Positions 1 through 64,000 of a stretch of DNA of 64,000 nt are shown one piece after another; the first letter of the stretch is position 1, and each line of letters begins with the position of its first letter. The notes under the pieces are model-generated. The model ran no database searches and was not told the DNA's origin. It saw only the letters and a list, made by a program, of their open reading frames with translations. The position numbers and the translations under genes are program-made. This DNA is from an uncultured delta proteobacterium (GTDB taxonomy: Bacteria > Desulfobacterota > Deferrimicrobia > Deferrimicrobiales > Deferrimicrobiaceae). The DNA lies in assembly GCA_963770975.1 (NCBI GenBank), contig CAVYRM010000001.1:10236-74235 (forward strand). The letters are read 5' to 3'.

Positions 1-1
1 C

Positions 2-811
2 GTGCCGGAGGATTCGGTCTTCTCCCTCCGGGGGCGGGGGATCGATCCGTGGGAGCTGTACCGGCAGGGGGTCGTCAGGCTGCAGGACGTCCCGCTCGAT
101 TCCCTCAACCTGATGCAGAGGATGCAGGCCGAGTATTTCCTGGACAGGAAATCGCACGCGGATCCCGCGAAGATCCGGGAGTTCCTGAAGAAGATCCGGT
201 ACCCGGTCTGCTTCCTCGATTTCGAGACCTTCGCATCCGCCATCCCGCGGTTCGACGGGACCCGGCCGTACCAGCAGGTGCCGTTCCAGTTTTCCCTGCA
301 CCGCATCGACGCGGCGGGGAAGGAGGCGCTGCACCTCGAATACCTTGCGCAGCCCGGCAAGGACCCCCGGGAGGAGATCGCGGAAAAGCTGCTGGACGGG
401 ATCCCGGAAGGTGCGTGCGTGCTCGTTTACAACATGGCCTTCGAGAAGCGGGTGCTGCGGGAGCTGGGGGAATCGGTCCCGAAGCTCCGGAAGCGCCTGA
501 ACGCGGTTTCCGAAGGGGTGGTCGACCTGATGGATCCGTTCAAGCGGCGGGACGTCTACCACTGGCGGATGAACGGCTCGTACTCCCTGAAATCGGTCCT
601 GCCGGTGCTGGTGCCGGAGATGACGTACGAAGGGATGGAAATCAGCAACGGCGCGATGGCGTCGGAGGCGTACTTCGCCATGGCGGAGATCGCCGGTCCG
701 GCAGAGCTGTCCCGGCTGCGCAAGGCGCTGCTGGAATACTGCAGGCAGGACACGCTGGGCCTCGTCCGCCTGCTGGAGAAGTTACGGGAGGTGGCGGGGA
801 CCGGGAGATGA
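2..811 (+). CDS. DUF2779-like protein, C-terminal 269 aa (5' end outside window), with DEDD/DnaQ-like exonuclease-type acidic motifs
   Basis: ORF open at the window edge, stop TGA 809-811. Motifs VCFLDFET, VYNMAFEKRVL and YCRQDTLGLV resemble ExoI/II/III motifs. Family name recalled from memory, not searched. Confidence 0.6.
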   Translation: MPEDSVFSLRGRGIDPWELYRQGVVRLQDVPLDSLNLMQRMQAEYFLDRKSHADPAKIREFLKKIRYPVCFLDFETFASAIPRFDGTRPYQQVPFQFSLHRIDAAGKEALHLEYLAQPGKDPREEIAEKLLDGIPEGACVLVYNMAFEKRVLRELGESVPKLRKRLNAVSEGVVDLMDPFKRRDVYHWRMNGSYSLKSVLPVLVPEMTYEGMEISNGAMASEAYFAMAEIAGPAELSRLRKALLEYCRQDTLGLVRLLEKLREVAGTGR

Positions 812-833
812 CGGTTCCCGGGAAGGGGCTCCG

Positions 834-2450
834 TCAGTCTTCCATGGCGGACCGCGATACGAATTCGTGATGGGTCTTGATCGTCGCCAGTCCCTTGTCG
901 TATTGCGTTTCCGCCATCAGCCTCCCCGAAAGAACGTGCGCCTGGAAGTCGAGAACGATCTCGTTCCATGAGATTTCATAGTCCACATTGAACAGCTTCC
1001 TGTAGATGTACGTGTTTTTCCCCACCGAACTTCCGCATCCGAAAATCTGGATCGGTCCGTTTTTCAGCAGATGTTCGGGGATCTTCCCCGCGATGGGAAT
1101 GTGCTTGTGGCCGTGAAGGATCACCTTCACGCCGTGGGAGTCGCAGAAGCGGACGAATTCTTCCGCGTTCCCCAGGCCGTCCATGTGTTCATAGGCAAAA
1201 CTGATATATTTTCGCAATGATGCACCAAGAGTCTTCATGTGAAACCTTCGCATCTCCGGATCGATCCTGCGGAACTGGAGGGGATGATGGTGCAGCAGGG
1301 AGATCAGCACGGGATGGGTGTTTCCGCCGGGAAAAGGATGCAGGTGTTCCTCTATGGCCCTGTATTGCGCCCCCGTGATTTTCCCCCGCGCCATCCTGCC
1401 GCCATCGGCGGAATTCCAGCAGAGAATCCCGACCGGATGTTCCGGGATCCATTCGATCCGGGTATCGAAAGCGGGAGCCAGCGAGGAGGAAGCGGATCGA
1501 TTTCTCAGTACCCCTTTTTTTCGCACGTCGTGATTACCGAGTACGAAGATCGGCTCCTTGCCGGAAGGATGCAGGTCTTTCAGGTAATCATGGAAGTCGT
1601 TCGCGCAGATCACGTTGCCTTCGTCCGGCGTCTGCAGGATGTCTCCGCTCAACAGGAACCGCACGGACGAATCGCCCTGGTGGTCGTTCACGTACTCCTT
1701 CAGGAGGCTCTTTACCCGCGTGATCCTCTCGATCGATTGTTTACAACCGATATGGGTGTCGCTCAGATGGAGCAGCGTCAGCCGGGAAACCCCATCGGTC
1801 CTGCAGGAAGGGAAGGCGTCCAGGTAATCGCGCGCCAGGAGGCGTCCCGGTGCGTTCGTGAGGTCGTCCTCCCTGGAGAATACCCAGTGGACGGCATCTT
1901 CCGCCCTATCCGCCGGAAGGGGCAGGAACAGCGGATCGTCGCTCCTGCGCCAAAGCAGGATTCCCGGCCAGCGGGTGGATTTCGCCAGGGCGGCCTGGAA
2001 GGGCGGGTATACGTCCGTGACGGCGAAATCCTCATGGGAAGCTTCCTTCAGGTGAAGGATGAGGTGGGGGTCGCTCTTGACGGTACGGGACAGGTGCGAC
2101 AGGAAATGCCTTGATGTCAACAGCCGGTCGGCCGGGTGGGATTTCAGGAACCCGGACGGGATGAGCACCGCGGTCCATCGCCTCTTCGAAAAGATTTCCC
2201 GCAGGTCCATGACGATATCATCGAAACGGTGGTGTGGGCTGGACCGGACGGCGTCCCTCATGCGAACCGCTTTTTCGGCGATCTTCGCGTTCGACGGACC
2301 GTGGAAATACAGCCCGTCGATGAGATTCCCGAGGAACACGACCAGCGTTTCCCTTACGAGATTCGGATCCGCGATGTCGGGGACCTGGTTGCGCCGGTCC
2401 AGGACGTAGGAAATCCAGTTGGCAGACTGCAGGTTGAATCGTTCCTCCAC
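834..2450 (-). CDS. metallophosphoesterase (calcineurin-like) with an unassigned ~230-aa N-terminal domain
   Basis: 538-aa ORF. The C-terminal half carries LHLSDTH, SGD, GNHD, HHHP and GHKH metal-binding motifs. GTG start 2448-2450 is preceded by GGAGG. GC is lower than in the neighbours. Confidence 0.75.
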   Translation of the reverse strand: MEERFNLQSANWISYVLDRRNQVPDIADPNLVRETLVVFLGNLIDGLYFHGPSNAKIAEKAVRMRDAVRSSPHHRFDDIVMDLREIFSKRRWTAVLIPSGFLKSHPADRLLTSRHFLSHLSRTVKSDPHLILHLKEASHEDFAVTDVYPPFQAALAKSTRWPGILLWRRSDDPLFLPLPADRAEDAVHWVFSREDDLTNAPGRLLARDYLDAFPSCRTDGVSRLTLLHLSDTHIGCKQSIERITRVKSLLKEYVNDHQGDSSVRFLLSGDILQTPDEGNVICANDFHDYLKDLHPSGKEPIFVLGNHDVRKKGVLRNRSASSSLAPAFDTRIEWIPEHPVGILCWNSADGGRMARGKITGAQYRAIEEHLHPFPGGNTHPVLISLLHHHPLQFRRIDPEMRRFHMKTLGASLRKYISFAYEHMDGLGNAEEFVRFCDSHGVKVILHGHKHIPIAGKIPEHLLKNGPIQIFGCGSSVGKNTYIYRKLFNVDYEISWNEIVLDFQAHVLSGRLMAETQYDKGLATIKTHHEFVSRSAMED

Positions 2451-2462
2451 CCGGGCCTCCGG

Positions 2463-3098
2463 TTACGATTTTTCTTCGAAGATCTTATTCGCCGCTTCGC
2501 GCAGCATCTCCAACGGGACGGCGCCTTCGAGGATCCACCGGCCGTTGACGATGAAGGTGGGGATCCCCGTGATGCCGATCCGCACGGCGGCTTCCCGGTC
2601 GCGGGCCAGCCGTTTCCCGTAGGCCGCGTCGGACCAGGCCTGCTCGCGTCGCCCGGCGGGGACGCCCGCTGCCTGCGCCAGGTCCCGGAGAACCTGCGTG
2701 TCCCCGATGTTTCTCCTCTCGGTGAAGTAGGCGCGGAACAGCCCTTCGTTGAGCGTCTGGAATACCTCCGTTCCCTCTTCCATCGCCGCCGCCGCGAGGA
2801 GGAGGGCCTTGTGGGAATTCGTCGTGAAGGATCTCTCGGAGAAAACGATCCCCTCCGGCCTCCCCATCCGCTCGAGGTTCTCCATCATCCGGGCCCATTG
2901 GCCGGGGGGGTAGCCCAGCTCGGATACCGGCCTTCCCTCCGGGGGGGTCTCCGGGTGGATCTCCAGGAACCGCCGCTCCAGGCGCACGTCGAATTCCTCC
3001 TTGAGACGGGCGAGACGCCTCTCGCCCACGTAGCAGAACGGTCAGATGTAGTCGGTGAACACCGTCAGCGGCAGCACGGGCTTTTCCTCGGCGGGCAT
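2463..3098 (-). CDS. DsbA/FrnE-like thiol:disulfide oxidoreductase, probable selenoprotein (in-frame TGA at 3042-3044 read as Sec)
   Basis: ATG at 3098 gives MPAEEKPVLPLTVFTDYI-TGA-PFCYVGERRL..., joining in frame to the 188-aa ORF 2463..3029. The TGA replaces the first Cys of the D-x-x-C-P-[FW]-C-Y-[IV]-G motif. A hairpin lies 14 nt downstream. Confidence 0.7.
3008..3027 (-). promoter_or_regulatory. candidate bacterial SECIS hairpin (GGGCGAGA-GGCG-UCUCGCCC)
   Basis: Perfect 8-bp GC-rich stem with a 4-nt loop starting with GG, beginning 15 nt after the TGA at 3042-3044 on the mRNA strand. Confidence 0.55.
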
Positions 3099-3173
3099 GG
3101 ATGGCACACCTCCTCGTTCGCGATCATCAGGAGTACGAAGCCGTCGGCGGAACAAAGTTTCGGTCCGATCCGC

Positions 3174-3980
3174 CTAGTTGACGCTTTCCGCGCTGTATCG
3201 TGCGAGCAGCCCGGTGCGCACTGCATGGCGATGGATGCGGGTGAAAAACCATGACGCCAGCACGATGTACAGTGCAGCGAGAGCGGCGCTCCATGCCAGC
3301 GCGGATCCCCGGTACGCCCCGCCCGTGACGATCGCCCGCATCCCCTCGAACACGTAGGACGGGGGCAACAGGTACGAAATCTCCTGCATCCATCGCGGGA
3401 GCGTGGACACGGGGTAGAAGACCGCGGCGAAGGGGGAGATGAAGGCGGGGACGGGCCAGACGATCCACTCGGACGCCGGCCCGAACCGGAGCACCAGCGC
3501 GCTGGCGAAGATCCCAAGCGCGATCCCGAACAGGAAGAGGACGAGGAGGAACGGCACGAGCATGAGGCCGTAGACGAAGAAGGAGAGCCCGAATACCGCG
3601 GCCGACAGGACGAGCATCGTGAGGAGCCCCAAAGAACTCGTCGCGATGCTCGTGATCACGAGGCCGCAGACGTACTCCCCGATCGAGAGCGACGACGCGA
3701 AGAGGTTGAGGAAGTTGCGGGACCAGACATCCTCGAGGAACGCCATCGACACGCCGTGCATGACCCGCGTGAAGAAGTCCCAGAGGAGGACGGCGCCCAG
3801 GAGCATCGGGACGAAATCGAAGCCGGGAGAGGCGACCGTGTTGAGGTACCGGGTGATGAATCCCCACAGCACGATGTCGATGGCGACCCAGGCGAAGAGA
3901 GGCAGCACGCGCACCGGGCTGCCGCGCAGAAGGTAATACTGCCGAAGCACGATCGCCGCGGTGCGGTGGAAGAGGAACAT
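3174..3980 (-). CDS. ABC-2 type transporter permease
   Basis: 268-aa polytopic hydrophobic ORF directly downstream of the ABC ATPase (4-nt gap). Typical ABC-2 N-terminus: RQYYLLRGSP... Confidence 0.8.
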   Translation of the reverse strand: MFLFHRTAAIVLRQYYLLRGSPVRVLPLFAWVAIDIVLWGFITRYLNTVASPGFDFVPMLLGAVLLWDFFTRVMHGVSMAFLEDVWSRNFLNLFASSLSIGEYVCGLVITSIATSSLGLLTMLVLSAAVFGLSFFVYGLMLVPFLLVLFLFGIALGIFASALVLRFGPASEWIVWPVPAFISPFAAVFYPVSTLPRWMQEISYLLPPSYVFEGMRAIVTGGAYRGSALAWSAALAALYIVLASWFFTRIHRHAVRTGLLARYSAESVN

Positions 3981-3983
3981 GCG

Positions 3984-4727
3984 TCAGGTCCGGTCGAGCG
4001 TGAGCGGCTCGCGCGCCACGGTGATGAAAAGCGCCTCGAGCGTCTCCTTGCCGTGCTCGTGCGGCAAGGTCCTCGGGTCTCCTTCGAGAAGGATCCTCCC
4101 GTGGGACAGGAACAGCACGCGGTCGCAGACGTCCGCCACCTCGTACATGTTGTGCGTGGTCCAGAGCACGGCCACCTTGTCCCGCGAGACGAACTCGCGG
4201 ATCTTCGCGCGGATCTCGCTCGCAGCCGCGGGGTCGAGCGATGCCGTCGGTTCGTCGAGGAGCAGGAGGCGCGGGCGATTGAGCAACGCCTTGGCGAGGC
4301 ATACGCGCGTTTGCTCTCCCGACGAGAGAATGCCGCACTTGGCGCGTCGCAGTTCCTTGAGATCGAACTGATCCAGGAGCGTCTCGATGCGCTCCGAAAG
4401 GTCTCTTACCCCGTACATCAGGCCGAATACGCGCAGGTTCTGGTACACGGTCAGGTTTCCGGGAAGGGGGGCATGGACGGCGGCGAAATTCGTGTTCTCC
4501 AGCGCCCGGGACCGGCTGGAGACGATGTCCTCCCCCTCGATGCGGATCGTCCCGGAGGTCGGCTCGAGGACACCCAGGACCATGTTGATGGTCGTCGTCT
4601 TCCCGGCGCCGTTCGGCCCCAGGAGGCCGACGATCTCCTCCCGTCCCACCTCGAACGAGACGTCGTCGACCGCGATCGTGTTCCCGTACTTCCTTCGCAA
4701 CCGGTTGACGGAGAGCACCTTCGGCAT
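3984..4727 (-). CDS. ABC transporter ATP-binding protein
   Basis: Walker A GPNGAGKTT, signature LSSGEQ, Walker B LLLLDEP, H-loop TTHNM. AGGAGG upstream of the ATG. Confidence 0.9.
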   Translation of the reverse strand: MPKVLSVNRLRRKYGNTIAVDDVSFEVGREEIVGLLGPNGAGKTTTINMVLGVLEPTSGTIRIEGEDIVSSRSRALENTNFAAVHAPLPGNLTVYQNLRVFGLMYGVRDLSERIETLLDQFDLKELRRAKCGILSSGEQTRVCLAKALLNRPRLLLLDEPTASLDPAAASEIRAKIREFVSRDKVAVLWTTHNMYEVADVCDRVLFLSHGRILLEGDPRTLPHEHGKETLEALFITVAREPLTLDRT

Positions 4728-4756
4728 CGCGGGATCCCCTGGAATGCGGGTGCCTC

Positions 4757-4816
4757 CTACTTCGACCGCTTCCCCAGCAGGAATGCGAGAAGGCGAAAAA
4801 TTATAAGCGAATTCAT
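4757..4816 (-). CDS. possible 19-aa hydrophobic peptide (MNSLIIFRLLAFLLGKRSK) upstream of the ABC transporter
   Basis: ATG is preceded by AAGGAGG with a 7-nt spacing. Stop lies 29 nt before the ABC ATPase start. No homology evidence. Confidence 0.25.
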   Translation of the reverse strand: MNSLIIFRLLAFLLGKRSK

Positions 4817-4922
4817 GGGCTTGCCTCCTTTTCGGCCAAAAGGGGGACCTTGCCGCCGTTCACTCTGAAAGTATACATCGTATCCTCCCCACCCGTGGTC
4901 CTTCCTTGGCCGGCCCGAACTG

Positions 4923-4950
4923 TTGACATTTTTTACAGCGCTTGTAATAT
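4923..4950 (+). promoter_or_regulatory. sigma-70-like promoter (TTGACA-16 nt-TAATAT)
   Basis: Consensus -35 at 4923-4928 and near-consensus -10 at 4945-4950, in the AT-rich intergenic region upstream of the 5114 gene and ppsA. Confidence 0.45.
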
Positions 4951-5113
4951 TACGATTAGCCATTAGTTATCAATTACATATACTGTGTTACTTAAACCAT
5001 TTCTGCATCCATGGATCGATGGGCGTTCCGGCGGGTATCGGCCCGGAAGGGGTCCATGGAGTATAATCATCTTTCGAAGCAGATCAGCAGACAGCCCGCC
5101 CTGGAGATCGGCC

Positions 5114-5818
5114 ATGCGTGAGAGAAACGGGGTCCGATACATCATCAAGGTGTTCGAGGCCCAGTGGGATCAACTGCACGACGAAACCGTCAAGCCCTTC
5201 TTCGAGCAGTTGAAGCGGGATACGAACGAGACGTACATGCGGCGCAGCGGGGTGCATCATGGTATGCCCGGGCATGACGCGTTGTTCAGCTACGTCGTAT
5301 TCCAGAACGCGGAAGGGTTGAAGGACGCGCTGTACCGGTACGACCAGGGGATGGACCATCGCAGGAAGATCGGCTACTTCGCCTGCCACGGGAAGCGTGG
5401 GGTCATCAGCGCGGCGCAGGACATCAGCCGACGACGGCTCAAGAACATCCTGGCGCCCCTCACCAGCTACGACGGGCTGTATTTCGGGGCCTGCGATTTC
5501 GTCAACCGGAAGACGGCCGAGGTGCTCCTCGGCGGTTCGCAAATGACGTGGATCGCCGGATACGAAAACTGGACTCCGTGGCTGGAGGGGATGCTGTGCG
5601 ACATGATGTTTTTCCGGCTCCTGCTGAGCGGTCGGTTCGTGCGCCCGAAGATGAACGCCCGGTGGGAGCCGATCAAGCGGCCCGACGAGGTGGCGCACCG
5701 ACTCTATGAACAGTTCCCCCAGGCCGTGGACCTTCGTTTTTCCCTGTTCTACCGGAAACCGGACCGGATCTGCTCCACGCTGGAAGAGCATTTCGAAAAG
5801 GACGGCGAGGTGTCGTAG
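5114..5818 (+). CDS. hypothetical protein with a caspase/CHAT-like His...Cys dyad signature
   Basis: 234-aa ORF starting at ATG 5114. Strand-like IGYFACHG is followed 35 residues later by GLYFGACDF. Its stop TAG overlaps the ppsA GTG (TAGTG at 5816-5820). Confidence 0.55.
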   Translation: MRERNGVRYIIKVFEAQWDQLHDETVKPFFEQLKRDTNETYMRRSGVHHGMPGHDALFSYVVFQNAEGLKDALYRYDQGMDHRRKIGYFACHGKRGVISAAQDISRRRLKNILAPLTSYDGLYFGACDFVNRKTAEVLLGGSQMTWIAGYENWTPWLEGMLCDMMFFRLLLSGRFVRPKMNARWEPIKRPDEVAHRLYEQFPQAVDLRFSLFYRKPDRICSTLEEHFEKDGEVS

Positions 5819-8231
5819 TGGACACCTACCGGTACATCCGATGGTTCGGGGAGCTTTCGTTGGGGGACGTCCCGTTGGTGGGGGGGAAGAACGCCTCCCT
5901 CGGGGAGCTGTACCGGGAACTGGTCCCCAAGGGAGTGAAGGTCCCGAACGGCTTTGCCGTGACCGCGCAGGCGTACACGGACCTCGTGTTCTCCGCGGGG
6001 ATCCTTCCGGAGATGGAGCAGTTGGTCGCGGGGCTTTCCCGGGACGACCTCGAGGAGTTCGCCCGCAGGGGGCGCCGGCTCCGGGAACTGATCTACCAGG
6101 CCCCCCTTCCAAGGGGTCTTCACGATGAGATCGCATCCGCTTACGGCACGTTGTGCGCGGAATACGGGGAGAACACGGACGTGGCGGTGCGGTCGAGCGC
6201 CACGGCCGAAGACCTTCCCACGGCCTCATTCGCCGGGCAGCAGGAATCGTACCTGAACATCCGCGGGATGGCGCAGCTTATCGACGCCTGCCGCCGCTGT
6301 TTCGCCTCGCTCTTCACGGACCGGGCCCTCTCGTATCGGATGGACCAGGGGTTCGACCATTTCCGGGTGGCCCTCTCCGTGGGGGTGATGAAGATGGTCC
6401 GCTCGGACCTCGCCTCGAGCGGCGTGATCTTCACGCTGGACACGGAGTCGGGGTTCCGGGACGTGGTCCTCATCAACGCCTCCTGGGGGTTGGGCGAGAA
6501 CGTCGTCCAGGGGGCCGTCAACCCGGACGAGTTCCTCGTGTTCAAGCCGACCCTGAAGGAGGGATACCGGCCCGTCATCGGGAGGAAGCTCGGCGAGAAG
6601 AAGATCAAGATGATCTACGGGACCGGCACCACGAAGGTCCTGACCCGGAACGTGGAGGTTCCGAAGGAGGACCGGCGCACGTTCTGCCTTGCGGAGGAGG
6701 AGGTGCTGGCCCTCGCGCGGCACGCCGTGGCGATCGAGGAGCATTACACCGCGAAGGCCGGCCGGGACACGCCCATGGACATCGAGTGGGCCAAGGATGG
6801 GGTCACCGGGGAGATCTTCATCGTCCAGGCCCGCCCGGAAACGGTGCAGTCCCGGAAGCGGATGGACTTCCTCGAGATCTACCGGCTGGAGGGGAAGGGA
6901 TCGGCCCTGGTCCAGGGAGTGGCCGTGGGGGAGAAGATCGCGGCGGGCCCGGCGCGGGTGATCACGGACGTGCATCGCCTCAAGGAGTTCCGGCCGGGGG
7001 AGGTCCTGTTGGCCGACACCACGACGCCGGACTGGGAGCCGGTGATGAAGAAAGCGGCGGCGATCGTCACGAACCGGGGCGGCCGGACGTGCCACGCCGC
7101 CATCGTGAGCCGCGAGCTGGGCATCCCTTCCCTCGTCGGCACGGGGGACGCCACCGTGAAGGTCGCCTCCGGCAGGAAGATCACGGTGTCCTGCGCGGAA
7201 GGGGAGACGGGCACCGTGTACGACGGCATCCTCCCGTTCCGCGTGGAGAAGGTCGACCTCTCCGACCTTCCGCGTCCCCGCACGAAGATCATGATGAACC
7301 TGGGGAACCCGGAGGAGGCGTTCTCCCTCTCCCGGATCCCCAACGACGGCGTCGGTCTCGCCCGGATGGAGTTCATCATCGGCAACCACATCAAGGTCCA
7401 CCCCATGGCGCTGGTCCACCCGGAGCGGATCGCGGAGGAGAAGGATCGGCAGGCGATCGAGGAACTCACCTCCGGCAGCCCGGACAAGGAGAGCTACTTC
7501 GTGGAGCGACTTGCGGAGGGGATCGGGACGATCGCGGCGGCCTTCCACCCCCGGCCCGTCGTGGTCCGCCTCTCCGATTTCAAGACGAACGAGTATGCCT
7601 CGCTGATCGGCGGGAAGGCGTTCGAGCCCGTGGAGGAGAACCCGATGATCGGGTTCCGGGGCGCTTCCCGCTATTACGATCCCCGGTACCGGGAGGGATT
7701 CGCCCTGGAGTGCCGGGCGATCCGCCGGGTGCGGGATGTCATGGGGCTTCGAAACGTGATCCCGATGATCCCGTTCTGCCGTACCGTGGCCGAAGGGGAG
7801 AAGGTCCTCGTGGAGATGGCCGTGAACGGCCTCGTGCGCGGCAAGGACGATTTGAAGGTGTACGTCATGTGCGAGATCCCGAACAACGTGATCCTCATCG
7901 ACGCCTTCAGCCGCCTCTTCGACGGCTTCTCCATCGGCTCGAACGACCTCACCCAGCTTACGCTGGGCGTGGACCGGGACTCGGCCCTGGTGGCCCACGT
8001 GTTCGACGAGCGGGATCCGGGGGTGATGGCGCTGATCTCCAGGGTCATCGAGGGGGGCGGCGGAACCGGGTGCACAGCGGGATCTGCGGTCAAGCCCCGA
8101 GCGACTACCCCGACTTTGCCGCCTTCCTCGTCCGGGAGGGGATCGATTCCATCTCCCTCAATCCCGATTCCGTGCTGAAGATCACGCTGCGGGTCCTCGA
8201 GATGGAGAAGGAGGTCGGGAACGCCCGGTGA
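5818..8231 (+). pseudogene. ppsA: phosphoenolpyruvate synthase (pyruvate, water dikinase), frame broken once near the 3' end as sequenced
   Basis: N-terminus YIRWFGELSLGDVPLVGGKNASLGE and full-length PpsA-like sequence. The last ~58 codons ([34 protein letters not shown]) sit in the frame of ORF 6153..8231. The switch is at G-run 8052-8057, which looks one G short. Confidence 0.9.
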
Positions 8232-8252
8232 TCCGTCGCGGGTCGGCGGGAG

Positions 8253-9110
8253 TCAGTACGGCACCGGGGGGCGTTGCTCCTCGCCCGGGCCGGGCGTGAT
8301 GATCCCGACGATCTCGTTGGCGATGATCTCGACCGGCTTGTCCGTGACGTCGACCACGGAAAATCCGCCTTCCCGGCAGATCCTCCTCGCGAATTCGATC
8401 TCCGCGAGGACCGCGGATGGGTCGGAGTAGGCCGAAGCGCCGGTTCTTCCCATGTGCTCTTCCCGCTTCTTCCTGTACTCCAGAAGGCGTCCGTGCTCGA
8501 TGCTCAGGCCGATCACCTTGCCGCGGTCGATCCGGAACAGCTCGCCCGGCGGCGGGATCTCCCTGATGATCGGGATGTTTGCCACTTTCCACCCGTGCAC
8601 CGCCAGGTACATGCTCAACGGGGTCTTTCCGCACCGGGAGACGCCGATGAGGACGATGTCGGCGGACGGGATGTCGGTGGACCGGTTTCCGTCGTCGTGG
8701 GACACGGCGAAGTCGATGGCGTCGACCCGGTCGAAGTATTCCTTCCGCAGCTTCCGGTAGAGGCCGGGCTGCTCCAGGGGCTTCGCGCCGGTCCGCCCCG
8801 TCACCTGTTCGAGCAGGGGGCCCATCAGATCGATCGTCACGACCCCGAGCTTCCCGCCGAGACGGATGAGCGCTTCCCGCAAGGCCCCGTCCACCAGCGT
8901 GTGCACCACGACCCCACCGCCCGCGCCGGCCTCCTTCAAGGCGAGCTCCACCTGCCGGAGACTCCGGACGTGGCGCCTGACGATGACCGGCACCCGAAGC
9001 GTCGGGAACTGCGCGAGCGCGGTCTCGGCGATCTGCTGACCGCTTGCGCCCGAACCGCCGGAGACGATGTAGACCGGCGGCGGAGCGTCCTTCATCGACC
9101 CCTTCTTCAT
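8253..9110 (-). CDS. ppsR: PEP synthase regulatory protein (pyruvate, water dikinase kinase/phosphorylase, DUF299)
   Basis: 285 aa with the P-loop-like GVSRCGKTPLSMYLA and overall PpsR/YdiA-like sequence. Convergent with ppsA. Confidence 0.85.
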   Translation of the reverse strand: MKKGSMKDAPPPVYIVSGGSGASGQQIAETALAQFPTLRVPVIVRRHVRSLRQVELALKEAGAGGGVVVHTLVDGALREALIRLGGKLGVVTIDLMGPLLEQVTGRTGAKPLEQPGLYRKLRKEYFDRVDAIDFAVSHDDGNRSTDIPSADIVLIGVSRCGKTPLSMYLAVHGWKVANIPIIREIPPPGELFRIDRGKVIGLSIEHGRLLEYRKKREEHMGRTGASAYSDPSAVLAEIEFARRICREGGFSVVDVTDKPVEIIANEIVGIITPGPGEEQRPPVPY

Positions 9111-9219
9111 GCTTCAAATCTATCAGGTATTGTTTCTTGACGTACCGGGAAGAGCGGGGATATTTTCAATATAGACACGGTTTCCGTTCCCTTGGCGGCC
9201 TCGTACAACGGGGTGGACC

Positions 9220-10572
9220 ATGCAACCAGGATTCGCACGACCGTCCCCTGGGAAACCCGCCGCGATTGCCTCCGATCGCATTGCGTCCCAATGCCTGGCT
9301 TTCCTCCAGGAGGTGCTCGGAAACGTTCATCCGCGCGACTTCTCGTTCCGGTTGTGGGACGGATGCGTCTGGGACGCCGAGCCGGGAGAGCCCACGCGGT
9401 TTACGATGGTCCTGCGGAACCCCGGCGTGCTCCGTACGGTGTTCGGGTCCCCGAGCGAACTCGCCCTCGGCGAAGCGTATCTCTATCGCGATCTCGACAT
9501 CGAAGGGGACATCGGCAGCGCGTTCTTCCTCGCGGAGCGCCTGGCTCACCTGCGCCTCGGCCTGGCCGAGCGCCTTCGGCTGGCGCGTCTCCTGCTCGCC
9601 CTGCCGTCCTCCGGCCGCCGCAGGGGCGACCGTCCGGCGGAAAGGCTGCGCGGTTCCCTCCACTCGATCAGGCGGGACCGGCAGGCCGTCACGTACCACT
9701 ACGATTTGTCCAATGCGTTTTATTCCCTTTGGCTGGACCGGCGGATGGTGTACTCCTGCGCGTATTTCGCGGCTCCCGGCGACGATCTGGACGCCGCCCA
9801 GGAACGGAAGCTGGATTACATCTGCCGAAAGCTGCGGTTGCGGCGCGGCGATCGCGTGCTCGACATCGGATGCGGATGGGGGGGACTGGTCCTCCACGCC
9901 GCGGAGAAGTACGGCGTCGAGGCGCACGGGATCACGTTGAGCGGACCCCAAACGGACCTGGCGAACGAACGGATCCGCGAAGCCGGGCTTTCCGGCCGCT
10001 GCCGGGTCGAGGTGCGCGACTACCGGGAAATCCAGGAGCCGGAAAGCTACGACCGGCTGGTCAGCGTCGGGATGTTCGAGCACGTGGGGGAGTCCCGGCT
10101 CCAGGAATATTTCCGGGCGGCCTTCCGCCTGCTTCGGCCGGGCGGCGTCTTCCTGAACCACGCGATCGGCTGCGTTCCCGGCTATCCCGCCACCCCGGGG
10201 CCCTCTTTCTCCGACTACTACATCTTCCCGGACGGGGAGCTGTTGCCGCTCGGGACGACGTTGCGCGCGGCGGAGGCGAGCGGGTTCGAGGTGCGCGACG
10301 TGGAGAGCCTGCGGGAGCACTACGTGCTCACCCTTCGGCACTGGTTACGGCGGCTGGAAGACCGGCGGGAAGAGGCATGCGGCGTCACCGACGGGAAGAC
10401 CTACAGGCTTTGGAAATTGTACCTGGCCGGGGCGGCACACAAATTCAGGGTGGGCCAGAACACCGTCTACCAGGTCCTTCTCTCCAAGCCCTCCGATGGG
10501 GAGAGCGGATTGCCGCTGACCCGGGAAGACTGGTATCGGGAACCGGGGGGACCGTCAGGCCAGCGCGGATAG
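9220..10572 (+). CDS. cfa: cyclopropane-fatty-acyl-phospholipid synthase family SAM-dependent methyltransferase
   Basis: HYDLSNAFYSLWLD, SAM motif VLDIGCGWGG, and SVGMFEHVG, all typical of the CFA/mycolate cyclopropane synthase family. Confidence 0.8.
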   Translation: MQPGFARPSPGKPAAIASDRIASQCLAFLQEVLGNVHPRDFSFRLWDGCVWDAEPGEPTRFTMVLRNPGVLRTVFGSPSELALGEAYLYRDLDIEGDIGSAFFLAERLAHLRLGLAERLRLARLLLALPSSGRRRGDRPAERLRGSLHSIRRDRQAVTYHYDLSNAFYSLWLDRRMVYSCAYFAAPGDDLDAAQERKLDYICRKLRLRRGDRVLDIGCGWGGLVLHAAEKYGVEAHGITLSGPQTDLANERIREAGLSGRCRVEVRDYREIQEPESYDRLVSVGMFEHVGESRLQEYFRAAFRLLRPGGVFLNHAIGCVPGYPATPGPSFSDYYIFPDGELLPLGTTLRAAEASGFEVRDVESLREHYVLTLRHWLRRLEDRREEACGVTDGKTYRLWKLYLAGAAHKFRVGQNTVYQVLLSKPSDGESGLPLTREDWYREPGGPSGQRG

Positions 10573-11364
10573 AATCTCCCTCATCCGGCCGACGGGGAGG
10601 GAGAAATGGCCCTCGTCCTGCGGGAAGAAGGACCGACAGCCTCGGATCTCTTCGGACAGCAGGATCCCCACGCGTTGAGGGATGATCAGATCCTTTCCCC
10701 CGTGCCAGAGAAGAACGGGTTGTGACGCTTCCGAAGGTTGGAACCCCCACGGGCGGAAGAGCAGCCCCGCGTCGAGCACCGTTCCGGCTTCGCCACACCG
10801 GATGGATTCCCGCATGTTGGCGGAGAAGAGCGCCCGGTTCGCCAGGATGACCTCACGGTCCGGGGAACCGGCATGTTCCGCCAGCCGGGGAAGAAAACGT
10901 TCGGGATCCGACGTCATGGACCGGGAAACCGTGCGGAGCAATTTCCCGAACAAACCGGGAGCGAGCAGCGCCAGGCGGAGAACGATCCCCGGCATCCTGC
11001 CCATCGCGGACCGGTATCGCTTGTCGGAGAACGGTCCCGCGGGGCAGACCAGGCCGATGCGGGTGACCCGCCCGGGCAACAGGATGCCGCACGCGAGCGC
11101 ATACGGCGCTCCTGCGGAAACTCCCAGGACGGAAAACTTCCCGATTCCGAGCGCGTCGGCCACGCGCTCCGCGTCGGTGGCGATGTCGGTGATTTTCCGC
11201 TCCCGCCGGAAAGGGGAACGCCCCATCCCGGGGCGGTCGAACGAGACGATGCGGATCCCGAGGTCGTCCGCGATGCGGTCGGCAAAGGACGCTTCCAGGC
11301 GCGATCCCGACAGGCCGTGGAAATAGAGGATCGGCCGGCCCTCCGGGCGCCCGTATTGGGCCAC
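10555..11364 (-). CDS. alpha/beta hydrolase
   Basis: ILYFHGLSGSR and nucleophile elbow GVSAGA. The N-terminus is uncertain: coding-like sequence FPGDGELG continues upstream without a start codon, so an indel is possible near 11385. Confidence 0.75.
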   Translation of the reverse strand: MAQYGRPEGRPILYFHGLSGSRLEASFADRIADDLGIRIVSFDRPGMGRSPFRRERKITDIATDAERVADALGIGKFSVLGVSAGAPYALACGILLPGRVTRIGLVCPAGPFSDKRYRSAMGRMPGIVLRLALLAPGLFGKLLRTVSRSMTSDPERFLPRLAEHAGSPDREVILANRALFSANMRESIRCGEAGTVLDAGLLFRPWGFQPSEASQPVLLWHGGKDLIIPQRVGILLSEEIRGCRSFFPQDEGHFSLPVGRMREILSALA

Positions 11365-11470
11365 TCCGAGTTCCCCGTCGCCGGGAAAGCATTCGCATCC
11401 GCCTTGAATCGCATTGCCTCCGGTACAATCGAATCATATACGCCGATCCCGTTGCAAGAAGGGTTGCACG

Positions 11471-12811
11471 ATGACCGAGAAGAAGAAGAGCCGCATCGCC
11501 TCGATTCGACCCCTGGCCCGGTTCTCCGAAATCTCCTACCTCGACCTCGCGGTGACGGCCGCGCCCATGATCCTGGTGACGGCGATCGTGATCGCGGCGG
11601 CCTACTGGTATGTGCGGCCCGCGCCGCCCCGCATCCTCTCCATCATCAGCGGTCCGCCGGGCAGCATCTTCCAGTTGACGGCGGAGAAGTACCGGAAGAT
11701 CCTCGCGAAAAACGGGGTGACGCTCAAGGTGCTGACGTCGGAAGGGTCGCTGGAAAACCTTGAAAAACTGAACGATCCCAAGTACCGCGTCGACGTCGGA
11801 TTCGTGCAGGGCGGTGTATCCGCCGGGATCCGGCTGGATAAGCTGGTTTCGCTTGGAAGCGTTTTCAACGAGCCGCTCGCCATTTTCTACCGCGGGGACG
11901 CGGCCGTGGACAAGATATCCGGGTTGAAGGGGAAACGGCTTGCCATCGGTCGGGAAGGCAGCGGGACGCATGTCCTGGCCAAGGTCCTGTTGAAGGGAAG
12001 CGGCATCGAACCCGGCGGCGAAACGAATCTGGTGGAGCTGGGCGGAGAAGAGGCGGCGCAGGCATTGATCGAGGGGAAGGTCGATGCCGCATTCCTCATG
12101 GGGGATTCCGCCGCACCCCCGATCTTGAGGAAGCTGATGCGGACGCCGGGCATCCGGCTGCTCGATATCGCGCAGGCGGACGCCTACGTGCGGCGCTTTC
12201 CGTATCTGAACAAACTGGTGTTCCCCATGGGAGTGTTCGATTTCGGCAAGAATATTCCGGCTCGGGATGTCCACCTGATCGGACCCATGGTCGAGCTGGT
12301 CGCCCGGGATCGGTTGCATCCCGCGCTGTCCGACCTGTTGATCGAAACGGCGCGGGAAGTCCACGGCGGCGCCGGCCTCCTTCAGCGGGCGGGAGAGTTT
12401 CCCGCTCCCCTGGAGCACGACTTCCGCATCAGCGACGATGCGAGGCGCTTCTACAGCTCCGGCAAGGGATTCTTCTATCGCATCCTGCCGTTCTGGCTCG
12501 CGACCCTGGCGGACCGGACGCTGGTATTCATCGTGCCGATCGTCGTCCTGCTGATCCCGGGTTTGAAGTTGGTGCCGAAGATCTACAGCTGGCGGGTCAG
12601 GTCGCGCATCTACCGGTGGTACGGCAAGTTGATCGCGATCGAACGGACCCTCCTGTCCCGCCCCGCACCCGAGGATCGGGCGGAGATCCTCAAGCAACTG
12701 GACGATATCGAGGACGAGGTCAACAAGATGAAATTGCCGCTGGCCTTCGCGGACCAGTTCTACGTGCTCCGGGATCACATCGGCTTCGTGCGCGGGAGAT
12801 ATACCGCCTGA
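11471..12811 (+). CDS. TAXI-family TRAP-type solute-binding protein with N- and C-terminal TM segments
   Basis: Start MTEKKKSRI..., periplasmic-binding-like core (ISGPPGSIFQLTAEKYRKIL...VGFVQGG) and a hydrophobic C-terminal region. Family assigned from memory of COG2358-type proteins. Confidence 0.65.
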   Translation: MTEKKKSRIASIRPLARFSEISYLDLAVTAAPMILVTAIVIAAAYWYVRPAPPRILSIISGPPGSIFQLTAEKYRKILAKNGVTLKVLTSEGSLENLEKLNDPKYRVDVGFVQGGVSAGIRLDKLVSLGSVFNEPLAIFYRGDAAVDKISGLKGKRLAIGREGSGTHVLAKVLLKGSGIEPGGETNLVELGGEEAAQALIEGKVDAAFLMGDSAAPPILRKLMRTPGIRLLDIAQADAYVRRFPYLNKLVFPMGVFDFGKNIPARDVHLIGPMVELVARDRLHPALSDLLIETAREVHGGAGLLQRAGEFPAPLEHDFRISDDARRFYSSGKGFFYRILPFWLATLADRTLVFIVPIVVLLIPGLKLVPKIYSWRVRSRIYRWYGKLIAIERTLLSRPAPEDRAEILKQLDDIEDEVNKMKLPLAFADQFYVLRDHIGFVRGRYTA

Positions 12812-12904
12812 TCGGCGACGTTGCCTAATGTGTTGGTTTCATTAATGGATTTGCCTGCTTGAAAACAAATCACGAATACGGAATCTAACGGGGGGAGGGA
12901 TGTC

Positions 12905-13918
12905 ATGACGACGGATTCTTCTGCGAGCGATTCCGAACAGGATACGGCCGGGATCGATGTGACCGGAGAGGAAGCGCTCGACTGGTTTCGAAAGATGAGC
13001 CTGATCCGCCGTTTCGAGGAACGGGCGGAAGAGGCCTACGGCCAGGGGAAGATCGGGGGGTTCCTGCACCTCTACATCGGGGAGGAAGCCGTCGCGGTCG
13101 GCGCCATCGCCGCCCTGCAGCCGGACGACGACGTGATCACGCATTACCGGGACCACGGGTACGTCATCGCGCGCGGCGTCGAGACGAAGTCTGTGATGGC
13201 GGAACTCTACGGGAAGGCGACCGGCCTGTCGAAAGGGAAGGGCGGCTCGATGCACATGGCGGACGTCAAGCGGCACATCTGGGGCGGCTACGCCATCGTA
13301 GGCGGACACATCCCGCTGGCCACCGGGCTGGCGCTGGCCAATCAATACCGGAATTTGCCGCGGGTCGTGGCCTGTTTCCTGGGGGAAGGCGCGACCAATA
13401 CCGGAATGTTCTACGCCGCCCTGAACATGGCCGCCGTGTGGAAATTGCCCCTGGTGGCGGTCGTCGAGAACAACGGGTACGGCATGGGCACCGCCTTCGA
13501 ACGCGTGTCCGCGGTCAGGGATGTCAGCAAGAAGGCGTGCGCCTTCGACATCCCCGCCGTGAAGGTCGACGGGAACGACGTCCTCGCCGTGAGGGACGCC
13601 GTGCACCGGATGGCCGAAACGTCCCGGGCCGGCGGCGGTCCGCAGCTTGTCGAGGCGATGACGTACCGCTTCCGGGGGCATTCGATGGGGGACCCGCAAC
13701 GCTACCGCACCAGGGAGGAAGTGGAGGAGGCGAAGACGCGGGATCCGATCGCCCGCTGGCGGCGCACCGTCCTGGAGAACGGCTGGGGGACGGAAGCCGA
13801 CCTGCAGAAGATCCGGGACGAGATCGAAACCGAGGTGGAGGAAGCGGTCCGGTTCGCCGAGGAGAGCCCCGCACCGGACCCCAGCGAGCTGTGCAACGAC
13901 GTGCTCATTTTCGATTAG
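12905..13918 (+). CDS. pdhA: pyruvate (2-oxoacid) dehydrogenase E1 component alpha subunit
   Basis: [30 protein letters not shown] plus the TPP-binding region GEGATNTG...NN-YGMGT. Confidence 0.88.
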
Positions 13919-13925
13919 GAGAGCC

Positions 13926-14898
13926 ATGGCGCAGAAATCGTACAGGGATGCCCTCCGGGAAGCGCTGCGGGAGGAGATGCTCCGCGACGACCGCGTCCTG
14001 ATCATGGGGGAAGAGGTCGGCGTGTGGGGAGGCACCTATGCGGTCACCCGGGGGTTTTACAGCGAGTTCGGCCCGAAGCGGATCCTCGACACGCCGATCG
14101 CGGAGGAGGCGATCGTCGGCACCGCCGTCGGGGCGGCGATGGGGGGCCTGCGCCCGGTCGCGGAGCTGATGACGATCAACTTCAGCCTGGTGGCGATGGA
14201 CCAGATCGTCAACAACGTGGCGAAGGTCCATTACATGTTCGGGGGCCAGGTCGAGGGTGCCCCTCGTCATCCGCGCCCCGTCCGGCTGGGGCCAGCTCGC
14301 GGCGACCCACTCCCAGAGTTTCGAGAGCTGGTTCGCCCACCTGCCCGGCCTGCTCGTCGTGATGCCGGCCACCCCGTACGACGCCAAGGGACTGCTGAAG
14401 ACCGCGATCCGGTCCGACAACCCGGTCATGTTCATCGAGCACGCGCGTCTATACGGCGTCAAGGGCGAGGTGCCGGACGAGGAATATACCTTGCCGATCG
14501 GCGTATCGGACGTCAAACGCCCCGGACGGGACGTCACGATCGTCTCGTATTCCCGGATGCTGCACGTGGCGTTGAGCGCGGCGGAGGAAGCGGCGAAGCA
14601 CGGCATCGAATGCGAGGTGATCGACCTGCGCACGCTGCGCCCGCTCGACATGGGGCCGGTGTACGAATCGGTCGAAAAGACCCACCGGGTGATCGTTCTC
14701 GAGGAGGATTGGACGACCTGCGGGATGGGCGCGGAGATCGCGGCGCGCGTCAGCCGCTACCGGTTCGACAGCCTCGACGTCCCGGTCGAGCGCATGGGCC
14801 AGATCGAGGTGCCGATGCCCTATGCCAGGAACCTGGAAGGGCTCATGTTTCCCGACGAGAAGGCGGTCGTCCGGAAGATCCAGGAGATGGTGGCATGA
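13926..14898 (+). pseudogene. pdhB: pyruvate (2-oxoacid) dehydrogenase E1 component beta subunit, one frame break as sequenced
   Basis: The frame of 13926 reads up to MFGGQVE. It continues as [21 protein letters not shown]... in ORF 14257..14898. Removing one G at GGG 14255-14257 restores GQVEVPLVIR. Confidence 0.88.
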
Positions 14899-14926
14899 AT
14901 ATCGATCCGTTCATGAGGAGGTAATT

Positions 14927-16183
14927 GTGGCCACCGATGTCATCATGCCTTCCCTGGGCTTCGACATGACCGAAGGGTTGCTTGCGCGCTGGCTGAAGAA
15001 CGAAGGCGATCCGGTGGAAAAAGGCCAGGCCATCGCCGAAATCGAGACGGAAAAAGCAACCGTGGAGATCGAAGCGGCCGCCTCCGGGATCCTGGCGAGA
15101 ATCATCGTGCAGGCCGGTCAGACGATGCCGGTCGGCACGGTGATCGGCGTCATCGCAAAGGCGGGAGAAGCGGTAGCGAGCGGGCCGGTCGCCGCGGCGC
15201 CTTCTCCACCTCCAGTCGCAACGCCTTCTTCGCCGCCCACTGCGGCGCCTTCTCCGCTCGCTCCCGCATCCGAGGCCGGGAAAGGAGCCGCCTCGGCCGA
15301 GGCGCGGGTCAAGGCGTCCCCCGTCGCGCGGAAGATGGCCGAGGAGGCCGGGCTCGACCTGTCCCGGGTCAAGGGCACCGGTCCCGACGGTCGTGTGCTC
15401 GAAAGGGACGTCCAGGCGGCGATCGAGGGCAAGTCCGCGCCGACGCCTCCCGCCGCACCTGCGGGCCCGCCACCCGGCACTCCTGCGGCACCATCACCCG
15501 GTGCAGCCGTGCCCTTGAACCGGATGCGGCAGGCGATCGCGCGGCGGATGACCGAGAGCAAGACGGCGGCGCCGCACTTCTACATCACCGTCGAGATCAA
15601 CATGGACGAGGCGATGAAGGTGCGCGAGCAGTTGAACCATCTTGCGCCGGAGGCGGAGAGGATCTCCGTCAACGACCTGATCGTCGCGGCCGTTGCAAGG
15701 ACGCTCACGCGGTTTCCGATCTTGAACGCGTCTTATCGGGACGGCAGCCTGGAGATGCACTCCCAGGTGAACATCGGCATCGCGGTGGCGCTGGAAGACG
15801 GGCTCATCCCGCCGGTCCTGCGCGACGCCGACAAGAAATCGCTGAAACGGATCGCGGCCGAATCCAGGGGGCTGGCGGAGCGCGCGCGCGCGAACAAGCT
15901 GCGGACCGACGATCTTGGAGGCGCCACCTTCACCGTTTCGAACCTGGGCATGTTCGACGTCGACGAGTTCATCGCCATCATCAACCCGCCGGAAGCGGCC
16001 ATCCTTGCCGCGGGCGCCGTGACCCTGCGCCCGGTGGCGGCGGCCGGCGAAGTGAGGATCGCCTCGCAAATGAGAGCGACCCTCTCGGTGGACCACCGCG
16101 TGGCCGACGGCGCGCAGGCGGGCCGCTTCATGCAGGAGTTCAAGAAATTGCTGGAGAACCCCGTCAACCTCCTGGCCGATTAG
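14927..16183 (+). CDS. dihydrolipoamide acyltransferase (E2) of the 2-oxoacid dehydrogenase complex
   Basis: GTG 14927 follows GAGGAGG. Lipoyl domain EIETEKATVEIEA, Ala/Pro linker, E3-binding-like segment, and catalytic DHRVADGA motif. Confidence 0.9.
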   Translation: MATDVIMPSLGFDMTEGLLARWLKNEGDPVEKGQAIAEIETEKATVEIEAAASGILARIIVQAGQTMPVGTVIGVIAKAGEAVASGPVAAAPSPPPVATPSSPPTAAPSPLAPASEAGKGAASAEARVKASPVARKMAEEAGLDLSRVKGTGPDGRVLERDVQAAIEGKSAPTPPAAPAGPPPGTPAAPSPGAAVPLNRMRQAIARRMTESKTAAPHFYITVEINMDEAMKVREQLNHLAPEAERISVNDLIVAAVARTLTRFPILNASYRDGSLEMHSQVNIGIAVALEDGLIPPVLRDADKKSLKRIAAESRGLAERARANKLRTDDLGGATFTVSNLGMFDVDEFIAIINPPEAAILAAGAVTLRPVAAAGEVRIASQMRATLSVDHRVADGAQAGRFMQEFKKLLENPVNLLAD

Positions 16184-16188
16184 CGGGG

Positions 16189-17205
16189 ATGAAGCTTCCG
16201 GCCGGAAAGCTCCCGCCAGGCCTGCTGGAAAAACTGATCTTCAGGCATCTCGGGATCCCGCGGAAGGAGATCGAGGTCGGGCCGTCCCTCGGCGTGGACG
16301 GCGCGGTCGTCCGGATCGGCGATCGATGCCTCGTGTCGTCCATGGACCCGATCACGGGCGCCCTGGAACGGATCGGGTGGCTCGCCGTGAACATCAACGC
16401 GAACGACGTCGCCACGTTCGGCGTTCGCCCCGCCTTCTTCACCTCCTGCCTCCTGCTGCCGGAAAACGCGTCGGAAGCGATCGTCTTGACGATCTGCCGG
16501 CAGATCGATTCGGGCGCCAGGAAACTCGGCATGGCCGTGATCGGGGGGCACTCCGAAATCACTCCCGGCATCGCCGTCCCGATCGTCATCGGATGCTGCA
16601 TGGGGATGACGGAGAAGGGAAGGTACGTAACGGCGAAAGGCGCGCGAGCCGGGAACGACCTGATCCTCACGAAATCGGCGGGCATGGAAGGCACGGCGAT
16701 CCTGGCCGCGGACAGGCGCTCCCTGCTCGGCGAAAAACTGGGGACCTCCACGGTGAAACGTGCCGCCGCATTCTTCCGCCGCGTCAGCGTGGTGGAGGAC
16801 GCCCTCCTGGCGTTCGGGACGGGCGGCGTCACGGCCATGCACGACCCCACGGAGGGCGGGGTCGCCAACGGAATCCACGAAATGGCCGACGCGTCGAAAA
16901 AGGGATTCAGGGTCTTCGAGGACCGGATATCGATCGCCGAAGAGACGAAACGGATATGCGGCTGTTTCGGGATCGACCCGTTGCAGCTCATCGCTTCCGG
17001 GAGCCTCCTGATCTCCGCGGAAGAGGGATCGTCGGACGGCATCGTGAACGTTCTGCGAAGGAACGGGATCGCCGCCGCTGTGATCGGCCGGTTCGTTTCC
17101 TCGCCCCGGAAACGGTCGATCGTCCGGAGAGACGGCAGCGAAGTGGAACTGGTCCGGCCCGCATCCGATCACCTGTGGCGCGCGCTGGCCGGCAAGGCCG
17201 TTTGA
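16189..17205 (+). CDS. AIR synthase-related (PurM/HypE/ThiL-fold) protein
   Basis: 338 aa with VNINANDVATFG, GGHSE and LILTKSAGMEGTAIL, typical of the AIR-synthase-related superfamily. Starts 5 nt after E2. Confidence 0.7.
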   Translation: MKLPAGKLPPGLLEKLIFRHLGIPRKEIEVGPSLGVDGAVVRIGDRCLVSSMDPITGALERIGWLAVNINANDVATFGVRPAFFTSCLLLPENASEAIVLTICRQIDSGARKLGMAVIGGHSEITPGIAVPIVIGCCMGMTEKGRYVTAKGARAGNDLILTKSAGMEGTAILAADRRSLLGEKLGTSTVKRAAAFFRRVSVVEDALLAFGTGGVTAMHDPTEGGVANGIHEMADASKKGFRVFEDRISIAEETKRICGCFGIDPLQLIASGSLLISAEEGSSDGIVNVLRRNGIAAAVIGRFVSSPRKRSIVRRDGSEVELVRPASDHLWRALAGKAV

Positions 17206-17223
17206 GCGGAAGGACGCGGGGAG

Positions 17224-20207
17224 GTGATTTCCTCCATGGGCCCGGTTTCCGATCGGGATGCCGTCAAGGCGAAGGGGCTGGAGATCTTCCGGTTCGTGGG
17301 GACGGAAACGCCGGCCGTCTTCGACAGGGGGTGGTGGGCGGGCCGGATGATGGAACGGATGATGCGGGATCCCGCGCTCAAGGTCCCGCTGTTCCGTTTC
17401 GTGGACGTCCTCCCCGTCCTGACCGACAGCGGCCAGGTCGCGAGGCACGCCAGGGAATATTTCGCGGACGGAACGTCGCCGCTCCCGTGGTTCGTGAATT
17501 ACCTCCTTTCCGCCGTCGGCTCGGGATCCGGGCCCGCCGCGGCGCTCACCGCCATTCTCGTGCGAAGGGGCGTTAGCCGCTTCGCGAAGACGTTCATCGC
17601 CGGGGAGAATCCCCGTTCGGCCCTGAAAGCCCTTCGGCGACTCCGGAACGAGGGGAGAACGTTTCACCGTCGACATCCTGGGGGAGGCGGTCGGTGTCCG
17701 AGGCGGAGGCGGAACGGTACAGGGATCGTTACCTCCTGCTGGCGGATACGCTCTCCAGGGAGGTCTCCGGCTGGCCCCCGCTCGATCCGCGGTTGGAACC
17801 GTCGTTCCCGCGCCTGCACCTGTCGGTGAAGATCAGCTCCCTGTACTCCCGCATCGGGCCGGCCAATCACGAGGACAGCGTCCGGGAGGTTCGTCGGAGG
17901 CTGCTGCCCATCCTCGCCAAGGTCCGGGAAGCGGGCGGGTTCGTGAACCTCGACATGGAAACTTACAACCTGAAGGAGATCACGCTCGACGTCCTGACGC
18001 AGACCCTGGACGATACCGGATTCCAGGGATGGGACCACGCCGGGGTCGCCCTCCAGGCGTATCTGAAATGCGCGGAGCGGGATCTGCGGCGGCTGATCGG
18101 CTGGGCGAAGGAGAGGAAATCGGCGGCATCACGGTCCGCCTGGTGAAGGGGGCCTACTGGGAATACGAAACCATCGTGGCTCGGCAAAAGGGGTGGGAGA
18201 TCCCCGTCTTCCCCCGGAAATCGCACACCGACGCGAATTTCGAGCGGTGCGTGGAGATCGCCCTGGAAAACCACGAGCACGTGACGCTTGCCGTCGGCTC
18301 CCACAACGTGCGGTCGATCGCCAAGGCGCTGGCGACGGCGGAGCGGCTCAAGGTCCCCCGGGAGCGGTACGAGTTCCAGATGCTGTACGGCATGGGGGAA
18401 CCGATCAAGCGCGCGCTCATGAAGATGGGGTTCCCGGTACGCGAATACGCCCCGATCGGGGAGCTTCTGCCCGGAATGGCGTACCTGGTGCGGCGACTGC
18501 TGGAAAACGCCTCGAACGAAGGGTTCCTCCAGAGGGCGTTTCATCGCCATGTTCCTCCGGAAGACCTCCTCGCGGAGCCGGAAAGCCTACGTGGAAGGTG
18601 CCGCGCGACAGGGAGGCCGAAGGAGTCGAAGCCGTTTTCCAACGAGCCGGTCGCCGATTTCACGATCCGGGAAATCCGTGCGGCCTTCCGCGATGCCCTC
18701 GCGGAGGTGGGGAACCGGATGCGGGAAGAGTTATCCCGGCGGTCATCGGCGGAAAGGAGTACCGGGAGGGGGAACCGATCGTCTCCGTCGACCCGGCCCG
18801 CCCGCGGGAAGTCGTGGGGACCGTCTACGGCATCACGCGGGAGCTCGCCGATCACGCGGTGCGGGCCGCCCGCGAGGCGCAGAAAGGATGGTCGCGACGT
18901 TCCCCCGGGGACCGGGCGGCGGTCCTGTTCCGCGCCGCTTCCGTCGCGCGCCGGCGGAGAGGGGAGCTCGCGGCATGGCAGGTGCGCGAAGTCGGGAAGA
19001 GCTGGCTGGAGGCGGACGCCGACGTGGCCGAAGCCATCGACTACCTGGAATACTACGGCCGGGAGATGATCCGGCTGGGCAAGGCCGTCCGGTTGGGCGA
19101 CTGCCCCGGGGAAGAGAATCTCTACCTGTACCGTCCGCGGGGCGTGGGCCTCGTCATCGCGCCGTGGAATTTCCCACTCGCCATCTCGGTCGGGATGGCT
19201 TCCGCGGCGCTGGTCGCCGGGAACGCCGTCCTCTACAAGCCGTCGAGCCTCTCCCCGGTCAACGGGTGGCTCGCGTTCTCCCTGCTGCGGGAAGGCGGAG
19301 CGCCCGACGGCGCTCTGAATTTCATCCCCGGAAAGGGTGACGCCGTGGGCGATCGCCTCGTCGGCCATCCCGGAGGTCGATTTCATCCTCTTCACCGGGT
19401 CCCGGGCCGTGGGCCTGCGGATCGTGGAGAAGGCGGGACGGACCGGGCCGGAACAGAAGTCGGTCAAGCGGGCCGTCGTGGAGATGGGGGGCAAGAACGC
19501 GATCCTCGATCGATGCGGATGCCGACCTGGACCAGGCCGATGCCGGCGGTGATGCACTCCGCGTTCGGGTACCAGGGGCAGAAATGCTCCGCCTGCTCCC
19601 GGGTGATCGTCCATGCGGATTGTTACGACCGGTTCCTGGCCCGCCTGTGCGAGGCGGTCGAGGGATTGACGGTCGGCTCGCCGGAGGACCCCGCCAACGC
19701 GTTCGGGCCCGTGATCGACGCCGTCGCGAAGGAGAGGATCCAGGCAATGATCGAACTCGGGAGGAGGGAAGGGAAAGTGGCCGCCGAGGTCCCGGTCCCT
19801 CGGGAAGGGTATTACGTCTCCCCGACGATCTTGACGGATCTTCCCCCGGATTCGAGGATCTTGAGGGAGGAGATTTTCGGGCCGGTGCTCGCCGTCATCC
19901 GCGCCGGAGACATCGAGGAGGCCGTGCGCATGGCGAACTCCTCCGACTACGCGTTGACCGGCGGCCTTTTCTCGAGGAGCCCGGCGACGATCGGGTACGT
20001 CGAGGGAGACGGTTCGAGGTCGGCAACCTGTACATCAACAGGGGGATCACGGGCGCGATGGTGGGCCGGCAGCCATTCGGGGGGTTCCGGATGTCGGGGG
20101 TCGGCTCCAAGGCGGGGGGGCCCGATTACCTCATCCAGTTCATGGAACCGAGGGTCATCACGGAAAACACGATGCGAAGGGGGTTTTCGCCGGACACCTT
20201 GTCGTAA
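17224..20207 (+). pseudogene. putA: bifunctional proline dehydrogenase / 1-pyrroline-5-carboxylate dehydrogenase (PutA-like), multiply frameshifted
   Basis: PRODH part: VDILGEAV, VRLVKGAYWEYE, YEFQMLYGMG. ALDH part: [40 protein letters not shown]. These are spread over all three frames. I traced about eight frame changes at c.17665, 17692, 18118, 18730, 19367, 19508, 19545 and 20005. Confidence 0.85.
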
Positions 20208-20353
20208 CCTTCCTCCCGGATCCGGCCTGCAGCGGCTCCTCCCGGAAAAAATCCTCCGGAGGGGTTCATTTTGTCGTTGAGAATATATCCTATTAGTTAA
20301 TCGGTCCGTACACTGTCAACCTTTCTTACGGATTTCAGTGAAGGGAGGAGACC

Positions 20354-20623
20354 ATGGAGAAGTATTTGGTTGCGTCGCCGCACACGCAGGAAGAGTGCCT
20401 GCGGGCGCTGGACGAGATCCTGGACAAGGGGGTCGGGGTGTTGGCCAAGTACGATTGGGGCTGCATGGCCGGCGACCACACCGGCTACACGATCGTCGAG
20501 GCCCGAAGCGAGACCGAGGCGAAGGGATCCATCCCCTCGTTCCTCCAGGGGAAGGCCCGGGTCGTCAAGCTGACCAAGTTCACGCCGGACCAGATCAGGG
20601 AGTTCCACCGCAAGTCGGCGTAG
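20354..20623 (+). CDS. hypothetical 89-aa protein
   Basis: ATG is preceded by GAAGGGAGGAG. Non-repetitive composition. Followed by a strong hairpin. Confidence 0.5.
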   Translation: MEKYLVASPHTQEECLRALDEILDKGVGVLAKYDWGCMAGDHTGYTIVEARSETEAKGSIPSFLQGKARVVKLTKFTPDQIREFHRKSA

Positions 20624-20632
20624 GGATCCGCA

Positions 20633-20663
20633 GGGGAAGGGGAGGGGAGACCTCCCCTTCCCC
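20633..20663 (+). terminator. 13-bp perfect hairpin (GGGGAAGGGGAGG-GGAGA-CCTCCCCTTCCCC) without a U-tract
   Basis: Read directly from the sequence, 10 nt after the stop of the 89-aa ORF. Confidence 0.4.
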
Positions 20664-20711
20664 ATCCCGCGTACGTTGTCATTCGGGGTGGATTGTGGGA
20701 AATTCACCCCA

Positions 20712-21335
20712 ATGAACCAGGAATCCCTGTTCCTGCTCTTCGATCTCGCCGGAACCTTCGCCTTCGCGATGTCCGGGGCGTTCAAGGCCATCCGGAAGAA
20801 CCTCGATCTCCTCGGCATCCTCATCCTCGGATTCGCCACCGCCATGGGCGGCGGCATCACGCGGGATGCCCTCCTTCACCGCACCCCGATCGCCTTCACC
20901 ACGAACCTGTACGCCCTGTTCTCCCTCCTGGGCTGCCTGGTGTCCATCGCGTGGCATTACCTCGCGAAGGGGAGGAGGTTCCTGGATGAAGACCGGGCCT
21001 TTCTCCTGCTGGATGCGCTCGGGCTCGCCGTCTTCGCCGTGATCGGGGCTTCCGCCGGCACGGCGGCCGGGCTGAAGTCGTGGAGCGTCGTGGTGCTGGC
21101 GGCGTTGACCGGCGCGGGAGGGGGGATGGTCCGCGACCTCCTCGTGCTGGAGATCCCCATGGTGCTGCACGCCGATTTCTACGCCACGGCCGCGCTGCTG
21201 GGGGGCCTCACCTTCGTCCTCCTCTCCGCGGCGGGGTTTGCGCCCTCCGTCGTCTCCGGTGTCGCCTTCCTCACGACCCTCCTGTTGCGGACCGCCGCGA
21301 TCTACCTGGGATGGAGCCTTCCCAAGCTGCGGTAG
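20712..21335 (+). CDS. trimeric intracellular cation channel (TRIC/UPF0126, YadS-like) family membrane protein
   Basis: LFDLAGTFAFAMSGA and a second repeat with GGGMVRD. About seven hydrophobic segments. Confidence 0.78.
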   Translation: MNQESLFLLFDLAGTFAFAMSGAFKAIRKNLDLLGILILGFATAMGGGITRDALLHRTPIAFTTNLYALFSLLGCLVSIAWHYLAKGRRFLDEDRAFLLLDALGLAVFAVIGASAGTAAGLKSWSVVVLAALTGAGGGMVRDLLVLEIPMVLHADFYATAALLGGLTFVLLSAAGFAPSVVSGVAFLTTLLLRTAAIYLGWSLPKLR

Positions 21336-21440
21336 GACCCCCCTTGATCAACATCCCGTGACGGCGGAACCGCCGATCCGAAACGTCATCCAAATACCGA
21401 TTCGATCGATCGTGGGAAACCCCATGAGGAGGGATACGGC

Positions 21441-22286
21441 ATGATCGGAAACATCGCGATCGCGCTTCTGCTTCTCGGCGTCATGACGGTTCCGTCGACC
21501 GGCAGCACCGCCGACACCGATCCGAACCCGATCCCACCGGGCGAGTCCGAGGCCAAGGCCGCCCTCGAACGTTCTCCCCGCCACCACGAGTGGGTCGATA
21601 TCGATGTCCCCGGCAAGGAGGCGAAAGTGTCCGCGTTCGTCGCCTACCCCGAGCGGAGGGACAAGGCCCCCGTGGTGATCGTCATCCAGGAGATCTACGG
21701 ACTGACCGACTGGATCCGCGCCGTCGCGGACCGGCTGGCGGCAGAGGGGTTCATCGCCATCGCGCCGGACCTCCTTTCGGGAAAAGGGCCCGGCGGAGGA
21801 GGAACCGACAAGTTCGGCGGCCGGGACGACGTGGTGAAGGCGGTGGGGGGACTTTCGACGCCGGAAGTCGTGGCGATGCTGGATGCGGTGAGCCGCTACG
21901 GAAGGAGCCTGCCGGCCGCGAAGGACAAGGTCGCCACCGTGGGTTTCTGCTGGGGAGGCGGCAAGAGCTTCCACTACGCCACGGTGCGCCCCGAGTTGGG
22001 TGCCGCGGTGGTTTACTACGGTACGTCCCCCGGTTCGGACGCCCTCGAGGCGATCCGCGCTCCGGTGTTCGGGTTCTATGGAGGGGACGATGCCCGGGTG
22101 AACGCCACCGTGGGGCCCGCGGAAGCGCGCATGAAGGAGCTCGGGAAGACGTTCATCGCGCACACCTACCCGGGAGCGGGGCACGGCTTCCTTCGGGCCC
22201 AGGACGGGCGTGACGGGGCGAACCTGGCCGCGGCCCGAAAGGCCTGGCCTGCGACGATCGGGTACCTGAAAAAGTACCTGGAGTAG
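21441..22286 (+). CDS. dienelactone hydrolase family protein (secreted)
   Basis: Signal-like N-terminus, VVIVIQEIYGLTDWIR, GFCWGG nucleophile motif, and YPGAGHGF. Confidence 0.8.
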   Translation: MIGNIAIALLLLGVMTVPSTGSTADTDPNPIPPGESEAKAALERSPRHHEWVDIDVPGKEAKVSAFVAYPERRDKAPVVIVIQEIYGLTDWIRAVADRLAAEGFIAIAPDLLSGKGPGGGGTDKFGGRDDVVKAVGGLSTPEVVAMLDAVSRYGRSLPAAKDKVATVGFCWGGGKSFHYATVRPELGAAVVYYGTSPGSDALEAIRAPVFGFYGGDDARVNATVGPAEARMKELGKTFIAHTYPGAGHGFLRAQDGRDGANLAAARKAWPATIGYLKKYLE

Positions 22287-22335
22287 AAGCGGCTTCGAAG
22301 GCCGGGGAAGGACGAGGCAGTTCGAGGAAGTACGA

Positions 22336-22368
22336 GGGATATGGGTCCCGCCCATATCCCCTTTTTTT
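22336..22368 (+). terminator. rho-independent terminator (GGGATATGGG-TCCCG-CCCATATCCC + T7)
   Basis: 10-bp stem followed by C-TTTTTTT, 50 nt after the dienelactone hydrolase stop. Confidence 0.75.
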
Positions 22369-22390
22369 CGATATAGTCATTGAAACCGGC

Positions 22391-23581
22391 ATGGAGGCGC
22401 TCATGACGCGTTCCACGGGCACGCGAAGGGATTTCCTGAAATGGATGGCCGCCGCCGGTGCCGCCACGGCCGCGGCGACGAGGGGAGCGGCGCCGGAAGC
22501 GGCCGCTGCCCCGCGGGTCGAGATCGAGAAGCGCCCCCTCGGCAAGACCGGCTTCATGGTGTCCACGGTGGGCCTCGGCGCGATGACCACCCGCGATCCG
22601 GATGTGATCCGCGCGGCCGTTGACCGCGGGGTGGATTACGTCGACACGGCGGACTGCTACATGGGAGGCGAAAACGAGCGGATCGTCGGTAGGGCGCTCG
22701 CGGGGTTCCGCGACAAGGTGGTGCTGGCGACCAAGGTCCACATCGCCCCGGTCGACCAGATGATCCGGTCCGCGGAGAACAGCCTGCGGTCCCTCAAGGT
22801 CGACGTCATCGACATCCTGCAGCTCCACGGGATTTCAACGGAGGGAGAGGTGGTCGACGGCCGCGCGCGCGAGGCGCTGCAGAAGCTGATCGACCAGGGG
22901 AAGGTGCGGGTCGCCGGGGTGACGACGCACAGCGGGCAGGAAACCGTGCTGCGCGCCGTCAGGAAACACGGTTTCTACAAGACGGCACTGGTCGCGTACA
23001 ACTTCCGCTCGGACACCGGGGTGACCTCCGCGGTCAAAGGGGCCCTGGGCCTGAGCGAGGGGCTCTCGAATACGATCCGATCGGTCGCCTCGGCCGGGGT
23101 GGGCATCATCGCGATGAAAACGCAGGCTGGAGGGTACCCGTCGCCCCCCGGCGGCACGAGCCCGTACCAGGCGGCCCTTGCGTGGGTCCTCGGCAACCCG
23201 GGCGTATCGACGACGGTCCCGGGCACGACGACCTACGCGCAGGTGGAGGATAACCTCGGGGCCCGCGGCAGGCGATTGTCGTTTTCCGACCGCGTTGCGC
23301 TCCGTCGGTACTCGATGGAAATCGGCGACCGGCACTGCGGCCTCTGCGGCGCGTGCGAAGGCGCCTGTCCCGGCGGCGTCGACGTGCAGTCGGTCCTCCG
23401 GTCGCTGACGTACCGCGACGGATACCGGCAGGACGGAATCGCGCGTGCATCGTACGCCGCCCTTCCGGCGGGACGGAACGCTTCGGCGTGCGTGGATTGC
23501 CCGTCGTGCATCGTCTCCTGCCCGCTTCGCCTGCCGGTGGCCCGCCTTGCCCGCGAGGCCCACGCCGTGCTGTCCGGGTGA
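22391..23581 (+). CDS. aldo/keto reductase with a Tat signal and a C-terminal 4Fe-4S-binding Cys cluster
   Basis: Twin-arginine motif TRRDFLKW, AKR core (YVDTADCY, DILQLHG), and C-terminal CGLCGACEGACP...CVDCPSCIVSCP. Confidence 0.8.
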   Translation: MEALMTRSTGTRRDFLKWMAAAGAATAAATRGAAPEAAAAPRVEIEKRPLGKTGFMVSTVGLGAMTTRDPDVIRAAVDRGVDYVDTADCYMGGENERIVGRALAGFRDKVVLATKVHIAPVDQMIRSAENSLRSLKVDVIDILQLHGISTEGEVVDGRAREALQKLIDQGKVRVAGVTTHSGQETVLRAVRKHGFYKTALVAYNFRSDTGVTSAVKGALGLSEGLSNTIRSVASAGVGIIAMKTQAGGYPSPPGGTSPYQAALAWVLGNPGVSTTVPGTTTYAQVEDNLGARGRRLSFSDRVALRRYSMEIGDRHCGLCGACEGACPGGVDVQSVLRSLTYRDGYRQDGIARASYAALPAGRNASACVDCPSCIVSCPLRLPVARLAREAHAVLSG

Positions 23582-24525
23582 GGGGCCCCTTGCCGTCGCG
23601 TCCACATATCCGTTCGTCGTCCCTCCCCCTCTGCCTCCTTTTCCTTTTTTCCGCGGCCGCGGTGCATGCCCAGGGGGAACCGCACCCCGCGCTTTCCGCA
23701 CTTGAACATTCGGGCGCGTGGAAGCGGATCGAGCCGCCACGGACCTTCGGGCCGGAGAGGTTGTACGAGGAGATCGACGGCGAGGCCGAGCTGTTCCTTC
23801 CGTATGGGATGCGGCAGCTGACGGTGGCGATCGTGGGCGACCGTTCCCGTCCGGGCGAGGAAGTGAGGTTGGAACTGTACCGGATGGATTCGACGAGGGA
23901 CGCCTTCGGAATCTGGTCCCAGTACAGGTTCCCGGACCAGGAAACCGTCCGCGTGCCGCCTTCCGAGGTCGTGGTTTCCGACACGTCGGCCGACTTCTTC
24001 CGGGGGGTTACGTTCGCGAGGCTGCGGACGAAGCCGGGTGAAGATTCACGAAGGCTCGTGCGGACTCTTGCGAAGGACGTCGTCGCCGCGCTCTCCGGAG
24101 ACGGCGCGCCGCCGGAGGAGGCTCGCATCCTCGATCGGTTCCCCGGTCGAATATCCGGGACGATCATCTATCAGAAGCAGGCCATGATGGGGTACGAATG
24201 CCTCGCGCCGGGGTTCGAGGCGAAATTCTCGGGTCCGTCGTCTTCCGGGCGCCTCGTGCTGCTTCCGCCGATCGCCGGCGGGGGGGAGCGGGATCGCCGG
24301 ATCGAGCGCCTCGGAAAGGAACTCCCCGGGTTCTCCGCGGCCGCCCCCGGTCTCTTCAAGGCGTCGCTGCCGTCCGGCACCCTCTGGTTGTCGTCGTCCG
24401 GCGCATGCGTCGCAGGGGTCGCCGGGAGCCTTTCCCGAGCGAACGCGGAGCCGCTGTTGTCGATCCTCGTCGAATCGATGAAAATGCTTTGCGGCCCCGC
24501 GTTCCCGGACAATCCCGGGAAATGA
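23578..24525 (+). CDS. hypothetical secreted protein
   Basis: GTG 23578 overlaps the upstream stop (GTGA). Signal peptide LPLCLLFLFSAAAVHAQG. No family recognised. Confidence 0.5.
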   Translation: MRGPLPSRPHIRSSSLPLCLLFLFSAAAVHAQGEPHPALSALEHSGAWKRIEPPRTFGPERLYEEIDGEAELFLPYGMRQLTVAIVGDRSRPGEEVRLELYRMDSTRDAFGIWSQYRFPDQETVRVPPSEVVVSDTSADFFRGVTFARLRTKPGEDSRRLVRTLAKDVVAALSGDGAPPEEARILDRFPGRISGTIIYQKQAMMGYECLAPGFEAKFSGPSSSGRLVLLPPIAGGGERDRRIERLGKELPGFSAAAPGLFKASLPSGTLWLSSSGACVAGVAGSLSRANAEPLLSILVESMKMLCGPAFPDNPGK

Positions 24526-24580
24526 CGGTCGAACCCGTTCACGGAATCGAACCTCCCCTGGCGGAGGAAAGGAGACCGAC

Positions 24581-25969
24581 ATAGAACCCTGGAAGGTTTA
24601 CGTCGTCGACGACGAGGAGAGCGTCCGGGAGGGGATCCGGATCGCGCTGGAGCCGATCTACAGCGTGCGGGTGTTCGGAGACGCGGAGTCCGCCGTGGAG
24701 GGTGTGAAGGAGGAACCGCCGGACCTGGTCCTGATGGACATCGGGTTGCCCGGGATGAGCGGGATCGACGGGATCCGGGCGATCAAGGCGCTGCGGCCGG
24801 ACGTGCTCCTGATCGTCATCACCGCGTACGAGGACGTGCACACGGTCGTCGCGGCGATGAAGGGGGGCGCGTTCGACTACGTCGTGAAACCGCTGCACGC
24901 GGAAATGCTGGGAGCGTCGATCGCCAACGCGCTGGAGACGGTCCGGCTCCAGAAGGAGGTCCGCGAGCTGCAGGAGCGCTGCCTGCGGGACAACGTCCCC
25001 CTGTTCGTCGGGGAGAGCCATGCGATCCGCGACGTCATGGAGTTCGTCGAATCCGCCGCCAGGAGCCCCGACACCCCGGTCCTCATTCTCGGCCCGACGG
25101 GATCGGGGAAGGAGCTGGTCGCCGCCGCCATCCATTACCGGAGCCCGCACTTCCGCGGCCCGCTGGTGAGCGTCAACTGCGCCGCCATCCCGAGGGAGCT
25201 GATCGAAAGCGAGCTGTTCGGATACGAGAAGGGGGCGTTCACCGGCGCCGGTCCCGCGGGGAAGAAGGGGTTGGTGGAGGAGGCGGCGGGCGGGACGCTC
25301 TTCCTCGACGAGGTGGCGGACTTGAGCCCCGAGGCCCAGGCGAAGCTGCTGCGTTTCCTGGAGGATGGGGAGTTCTACCGCGTCGGCGGGACGCGCCGTC
25401 TTCGTGCCTCCGCCCGGGTGGTCTCGGCGACGAACAAGGAAATCGAGGAGTTGAAAGGGAAGGGCACGTTCCGCGAGGACCTCTACTACCGGCTCGCGGT
25501 CGTATGCGTCGCGGTGCCCGCCCTCCGCGAGCGCCGCGAGGATATTCTGCCGATCGCCCGTCACTTCCTCGTGGAGTTCTCGAAGAAGTTCGGCAGGGCG
25601 GTCGCCGGTTTTTCCCGGGAGGCGGAGGAGGCGCTCCTGGCCCACTCGTGGGAGGGGAACGTGCGGGAACTTCGCAACGTCGTGGAACGGGCGGTGCTGA
25701 CCGGCAAGGGGTCCGAGGTGGCGGCCGCCGACCTTCGCCTCGGGTCGGGCGGAGGTCCCGTCGCCCGGCCGGCGGATACGGCGGGAGGAGTCCCGATGCC
25801 GGTTCTCACGCCCTCGGGACTGGATCTCACGGCGATCCAGGAATCGGTCGAGCGGCGGTACATCGGGGATGCGCTTCGATTGTCCGGGGGGAACGAGACC
25901 AAGGCGGCGCAGCTCCTGAACGTCAACTACCACACGTTCCGCTACCGCAGGAAGAAACTCGACCTCTGA
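24581..25969 (+). CDS. sigma-54-dependent response regulator (NtrC family: REC + AAA+ + HTH)
   Basis: REC (VYVVDDE...LVLMDIGLPGMSG), AAA+ (GPTGSGKE, GAFTGA, FLDEV), HTH tail. The first ATG/GTG is at 24665, but the receiver domain starts by 24593. ATA at 24581 sits 6 nt after GGAGGAAAGGAG, so the start codon is unresolved. Confidence 0.85.
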   Translation: MEPWKVYVVDDEESVREGIRIALEPIYSVRVFGDAESAVEGVKEEPPDLVLMDIGLPGMSGIDGIRAIKALRPDVLLIVITAYEDVHTVVAAMKGGAFDYVVKPLHAEMLGASIANALETVRLQKEVRELQERCLRDNVPLFVGESHAIRDVMEFVESAARSPDTPVLILGPTGSGKELVAAAIHYRSPHFRGPLVSVNCAAIPRELIESELFGYEKGAFTGAGPAGKKGLVEEAAGGTLFLDEVADLSPEAQAKLLRFLEDGEFYRVGGTRRLRASARVVSATNKEIEELKGKGTFREDLYYRLAVVCVAVPALRERREDILPIARHFLVEFSKKFGRAVAGFSREAEEALLAHSWEGNVRELRNVVERAVLTGKGSEVAAADLRLGSGGGPVARPADTAGGVPMPVLTPSGLDLTAIQESVERRYIGDALRLSGGNETKAAQLLNVNYHTFRYRRKKLDL

Positions 25970-26104
25970 CGGTTCCAACAGATTGGAGATTTTTCCAGGA
26001 AGGCGATAGCATTTCTTAGAGTTCCCCTGTGTCCGGCCTGCCCGTTCCGGCCTACGTTTACCGTATCTATTCGTAAAACAAAAGGAATATTCCAGCCCAT
26101 CTTC

Positions 26105-26120
26105 TGGCACGGCCCGTGCT
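26105..26120 (+). promoter_or_regulatory. sigma-54 (-24/-12) promoter TGGCAC-GGCCC-GTGCT
   Basis: GG at 26106-07 and GC at 26118-19 with canonical 10-nt spacing, 39 nt upstream of ATG 26159. The NtrC-family activator gene ends 136 nt upstream. Confidence 0.6.
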
Positions 26121-26158
26121 GTTTCCCGGGATACGGAGATTCCGGGCGGAGGCGGCGA

Positions 26159-26545
26159 ATGTCGGGCAAATTGGCGGGGGTGAGGATCGCGATCATCGAG
26201 GACGATTCGCTGCTCCTCGATTCCCTCGCACTGTACCTGCGGACGAAGGAATGCAGCGTGGAGACGTTCGGCTGTGCGGAGGATGCAGGCGATGCCGCGC
26301 AGCCCGGCAGGTACGAGATCGTGATCAGCGACTACGTCCTTCCGGGGGAGGACGGGATCTCCTTCCTCCGCCGGGTCCGCGAGAGGGCGACGAATGCCGG
26401 GACGGTGTTGATAACGGGCCACACGGGGCTGTCGGTTCCCCTTGAGGCGAAAGCCGCCGGCATTGACAGTTTCCTTCCAAAGCCGTTGTCCGCGGGAGAC
26501 CTGGAAGCGGCCTTGCGGCAGATCCTCGAAGGCGGGGAATCATAA
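26159..26545 (+). CDS. stand-alone response regulator receiver protein
   Basis: IAIIEDD, phospho-acceptor context VISDYVLPGEDG, LITGH, and LPKP. GGAGG lies 6 nt upstream. Confidence 0.85.
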   Translation: MSGKLAGVRIAIIEDDSLLLDSLALYLRTKECSVETFGCAEDAGDAAQPGRYEIVISDYVLPGEDGISFLRRVRERATNAGTVLITGHTGLSVPLEAKAAGIDSFLPKPLSAGDLEAALRQILEGGES

Positions 26546-26584
26546 CCCCGGGTTTCATTGCGCGCACATCGAGAGGAGGAAGCC

Positions 26585-26884
26585 ATGGACCAGGATACGA
26601 AAGAGATTCCGGTGAAAACGGAGAAGCTGGAAAAACAGTTGAAGGAATGGGGTATTGACCTGGAGAAGTTAAAGGATAAGGCGAACCTTACGAAGGCGGA
26701 TGCGAAAAGCGAGATCAACAGGGAGATCGCCTCCCTCCGCGACAGGCTGAACGAGGCCCAGGGCAAGCTCGCGGAGCTGAAGACGTCAGGCGACGCGGCG
26801 TCTGCGGAATTGAAGAAAGGCGTCGAGAACGCCTGGGTGGAATTGAAGAAAGCGGTCGAAAACGCCACTGCGAAGTTCAAGTGA
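26585..26884 (+). CDS. coiled-coil protein of unknown function (99 aa)
   Basis: ATG 26585 follows GAGAGGAGGAAG. Lys/Glu-rich heptad-like sequence. Its stop overlaps the start of the next gene (GTGA). Confidence 0.55.
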   Translation: MDQDTKEIPVKTEKLEKQLKEWGIDLEKLKDKANLTKADAKSEINREIASLRDRLNEAQGKLAELKTSGDAASAELKKGVENAWVELKKAVENATAKFK

Positions 26885-27330
26885 TTCCGATGAAGAACAC
26901 GTGGATCCTGATCGCGCATCGCGGCGGTGCGAGAATCTTCGAAAACAGGGGCCCGGGGAAAGGCTTGAACCTGGTCCAGGAGATCCGGCATCCCGAGGGA
27001 CGCCTCAAGAGCAAGGAAATCGGATCGGACGAGCCGGGACGCAGCTTCGACAGCCACGGCCTACGCCACTCCCTCCAGACGGAAGTGGCCCCCGCCGCGC
27101 ACGTCACCGGGATATTCGCCAGGGAACTCGCCGGAATACTCGATGAGGGGCGTGTCCGTCAGCGCTACGCCCGGTTGGTGCTGGTGGCGGAAGCGCGTTT
27201 CCTCGGGATCCTGCGCGCCGCGCTTTCGCGGGAGACCTCCGCGCTGGTCACGACCGCCCTGGTCAAGGATCTGGCAAACGTGGAAGCGGGTGAAATGCCG
27301 GAACGTTTACGGGACGTGATCCAGCTGTGA
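26881..27330 (+). CDS. Host_attach-family protein (misnamed host attachment protein)
   Basis: TWILIAHRGGARIF...SDEPGRSFDS...LVLVAEARFLGILR...KDL pattern matches my recollection of PF10116. Alternative start at ATG 26890. Confidence 0.72.
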   Translation: MIPMKNTWILIAHRGGARIFENRGPGKGLNLVQEIRHPEGRLKSKEIGSDEPGRSFDSHGLRHSLQTEVAPAAHVTGIFARELAGILDEGRVRQRYARLVLVAEARFLGILRAALSRETSALVTTALVKDLANVEAGEMPERLRDVIQL

Positions 27331-27337
27331 CCGCAGG

Positions 27338-28090
27338 CTACCCGGACCCGTAGGTCGCTGTCTTCGCGGCATCGGCGAACGTTTTCAGGAATTCCCGGAT
27401 CCTGCGGGCGTTCGTGCCGATGTCGCTTTTCCCCACGCGGGAGACCGACCGGATGTCCAGCAGGCTCCCCCCGTCGGCGGACGGAGCGATGCGGATCACG
27501 ACGTCGTCCTTGAATCCGAACCATCGCGTGGTGGCGACCGCCTCGATCCGCCCCTCCGAAGGACTTCCATCGACGATCCGCCACTTCATCCGCCCCGCGG
27601 CGGCCAGGGCGACCTCGTAGGTCTTCGGGGGGGAGAGGGGGACCCGCAGCGTCCGGATGTCCGGATATGCGGCGTGCTGTTTCGCGGCGATCTCCGGTCC
27701 CCCGTACTCCGCCGGGTTGGAGGCACCCTTCCGCAGCGGCAGAATCGAGACGAATTTCGGGGGATTCTCCGTGTCCGTCGAGATGTCGTGGATCATCGGT
27801 ACCACCTTCGCCACCTGGAGCCAGTACCCCGGTACGCCGCAGGAGACTGTTCCGAGCACGATTCCCGCCACGGCGAGAGGGAAGCCCCGCCGTCCGCTGC
27901 CCGGTCGTGCGATGACCGCCCCCAGAATCGACACCACTGCCCCCGCGATTCCGAGGTAGGCCGCCCAGCGCAGGATTTCGAACCCTTGTCGGAAATCCCA
28001 CAATCCCAGGCGGGTTCCCACGGCGGCACCCACCGCCGTCCCGACGGCGATCATGGAACCGATGAATCCCGCGACCACCGATTCGGGCAT
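27338..28090 (-). CDS. DUF1499 domain-containing membrane protein
   Basis: N-terminal TM segments. C-terminal FGFKDDVVIRI...LDIRSVSRVGKSDIGTNARRI is typical of DUF1499 (from memory). Confidence 0.68.
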   Translation of the reverse strand: MPESVVAGFIGSMIAVGTAVGAAVGTRLGLWDFRQGFEILRWAAYLGIAGAVVSILGAVIARPGSGRRGFPLAVAGIVLGTVSCGVPGYWLQVAKVVPMIHDISTDTENPPKFVSILPLRKGASNPAEYGGPEIAAKQHAAYPDIRTLRVPLSPPKTYEVALAAAGRMKWRIVDGSPSEGRIEAVATTRWFGFKDDVVIRIAPSADGGSLLDIRSVSRVGKSDIGTNARRIREFLKTFADAAKTATYGSG

Positions 28091-28244
28091 GTCGACCCTT
28101 CATCCATCTAAATGTCCGTTTTGCTTGAGATGACGGGATCCCGGTATTTGATTCGTGCCGCACCGTCCGGTCCGAATGAATGTCGGCTCCCGATTCCACC
28201 GGCCGACTTCCGGCATCGAAGAGAAAAGAAAGGGGTGATGACCG

Positions 28245-29204
28245 ATGGCCGATGAGGTGGATACCGATATCCTGGACGCGTACTCCCGCGCCGTGGCATC
28301 CGTGGTGGATGCGGTCGGACCCGCGGTGGTCAGCATCTCGATCGGGAGGAATGCTTCGACAGGCAACGGCGTGGAACCGATCGGGGCGGGGTCGGGCGTG
28401 ATGCTCACCCCGGACGGTTATGCCCTGACGAATCACCACGTGGTGCGGGATGCGGGCCAGGTGCGGTTGACGATGACCGACGGGACGAGCGTCGGTGCGG
28501 TTCCGGTGGGATCCGATCCTCCCAATGACCTGGCCCTGGTGAGGGCCATCGGATCGGGTTTCCCGTACGCCGACCTGGGGGATTCCTCCGGGCTCAGGGT
28601 CGGCCAATTGGTGATCGCCATCGGCAACCCCTTCGGATTCCAATCCAGCGTATCGACGGGCGTGGTCAGCGCCACAGGCAGGGGCATCCGCAGCATCGAC
28701 CAGCGCCTCATCGAAAACGTGATCCAGCACACCGCCCCGCTGAACCCCGGGAACTCGGGCGGACCGCTGGTCGATTCCAGGGGCAGGGTCGTCGGCATCA
28801 ACACGGCCATCATCGTGGCCTCGCAGGGGATGGGGTTTGCCGTTCCCTCCAACACGGCGCGGCACGTGGTGTCCCAGATCCTCGCCCACGGAAAGGTTCG
28901 CAGGGGCTACCTTGGGATCGCGGGACGCCAGCGTCCGTTGTCCCGGCGCAGGGTGCGGTACTTCAATCTCCGGCGGGAGACCGGCGTGGAAGTGGTTTCC
29001 CTGGAACCCGGGGGCCCGGCCGTGCAGTCCGGGATCCTGCCCGGCGACATCGTGGTGGAAATGAACGGGCACCCGGTGGAAAGCGTCGACGACCTTCACC
29101 GTCTCCTCTCGGAAGTGTCGGTCCGGGAACTGGTGCGTCTCGACCTGCTGCGCGGGACCGAAAGGAAAATCGTCGAGGTCCTGATCGGGGAGGCGGCGGC
29201 GTGA
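28245..29204 (+). CDS. S1C (HtrA/DegP-like) trypsin-type serine protease with a PDZ domain, no obvious signal peptide
   Basis: Catalytic contexts TNHHVV, NDLALV and GNSGGPL. C-terminal PDZ-like GILPGDIVVEMNG. Confidence 0.85.
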   Translation: MADEVDTDILDAYSRAVASVVDAVGPAVVSISIGRNASTGNGVEPIGAGSGVMLTPDGYALTNHHVVRDAGQVRLTMTDGTSVGAVPVGSDPPNDLALVRAIGSGFPYADLGDSSGLRVGQLVIAIGNPFGFQSSVSTGVVSATGRGIRSIDQRLIENVIQHTAPLNPGNSGGPLVDSRGRVVGINTAIIVASQGMGFAVPSNTARHVVSQILAHGKVRRGYLGIAGRQRPLSRRRVRYFNLRRETGVEVVSLEPGGPAVQSGILPGDIVVEMNGHPVESVDDLHRLLSEVSVRELVRLDLLRGTERKIVEVLIGEAAA

Positions 29205-29366
29205 CCGGCATGCCGGGCGATTCCGCGGAGGAACGGGGCGGGAGGAATTCGGCCGTGAAGGGAATCCATTGCCCCTCCGGGTCGATCGTAAGGGTTGTCG
29301 GCGAGCGGAAGACGCCGGGAAAAAACCCCGTACGAAACGTGATGGGGAGGGAAAAGGAGGATCGCC

Positions 29367-30344
29367 GTGGCCGATAAGCTGATCATCGCGGTCGTTGGAG
29401 CCACCGGCGCTCAGGGTGGCGGGGTGTGCCGCGCCATCCTGGCGGACAGGGGCGGCAGGTTCGGGGTACGCGCGCTGACGAGAGACCCCGGATCCGGGAA
29501 AGCGAAAGAACTCGAAACGCTGGGCGCGGAAGTCGTGGCGGCCGACGTCGACGACGTGGAGAGCCTGAAGAAGGCCTTCCGCGGCGCGCACGGGGTGTTC
29601 TGCGTCACGTTCTTCTGGGAGCACTTTTCCCCGGAGAAGGAGATCGCCGAGGCGAAGAACATGGCCGAGGCGGCGAAACACGCCGGTGTGAAGCACGTCA
29701 TCTGGTCGACGCTCGAAGACACTCGCCAGTGGGTTCCGCTCGGCGACGATCGGATGCCCACCCTGAACGGGAAGTACAAGGTGCCGCACTTCGACGGCAA
29801 GGGCGAGGCGAACCGGGTGTTCACGGAAGCCGGCGTGCCGACGACCTTCCTGCTGACCTCCTTCTACTGGGAGAACCTGATCTACTTCGGGATGGGCCCC
29901 AAGAGAGGAGAGGACGGGAAACTTTACATCACGTTCCCGATGGGCGAAAAGAAGCTCCCCTGCATCGCGGCCGGGGACATCGGGAAGTGCGCCTACGCCA
30001 TATTCCGGAAAGGGCAGGAGTTCATCGGCAGGACCGTCGGCATCGCGGGAGAACATCTGACCGGAAGCCGGATGGCCGCCGCGCTCACCGGGGCGCTGGG
30101 CGAGGAAGTCCGGTACAACGACGTGTCGCCCGAGGAGTACCGGCGGTTCGGATTCCCGGGTGCCGAGGACCTGGGGAACATGTTCCAGTTCAACCGGGAT
30201 TTCGAGGAAGCGTTCTGCAAGGCGCGCAACCTCGTGTTCTCGAAGGATCTCAACCCCTCGCTCCAGTCCTTCGGCGACTGGCTCGCCGGGAACAAGGATC
30301 GGATTCCGATCGAGAAGCGATCCCGGAAGATTTCAGGGGAGTAG
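29367..30344 (+). CDS. NmrA-family NAD(P)-binding protein
   Basis: GTG start after AAAAGGAGG. Rossmann motif VVGATGAQGG. NmrA-like KVPHFDGKGE. Confidence 0.8.
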   Translation: MADKLIIAVVGATGAQGGGVCRAILADRGGRFGVRALTRDPGSGKAKELETLGAEVVAADVDDVESLKKAFRGAHGVFCVTFFWEHFSPEKEIAEAKNMAEAAKHAGVKHVIWSTLEDTRQWVPLGDDRMPTLNGKYKVPHFDGKGEANRVFTEAGVPTTFLLTSFYWENLIYFGMGPKRGEDGKLYITFPMGEKKLPCIAAGDIGKCAYAIFRKGQEFIGRTVGIAGEHLTGSRMAAALTGALGEEVRYNDVSPEEYRRFGFPGAEDLGNMFQFNRDFEEAFCKARNLVFSKDLNPSLQSFGDWLAGNKDRIPIEKRSRKISGE

Positions 30345-30349
30345 CGTCG

Positions 30350-30390
30350 ACGGGGATCCACCCGGGCCGATTCGCCCGGGGGATCCCCGT
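30350..30390. terminator. 17-bp (one bulge) GC-rich hairpin between convergent genes
   Basis: ACGGGGATCC-A-CCCGGGC / loop CGATTC / GCCCGGG-GGATCCCCGT, read directly. No U-tract on either side. Confidence 0.5.
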
Positions 30391-30409
30391 GGCCGGTCCC
30401 GTCGCGTCG

Positions 30410-31024
30410 CTACTTGCGCCCCCACTGGCCGTCGTCCCCCTGGACCATCCAGCCCGCCTGCGCCTTGTCCCTCCATTGCTTGGCGAAGATCTGACGGACC
30501 TGGGGAACCTGCTGCGGCTTCAGGTTGAGGGCTTTCGCCACCTCGTCGTAGAGCTGCCCGCGGGCGGCATTGTCCGCGTCGACGAGACGCTTCAGAGCCG
30601 CCACCTGGGGCAACGCCAGGCCGCCGGTCCCCCGGACTTCCAGGAAGCCGTCCCGGGTGATGCCCACCTGGCCCTGCTGATAGAACGGGAGCAGCTCCTG
30701 GTGGCGCCGGCCGATCTGATCCTTCAGGCCGCGGATGGCCGCGTTGCTCACGGACGTGGCTTCTTCGGCGTATGCCGTTGCGGGGCCGAGGACGGCAATG
30801 CGCGTGACGCCCCGGAACAGGCGTCCGTTGTTGCGCGACTGCGGTTTATCCGCCGGCTCCGGCGCGGGAGGCTCCTTCTTCTGCTGGTAGATATCGCCCA
30901 CGAACTTCTCGGCGGTCTTCTGCACCTCGGCCGCCGGGAAGTAGATGTTCACCGTGACGCACCCCGCGAGGATCGTGAGAACCGCCAGAACGGAAATCGA
31001 AATTCGTTGCGCCGGTCGTTCCAT
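30410..31024 (-). CDS. YdbL (DUF1318) family protein with an N-terminal lipoprotein, YnbE-like module
   Basis: Lipobox ILAGC, then CVTVNIYFPAAEV, a Pro-rich linker, and a DUF1318-like C-terminus (GQVGITRDGFLEV...AGWMVQGDDGQWGRK). Alternative start at 31057. Confidence 0.7.
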   Translation of the reverse strand: MERPAQRISISVLAVLTILAGCVTVNIYFPAAEVQKTAEKFVGDIYQQKKEPPAPEPADKPQSRNNGRLFRGVTRIAVLGPATAYAEEATSVSNAAIRGLKDQIGRRHQELLPFYQQGQVGITRDGFLEVRGTGGLALPQVAALKRLVDADNAARGQLYDEVAKALNLKPQQVPQVRQIFAKQWRDKAQAGWMVQGDDGQWGRK

Positions 31025-31062
31025 GCCATCCCCCTTTACGTGGTTGAATGAGTTCATCCGCC

Positions 31063-34000
31063 TCATTTGGAGCGCTCGGCGGTCGCGCGCTTGGCACGCT
31101 CCAGCATGTCCGAAAACCCGATTCGGTTGTCCGGGTTGCGGTTGATCACGTCGATCCCGGAGAAAAAACTTCTCTTCACAAGATACTCTACACCGTCTTC
31201 GTGGATGAGTCCCCTGACCGTGAAGACGTCGTTTTTCAAGGTGCATTCGAAGCCGATCTTCTGGTAGGGAAACTCCCGGAAAAACGTCGTCATCAGGGAG
31301 ATCCCGAGGCCGCTCAACGCGGATCCCGTGCTCACCAGCGAGATGGAGTTCACCGCCTTGAGGCTCACCGATTGGGCCACGCCCTTCTCGGGAACCGACT
31401 CCATCCTCAGGTGGAACGCGACCGGCTGGCCGTATGCGACCCGAAAACCGTTCATCGAGCCGGAGACACGGCCGGTGATGCGGCCGACGCCCAGCACCGC
31501 GGATAATCGCTCCAGGTCCATCCGGGCGACGGTCACGTCGGCGCCGATTTCCCGGCCCGCATCGAAAGGACGGTCGATGGACACGTTCCGGATGTTCAAC
31601 CGGCCGCCGAACAGGTCGCCGGTCAACTCACCCGCGGCGGTAACCCGCTCCCGGCCGATCGACACAGGATCCAGGACGCCTCCCAGGCGCCCCTCGGGTT
31701 TGGGGGTCTTCTCCGTGACCCGAGAGAGGTCGAGCCCGTCCAGCCGGGCGGACATCCGGATACGGAAATCCGTGGAGAGCGGGTCGTCCACCTGGAGTTG
31801 CGCCAGGGAGAGCTTCGCCCCGAACAAGGCCGCGTCGATCCCTCCGCCGAGGTAAAGGCGGTTCGGCACCAGGACCGCCGGAATCCGAAGGGGCCCCAGT
31901 TCCTCGCCGGCCAGGCGGAGTTTCCCGACGCTCAGGCGGCCCCATTTCCCCGACTCGGGTGGCCTGGGACGGCGCGGATTCGGCCTGCCGAGCGCATAGG
32001 CGACCGGGAGGTCGATATCGAGCCCGGCGAGGAGGGGAGGATCCGCACCCCGTCGGACATCGGCCGCGCGCATCCGGACCGTTCCCTCCAGGTCGGCCGC
32101 CTGGCCGGATCCGGAGAAAGCGAGCTCGATCCCTGCGGATCCCTCCATCTCCATACCCGCCAGGTCCGGGTGGGATGCGGCCAGCGGATCCCGGAGGAAG
32201 GTCCGGAAGATCGGTCCGAGCCGCGCATCGGTCAACGCGAAGCGTCCCTGGTGAAGCCATCCGCTCCCCGCGCGGCGTGCCTTCCCCTCCACCCTCAAGC
32301 GGGCGAAGCCCGTGAAGCCGCCCTCAAGGAGGAGGTCCTCGTACTCCTCGGGACCGGCCTTCGTACCGCCGACGTGGAGCTCCAGGGGATCCTTGGAGAG
32401 GTCCAGGTAGACCGTGCCCCAGAGTGCTTCGCCCCTTTGGAAGGCAAGATCCCCCTTGATCCGGGGATGGGGGGATAAAAGGGCATCGAGGTCGAACTTG
32501 CCGGACAGGTTCTGTCCCACGACGTCCCCCGCCGGCGAGGAGAAGCCGATCTTTTCGAGCGCGGCGGCCACCGCGACCCGGGGCGCCCCCGTCGTGTTGT
32601 CGAGCCGGACGCGCACGTCGATCCCGCCCGTGGTCGACCATCCCTTCCATGTCTTTCCGCTCAGCGCCTGCGCGAGGGACACGAGGTTGTCCACGGGGAC
32701 GTTTAACCCCTCCATGCTCCCGTCGAGCTTCCCCCGGGAATGGGAGAAACGACCCGTGAAGCCGGCCCAGGGAAGCGGATCGGATTCCCAGATCCTCGAT
32801 CCGGAGGGAATCGCCGGCTGCCGTCGCGGAGCCCGTCATCTCCAGCGGTCCCAGGGGCAGAGGACGGCCTTCGAACCGCATTTCATCCGCACCGGCGGAG
32901 AGCACCCAGCCCGGGAACGATGGAGCGGCGAGCCGGCCGGACAGGGGGACGTCGAAGCGGATCGCGCGCACCGTAAGCGGCGGACGTTCGATCCGCCCGG
33001 TTCCCCGCACCCTTCCGGCCACGTCGATCTTGCCGTCAGGCCGATCCTTCAGCGGGCCGGTGGCTTTCAGGGAGGCCCCGAAGCGGCAAACGAGGCCTTC
33101 TGCCGGCCAGGACCAGGCCAGGTCCCGGGGAGCGAGTTCCAGCGATGCAACGCGTTCCGTCCTCCGGGTGGAAAAGACGAGCCGCCATGGCAGGATGCCC
33201 CTCAACTCCATGCCCGCGAGGGAGGGGGGAGGAAGGGGGCCAGGGTGCTTCTCGTTCGCTCGAGGTCGGGGATCTCCCCCTCGAGGGTCCCGGACATCTC
33301 GGCCGGCGTGGGGCCGGTCAATAGCCCCCTCGCATGGATCAAGCCTCCGAGATCCAGCGCGCGCAGTTCCAGGCGGGGGTTTCCGACGTCGAGCGCGGCG
33401 CTCGCAGCCGCCGACAGGCGGATCGCCCCCAGCTTCACCGGCGGCCGTCGGTCCAGGCTCAAGCGTCCATCGGCGAGGTTCATCGTCAGATCCTCGGCCC
33501 GGAGATCCTTCCGGGTCACCCGCAACCGGGTCCGTCCGGAGACTTCCCCGGCAAGGCGCGGGTGGTTCAGTGGGCAGGACGCGAGGTCCAGGTCGACTTC
33601 GATCACGGGGCCGGGGATCACCTTTCCTCGCGCCGAGAGCTTCCCCCGTCCGATGCCGGAGTCGGCCCCGTGAAACGCCACCGATGCGTCCCCGCTGATC
33701 CGGCGAACGTTCCCCTCCCCGGGGACCACGGTCAATCGAAGCCCCTCGACCGCCAACACGCCGCCGGTCAAGGCGATGTTCAGCCGGACGTCCGAAAGCG
33801 TCAGGTCCTCGAGGTCGAACAGGCGGGTGATCGGGGTCAGGTCGGGGGGCGCCTTGCTCTCGCCCGGCCGCCGGCGCTCGAAAAGAAGTCCCCTTGCCTC
33901 CACGTGACGCAGCCACGGGCCGTCGCCGAAGAACCGGCCGGGGATCAGTTCGAATGTCAGGCGTTCCAGGCGCAGGAGGTCGCCCTCGCCCGGTGGTCCG

Positions 34001-34251
34001 GAGATCGCGAGGCCCGAAAGCGCAAGGGCGGGCGGGTTCAGGGACACCTTCAGGTCGGCAAGGGAAGCCGTTCCGCCCCTCGGTGCAATCGCCCGCACAA
34101 GGTATGTCCGGATCAAATGAGGCCGATAGACGAGCAGTGCCGTGGCCGCCGCGGCGACAACCAGGAGGGATGCCAATCCTGCGCCACACCAGAGGGCTGC
34201 GCGTCTCAGGGTCACCGGACTCCCTCCGCGATCCGATTCCTCAAAGCTCAA
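31063..34251 (-). pseudogene. ydbH: YdbH-like (AsmA/TamB-like) intermembrane lipid-transport protein, two frame breaks as sequenced
   Basis: N-terminal TM anchor (ORF 33202..34251), beta-rich middle part (in ORF 32324..34189), and C-terminal YdbH-type tail GFECTLKNDVFTVRGL...GIDVINRNPDNRIGFSDMLER (ORF 31063..32715). Breaks at c.33224-33239 (G-runs) and c.32775-32790. Confidence 0.7.
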
Positions 34252-34416
34252 TAATACCCCGTTCCGTCGCCGCGAGGGGCGGAGTTGCCGCCGGGGGCGC
34301 CGCGCGGAACACGGTCAAGGTCTTGCGATTCGTCGGTGGAACACCGGGCGGCGGAAGGACGATCGCCGCCCGGTCGATCGTTACGGCGGAGTCCCCCGAG
34401 GGAGGACCCTGACGGA

Positions 34417-35319
34417 TTACGCGGCGGACCGGTACGACCGCGCGAACACGTTCCTCGCGAACTCTTCCAGGGTCGTGGACGTTGTGTTCGATGCGTTCCG
34501 TTCCTGGGTGGGCCGGATCCTCCCGGCGTTGAAGGCCCGCTGCATTTCGAGCATCGCCCCGATCACGCTGGAGGACATCCCGATCCCGGCCATCGCTTTT
34601 CCCGCGTCTTCCTCGGGAAACACGACGTAGGGGAGATCCGGTTTTCCGATCGCCCCGCCGAGGATGCGCGTGGCCTCCGACATCGTCAGGTCCCGGGGGC
34701 CGAGAAGGTAACGGACGCCGTGCCCGGAGATGGGCTCTTCGCGCAGCAACCGCGCGGCGGCTTCGGCGATGTCGTTCGTTGCGACCATGGGGATCGGCAG
34801 ATCGGCACGGATCGGGCTGCCGTAGACCCCTTTCTCCCGGATCACGGGCAAGCCCCAGAGGTGGTTTTCCATGAAGTAGCCGGCCCGCAGGTGGACCACC
34901 TGTGCGTTCCGCAGCCTGCCGCATTTCGATTCGAGGTCGTGAAGGCCGACGATCGGCCCCGTTCCTTCCTGAAGGTGAGCGCCGATGCTGCTCAAGGTGA
35001 CCACCCGCGGGACATGCGCCTTCCAAAGGGCGGACACGAGGACTTCCCCGATCCCGTCCTGGTATTCCCTGAAGTCGCCGGCGTCGTATTTCGGCGGAAT
35101 CAACACGAACGCTCCCCGGGCGCCCGTGAAGGCGTCCGCGAGGAATTCCGCGTTCCCGAGGTCCCCGGGCCACGGCTCCGCCCCTTTCGCCGCGAGGGGA
35201 CCGAGGCGGACGCGCTCCCGGGCGATGGCGCGGACCGGTTCCCCCGCCTCCAGAAGGTGATGGACGATTTTGGATCCGATGTTTCCCGTCGCTCCGCAGA
35301 TCACGTAGTGCGGCCTCAT
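34417..35319 (-). CDS. NmrA-family / NAD(P)H-binding protein
   Basis: VICGATGNIGS Rossmann motif. 300 aa, paralogous in type to 29367..30344. Confidence 0.75.
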   Translation of the reverse strand: MRPHYVICGATGNIGSKIVHHLLEAGEPVRAIARERVRLGPLAAKGAEPWPGDLGNAEFLADAFTGARGAFVLIPPKYDAGDFREYQDGIGEVLVSALWKAHVPRVVTLSSIGAHLQEGTGPIVGLHDLESKCGRLRNAQVVHLRAGYFMENHLWGLPVIREKGVYGSPIRADLPIPMVATNDIAEAAARLLREEPISGHGVRYLLGPRDLTMSEATRILGGAIGKPDLPYVVFPEEDAGKAMAGIGMSSSVIGAMLEMQRAFNAGRIRPTQERNASNTTSTTLEEFARNVFARSYRSAA

Positions 35320-35474
35320 GACGCGCCTCCCGTTCTTCGTGCAACTTCGGCCTTATCCTTCTGATTTGGATTCCGCGGGACGGCGGGAAGTTCCTCCGCG
35401 CGCGGGAAACGGAAACGGCCCGCCGGGGGTCTCCCCGGCGGGCCGTTTCGTCGGCCGTCTCGCGAAGCCGAGCG

Positions 35475-38011
35475 TCACATGTAATCGGGCATCTCGTCGA
35501 ACTGGAGATACTTGTAGATCTTCTCCTTGTTCGGCTCGATCTTCTCCTTGAAGACGGCGAAGTACTCCTCGGGTCGGGGCAGTCGCCCCAGCGTGGCGGC
35601 GACCGATCCGAGCTCCGCGGAACCGAGATACACCTGGGCGCCGTCGCCCATCCGGTCGTCGAAGTTGCGGGTGGAGGTCGAGAATACGTTGGACTTCTCC
35701 GGGACGCGGGCCTGGTTACCCATGCAGAGCGAGCATCCGGCGATCTCGATGCGGGCGCCGACGGCGCTGTAGACGGAGAAGTAGGCCTCGTCCTTGAGCT
35801 GCAGCTGGTCCATGCGGGTCGGCGGGCAGATCCAGGTGCGCACCGCGGGATTGAACTTCCGCCCCCGCCAGATTTCCGCGGCCGCCCGGAAATGGCCGAT
35901 GTTGACCATGCAGGAGCCGATGAAGACGTCCTGGATCGCGTCGCCGGCGACTTCGGACAGCAGCTTGACGTCGTCGGGATCGTTCGGGCACGCGAGGATC
36001 GGCTCGGTGATCTCCTTCAGGTCGATCTCCAGGACGGCGGCGTACTCCGCGCCCTTGTCGGCCTTCAGGAGGGACGGCTTCCTGAGCCACTTCTCGACTT
36101 CCTTGATGCGGTTGCGCAGCGTCTGCGGGTCGGAGTACCCGTCCGCGACCATCTTCTTCATGAGCGCGACGTTGGAGCGCAGGTACTTCGCAACCGATTT
36201 CTCGGACAGCTGGATGCAGCCGGCGGCGGCGGAACGCTCGGCGGCGGCGTCGGTCAGCTCGAACGCCTGCTCGACGGTCAGGTCGGGCAGACCTTCCATC
36301 TCGAGGATCCGGCCGTTGAAGACGTTGACCTTGTTCTTCTTCGGGACGGTCAGGATCCCCTTCTTGATGGCGAAGTACGGGATGGCGTTGACGACGTCGC
36401 GCAGGGTGATGCCGGGGTTGAGGTTCCCCTTGAACCGGACGAGCACCGACTCGGGCATATCGAGGGGCATGAAGCCGAGGGCGCCGGCGAAGGCGACCAG
36501 GCCGGATCCGGCCGGGAAGGAGATGCCGATCGGGAAACCGGGTGTGGGAGTCGCCGCCGGTGCCGACCGTGTCGGGCAGGAGGAGGCGGTTCAGCCAGGA
36601 GTGGATGACGCCGTCCCCGGGACGAAGCGTCACGCCCCCGCGGGAGGAGACGAAGCCGGGCAGGTTCCTGTGCATCTTGACGTCGGCCGGCTTCGGGTAG
36701 GCCGCGGTGTGGCAGAAGGACTGCATGAACATCGGCGCCTGGAACTTGAGGCACGCCAGTTCCTTCAGTTCGTCGGCGGTCATCGGCCCGGTGGTGTCCT
36801 GGGAGCCGACGGTGGTCATCCTGGGGGTCGCAGGCCGTCCCGGGAAGGACTCCCGCCATGCCGCAGGCGTCGCCGACGATCTTCTGGGCCAGCGAGTATC
36901 CCTGGTTCTTCGCGGGAACGGGGTTATCCGGAAGCGTGAAGACCGTGGAGGGCTTCAGCCCGAGCGCCTTGCGCGCCTTCTCGGTGAGCGCCCGGCCGAT
37001 GATCAGCGGGATGCGGCCGCCGGCCCGGAATTCGTCGGAGAGGGTGTTGGGGGAGAGGGTGAACTTCGAGAGCTTCTTCCCCTGTTCGTCGGTGAGGATG
37101 CCGTTCTTGGTGTCGATCACGATCACGTCGCCGGTCTTCAGCCCGGTGACGTCGGCCTTGAGCGGCAGCGCGCCGGAATCCTGCGCGGTGTTGAAGAAGA
37201 TCGGGGCGATCACGCCGCCGATGATGACGCCGCGCGTCTTCTTGTTGGGGACGCAGGGGATCTCCTCGCCGATGTGCCACAGGACGCTGTTGCAGGCGGA
37301 CTTCCGGGAGGAACCGGTGCCGACCACGTCTCCGACGAACGCGACCCGGAATCCTTCCTTGCGGAAGCCCGCGATCGTCTCGAGGCCGCCCTTGAAGCGG
37401 GTCTTTCCCATGGCCAGCGCGTGTAGCGGGATGTCGGGCCGGCTCCAGGCGTCTCCCGCGGGGGAGAAGTCGTCGGTGTTGATCTCGCCGTCGACCTTGA
37501 AGACCTTGACCTTGATCGTCTCCGGCATGCCGGGACGGGAGGTGAACCACTCGGCCTCCGCCCACGATTTCATGACCTTCTGCGCGGCGGGATTCTTCGC
37601 CTTCGCAATGGCTGCGACTTCGTCGAAGGCGTCGTACACCAGCGTGATCCCGGAGAGCGCCTTCGCGGCGGCATCGGCCAGCTTCTTGTCCTTCAGGGCG
37701 GCGATCAGCGGGGCGACGTTGTAGCCCCCGAGCATGGTGCCCAGGATCGCCACGGCGTCCGCGGCGGTGACCAGCGGTGACTTGATCTTGCCGGAAACGA
37801 CGCCTGCCAGGAACTCGGCCTTCACCTTCGCGGCCGGATCGACGCCGGGCGAGACCCGCTCCTTCAGGAGGCCCACCAGGAAATTCTCCTTGCCCTTCGG
37901 AGGTTTCCGCAGCAGTTTGCACAGTTCACCCGTCTGCTCGGGATTGAGAGGCAGCGGGGGAATTCCCATGCTGGCACGCTCTTCCGCTTCCTTGAGATAC
38001 GATTCGATCAT
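35475..38011 (-). pseudogene. acnB: aconitate hydratase B (bifunctional aconitase 2 / 2-methylisocitrate dehydratase), two frame breaks as sequenced
   Basis: Collinear with E. coli AcnB from memory: [49 protein letters not shown]. Breaks at c.36820-36827 and c.36532-36534, both in short homopolymers. Confidence 0.9.
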
Positions 38012-38100
38012 GTCCTCCCCCTTGGCGAGAATGTGGTTCCGATCGAGTTGGCGGCGATTGGCATTTTACGTGAATCCGGGCCGGGAATTCCTCCTTTTTT

Positions 38101-39714
38101 TCAACCCGCCTTCCGCGATCCCGCCTTCCGGACCAACGGATCGACCTTCCCGGCGTACTGTGCGAAGTTCTCGTCGAACATGCCGGCGAGCTTCCGTGCC
38201 GTTGCGTCGTATGCCGCGTGATCCTTCCAGGTCGACCGGGGATCCAGGACCTCGGGCGGCACGTCGGGGCAGCTTCTCGGAACCCGCAATCCGAACATCG
38301 GATCTTCCCGCAGTTCCACGCCGTCGAGCTTCCCCGTGAGGGCGGCACGGAGCATCGCGCGGGTGTGCTCGATGCTCAGTCGCCGCCCCGTTCCGTACGG
38401 GCCGCCGGTCCACCCCGTGTTGAGCAGCCAGACCTTGACCTGCCGCTCGGCGATCTTCTCCCCGAGGAGCTTCGCGTACACGGTCGGATGGAGCGCCATG
38501 AACGGGCCGCCGAAACAGGCGCTGAACGTGGCCTGCGGTTCCCGGATGCCCCGCTCCGTCCCCGCCACCTTGGCCGTGTAGCCCGAGAGGAAGTGATACA
38601 TCGCCTGGTCGGTCGTCATCGACGAGATCGGGGGGAGCACCCCGAAGGCGTCCGCCGTCAGCATCACGATGTGCTTCGGGTGTCCGACCGCCCCGTTCAG
38701 GGAGACCCTGGAGATGGAGGAGAGCGGGTAGGAGGCGCGGGTGTTCTCCGTCAGGGAGTCGTCGTCCAGGTCGATCCGCCGCGATTCGGTGTCCAGGCTT
38801 ACGTTCTCGAGGATCGTCCCGAACATGCCCGTCGTCCGGTGGATCTCGGGCTCCATCCCGGGGGAGAGCCGGATCACCTTGGCGTAGCAACCACCCTCGA
38901 AATTGAAGACGCCCCGGCTGCTCCAGCCGTGCTCGTCGTCCCCCACCAGGGTTCGTTCCGGGTCCGCGGAGAGGGTGGTCTTCCCCGTTCCGGAGAGGCC
39001 GAACAGGACCGCGACGTCGTTCGTATCCCGTCCGAAGTTGGCGGCGCAATGCATCGGCAGAACTCCCCGGGCGGGCAGGAGGTAGTTCATCACGGTGAAA
39101 ATCGACTTCTTGATCTCCCCCGCGTAGAGGGTGCCGCCGATCAGGACCTCTTTCCGGCCGAAGTGGAGCAGGATGAAGACCTCGCTGCGCGTCCCGTCCA
39201 TCTCAGGCCGGGAGTGGAAGCCGGGGGCGCTGATGACCGTGAACTGAGGGACGTGCCGGTGGGCCGCTTCCCGCTCCGTCACCGGGAGAAACATGTTCCG
39301 GGCGAAAAGGCCGTGCCAGGCCATCTCGGTGATGACCCGGATGGGGAGCCGGTGCTCCGCGTCCGCCCCCACGTGGCAATCCTGGACGAAGAGTTCCCTA
39401 CCCTCCAGGTAGGCGAAGAGGCGGGCCCGGAGGGACTCGTACCGGTCGGCGTCGAACGGACGGTTGATCTTCCCCCAGCAGATCGACTCGTCGCTGCCGG
39501 GTTCCCGGACGAAGAACCGGTCGTTGGGGGAGCGCCCCGTATACTCCCCGGTCCGGACGACGAGCGGTCCGCGCGAGGCCAGGTGCCCTTCACGACGTCT
39601 CACCGAATGCTCGATCAGGGCGGACACCGGGAGGTTCCACCAGACGGCCTCCGCCTTCCGGATGCCGTGGAAGGACAGATCGTCGGCCCGATTTCCGCTC
39701 AAGCGGTTACTCAT
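38101..39714 (-). CDS. pckA: phosphoenolpyruvate carboxykinase (ATP)
   Basis: YTGRSPNDRFFV, LFGLSGTGKTTLS and GDDEHGW. ATG 39714 is preceded by GGGAGG at 6 nt; the ORF-track start 39753 is a TTG without an SD. Confidence 0.9.
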   Translation of the reverse strand: MSNRLSGNRADDLSFHGIRKAEAVWWNLPVSALIEHSVRRREGHLASRGPLVVRTGEYTGRSPNDRFFVREPGSDESICWGKINRPFDADRYESLRARLFAYLEGRELFVQDCHVGADAEHRLPIRVITEMAWHGLFARNMFLPVTEREAAHRHVPQFTVISAPGFHSRPEMDGTRSEVFILLHFGRKEVLIGGTLYAGEIKKSIFTVMNYLLPARGVLPMHCAANFGRDTNDVAVLFGLSGTGKTTLSADPERTLVGDDEHGWSSRGVFNFEGGCYAKVIRLSPGMEPEIHRTTGMFGTILENVSLDTESRRIDLDDDSLTENTRASYPLSSISRVSLNGAVGHPKHIVMLTADAFGVLPPISSMTTDQAMYHFLSGYTAKVAGTERGIREPQATFSACFGGPFMALHPTVYAKLLGEKIAERQVKVWLLNTGWTGGPYGTGRRLSIEHTRAMLRAALTGKLDGVELREDPMFGLRVPRSCPDVPPEVLDPRSTWKDHAAYDATARKLAGMFDENFAQYAGKVDPLVRKAGSRKAG

Positions 39715-39922
39715 GGACAACCTCCCGGATCCATTGGACGGTTTGTCGGACAAGCATTATTGTCGCGTAACAGACATATATGTACTATTTACTACGCAAT
39801 TGTTCTTCATGGTGGAAAGGTTGACCCGCCCCCTCCTTGTATAGCAACGACGATTCCATGCCGCACATTTCTTGCAATCGTCCTTCCCGGCCCCATTACC
39901 CGTCGGAGGAGGATATCCATCC

Positions 39923-41140
39923 ATGAACAACGGCGATACGGCGTGGCTTCTCGTTTCAGCGGCATTCGTGATGCTGATGACACCCGGCCTTGCGATGTTT
40001 TACGGGGGGATGGTCCGAAGGAAGAACATCCTGGGGACCGTCATGCAGTCGTTCATCGTCATCGGGGTCATCAGCATCGAGTGGATGATCGTCGGCTACA
40101 CGTTCACCTTCGGTCCCGATCTGTTCGGCGTGATCGGCGACCTCTCCTGGTTCGGACTGCGCGGAGTCGGCAACGCTCCTTTCAAGGGATATGCGGCTAC
40201 CGTCCCCCACCAAGCCTTCATGATATACCAAATGATGTTCGCGGTGATCACCCCGGCACTCATATCGGGGGCTTTCGCCGAACGGTTCAGATTCTCCACC
40301 TATCTCGTCTTCATCCTCCTGTGGGCACTGCTGGTCTATAACCCGGTGGCCCATTGGATATGGGGGATCGGCGGGTGGCTCCGGAATCTGGGGGCGCTCG
40401 ATTTCGCGGGCGGTTCGGTCGTACACCTCACCGCGGGAGTAAGCGCGCTTGCCGCGGCGATCGCAACAGGGAAACGGAAAGGGTACGGGAGGGACATACT
40501 CGCCCCCCACGACCTTCCTATGACCGTCCTGGGCGCCGGCATTCTCTGGTTCGGGTGGTTCGGTTTCAACGCCGGCAGCGCCCTTGCGGCGGACGGGGTC
40601 TCCGTGAGCGCCTTCGTCGCAACCCACATGTCCGCATCCGCAGCGACCGTGGCCTGGATGGTCACCGAGTGGATCCATCGCGGGAAACCTACCGTGCTGG
40701 GGGCCGCATCCGGATGCATCGCGGGTCTCGGCACGATCACCCCCGCCTCCGGGTTCGTGACTCCTCCGGCGGCCCTCGCGATCGGAATCGTCGCCGGGAG
40801 CGTGTGTTACGGCGCCGTAATGCTCAAGGTGAAATTCAGCTACGACGATTCCCTTGACGTCGTGGGCGTCCACGGGGTCGGGGGAATCCTGGGAATGATC
40901 GCAACCGGGTTGTTTGCGACGCTGTCCGTGAACGCCGCGGGATCGAACGGCTTCTTCTACGGGAATCCGAAACAGCTGGGGATCCAGGCCCTCGCTGTCG
41001 CCGTCGTGCTCGTCTACTCCTTCGTCGTGACGTACGGGATCTTACGGATTCTCGAGAAAACGATGGGGCTTCGGGTAACGGCGGACGAGGAGGTCATCGG
41101 GATCGATCTCTCGCAGCACGGCGAGGCAGGGTACAATTAA
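39923..41140 (+). CDS. amt: ammonium transporter (Amt family)
   Basis: GDTAWLLVSAAFVMLMTPGLAMFYGG, DFAGGSVVHL, and GVHGVGGILG. GGAGGAGG upstream of the ATG. Confidence 0.9.
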   Translation: MNNGDTAWLLVSAAFVMLMTPGLAMFYGGMVRRKNILGTVMQSFIVIGVISIEWMIVGYTFTFGPDLFGVIGDLSWFGLRGVGNAPFKGYAATVPHQAFMIYQMMFAVITPALISGAFAERFRFSTYLVFILLWALLVYNPVAHWIWGIGGWLRNLGALDFAGGSVVHLTAGVSALAAAIATGKRKGYGRDILAPHDLPMTVLGAGILWFGWFGFNAGSALAADGVSVSAFVATHMSASAATVAWMVTEWIHRGKPTVLGAASGCIAGLGTITPASGFVTPPAALAIGIVAGSVCYGAVMLKVKFSYDDSLDVVGVHGVGGILGMIATGLFATLSVNAAGSNGFFYGNPKQLGIQALAVAVVLVYSFVVTYGILRILEKTMGLRVTADEEVIGIDLSQHGEAGYN

Positions 41141-41211
41141 AGAGGTCTTTCCACGTGCAGAATTGGGGCATAATGGCGATTACCAACGGGTTTCTTGCGG
41201 AAGGAGGGACC

Positions 41212-49749: not shown

Positions 49750-51050
49750 GCGGACCCGCCGTCGGCGTGTACGGGATCTGCGTCATGTTCTTCATCCTGT
49801 TCTTCCTGCGGGTCCCCGCCGCGTTCACCATGGCCATCGTCGGGTTCGTCGGGATCGTCCAGGTGACCTCCATCGACGCGGCCTTCTCGATCGCGGGGAC
49901 GGAGATGTGGAACATCTTCTCCAATTACGGGCTGACGGTGATCCCGCTGTTCATCCTGGTGGGGGAGATCGTCCACTATGCCGGGTACAACTTCAGCCTC
50001 TACGACGCGACCTACAAGTGGTTCGGGCATTACCGGGGCGGGCTCGCCATGACGACGATCATGGCTTCGGCGGCCTTCTCCGCCATATCCGGCTCCAACA
50101 CCGCCACGGCGGCGACGATGAGCGCGGTCGCCATCCCCGCGATGAAGGAATACAAGTACCACCCGATGCTCAACGCCGGGTCGGTCGCCGCCGGCGCGAC
50201 GCTCGGGGTGCTCATCCCGCCCTCCATCGTCCTCGTGGTGTACGGCCTGTACACCGGCCAGTCGATCGGGAAGCTGTTTTTCGGCAATATCATCCCCAGC
50301 CTCATCCTGACCGTCGCGATCCTGGGGACGGTGGTCTGGATCTGCCGCGTCCACTCCGACTGGGGGCCTGCCGGGCCGAGGTTCAGCTGGAAAGAGCGCA
50401 TGAAGGCGCTGCCCGAGGCGATCGACATCCTGGTGCTCTTCGGTATCATCATGTACGCCCTGTTCACCGGGGTGGTGACCGCCACGGAGGCCGCCGCCGT
50501 CAGCTGCTTCCTGGGGTACGTGATCTGCCTCGCGCGGCGCAAGCTCACCTGGAAGAAGTTCATCGATTCCATGATCGACACCCTGCGCATCTCGTGCATG
50601 GTGTTCATGATCGTCGCGGGGGCGGTGATCTTCGCACGGTTCCTGACCATCACCCGCCTTCCCTTCGAGATCGCGGAATGGATCGGGACGCTCGCGCTGC
50701 CCAAGTGGACGGTGCTCTGCGTGATCCTTCTCTGCTACATCGTCGGCGGGTGCATCATGGACGCGCTCGCGTTTCTCCTGGTCTCGCTGCCGATCTTCTA
50801 TCCCCTGGTCATCCAGCTGGGCTACGACCCGATCTGGTTCGGACAGGTGATCACGATCGTGACCACGATGGGCTCCATCATGCCGCCCATCGGCATCTGC
50901 TGCTACGTCGTCTCCGGCATGTCGGGCATCCCCCTCGCCACCGTCTTCCGGGGCAGCTTCTACTACATGCCGTCCTACATCGTTTCGATCGCCATCCTCA
51001 TGATCTCCCCGTACTGGACCGTCCTCGTCCTGTCGGACCTCGTGAAATAG
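49746..51050 (+). CDS. dctM: TRAP transporter large permease (DctM family)
   Basis: 434-aa polytopic protein. SGSNTATAATM and GIIPPS-like VLIPPSI motifs. Confidence 0.88.
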   Translation: MSGPAVGVYGICVMFFILFFLRVPAAFTMAIVGFVGIVQVTSIDAAFSIAGTEMWNIFSNYGLTVIPLFILVGEIVHYAGYNFSLYDATYKWFGHYRGGLAMTTIMASAAFSAISGSNTATAATMSAVAIPAMKEYKYHPMLNAGSVAAGATLGVLIPPSIVLVVYGLYTGQSIGKLFFGNIIPSLILTVAILGTVVWICRVHSDWGPAGPRFSWKERMKALPEAIDILVLFGIIMYALFTGVVTATEAAAVSCFLGYVICLARRKLTWKKFIDSMIDTLRISCMVFMIVAGAVIFARFLTITRLPFEIAEWIGTLALPKWTVLCVILLCYIVGGCIMDALAFLLVSLPIFYPLVIQLGYDPIWFGQVITIVTTMGSIMPPIGICCYVVSGMSGIPLATVFRGSFYYMPSYIVSIAILMISPYWTVLVLSDLVK

Positions 51051-51066
51051 ACCGGCGGTCCCCTCC

Positions 51067-52895
51067 GTGAACGAGCGAGCGCTCCTGCAGGGAAACGACG
51101 CCATCGCGCGCGGGCTGGTCGAGGCCGGCTGCGCGGTGGCGGCATCCTACCCCGGTACGCCCGCCTCGGAGATCCTCTCCTCGGTCCATCGCTGGCGGAG
51201 GAAGCACGGCGCCGCGATGCACGTCGAATGGGCGGTGAACGAGAAGGTGGCGCTGGAGATCGCCTACACGGCGGCGATCACCGGTTTGCGCTCGGCGGTC
51301 GCCATGAAGCAGGTCGGGTTGAACGTCGCGTCCGATCCGCTGTTCAGCGCCGCGTACCTCGGCGTGACGGGTGGGTTCCTCGTCGTCAGCGCGGACGACC
51401 CGGGTCCGCACTCCTCCCAGACGGAGCAGGACAGCCGGCTGCTGGCGATGGCGGCGAAGGTGCCCGTTCTGGATCCCTCGTCCCCGGCGCAGGCCATGGA
51501 ACTGACGGGGACCGGATTCGCACTGTCGGAGGCGTTCGGCGTCCCCGTGATGCTGCGGCCCACGACCCGCGTATGCCACGCGAGCCAGGACGTCGCCGCC
51601 GGGTCCTACCGGCCGCTCGGCCGCGTGGCGCGGTTCGGGAAAGACCCCGCCCGATGGGCCGCAACCCCGGTTTTCCGACGGACGCTCCACGACCGGCTCG
51701 CCGAAAAGATCGCGGCGGCCGCGGCCTGGCCGGCCACCGCTCCGCTCCAGGCGAACCCGGGCGTCTCCTCGCCGAAGGCCGTGGTGGCTTCGGGCGTCGC
51801 TTTCGCACACGTGCGGGAACTCTTCGGAGAGCTCGAGATCCTGGACCGGATCGCGCTGTACCAGGTGATCCAGCCGTATCCGCTGCACGTCGGATTCATC
51901 GATCGTCTCAGGGAATCGCACGGGGAAGTCCTCGTCCTGGAGGAATCGGCCCCGGTGATCGAGATGCAGATCGCCGACCGGGACCGGGTGCGGGGCCGGA
52001 TGACCGGCGCGGTCCCCGAGACCGGGGAACTGCTCCCGGAGATCATCGAACGGATCCTTGCCCGGTTCGCCGGCATACCCGGCGAGGGGGCGGCGATGCC
52101 GGCTGCGGGGGGAGGAAGGCGGCCGACGTTGTGCCCGGGCTGCGCGCATCGCTCGGCTTTCTACGCCATCCGGAAAGCAGCGCCCTCCGGGATCTACCCG
52201 AGCGACATCGGCTGCTACACCCTCGGGATCAACCTCGGCGCCGTCGACACGGTCCTTTGCATGGGAGCGGCGATCAGCCAGGCGGCCGGCTTCGATTACG
52301 CCCACCGGCTCTCCGGCAAGGCCGTCGACATCGTCGCGACGATCGGGGACTCCACCTTTTACCACGCCGGGATTCCGCCCCTCATCGACGCCGTCGTCCA
52401 GGGGGCGCGGTTCGTCCTCGTGATCCTCGACAACGGCACGACCGCGATGACGGGGAACCAGCCCACCCCGGCTACCGGGATCGGCGTGGGGGGGAGAATA
52501 CCGCCGTCGTCGACATGGAGGGTCTCGTCCGCGCGTGCGGAGTCCGATATTGCAAGGTGGCGAATCCGGACCGCCTCCCCGCGTTCATCGCGCTGCTCAA
52601 GGAGGCGCTCCTGCATGCCCGCGAGGCAGGTGTGGCCGTCGTGATCGCGCGGCAGCCGTGCGCGATGGTCAGCCGGCCCGTTTCCGGAGAAATTCGGGGC
52701 ACGGTCGACATCTCGGAGGAGTGCAACGGGTGCCGGCATTGCGTGGACAGGTTCGAATGCCCGGCGCTGCTCTTCGACGAGGGGACCGGACGGGTCCGGA
52801 TCGACGAGATGCTGTGCAACGGATGCGGCGTCTGTGTCCACGTTTGCCCGTTGAACGCGATCCGGCATGATCCGCCCGGGGAGGCCCGCCCTTGA
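51067..52895 (+). pseudogene. iorA: indolepyruvate:ferredoxin oxidoreductase alpha subunit, one frame break as sequenced
   Basis: LLQGNDAIARGLVEAG...SYPGTPASEI, TPP site GDSTFYHAG...LDNGTTAMTG, and C-terminal 2x[4Fe-4S] CNGCRHC...CNGCGVCVHVCP in the frame of ORF 51228..52895. The switch is in G-run 52488-52494, which looks one G short. Confidence 0.85.
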
Positions 52896-53470
52896 AGACC
52901 GTCCGGACGGGGGAAGGCAGGTTGCTGCGCCAGGTCGTCCTGAGCGGCGTGGGAGGGCAGGGGATCCTCTTCGTCAGCCGCCTCCTGGCGGAGGCGGCGA
53001 TCGCCGCCGGGCTCCCCGTCCTCTCGTCGGAGACCCACGGAATGGCGCAACGGGGCGGGGTGGTCGTCTCTCACCTGAAAGTGGGGGAATTCCACAGTCC
53101 CCTCGTTCGCGCCGGGAGGGCGGACCTCCTCTTCGTGCTCAAGCAGGAAAACGTCCCCCTGCACCGGGCGTTCCTCGCGGAGGACGGCATCCTGGTCGTC
53201 AACGCCGCGGTACCGCCCGCGGAGATCCCGGGGATCCGCATCCTCTCGGTCGACGCCGATGCGGCCGCTCTCGCCGCCGGGATGCCCCAGGCGGTCAACC
53301 TCGTCCTCCTCGGATACGCCCTTGCACGGATCGGAGATGGAACCGCGGGCGGGATGTTCTGTACGCCGGCCGGGATCCGGGAAGCGCTTTCCCGGCGCCA
53401 TGCAGGCGGCGGGGCCCGATGGTCCGCCTCCTTGCAGGCCTTTCAACTCGGCATCGCCCAAGGAACCTGA
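52892..53470 (+). CDS. iorB: indolepyruvate oxidoreductase beta subunit
   Basis: TTG start overlaps the iorA stop. LSGVGGQGILF...SETHGMAQRGG motif. Confidence 0.8.
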   Translation: MKTVRTGEGRLLRQVVLSGVGGQGILFVSRLLAEAAIAAGLPVLSSETHGMAQRGGVVVSHLKVGEFHSPLVRAGRADLLFVLKQENVPLHRAFLAEDGILVVNAAVPPAEIPGIRILSVDADAAALAAGMPQAVNLVLLGYALARIGDGTAGGMFCTPAGIREALSRRHAGGGARWSASLQAFQLGIAQGT

Positions 53471-53485
53471 AACGGAGTCCACCCC

Positions 53486-54778
53486 ATGTTGAAACGGTAC
53501 CCCCCGAAGTTCGGGACGCAAGATGAGATGCGCGACCTCCAGGAGGAAGGTCTCCGATGGACCGTCCTGCACGCCTGGAACAACTCCCCCTTCTACCGTA
53601 AGCGTCTCGAGGAATCCCGCCTCACGCCCGGCTCCATCCGGTCCCTCGACGACCTGGCGAAGATTCCCTTCACCACGGCCGACGACCTGCGCGACGGATA
53701 CCCGCTTCCCCTCCGATCCGTCCCGGTGCGGGACATCGTCCGGATCCACTCCTCCTCGGGGACCACGGGGAAAAGGAAGATCCTCTGCTACACCCAGAAG
53801 GATATCGACGATTGGCTGGACATGTTCTGCCGGTGCTACGAGCTGGCGGGTCTTTCGCGGGAAGACCGCGTCCAGATCTGCGTCGGATACGGACTCTGGA
53901 CCGCGGGCGCGGGATTCCAGCTGGGAGCGGAGCGGTTCGGGGCGATGACGATCCCCGCCGGGCCGGGAAACCTCGAGCTCCAGTGCAATTTCCTGATCGA
54001 CCTCGAGACGACGGTTCTCTGCTGCACCGCGTCGATGGGGCTGCTCGTGGCGGAGGAGGTCCACTCGCGGGGCCTCCGTGACCGGATCCGGCTGAAGAAG
54101 GTGATCCTGGGCGCCGAGAGGACGAGCCAGGCGATGCTCCAGACGATCCGGGACCTGCTGGGCATCGAGGAGGTCTACGACATCCCCGGGTTGACCGAGC
54201 TGTACGGGCCCGGAACCGGGTTGTCCTGCGACTTCAACGTCGGCATCCACTACTGGTCCGACTACTACATCCTGGAGATCCTGGACCCGGACACGCTGCT
54301 TCCCGTCGCTCCCGGGGAGATCGGCGAGATGGTGTACACGACGCTCCGCAAGGAGGCCGCCCCTCTCATCCGGTACCGGTCGAGGGACCTTACCCGGCTG
54401 ATCGAGGGGTCTTGTCCCTGCGGGTGCACCCTGCCGCGCCACGACCGGATCCTCGGCCGTTCCGACGACATGGTGGTCTTCCGCGGAGTGAACGTCTACC
54501 CGGGCCAGGTCGACGAGGTCCTGTCCCGGATCGAGCGGATCGGCAGCGAATACCAGGTCCTCCTCGAACGAAAGACGGACGGGAAGGATTACATGACGGT
54601 CAGGGTGGAGAGGGGAGCGGACCTCGCGGAAGACGCCGTCCCGTGGGTCAGCCGCCACATCGTGGCGGAGATCAAGCGGAACCTGATGGTGTCCTGCGCG
54701 ATCGAGATGATCCCCTACGGAACCCTGCCGAGGTCCGAGCGGAAGACGAAGCGGATCTTCGACAACCGTCCCGTCTGA
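53486..54778 (+). CDS. paaK: phenylacetate--CoA ligase family protein
   Basis: SSGTTGKRK AMP-binding motif, ADDLRDGYP, YGPG, and RSDDMVVFRGVNVYP, typical of the PaaK family. Confidence 0.85.
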   Translation: MLKRYPPKFGTQDEMRDLQEEGLRWTVLHAWNNSPFYRKRLEESRLTPGSIRSLDDLAKIPFTTADDLRDGYPLPLRSVPVRDIVRIHSSSGTTGKRKILCYTQKDIDDWLDMFCRCYELAGLSREDRVQICVGYGLWTAGAGFQLGAERFGAMTIPAGPGNLELQCNFLIDLETTVLCCTASMGLLVAEEVHSRGLRDRIRLKKVILGAERTSQAMLQTIRDLLGIEEVYDIPGLTELYGPGTGLSCDFNVGIHYWSDYYILEILDPDTLLPVAPGEIGEMVYTTLRKEAAPLIRYRSRDLTRLIEGSCPCGCTLPRHDRILGRSDDMVVFRGVNVYPGQVDEVLSRIERIGSEYQVLLERKTDGKDYMTVRVERGADLAEDAVPWVSRHIVAEIKRNLMVSCAIEMIPYGTLPRSERKTKRIFDNRPV

Positions 54779-54779
54779 C

Positions 54780-56780
54780 TCAGGACCCCGGGGGCGTTTC
54801 GGGCTCCGGGTAGCCTCCCGAGAACCGGGCGGCGATCCCCCGGAACTCCTCGTGGATCTCGAGGAATGCGTCCACGACGACGGGATCGAAGTACGTCCCC
54901 CGCCGTTCGGTCAATATGCGAACCGCCTCTTCGTGGGGAAGCCCGGGTTTGTAGACTCTCGGGGAGATGATGGCGTCGTAGGCGTCGGCGACGGCCATCA
55001 ATCGTCCCGGGAAAGGGATCGCGTCCTCTTTCAGGCCTCCCGGGTAACCCTTCCCGTCCCAGCGTTCATGGTGGTTCAGCACGAGATCGTCGGCGATCAG
55101 GAAAAAAGCGTCTTCCCCCATCAGGCGGCGCGCCAGGCGGATCGTCTCGGACCCGTACAGGGTGTGGCGCTTCATTTCCTCGTATTCCTCCGGCGTGAGC
55201 AGGTCCGGCTTGAGCAGGATCCTGTCGCGCACGCCGACCTTGCCGATGTCGTGCAGCGGGGCGAGCCGGAAGAGTAGGTCCACGACGGTGTCGTCCAGGT
55301 GATTCCGGAAACGGGGGTGCTGCTGCAGCCGATCCGCAAGAACCCGCATGTAGTGGCGGGTCCGCTGGATGTGCCCGCCGGTTTCGTGGTGCCGGGTTTC
55401 CGTCAGGGCGGCGAGGCTCTGGATGATGGCATCCTGGGTCAGGGACAGTTTCCGGGTGCGCTCGCGCACCTCCCGGTCGGCCATGAAGAAACGGATCGAC
55501 GTGAGCACGGTGAAGATGAGCGCCAGCGTGAACACCGGCAGGAGCGGTGAGAAGAACACCTGCTGGTAGGCGAGGAGCCACCAGGAGCCGAGCCAGATTC
55601 CGAAGGCGGAAGGGAGCACGAAGGCCAGGCCCCACACGGGGCTGGATCGTGCAAGGAGCGTCGTGAGAAGGAACCCGGTACCGAGCGTCAGGAGAATCTG
55701 AAGACCCCTGGCCCAGGGGGGGACGGTGACCGGATCCCCCGCGATGAGGTTGTCGAGGACCGTGGCGTGGATTTCCACACCCGCCTGCGCCGGGTCGAGG
55801 GGCGTGGTCCGGATCTCCTTCAGTCCCGCGGAGGTGGTGCCGACCAGCACGATCTTTCCCCTCACAAGGGAAAGGTCCCCGGTGCCGTCGAGGAGCCCGG
55901 AGGCGGACAGGTGGGGAAAGGTGCGATGGCGGCCGCGGAAGTTCACCACGAGGTTCCCGCGCCGGTCCAGGGGAATGAGCCTTCCGCCCAGCCGCAATCC
56001 CTCGATCCCTTCCCGGCCCGTTTCGAGGAGGATGTCCCCGCCCCTTGCCCGCAGGTAGGTCGCGAGTGCCAGGCCCGGGTACAGGACCCCCCCGCGGCGG
56101 ACCACCATCGGGACGCGGCGCAGCACGCCGTCGGGGTCCGGGGTGACGTTGAAGAATCCGGATGCGCCGGCCGCCTTCGACAGGAGCGGCAGGTTGCAGA
56201 TCACCCCCCGGGCGTCGAACAGGCCGTCCGGCACCCCCCTATCGCCGTCCGACCGGACCGCGGCCCGAAGAGGGTGGATGATGCACGATTCCCCCCTTTC
56301 CGTTTCGAAGTCGAACTGGTATCCGAGCACGAAGGGCCCACCGGCGAGGGTGGTCGCGAGGGTCCGATCGGTGTCGAGCGCTTCCGCCGGCACTCCCGCA
56401 AGGTCCATCTGCGCTCCCAGGTCGCGCCGGATCTCGCCTGAAAGAGACTGGAGCGACGTGCGGTCGGGTTCGGCGAACACCATGTCGAGCCCAACCGCCT
56501 TCGCGCCTCCCTCCCGGATCCTGTCGAGGAGGCGGGCGACCCGGTAACGGGGCCAGGGCCATTGACCGAAGCGTTCCAGGGTCGTTTCGTCAATGTCCAC
56601 GATGATCGGGATGCCGGTCGGCGGCTGACGGGAGGTCGAGCGGAGGAAGGAGTCGTACACCTTCCCCTCGAGGAAAACGGCCAGGGAGGGAGGCCAGAGG
56701 GAGATCGCCCCTCCCAGGAAGGTCAGCACAACGCCGGCGACGAGTGGAAGGATCCCGGGGCTCCTCGCCGGACTTCCCAT
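54780..56780 (-). CDS. CHASE2 sensor domain / HD-GYP domain protein (putative c-di-GMP phosphodiesterase)
   Basis: N-terminal TM + CHASE2 (IVDIDETTLERFGQWPWPR), three further TM segments, and C-terminal HD-GYP (HHETGGH, LHDIGKV, HHERWDGKGYP). Confidence 0.85.
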   Translation of the reverse strand: MGSPARSPGILPLVAGVVLTFLGGAISLWPPSLAVFLEGKVYDSFLRSTSRQPPTGIPIIVDIDETTLERFGQWPWPRYRVARLLDRIREGGAKAVGLDMVFAEPDRTSLQSLSGEIRRDLGAQMDLAGVPAEALDTDRTLATTLAGGPFVLGYQFDFETERGESCIIHPLRAAVRSDGDRGVPDGLFDARGVICNLPLLSKAAGASGFFNVTPDPDGVLRRVPMVVRRGGVLYPGLALATYLRARGGDILLETGREGIEGLRLGGRLIPLDRRGNLVVNFRGRHRTFPHLSASGLLDGTGDLSLVRGKIVLVGTTSAGLKEIRTTPLDPAQAGVEIHATVLDNLIAGDPVTVPPWARGLQILLTLGTGFLLTTLLARSSPVWGLAFVLPSAFGIWLGSWWLLAYQQVFFSPLLPVFTLALIFTVLTSIRFFMADREVRERTRKLSLTQDAIIQSLAALTETRHHETGGHIQRTRHYMRVLADRLQQHPRFRNHLDDTVVDLLFRLAPLHDIGKVGVRDRILLKPDLLTPEEYEEMKRHTLYGSETIRLARRLMGEDAFFLIADDLVLNHHERWDGKGYPGGLKEDAIPFPGRLMAVADAYDAIISPRVYKPGLPHEEAVRILTERRGTYFDPVVVDAFLEIHEEFRGIAARFSGGYPEPETPPGS

Positions 56781-56781
56781 C

Positions 56782-57444
56782 CTACCGGACCGTTACTTCC
56801 ACCCTGCGGTTCCGCGGTTCCCGGACCTGGTCGCCGGTGGGGATGAGGGGGTTGTGTTTCCCGTGGGACGTGATGTCGAGGGCCGTCCGGTCCACCCCGC
56901 TCTTCACGAGGAGGTCGGCAACGGCCTCGGCGCGCCGAAGGGACAGGCGATCGTTGTAACCGTCCTTCCCCAGGGTATCGGTGTGTCCGACCACGCTGAT
57001 ATCGGGCTGACCTCGGTCCCTGATCGCCTTGAACACATCCTGCAGGCGTACCCTCGACTCCGAAGTGAGCACGGCGGAGTCGTGGTGGAAGTAGAGGATG
57101 AATTGCACCGGCGGCTTGGGAAGGGCGGAAATGGCGAGGCCGACGGAAACGATCACCTCGTTGTCCGTCATGACGGTGGGACTTCCGGGCGGGGTGCCGG
57201 ACGAGACGACGACCGACTGGTTCGGTTGGTCGAGGCGACGGTCAAGTCCCGCGCTCGTCACGATGATGGCGCCGGTTTTCCCCTGCTCGTCGGGGAGGAG
57301 AACGATGAGGTCCCGGGCGGGCGGCGGCGGTTTCCGCGGTGTGGCGCAGGCCGTCGCGAGAAGGAGAACGGCGACGATCGGGACGAGGAACCGACGGATG
57401 GTCGGCCCGCCCGGGTTCGCGCCGCTGCACCCTGTCGAGGTCAC
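56782..57444 (-). CDS. OmpA-family lipoprotein
   Basis: Signal and LLATAC lipobox-like sequence. C-terminal OmpA-like VVGHTDTLGKDGYNDRLSLRRAEAV...NRRVEV. GTG start overlaps the upstream stop (GTGA). Confidence 0.8.
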   Translation of the reverse strand: MTSTGCSGANPGGPTIRRFLVPIVAVLLLATACATPRKPPPPARDLIVLLPDEQGKTGAIIVTSAGLDRRLDQPNQSVVVSSGTPPGSPTVMTDNEVIVSVGLAISALPKPPVQFILYFHHDSAVLTSESRVRLQDVFKAIRDRGQPDISVVGHTDTLGKDGYNDRLSLRRAEAVADLLVKSGVDRTALDITSHGKHNPLIPTGDQVREPRNRRVEVTVR

Positions 57445-57944
57445 GGAAGGGAGGGATCCACGACTTTCACCGCGAACCGGGTTCCACGGATTCCGATGGT
57501 CGATGTGGGGGTTTCGAATCGCGCCCTCTCGGGAGCCAGCTTGCCGATGAGCCCGGAGAGGTAGGCCATGGTCCCGCGGGTGATCCGGGCCACCAGGCCG
57601 TACTTCCCTTCCGCGGGGGAAAACAGGAAGCTCCGGACGACCATGCGGCTGCCCGGGCCGATCGAAAGGGAAGAGTCGTCCCGGAGCAGCACGCCGAGAG
57701 AGCCGTCCGGCCCGGTGCCGAGGATGTCCCCGACGAGCAGTTTCAGGCCCTGCGTGGCAGGGAGCACGGTTTCTCCGCGGGTGACCGTTGCATGGCCGGC
57801 CGCGATTCGCACGACGCCGATCGCCTCCTCCGCGGAGGAAGGAAGGACGCCCGCGAACAGGATGAGCGCGGCGAGTAGGGTCGTTGCCGCCGACAGGTTC
57901 TTCAAGGCATCTCCGATCAAGGGAAGATGATGCGTCCGTTTCAT
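57441..57944 (-). CDS. FecR-domain protein (secreted), paralogue of 44275..44739
   Basis: Signal-like N-terminus. GDILGTGPDGSLGVLLRDDSSLSI and GLIGKLAPERARFETPTSTIGIRGTRFAVKV. Confidence 0.7.
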   Translation of the reverse strand: MKRTHHLPLIGDALKNLSAATTLLAALILFAGVLPSSAEEAIGVVRIAAGHATVTRGETVLPATQGLKLLVGDILGTGPDGSLGVLLRDDSSLSIGPGSRMVVRSFLFSPAEGKYGLVARITRGTMAYLSGLIGKLAPERARFETPTSTIGIRGTRFAVKVVDPSLP

Positions 57945-58082
57945 TTTATAAGACTCTACGGCCCGCGGGATGTCAATGATCTCCACGGGACGCGCGACGG
58001 GTCGATTCGAAAACGACACCGGCCGGGAAGGGTCTCCCCCTCCCGGCCGGATCCGTTCCGGGCGATCGATTTGCGCGCGGAT

Positions 58083-61671
<3,589 letters not shown>

Positions 61672-61699
61672 GCGCCCAGTCTACCATCATCCGATGGGG

Positions 61700-61705
61700 T
61701 ATAAT
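61700..61705 (+). promoter_or_regulatory. consensus -10 hexamer TATAAT upstream of the hydrolase gene
   Basis: TATAAT lies 8 nt before GGAGG (61714-18) and GTG 61724. The -35 region is poor. Confidence 0.3.
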
Positions 61706-61723
61706 CCCGGCCCGGAGGGCGAC

Positions 61724-62356
61724 GTGCGCGGGAGAACGGGAATATCGCCGGATGCCGAAGCGGTCGTGCTGGTCCACGGTCTGTGGATGACCGGTGCGGA
61801 GATGCGGGTCCTCGGAAACCGGATGGAGGAGTCGGGTTTCCGGGTGAGATATTTCCGGTATCGCTCATGGCGGGGCACGCTTCGGGACGCCGTGGGTGCG
61901 TTGCGGAACTTCATCGAGGAGACGCAAGGGGCGCGCGTGCATCTCGTCGGCCACAGCCTTGGCGGAATCATCATCGCGCGGATGCTCGAGGAGGGGACCG
62001 TATCGCGTCCGGGCAGGGTGGCGATGCTGGGGTCCCCGATCGGAGGGAGCGCATCCGTGGAGAGGATATCCCGGAGCAGGGCGGGCAGGTGGCTCGCGGG
62101 GAGCGTCATCCGGGAAGGGATCCTCGACCGCGCCCCGGTCTGGCCGGGCGGGCGGGAACTTCTCGTCGTCGCGGGGGACATCCCCCTGGGGTCGGGGCTT
62201 CTCCTCGGCCTCGAAAGGCCGCACGACGGCGTCGTCCGCGTGGCGGAGACGCGTGTGGAAGGCGTCCGGGCCCTCACCGTACGGGCAACCCACGTCGGCC
62301 TGCTCTTGTCGCGGAAGGTGGCGACGCTCCTGGCGGACCATTTCCGCTCCGCCTGA
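61724..62356 (+). CDS. alpha/beta hydrolase (lipase/esterase-like)
   Basis: VLVHGLWMTG and nucleophile elbow GHSLGG. GTG 61724 with a GGAGG SD is preferred over the SD-less ATG 61694. Confidence 0.7.
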   Translation: MRGRTGISPDAEAVVLVHGLWMTGAEMRVLGNRMEESGFRVRYFRYRSWRGTLRDAVGALRNFIEETQGARVHLVGHSLGGIIIARMLEEGTVSRPGRVAMLGSPIGGSASVERISRSRAGRWLAGSVIREGILDRAPVWPGGRELLVVAGDIPLGSGLLLGLERPHDGVVRVAETRVEGVRALTVRATHVGLLLSRKVATLLADHFRSA

Positions 62357-62520
62357 CCCGCTTCCTCGACCCTCGAACGGATCGACAGGATTTGCGAAAC
62401 CGGTGGGTGAATCCCCCCCCGTTCTGATAGATTGAATCCTTGAGAGGAGGTCCTGTGGAAAAGACATGGGGTATCGTAGCCGGAAACGCTGTTCGACGAA
62501 TCGACAGAGGAGGATGCGGT

Positions 62521-62988
62521 ATGAGGAGATTCATGCAGGTTCTTGTGGTATTCGCAGTGAGCTTTTGCCTCGCAGCCGGCGCGTTCGCGGCGGGAGCGAC
62601 GAAGGACGAGTGCGTCGCGAAGACCAAGGAAGCGGCGACGATGATCAACGAGAAGGGCCTGGATGCGGCCATTGCGGAGATCAACAAGAAGGACGGGAAG
62701 TTCGTCTGGGCGGACACCTACGTGTTTCTTATGGACCTCGACGGGAAGATGCTCGCCCACCCGATGAGCCCTGCCCTGATCGGCAAGAACCTCCTCGATA
62801 TGAAAGACAAGGGGGACCCCGGGAAGCTCCTCTTCAAGGAATTCGTCGAGGTGGCGAAGGGGAAAGGCGAGGGATGGGTGGATTACATGTGGATCAATCC
62901 CGGCGACCCGAAGCCGCGAAAGAAGATCACGTACATCTATCGCGTGCCGGGGAAGGACCTGCTGGCGGGAGCGGGGATATACGAGTAA
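62521..62988 (+). CDS. secreted single-Cache (sCache_2-like) domain protein
   Basis: Signal peptide. YVFLMDLDGKMLAHP and GEGWVDYMWINPG...KITYIY, typical of Cache-type ligand-binding domains. No output domain. Confidence 0.68.
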   Translation: MRRFMQVLVVFAVSFCLAAGAFAAGATKDECVAKTKEAATMINEKGLDAAIAEINKKDGKFVWADTYVFLMDLDGKMLAHPMSPALIGKNLLDMKDKGDPGKLLFKEFVEVAKGKGEGWVDYMWINPGDPKPRKKITYIYRVPGKDLLAGAGIYE

Positions 62989-63022
62989 CAGGCTTCGGAT
63001 CGTTTACGATATCCGACGTGCG

Positions 63023-63051
63023 AACCGGGGGGGCGATCCCCCCGGTTTTTT
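63023..63051 (+). terminator. rho-independent terminator (AACCGGGGGG-GCGAT-CCCCCCGGTT + T-run)
   Basis: 10-bp stem followed by TTTTTT, 35 nt after the Cache gene stop. Confidence 0.8.
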
Positions 63052-63064
63052 CCCATCGGACGTC

Positions 63065-63427
63065 TTATCCCCCTGCCGCCTTCACAGGATAGCCGCGGCG
63101 GGATAGTTCGGCCGCGATCGCCTCCCGGTGGTCCCCCTGGATCACGATCACCCCGTCCTTGGCGGTTCCCCCGGTGCCGCAACGTCGTTTCAGGTCCGCC
63201 GCAAGGTCGGCAAGCGCCTCCCCGGCGAGCGGGACCCCCGAAACGGTCGTCACGGTCTTCCCTCCGCGCCCCTTGGTCTCCCGTCGGATCCGGACGATCC
63301 CGTCTCCGGCGGGAACGGGCGGATCCTTCCGGCAGGAGCATTTCGCCATGGGAAGGCGGCATTGCGGGCACACCAGCCCCCGCTGCGTGGAGTAGACCAA
63401 CACCGGATCGTCTCTTCGCCCCGACAC
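63065..63427 (-). CDS. yciH: translation initiation factor SUI1/YciH family protein
   Basis: GTG start. Cys cluster CPQC...CSC, and IRRETKGRGGKTVTTV...GGTAKDGVIVIQGDHR, typical of YciH. Confidence 0.85.
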   Translation of the reverse strand: MSGRRDDPVLVYSTQRGLVCPQCRLPMAKCSCRKDPPVPAGDGIVRIRRETKGRGGKTVTTVSGVPLAGEALADLAADLKRRCGTGGTAKDGVIVIQGDHREAIAAELSRRGYPVKAAGG

Positions 63428-63600
63428 CGGATTCCCTCCCCGGTCCGCATTCGCGTTCCATGAAAGAATATAACCTGAAAGGATATAACAGGAGGGAGGA
63501 GGCCTCCACCGGGATGGCCGGCGGGGAGTTTTACGAAACCCCGTGATCGTTCGGGGAATCCACGAAACAGGGGATGAAATTCACCCGGAGGTAGCCTGAG

Positions 63601-64000
63601 ATGAATCTCGACGAACTCGAATCGGTCGCCCGGGCCCTTGTAGCCCCGGGCAAGGGTATCCTGGCGGCGGACGAAAGCTCTCCGACCATCGAGAAACGAT
63701 TCCGGTCGATCGACCTGCCCTCCACGGAGGAGAACCGCAGGGCGTACCGGGAACTTCTCTTCACGACCCCGGGGGTTTCGGAGTACATCAGCGGGGTGAT
63801 CCTGTACGACGAGACGATCCGGCAAGGATCCGCGGACGGCATCGCGTTCCCGTCGGTGCTGGAACGCCAGGGAATCTTACCGGGGATCAAGGTCGACGAG
63901 GGGGCGAAAGCGCTCGCGGGCTTTCCGGGAGAGAAGGTCACGGAAGGTCTGGACGGGCTGCGGGGTCGCCTCGAGGAGTACCGGCAACTCGGGGCCCGCT
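63601..64000 (+). CDS. fba: class I fructose-bisphosphate aldolase, N-terminal 133 aa (3' end outside window)
   Basis: Translated by hand: MNLDELESVARALVAPGKGILAADESSPTIEKRFRSIDLPSTEENRRAYRELLFTTPG...GIKVDEG, matching the eukaryotic-type class I aldolase N-terminus. Not in the ORF track because it is open-ended. Confidence 0.85.
   Translation, partial: MNLDELESVARALVAPGKGILAADESSPTIEKRFRSIDLPSTEENRRAYRELLFTTPGVSEYISGVILYDETIRQGSADGIAFPSVLERQGILPGIKVDEGAKALAGFPGEKVTEGLDGLRGRLEEYRQLGAR

What the first reader, a model, noticed from the sequence alone, without database searches (positions are those of the whole stretch)
2463..3098. Probable selenocysteine-containing DsbA/FrnE-like oxidoreductase (UPFC instead of CPFC) with SECIS-like hairpin
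The 188-aa DsbA-like ORF lacks its redox motif. Reading 23 codons further upstream from ATG 3098 gives MPAEEKPVLPLTVFTDYI-TGA-PFCYVGE. The TGA (3042-3044, minus strand) falls exactly on the first Cys of the family motif D-x-x-C-P-[FW]-C-Y-[IV]-G. Fourteen nt downstream lies a perfect 8-bp GC hairpin, GGGCGAGA-GGCG-UCUCGCCC (3008-3027), whose loop starts with GG. That geometry fits bacterial SECIS elements. A Cys-to-Sec swap at the attacking residue of a thioredoxin-fold CxxC is the classic selenoprotein pattern. An ORF caller or annotator would truncate this gene or call it pseudo.
Basis: partly seen in the sequence, partly recalled or inferred. Interest (0 to 1): 0.72.

Follow-up and report, generated by a model that had tools for sequence, protein, structure and literature searches.

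The report
Selenocysteine FrnE/DsbA-like oxidoreductase gene
This is very probably a real gene for a small cytoplasmic redox enzyme that uses selenocysteine (encoded by a recoded TGA stop codon) in place of its first active-site cysteine; the family has been known since 2005, but gene callers routinely cut it short.

Summary
A minus-strand reading frame runs from ATG 3098 to the stop at 2463. It has one in-frame TGA (3044-3042), followed 14 nt later by an 8-9 bp hairpin with loop GGCG (3028-3007).

The TGA falls on the first Cys of the CxxC motif of a full-length DSBA domain (Pfam E = 1.6e-37).

- **Conservation of the TGA:** twelve related MAG loci of the candidate phylum Deferrimicrobiota (MBNT15) keep the same TGA, the same flanking peptide VFTDYI-U-PFCYVGERRLARL, a Shine-Dalgarno before the ATG and the same hairpin. 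Seven of seven distant relatives (31-38% identity) also have TGA at that column.
- **Hairpin:** in five of those distant relatives the hairpin sits at the same offset with compensatory base changes. The window's hairpin meets all published bacterial SECIS criteria.
- **Cys forms:** versions reading DYICPFCY exist.
- **No general reassignment:** TGA is otherwise the commonest stop codon in the window.

The closest structures are the cytoplasmic FrnE-type oxidoreductases.

"DsbA-like (COG2761, UxxC)" selenoproteins were described in 2005 and are in current catalogues, so this is a new lineage-level member of a known family and not a new kind.

Not shown: sel genes in this genome (none in the window) and actual selenium incorporation.

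The parts
2463..3098 (-). Complete selenoprotein coding sequence: 211 codons including Sec19, plus the TAA stop. It encodes an FrnE-type DsbA-like thiol-disulfide oxidoreductase.
   Evidence: Translation. Pfam DSBA PF01323 E = 1.6e-37 covers residues 12-202, profile positions 3-189 of 191. AlphaFold model of the 82%-identical Cys form has pLDDT 94. Best PDB folds are SCO1869 and FrnE, TM 0.81-0.85.
3042..3044 (-). In-frame UGA read as selenocysteine (U19), the attacking residue of the U-P-F-C redox motif.
   Evidence: Aligns with Cys of CP[FW]C in Cys homologues and with Cys22 of FrnE. TGA is conserved in 12 of 12 clade loci and 7 of 7 distant truncated relatives.
3033..3035 (-). Cys22 (TGC), the resolving residue of UxxC and the only Cys in the protein.
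3007..3028 (-). Bacterial SECIS element: 8 Watson-Crick pairs plus a closing U-G pair, apical loop GGCG, loop 22 nt after the UGA.
   Evidence: Fold. Meets the bSECIS constraints of PMC13188914. Invariant at synonymous sites across 13 sequences. A hairpin in the same position in distant Sec forms shows 3 of 8 compensatory pairs.
3027..3029 (-). GTG (Val24) that ORF finders and annotators take as the start of a truncated 188-aa product. It is not the true start.
   Evidence: There is no Shine-Dalgarno before it. It lies inside helix alpha-1 of the model.
3109..3115 (-). Shine-Dalgarno sequence GAGGAGG, 10 nt before ATG 3098.
   Evidence: Conserved in all 14 aligned loci.
3134..3161 (-). Conserved upstream motif GAAACTT-N16-TCGTA. 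This is a putative ECF-sigma-type promoter and the assignment is inference only.
   Evidence: Invariant block in alignment A1 regardless of which gene lies upstream. Unique in the window, and found once per related locus, always upstream of this gene. No sigma-70-type promoter was found nearby.
2559..2561 (-). Pro180 of G-I-P-T-F. By homology this is the cis-proline loop that faces the active site in thioredoxin-fold proteins.
   Evidence: Invariant column in alignment A5. Aligns with GVPFF of FrnE.

Best explanation
The gene encodes a 211-residue cytoplasmic FrnE-type DsbA-like thiol-disulfide oxidoreductase whose active site is U19-P-F-C22.

Transcription probably starts at a conserved ECF-sigma-like promoter about 40-60 nt upstream of the ATG (inferred). 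Translation starts at ATG 3098 behind a GAGGAGG Shine-Dalgarno.

When the ribosome reaches UGA 3044-3042, the hairpin 14 nt downstream (3028-3007, loop GGCG) acts as a bacterial SECIS. It recruits SelB-GTP-Sec-tRNA(Sec), and selenocysteine is inserted instead of termination (inferred from the established bacterial mechanism).

Sec19 sits at the N-terminal cap of helix alpha-1, after strand beta-1, opposite the Pro180 loop. That is the position of the nucleophilic Cys in every thioredoxin-fold CxxC enzyme. Sec19 would attack substrate disulfides, or oxidised or metal-bound thiols, and then form a selenenylsulfide with Cys22. Recycling would be by an external reductant, because this protein lacks the C-terminal CxxxxC tail that recycles D. 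radiodurans FrnE.

The likely physiological role is cytoplasmic disulfide reduction or isomerisation under oxidative or thiol stress, by analogy with FrnE.

Shown here: gene structure, conservation of the UGA, Cys/Sec pairing, SECIS geometry and covariation, fold.

Inferred: Sec insertion itself, the promoter, the substrates and the physiological role.
For: - Frame, TGA and hairpin are as described.
- The DSBA domain spans the TGA.
- 12 of 12 Deferrimicrobiaceae-related genome loci at 76-84% identity keep the TGA with identical flanking peptide, Shine-Dalgarno and ATG.
- Codons 6-18 upstream of the TGA show third-position-biased variation (0.055/0.024/0.215), while the 60 nt before the ATG show none.
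- Synonymous diversity is 0.073 over codons 14-32 against 0.23 for the whole gene.
- Cys forms exist: P0001/L017 (TGC), L013, P0121-P0141.
- 17 of the 150 best 50%-identity cluster representatives start just after the CxxC. All 7 whose DNA was fetched have TGA on the Cys column.
- Hairpins at the same offset in five of these show 3 of 8 compensatory pairs and 87.5% of cells paired, against 60% or less in slid registers; 1 of 500 shuffles reaches the observed score.
- The bSECIS criteria quoted in PMC13188914 are all met: loop 4 nt starting GG, stem 8-9 bp, 22 nt spacing, -14.8 kcal/mol.
- Only 1% of synonymous recodings do as well.
- TGA is the normal and commonest stop codon in the window, 31 of 57 gene calls, so there is no general reassignment.
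- FrnE (5cnw) is the best PDB sequence hit at E = 6e-19, with U19 aligned to Cys22. The model is confident, and SCO1869 and FrnE are the best fold matches.
- The DsbA-like UxxC selenoprotein family is documented in PMC1088965, PMC1794560, PMC5029168 and PMC13188914.
Against: - No selA, selB, selD or tRNA-Sec was found in the window or in 15 related loci. The rest of the genome could not be searched, so the machinery is unverified.
- Whole-region folding energy is not better than shuffles or recodings.
- GC-rich Cys-form homologues fold with similar raw energies.
- Within the clade the hairpin is invariant, so it gives no covariation there. The covariation test rests on only five distant sequences.
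- The Cys variant L017 keeps the identical hairpin, so the hairpin alone does not discriminate in that case.
- The assembly carries frameshifts in other genes, so its base-level quality is imperfect.
- There is no experimental evidence of selenium incorporation.
Confidence: 0.9

Rival explanations
1. The TGA is a real stop. The functional product is the 188-aa protein initiated at GTG 3029, as annotated in public databases, and the 18 upstream codons are a short leader ORF or untranslated.
For: ORF finders and public annotation give 186-194-aa products for 116 of the 120 closest clusters. A GTG is in frame 4 codons after the TGA.
Against: - The 188-aa product would lack strand beta-1 and the whole redox motif, and would begin inside helix alpha-1.
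- There is no Shine-Dalgarno before the GTG, whereas a conserved GAGGAGG precedes ATG 3098.
- The upstream 18 codons are conserved as protein and align to the DSBA profile and to FrnE.
- Distant relatives have no start codon at that position (their called starts lie 5-13 codons after the TGA) yet keep the TGA on the Cys column.
Confidence: 0.04
2. The UGA is read through, but by something other than Sec-tRNA(Sec). Examples are near-cognate Cys or Trp insertion, or condition-dependent Cys insertion. The hairpin would then only slow termination.
For: The sel machinery was not seen in the sequence available. Hairpins downstream of stop codons can stimulate read-through in general (my own knowledge, not tested here).
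Against: - The position is exactly the catalytic Cys of a CxxC, the classic Sec site.
- The hairpin fits the specific SelB-type model, with GG at the loop start 22 nt from the UGA. The same geometry recurs in unrelated lineages.
- The family is an accepted selenoprotein family in organisms with sel genes (PMC1794560, PMC5029168).
Confidence: 0.04
3. The gene is a pseudogene, or the TGA is a sequencing or assembly error for TGC.
For: This assembly has frameshifted PutA and AcnB genes. One related metagenome contig (L017) has TGC at this codon.
Against: - The same TGA is found in 12 independent MAGs, and by inference in more than 100 truncated 90%-identity clusters from JGI, ENA, NCBI and Logan assemblies.
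- Purifying selection acts on both sides of the codon.
- TGA is present in 7 of 7 distant relatives.
Confidence: 0.02

Closest known systems
DsbA-like selenoprotein family, 'form 1' (PF01323 / COG2761, UxxC). Described by Zhang, Fomenko and Gladyshev 2005 (PMC1088965) and listed in PMC1794560, PMC5029168 and PMC13188914.
   Same: DSBA domain, Sec replacing the first Cys of the CxxC (UxxC), a bSECIS hairpin directly downstream with G at the loop start, and widespread Cys homologues.
   Different: The lineage is the candidate phylum Deferrimicrobiota / MBNT15. The papers read here do not name this phylum as using Sec, and its genome paper (PMC9386147) does not mention selenium. The clade's SECIS has its 3' arm one codon further downstream than in the five distant Sec forms compared. 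Whether this exact clade is already in BSepDB could not be checked.
Deinococcus radiodurans FrnE (DR_0659; PDB 5cnw, 5co3, 5xwh) and Streptomyces coelicolor SCO1869 (3gl5): cytoplasmic FrnE-subfamily DsbA-like oxidoreductases.
   Same: Best sequence match in the PDB (E = 6e-19) and best fold matches (TM 0.81-0.85). CP[W/F]CY[IV]G motif at the same position, G-[IV]-P loop, no signal peptide. FrnE is a stress-induced cytoplasmic disulfide reductase/isomerase (PMC8945050).
   Different: Sec instead of Cys at the attacking position. Only about 26-28% identity. The protein lacks the C-terminal CxxxxC tail that recycles drFrnE and has a single Cys, as does S. roseofulvus FrnE (PMC8945050). Activity is untested.
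Periplasmic DsbA (E. coli type, CPHC).
   Same: Thioredoxin fold with an inserted helical domain, and the Pfam DSBA family.
   Different: No signal peptide. The NCBIfam DsbA equivalog scores 20 bits against a cutoff of 279. Fold similarity is only about TM 0.5-0.6. This is a different subfamily and a different cellular compartment.
Kappa-class glutathione transferase and 2-hydroxychromene-2-carboxylate isomerase.
   Same: The same DsbA-like architecture; next-best fold matches at TM 0.71-0.76.
   Different: 16-20% identity. By my own knowledge those enzymes use a Ser and bound glutathione rather than a CxxC/UxxC dithiol centre. This was not tested here.

Membership tests
Bacterial selenoprotein gene (Sec-UGA plus bSECIS) | In-frame UGA aligned with a conserved Cys in homologues (a Cys/Sec pair). 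| tested here: met
   U19 aligns with Cys in P0001, P0121, P0122, P0125, P0127, P0131, P0141, L013 and FrnE Cys22.
Bacterial selenoprotein gene (Sec-UGA plus bSECIS) | UGA-containing orthologues in other organisms, with coding conservation on both sides of the UGA. | tested here: met
   12 of 12 clade loci and 7 of 7 distant relatives. Codon-position bias upstream. Gene-wide codon alignment.
Bacterial selenoprotein gene (Sec-UGA plus bSECIS) | bSECIS model: apical loop 3-9 nt, upper stem 4-16 bp, G in the first two loop positions, 16-37 nt from UGA to loop, MFE of -7.5 kcal/mol or lower (PMC13188914, Fig. 2A). | tested here: met
   Loop GGCG, 8-9 bp, 22 nt, -14.8 kcal/mol. The model is loose: 21% of synonymous recodings pass it, but only 1% reach -14.8.
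Bacterial selenoprotein gene (Sec-UGA plus bSECIS) | Hairpin maintained by selection (covariation or synonymous-site constraint). | tested here: met
   Invariant across 13 clade sequences, with rare codons held fixed. 3 of 8 compensatory pairs among five distant Sec forms. The sample is small, and no covariation can be seen within the clade.
Bacterial selenoprotein gene (Sec-UGA plus bSECIS) | selA, selB, selC (tRNA-Sec) and selD present in the same genome. | not testable with these tools
   None among the 58 ORFs of the 64-kb window scanned, and no tRNA at all. No tRNA in 15 related loci.
Bacterial selenoprotein gene (Sec-UGA plus bSECIS) | Selenium actually incorporated at the UGA. | not testable with these tools
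   Requires 75Se labelling or mass spectrometry.
DsbA-like selenoprotein form 1 (PF01323, UxxC) | PF01323 DSBA domain above the gathering score, with Sec as the first residue of the CxxC. | tested here: met
   129.6 bits against a cutoff of 25.6, covering residues 12-202. Motif U-P-F-C.
FrnE subfamily of cytoplasmic DsbA-like oxidoreductases | [quoted passage not shown] | tested here: met
   phmmer against 5cnw gives E = 6e-19. Foldseek gives TM 0.81-0.85 to FrnE and SCO1869.
FrnE subfamily of cytoplasmic DsbA-like oxidoreductases | Cytoplasmic location (no signal peptide or lipobox). | tested here: met
   Strand beta-1 begins at residue 8 of the model, and the N-terminus MPAEEKP is charged with no hydrophobic stretch. 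No dedicated signal-peptide predictor was available.
FrnE subfamily of cytoplasmic DsbA-like oxidoreductases | C-terminal CxxxxC tail. It is present in many members but not all, so it does not strictly define the family (PMC8945050). | tested here: not met
   The protein ends at residue 211 and has only one Cys, C22.
Periplasmic DsbA (equivalog NF008198) | Score above the NCBIfam equivalog cutoff, plus an export signal. | tested here: not met
   20.4 bits against a cutoff of 279. No signal peptide.

The most novel reading that the evidence does not exclude
Beyond the minimal SECIS, the gene may carry a second selected RNA- or DNA-level element. Synonymous variation stays suppressed for about 20 codons past the hairpin (codons 33-51), and an invariant ECF-sigma-like motif travels with the gene through different neighbourhoods. 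Together these could form a self-contained, stress- or selenium-responsive expression module for a selenoprotein in a phylum (Deferrimicrobiota/MBNT15) for which Sec use is not mentioned in the literature read here.
Probability: 0.12. Interest if true: 0.45.

Novelty: new member of a known kind. Interest (0 to 1): 0.27.

Why it matters
The practical value is mainly in annotation. In the 5.8-billion-protein collection, 116 of the 120 closest clusters are stored as 186-194-aa proteins that begin after the UGA and lack their active site, including some named "DsbA family protein/oxidoreductase" in NCBI and UniRef. No NCBIfam equivalog model covers this clade.

Recognising the UGA restores the catalytic residue. 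It also implies that members of the uncultured phylum Deferrimicrobiota (MBNT15), common in peat, soil and sediment, use selenocysteine, so selenium should be considered in their redox physiology.

It adds no new mechanism. The UxxC DsbA-like family and the SelB/SECIS mechanism are both established.

Tried and rejected
1. Whole-region folding energy as evidence for the hairpin. It is not significant against dinucleotide shuffles (z = -1.1) or synonymous recodings (13.5% as good). Raw energies do not separate Sec forms from GC-rich Cys forms. It was replaced by a geometry-constrained recoding test and a covariation count.
2. An extended lower stem to explain synonymous constraint out to codon 51. 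RNAalifold on 13 clade sequences predicts long-range pairs, but none shows covariation. It is not claimed.
3. Rfam. Nothing at gathering thresholds in the window, and only a chance snoRNA match at E = 2.5 in a permissive scan of 2400-3300.
4. tRNA-Sec. ARAGORN finds no tRNA in the window or in 15 loci.
5. sel genes in the window. 58 ORFs were scanned with Pfam or NCBIfam, covering 51 of the 57 gene calls. The only resemblance is an AIR-synthase-like protein at 16189-17205 that scores 64.7 bits against the SelD cutoff of 125 and scores higher for HypE, so it is not SelD.
6. Other selenoprotein genes in the window. A scan for in-frame TGA with coding composition on both sides found four adjacent same-frame gene pairs and one short ORF pair, none convincing. 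The filter also missed the target gene, so it is not sensitive.
7. A conserved operon. Neighbours differ between loci; the ABC-2 transporter pair lies upstream only in L006, L007, L010 and L017.
8. Looking up the window's own 188-aa ORF in the contig index: not on record.
9. A literature link between Deferrimicrobium/MBNT15 and selenium: none found.

Full report
**1. The observation**

On the minus strand an ATG at 3098-3096 opens a frame that reads MPAEEKPVLPLTVFTDYI, then TGA (3044-3042), then PFCYVGERRLARL... to a TAA at 2465-2463. A mechanical ORF list gives only the 188-aa piece from GTG 3029. Fourteen nucleotides after the TGA lies GGGCGAGA-GGCG-UCUCGCCC (3027-3008). ViennaRNA adds a closing U-G pair, giving 3028-3007.

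**2. What the protein is**

With U read as C, the 211-residue protein matches Pfam DSBA (PF01323) at E = 1.6e-37 over residues 12-202, profile positions 3-189 of 191. The 18 codons before the TGA are therefore part of the domain. No NCBIfam equivalog fits, and E. coli-type DsbA scores 20 bits against a cutoff of 279.

The best solved relative is Deinococcus radiodurans FrnE (5cnw, E = 6e-19). Its CPWCYIGKRR aligns on U-PFCYVGERR, so U19 corresponds to FrnE Cys22, and its GVPFF loop aligns on GIPTF.

An AlphaFold model of the 82%-identical Cys form P0001 is confident (pLDDT 94.1, pTM 0.90). It places residue 19 between strand 8-15 and helix 20-32, the canonical thioredoxin-fold position. Foldseek ranks SCO1869 and FrnE first (TM 0.81-0.85), then kappa-GST and HCCA isomerase. 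Periplasmic DsbAs score only about 0.5-0.6.

The N-terminus has no signal peptide, and the protein has a single Cys, C22. It is a cytoplasmic FrnE-type enzyme without the C-terminal CxxxxC tail that recycles drFrnE. Some FrnE homologues also lack that tail (PMC8945050).

**3. Is the TGA decoded?**

- *Truncated database entries.* Of the 120 closest clusters in the large protein collection, 116 are 186-194 aa, truncated as here. One, P0001, is 215 aa with Cys.
- *Related genomes.* Twelve genome loci from Deferrimicrobiaceae and "Deltaproteobacteria" MAGs (76-84% identity) all have TGA at the same codon, with the peptide VFTDYI-U-PFCYVGERRLARL, an ATG 18 codons upstream and a conserved GAGGAGG before it.
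- *Coding signature.* Upstream codons 6-18 vary mostly at third positions: pairwise diversity is 0.055/0.024/0.215 by codon position. The 60 nt before the ATG vary evenly at 0.40/0.36/0.47, and one locus has in-frame stops there.
- *Internal GTG.* There is no Shine-Dalgarno before it.
- *No general reassignment.* TGA is the commonest ordinary stop codon in the window, 31 of 57 gene calls.
- *Wider family.* Among the 150 best 50%-identity representatives, most are full length with DYICPFCY[IV]G, and 17 begin just after the CxxC. DNA was fetched for seven of these (31-38% identity), and all seven have TGA on the Cys column.

This is the Cys/Sec-pair signature used to define selenoproteins (PMC13188914).

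**4. The hairpin**

It meets every constraint of the published bSECIS model: loop 3-9 nt, stem 4-16 bp, G in the first two loop positions, 16-37 nt from UGA to loop, and -7.5 kcal/mol or lower (PMC13188914). The values here are loop GGCG, 8-9 bp, 22 nt and -14.8 kcal/mol.

Energy alone is weak evidence. The 61-nt region has z = -1.1 against shuffles. 13.5% of synonymous recodings reach the same MFE. GC-rich Cys-form homologues fold with similar energies.

Stronger evidence:

- Only 1% of 400 synonymous recodings give a model-compliant simple hairpin as stable as the real one.
- The arms use the rare codons CGT (6% of Arg, used twice) and AGG (14%), fixed in 12-13 of 13 sequences. Synonymous diversity over codons 14-32 is 0.073 against 0.23 gene-wide.
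- Five distant Sec forms have a hairpin in one shared register at the same offset. It shows 3 of 8 compensatory pairs and 87.5% of cells paired, against 60% or less for slid registers, and 1 of 500 shuffles reaches the observed score.

Limits on this evidence:

- Within the clade the hairpin is invariant, so there is no covariation there, and predicted longer-range stems are unsupported.
- The recent Cys variant L017 (TGC) keeps the identical hairpin. The distant Cys form L013 has none.

**5. What could not be shown**

No tRNA and no selA, selB or selD occur in the window, where 58 ORFs were scanned, or in the related loci. The rest of the genome was out of reach. Selenium incorporation is inferred, not demonstrated.

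**6. Context**

Neighbouring genes differ between loci. A block GAAACTT-N16/17-TCG(A/T)A, about 35-65 nt before the ATG, is invariant and travels with the gene. It is unique in the window at 3161-3134 and occurs once per related locus. It resembles ECF-sigma promoters, which is my inference. No sigma-70-type promoter or terminator is predicted nearby. In this window a metallophosphoesterase gene follows 12 nt after the stop and may be co-transcribed.

**7. Comparison with what is known**

"DsbA-like protein (COG2761, UxxC)" was one of the new selenoprotein families reported from the Sargasso Sea in 2005 (PMC1088965). It was found in Anaeromyxobacter, Desulfovibrio and Desulfotomaculum in 2006 (PMC1794560). 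A 2016 survey counted 45 genes in 41 organisms (PMC5029168). A 2026 review lists it as "DsbA-like protein form 1, PF01323, UxxC" (PMC13188914).

The present gene meets the features of that family. What may be new is the lineage. The relatives belong to Candidatus Deferrimicrobiota, formerly MBNT15, and that phylum's genome description does not mention selenium.

**8. Verdict**

The feature is real and mis-annotated in public databases, but it is a new member of a well-known kind. My confidence that this is a Sec-decoding gene is 0.9. Interest is low to moderate.

Noticed in passing
window 3134-3161 (minus strand); also L001-L012 about 95-125 nt before the TGA: An invariant motif GAAACTT-N16/17-TCG(A/T)A lies upstream of the gene in every locus, regardless of the neighbouring gene. 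It resembles an ECF-sigma-type promoter, so the selenoprotein gene may be a self-contained stress-regulated unit.
   Followed up: partly
window 2946-3002 (codons 33-51 of the gene, minus strand): Synonymous variation stays unusually low for about 20 codons beyond the SECIS hairpin: the lowest sliding-window sums in the gene fall here. RNAalifold gives no supported structure. This is unexplained.
   Followed up: partly
L017:480-482 (JGI metagenome 3300014885 contig; protein P0001): A close relative at 82% identity has TGC (Cys) instead of TGA, with a nucleotide-identical SECIS hairpin and a GTG start. It is either a very recent Sec-to-Cys replacement or a population or assembly variant.
   Followed up: partly
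L014:100-340 (same MAG as L005), and L012 C-terminal region: L014 is a second, more divergent copy of the gene at a contig start. It keeps the TGA but has a 1-nt deletion in the hairpin, which causes a frameshift. L012 has a frameshift near the 3' end. These are probably long-read indel errors or decaying paralogues.
   Followed up: no
window 17224-20280 (+) and 35475-38011 (-): Two large housekeeping genes are split across frames. PutA is split into PutA_N 17224-17829, Pro_dh 17694-18146 and Aldedh 18193-20280. Aconitase B is split into 36350-38011 and 35475-36470. This suggests indel errors in the assembly, or pseudogenes.
   Followed up: partly
window 45029-48200 (+): LexA (45029-45640) is followed by two ORFs with no Pfam match, then about 1.6 kb containing only fragmentary ORFs with no Pfam hits. 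It could be a decayed or frameshifted SOS-cassette gene (my guess).
   Followed up: no
window 41155-42507 (+): A single 450-aa ORF combines an N-terminal response-regulator receiver domain (residues 26-142) with a complete LpxC deacetylase (residues 181-447, above the TIGR00325 cutoff). I do not know of this fusion being described as common.
   Followed up: no
window 16189-17205 (+): An AIR-synthase-superfamily protein next to the pyruvate dehydrogenase genes. It scores below cutoff for HypE, ThiL and SelD (64.7 bits against 125 for SelD), so it is not the selenophosphate synthetase.
   Followed up: partly
window 26881-27330 (+): A small protein matches Host_attach and bacterial archaeo-eukaryotic release factor family 12 (baeRF). 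It sits beside response-regulator genes, and no link to UGA recoding is evident.
   Followed up: no
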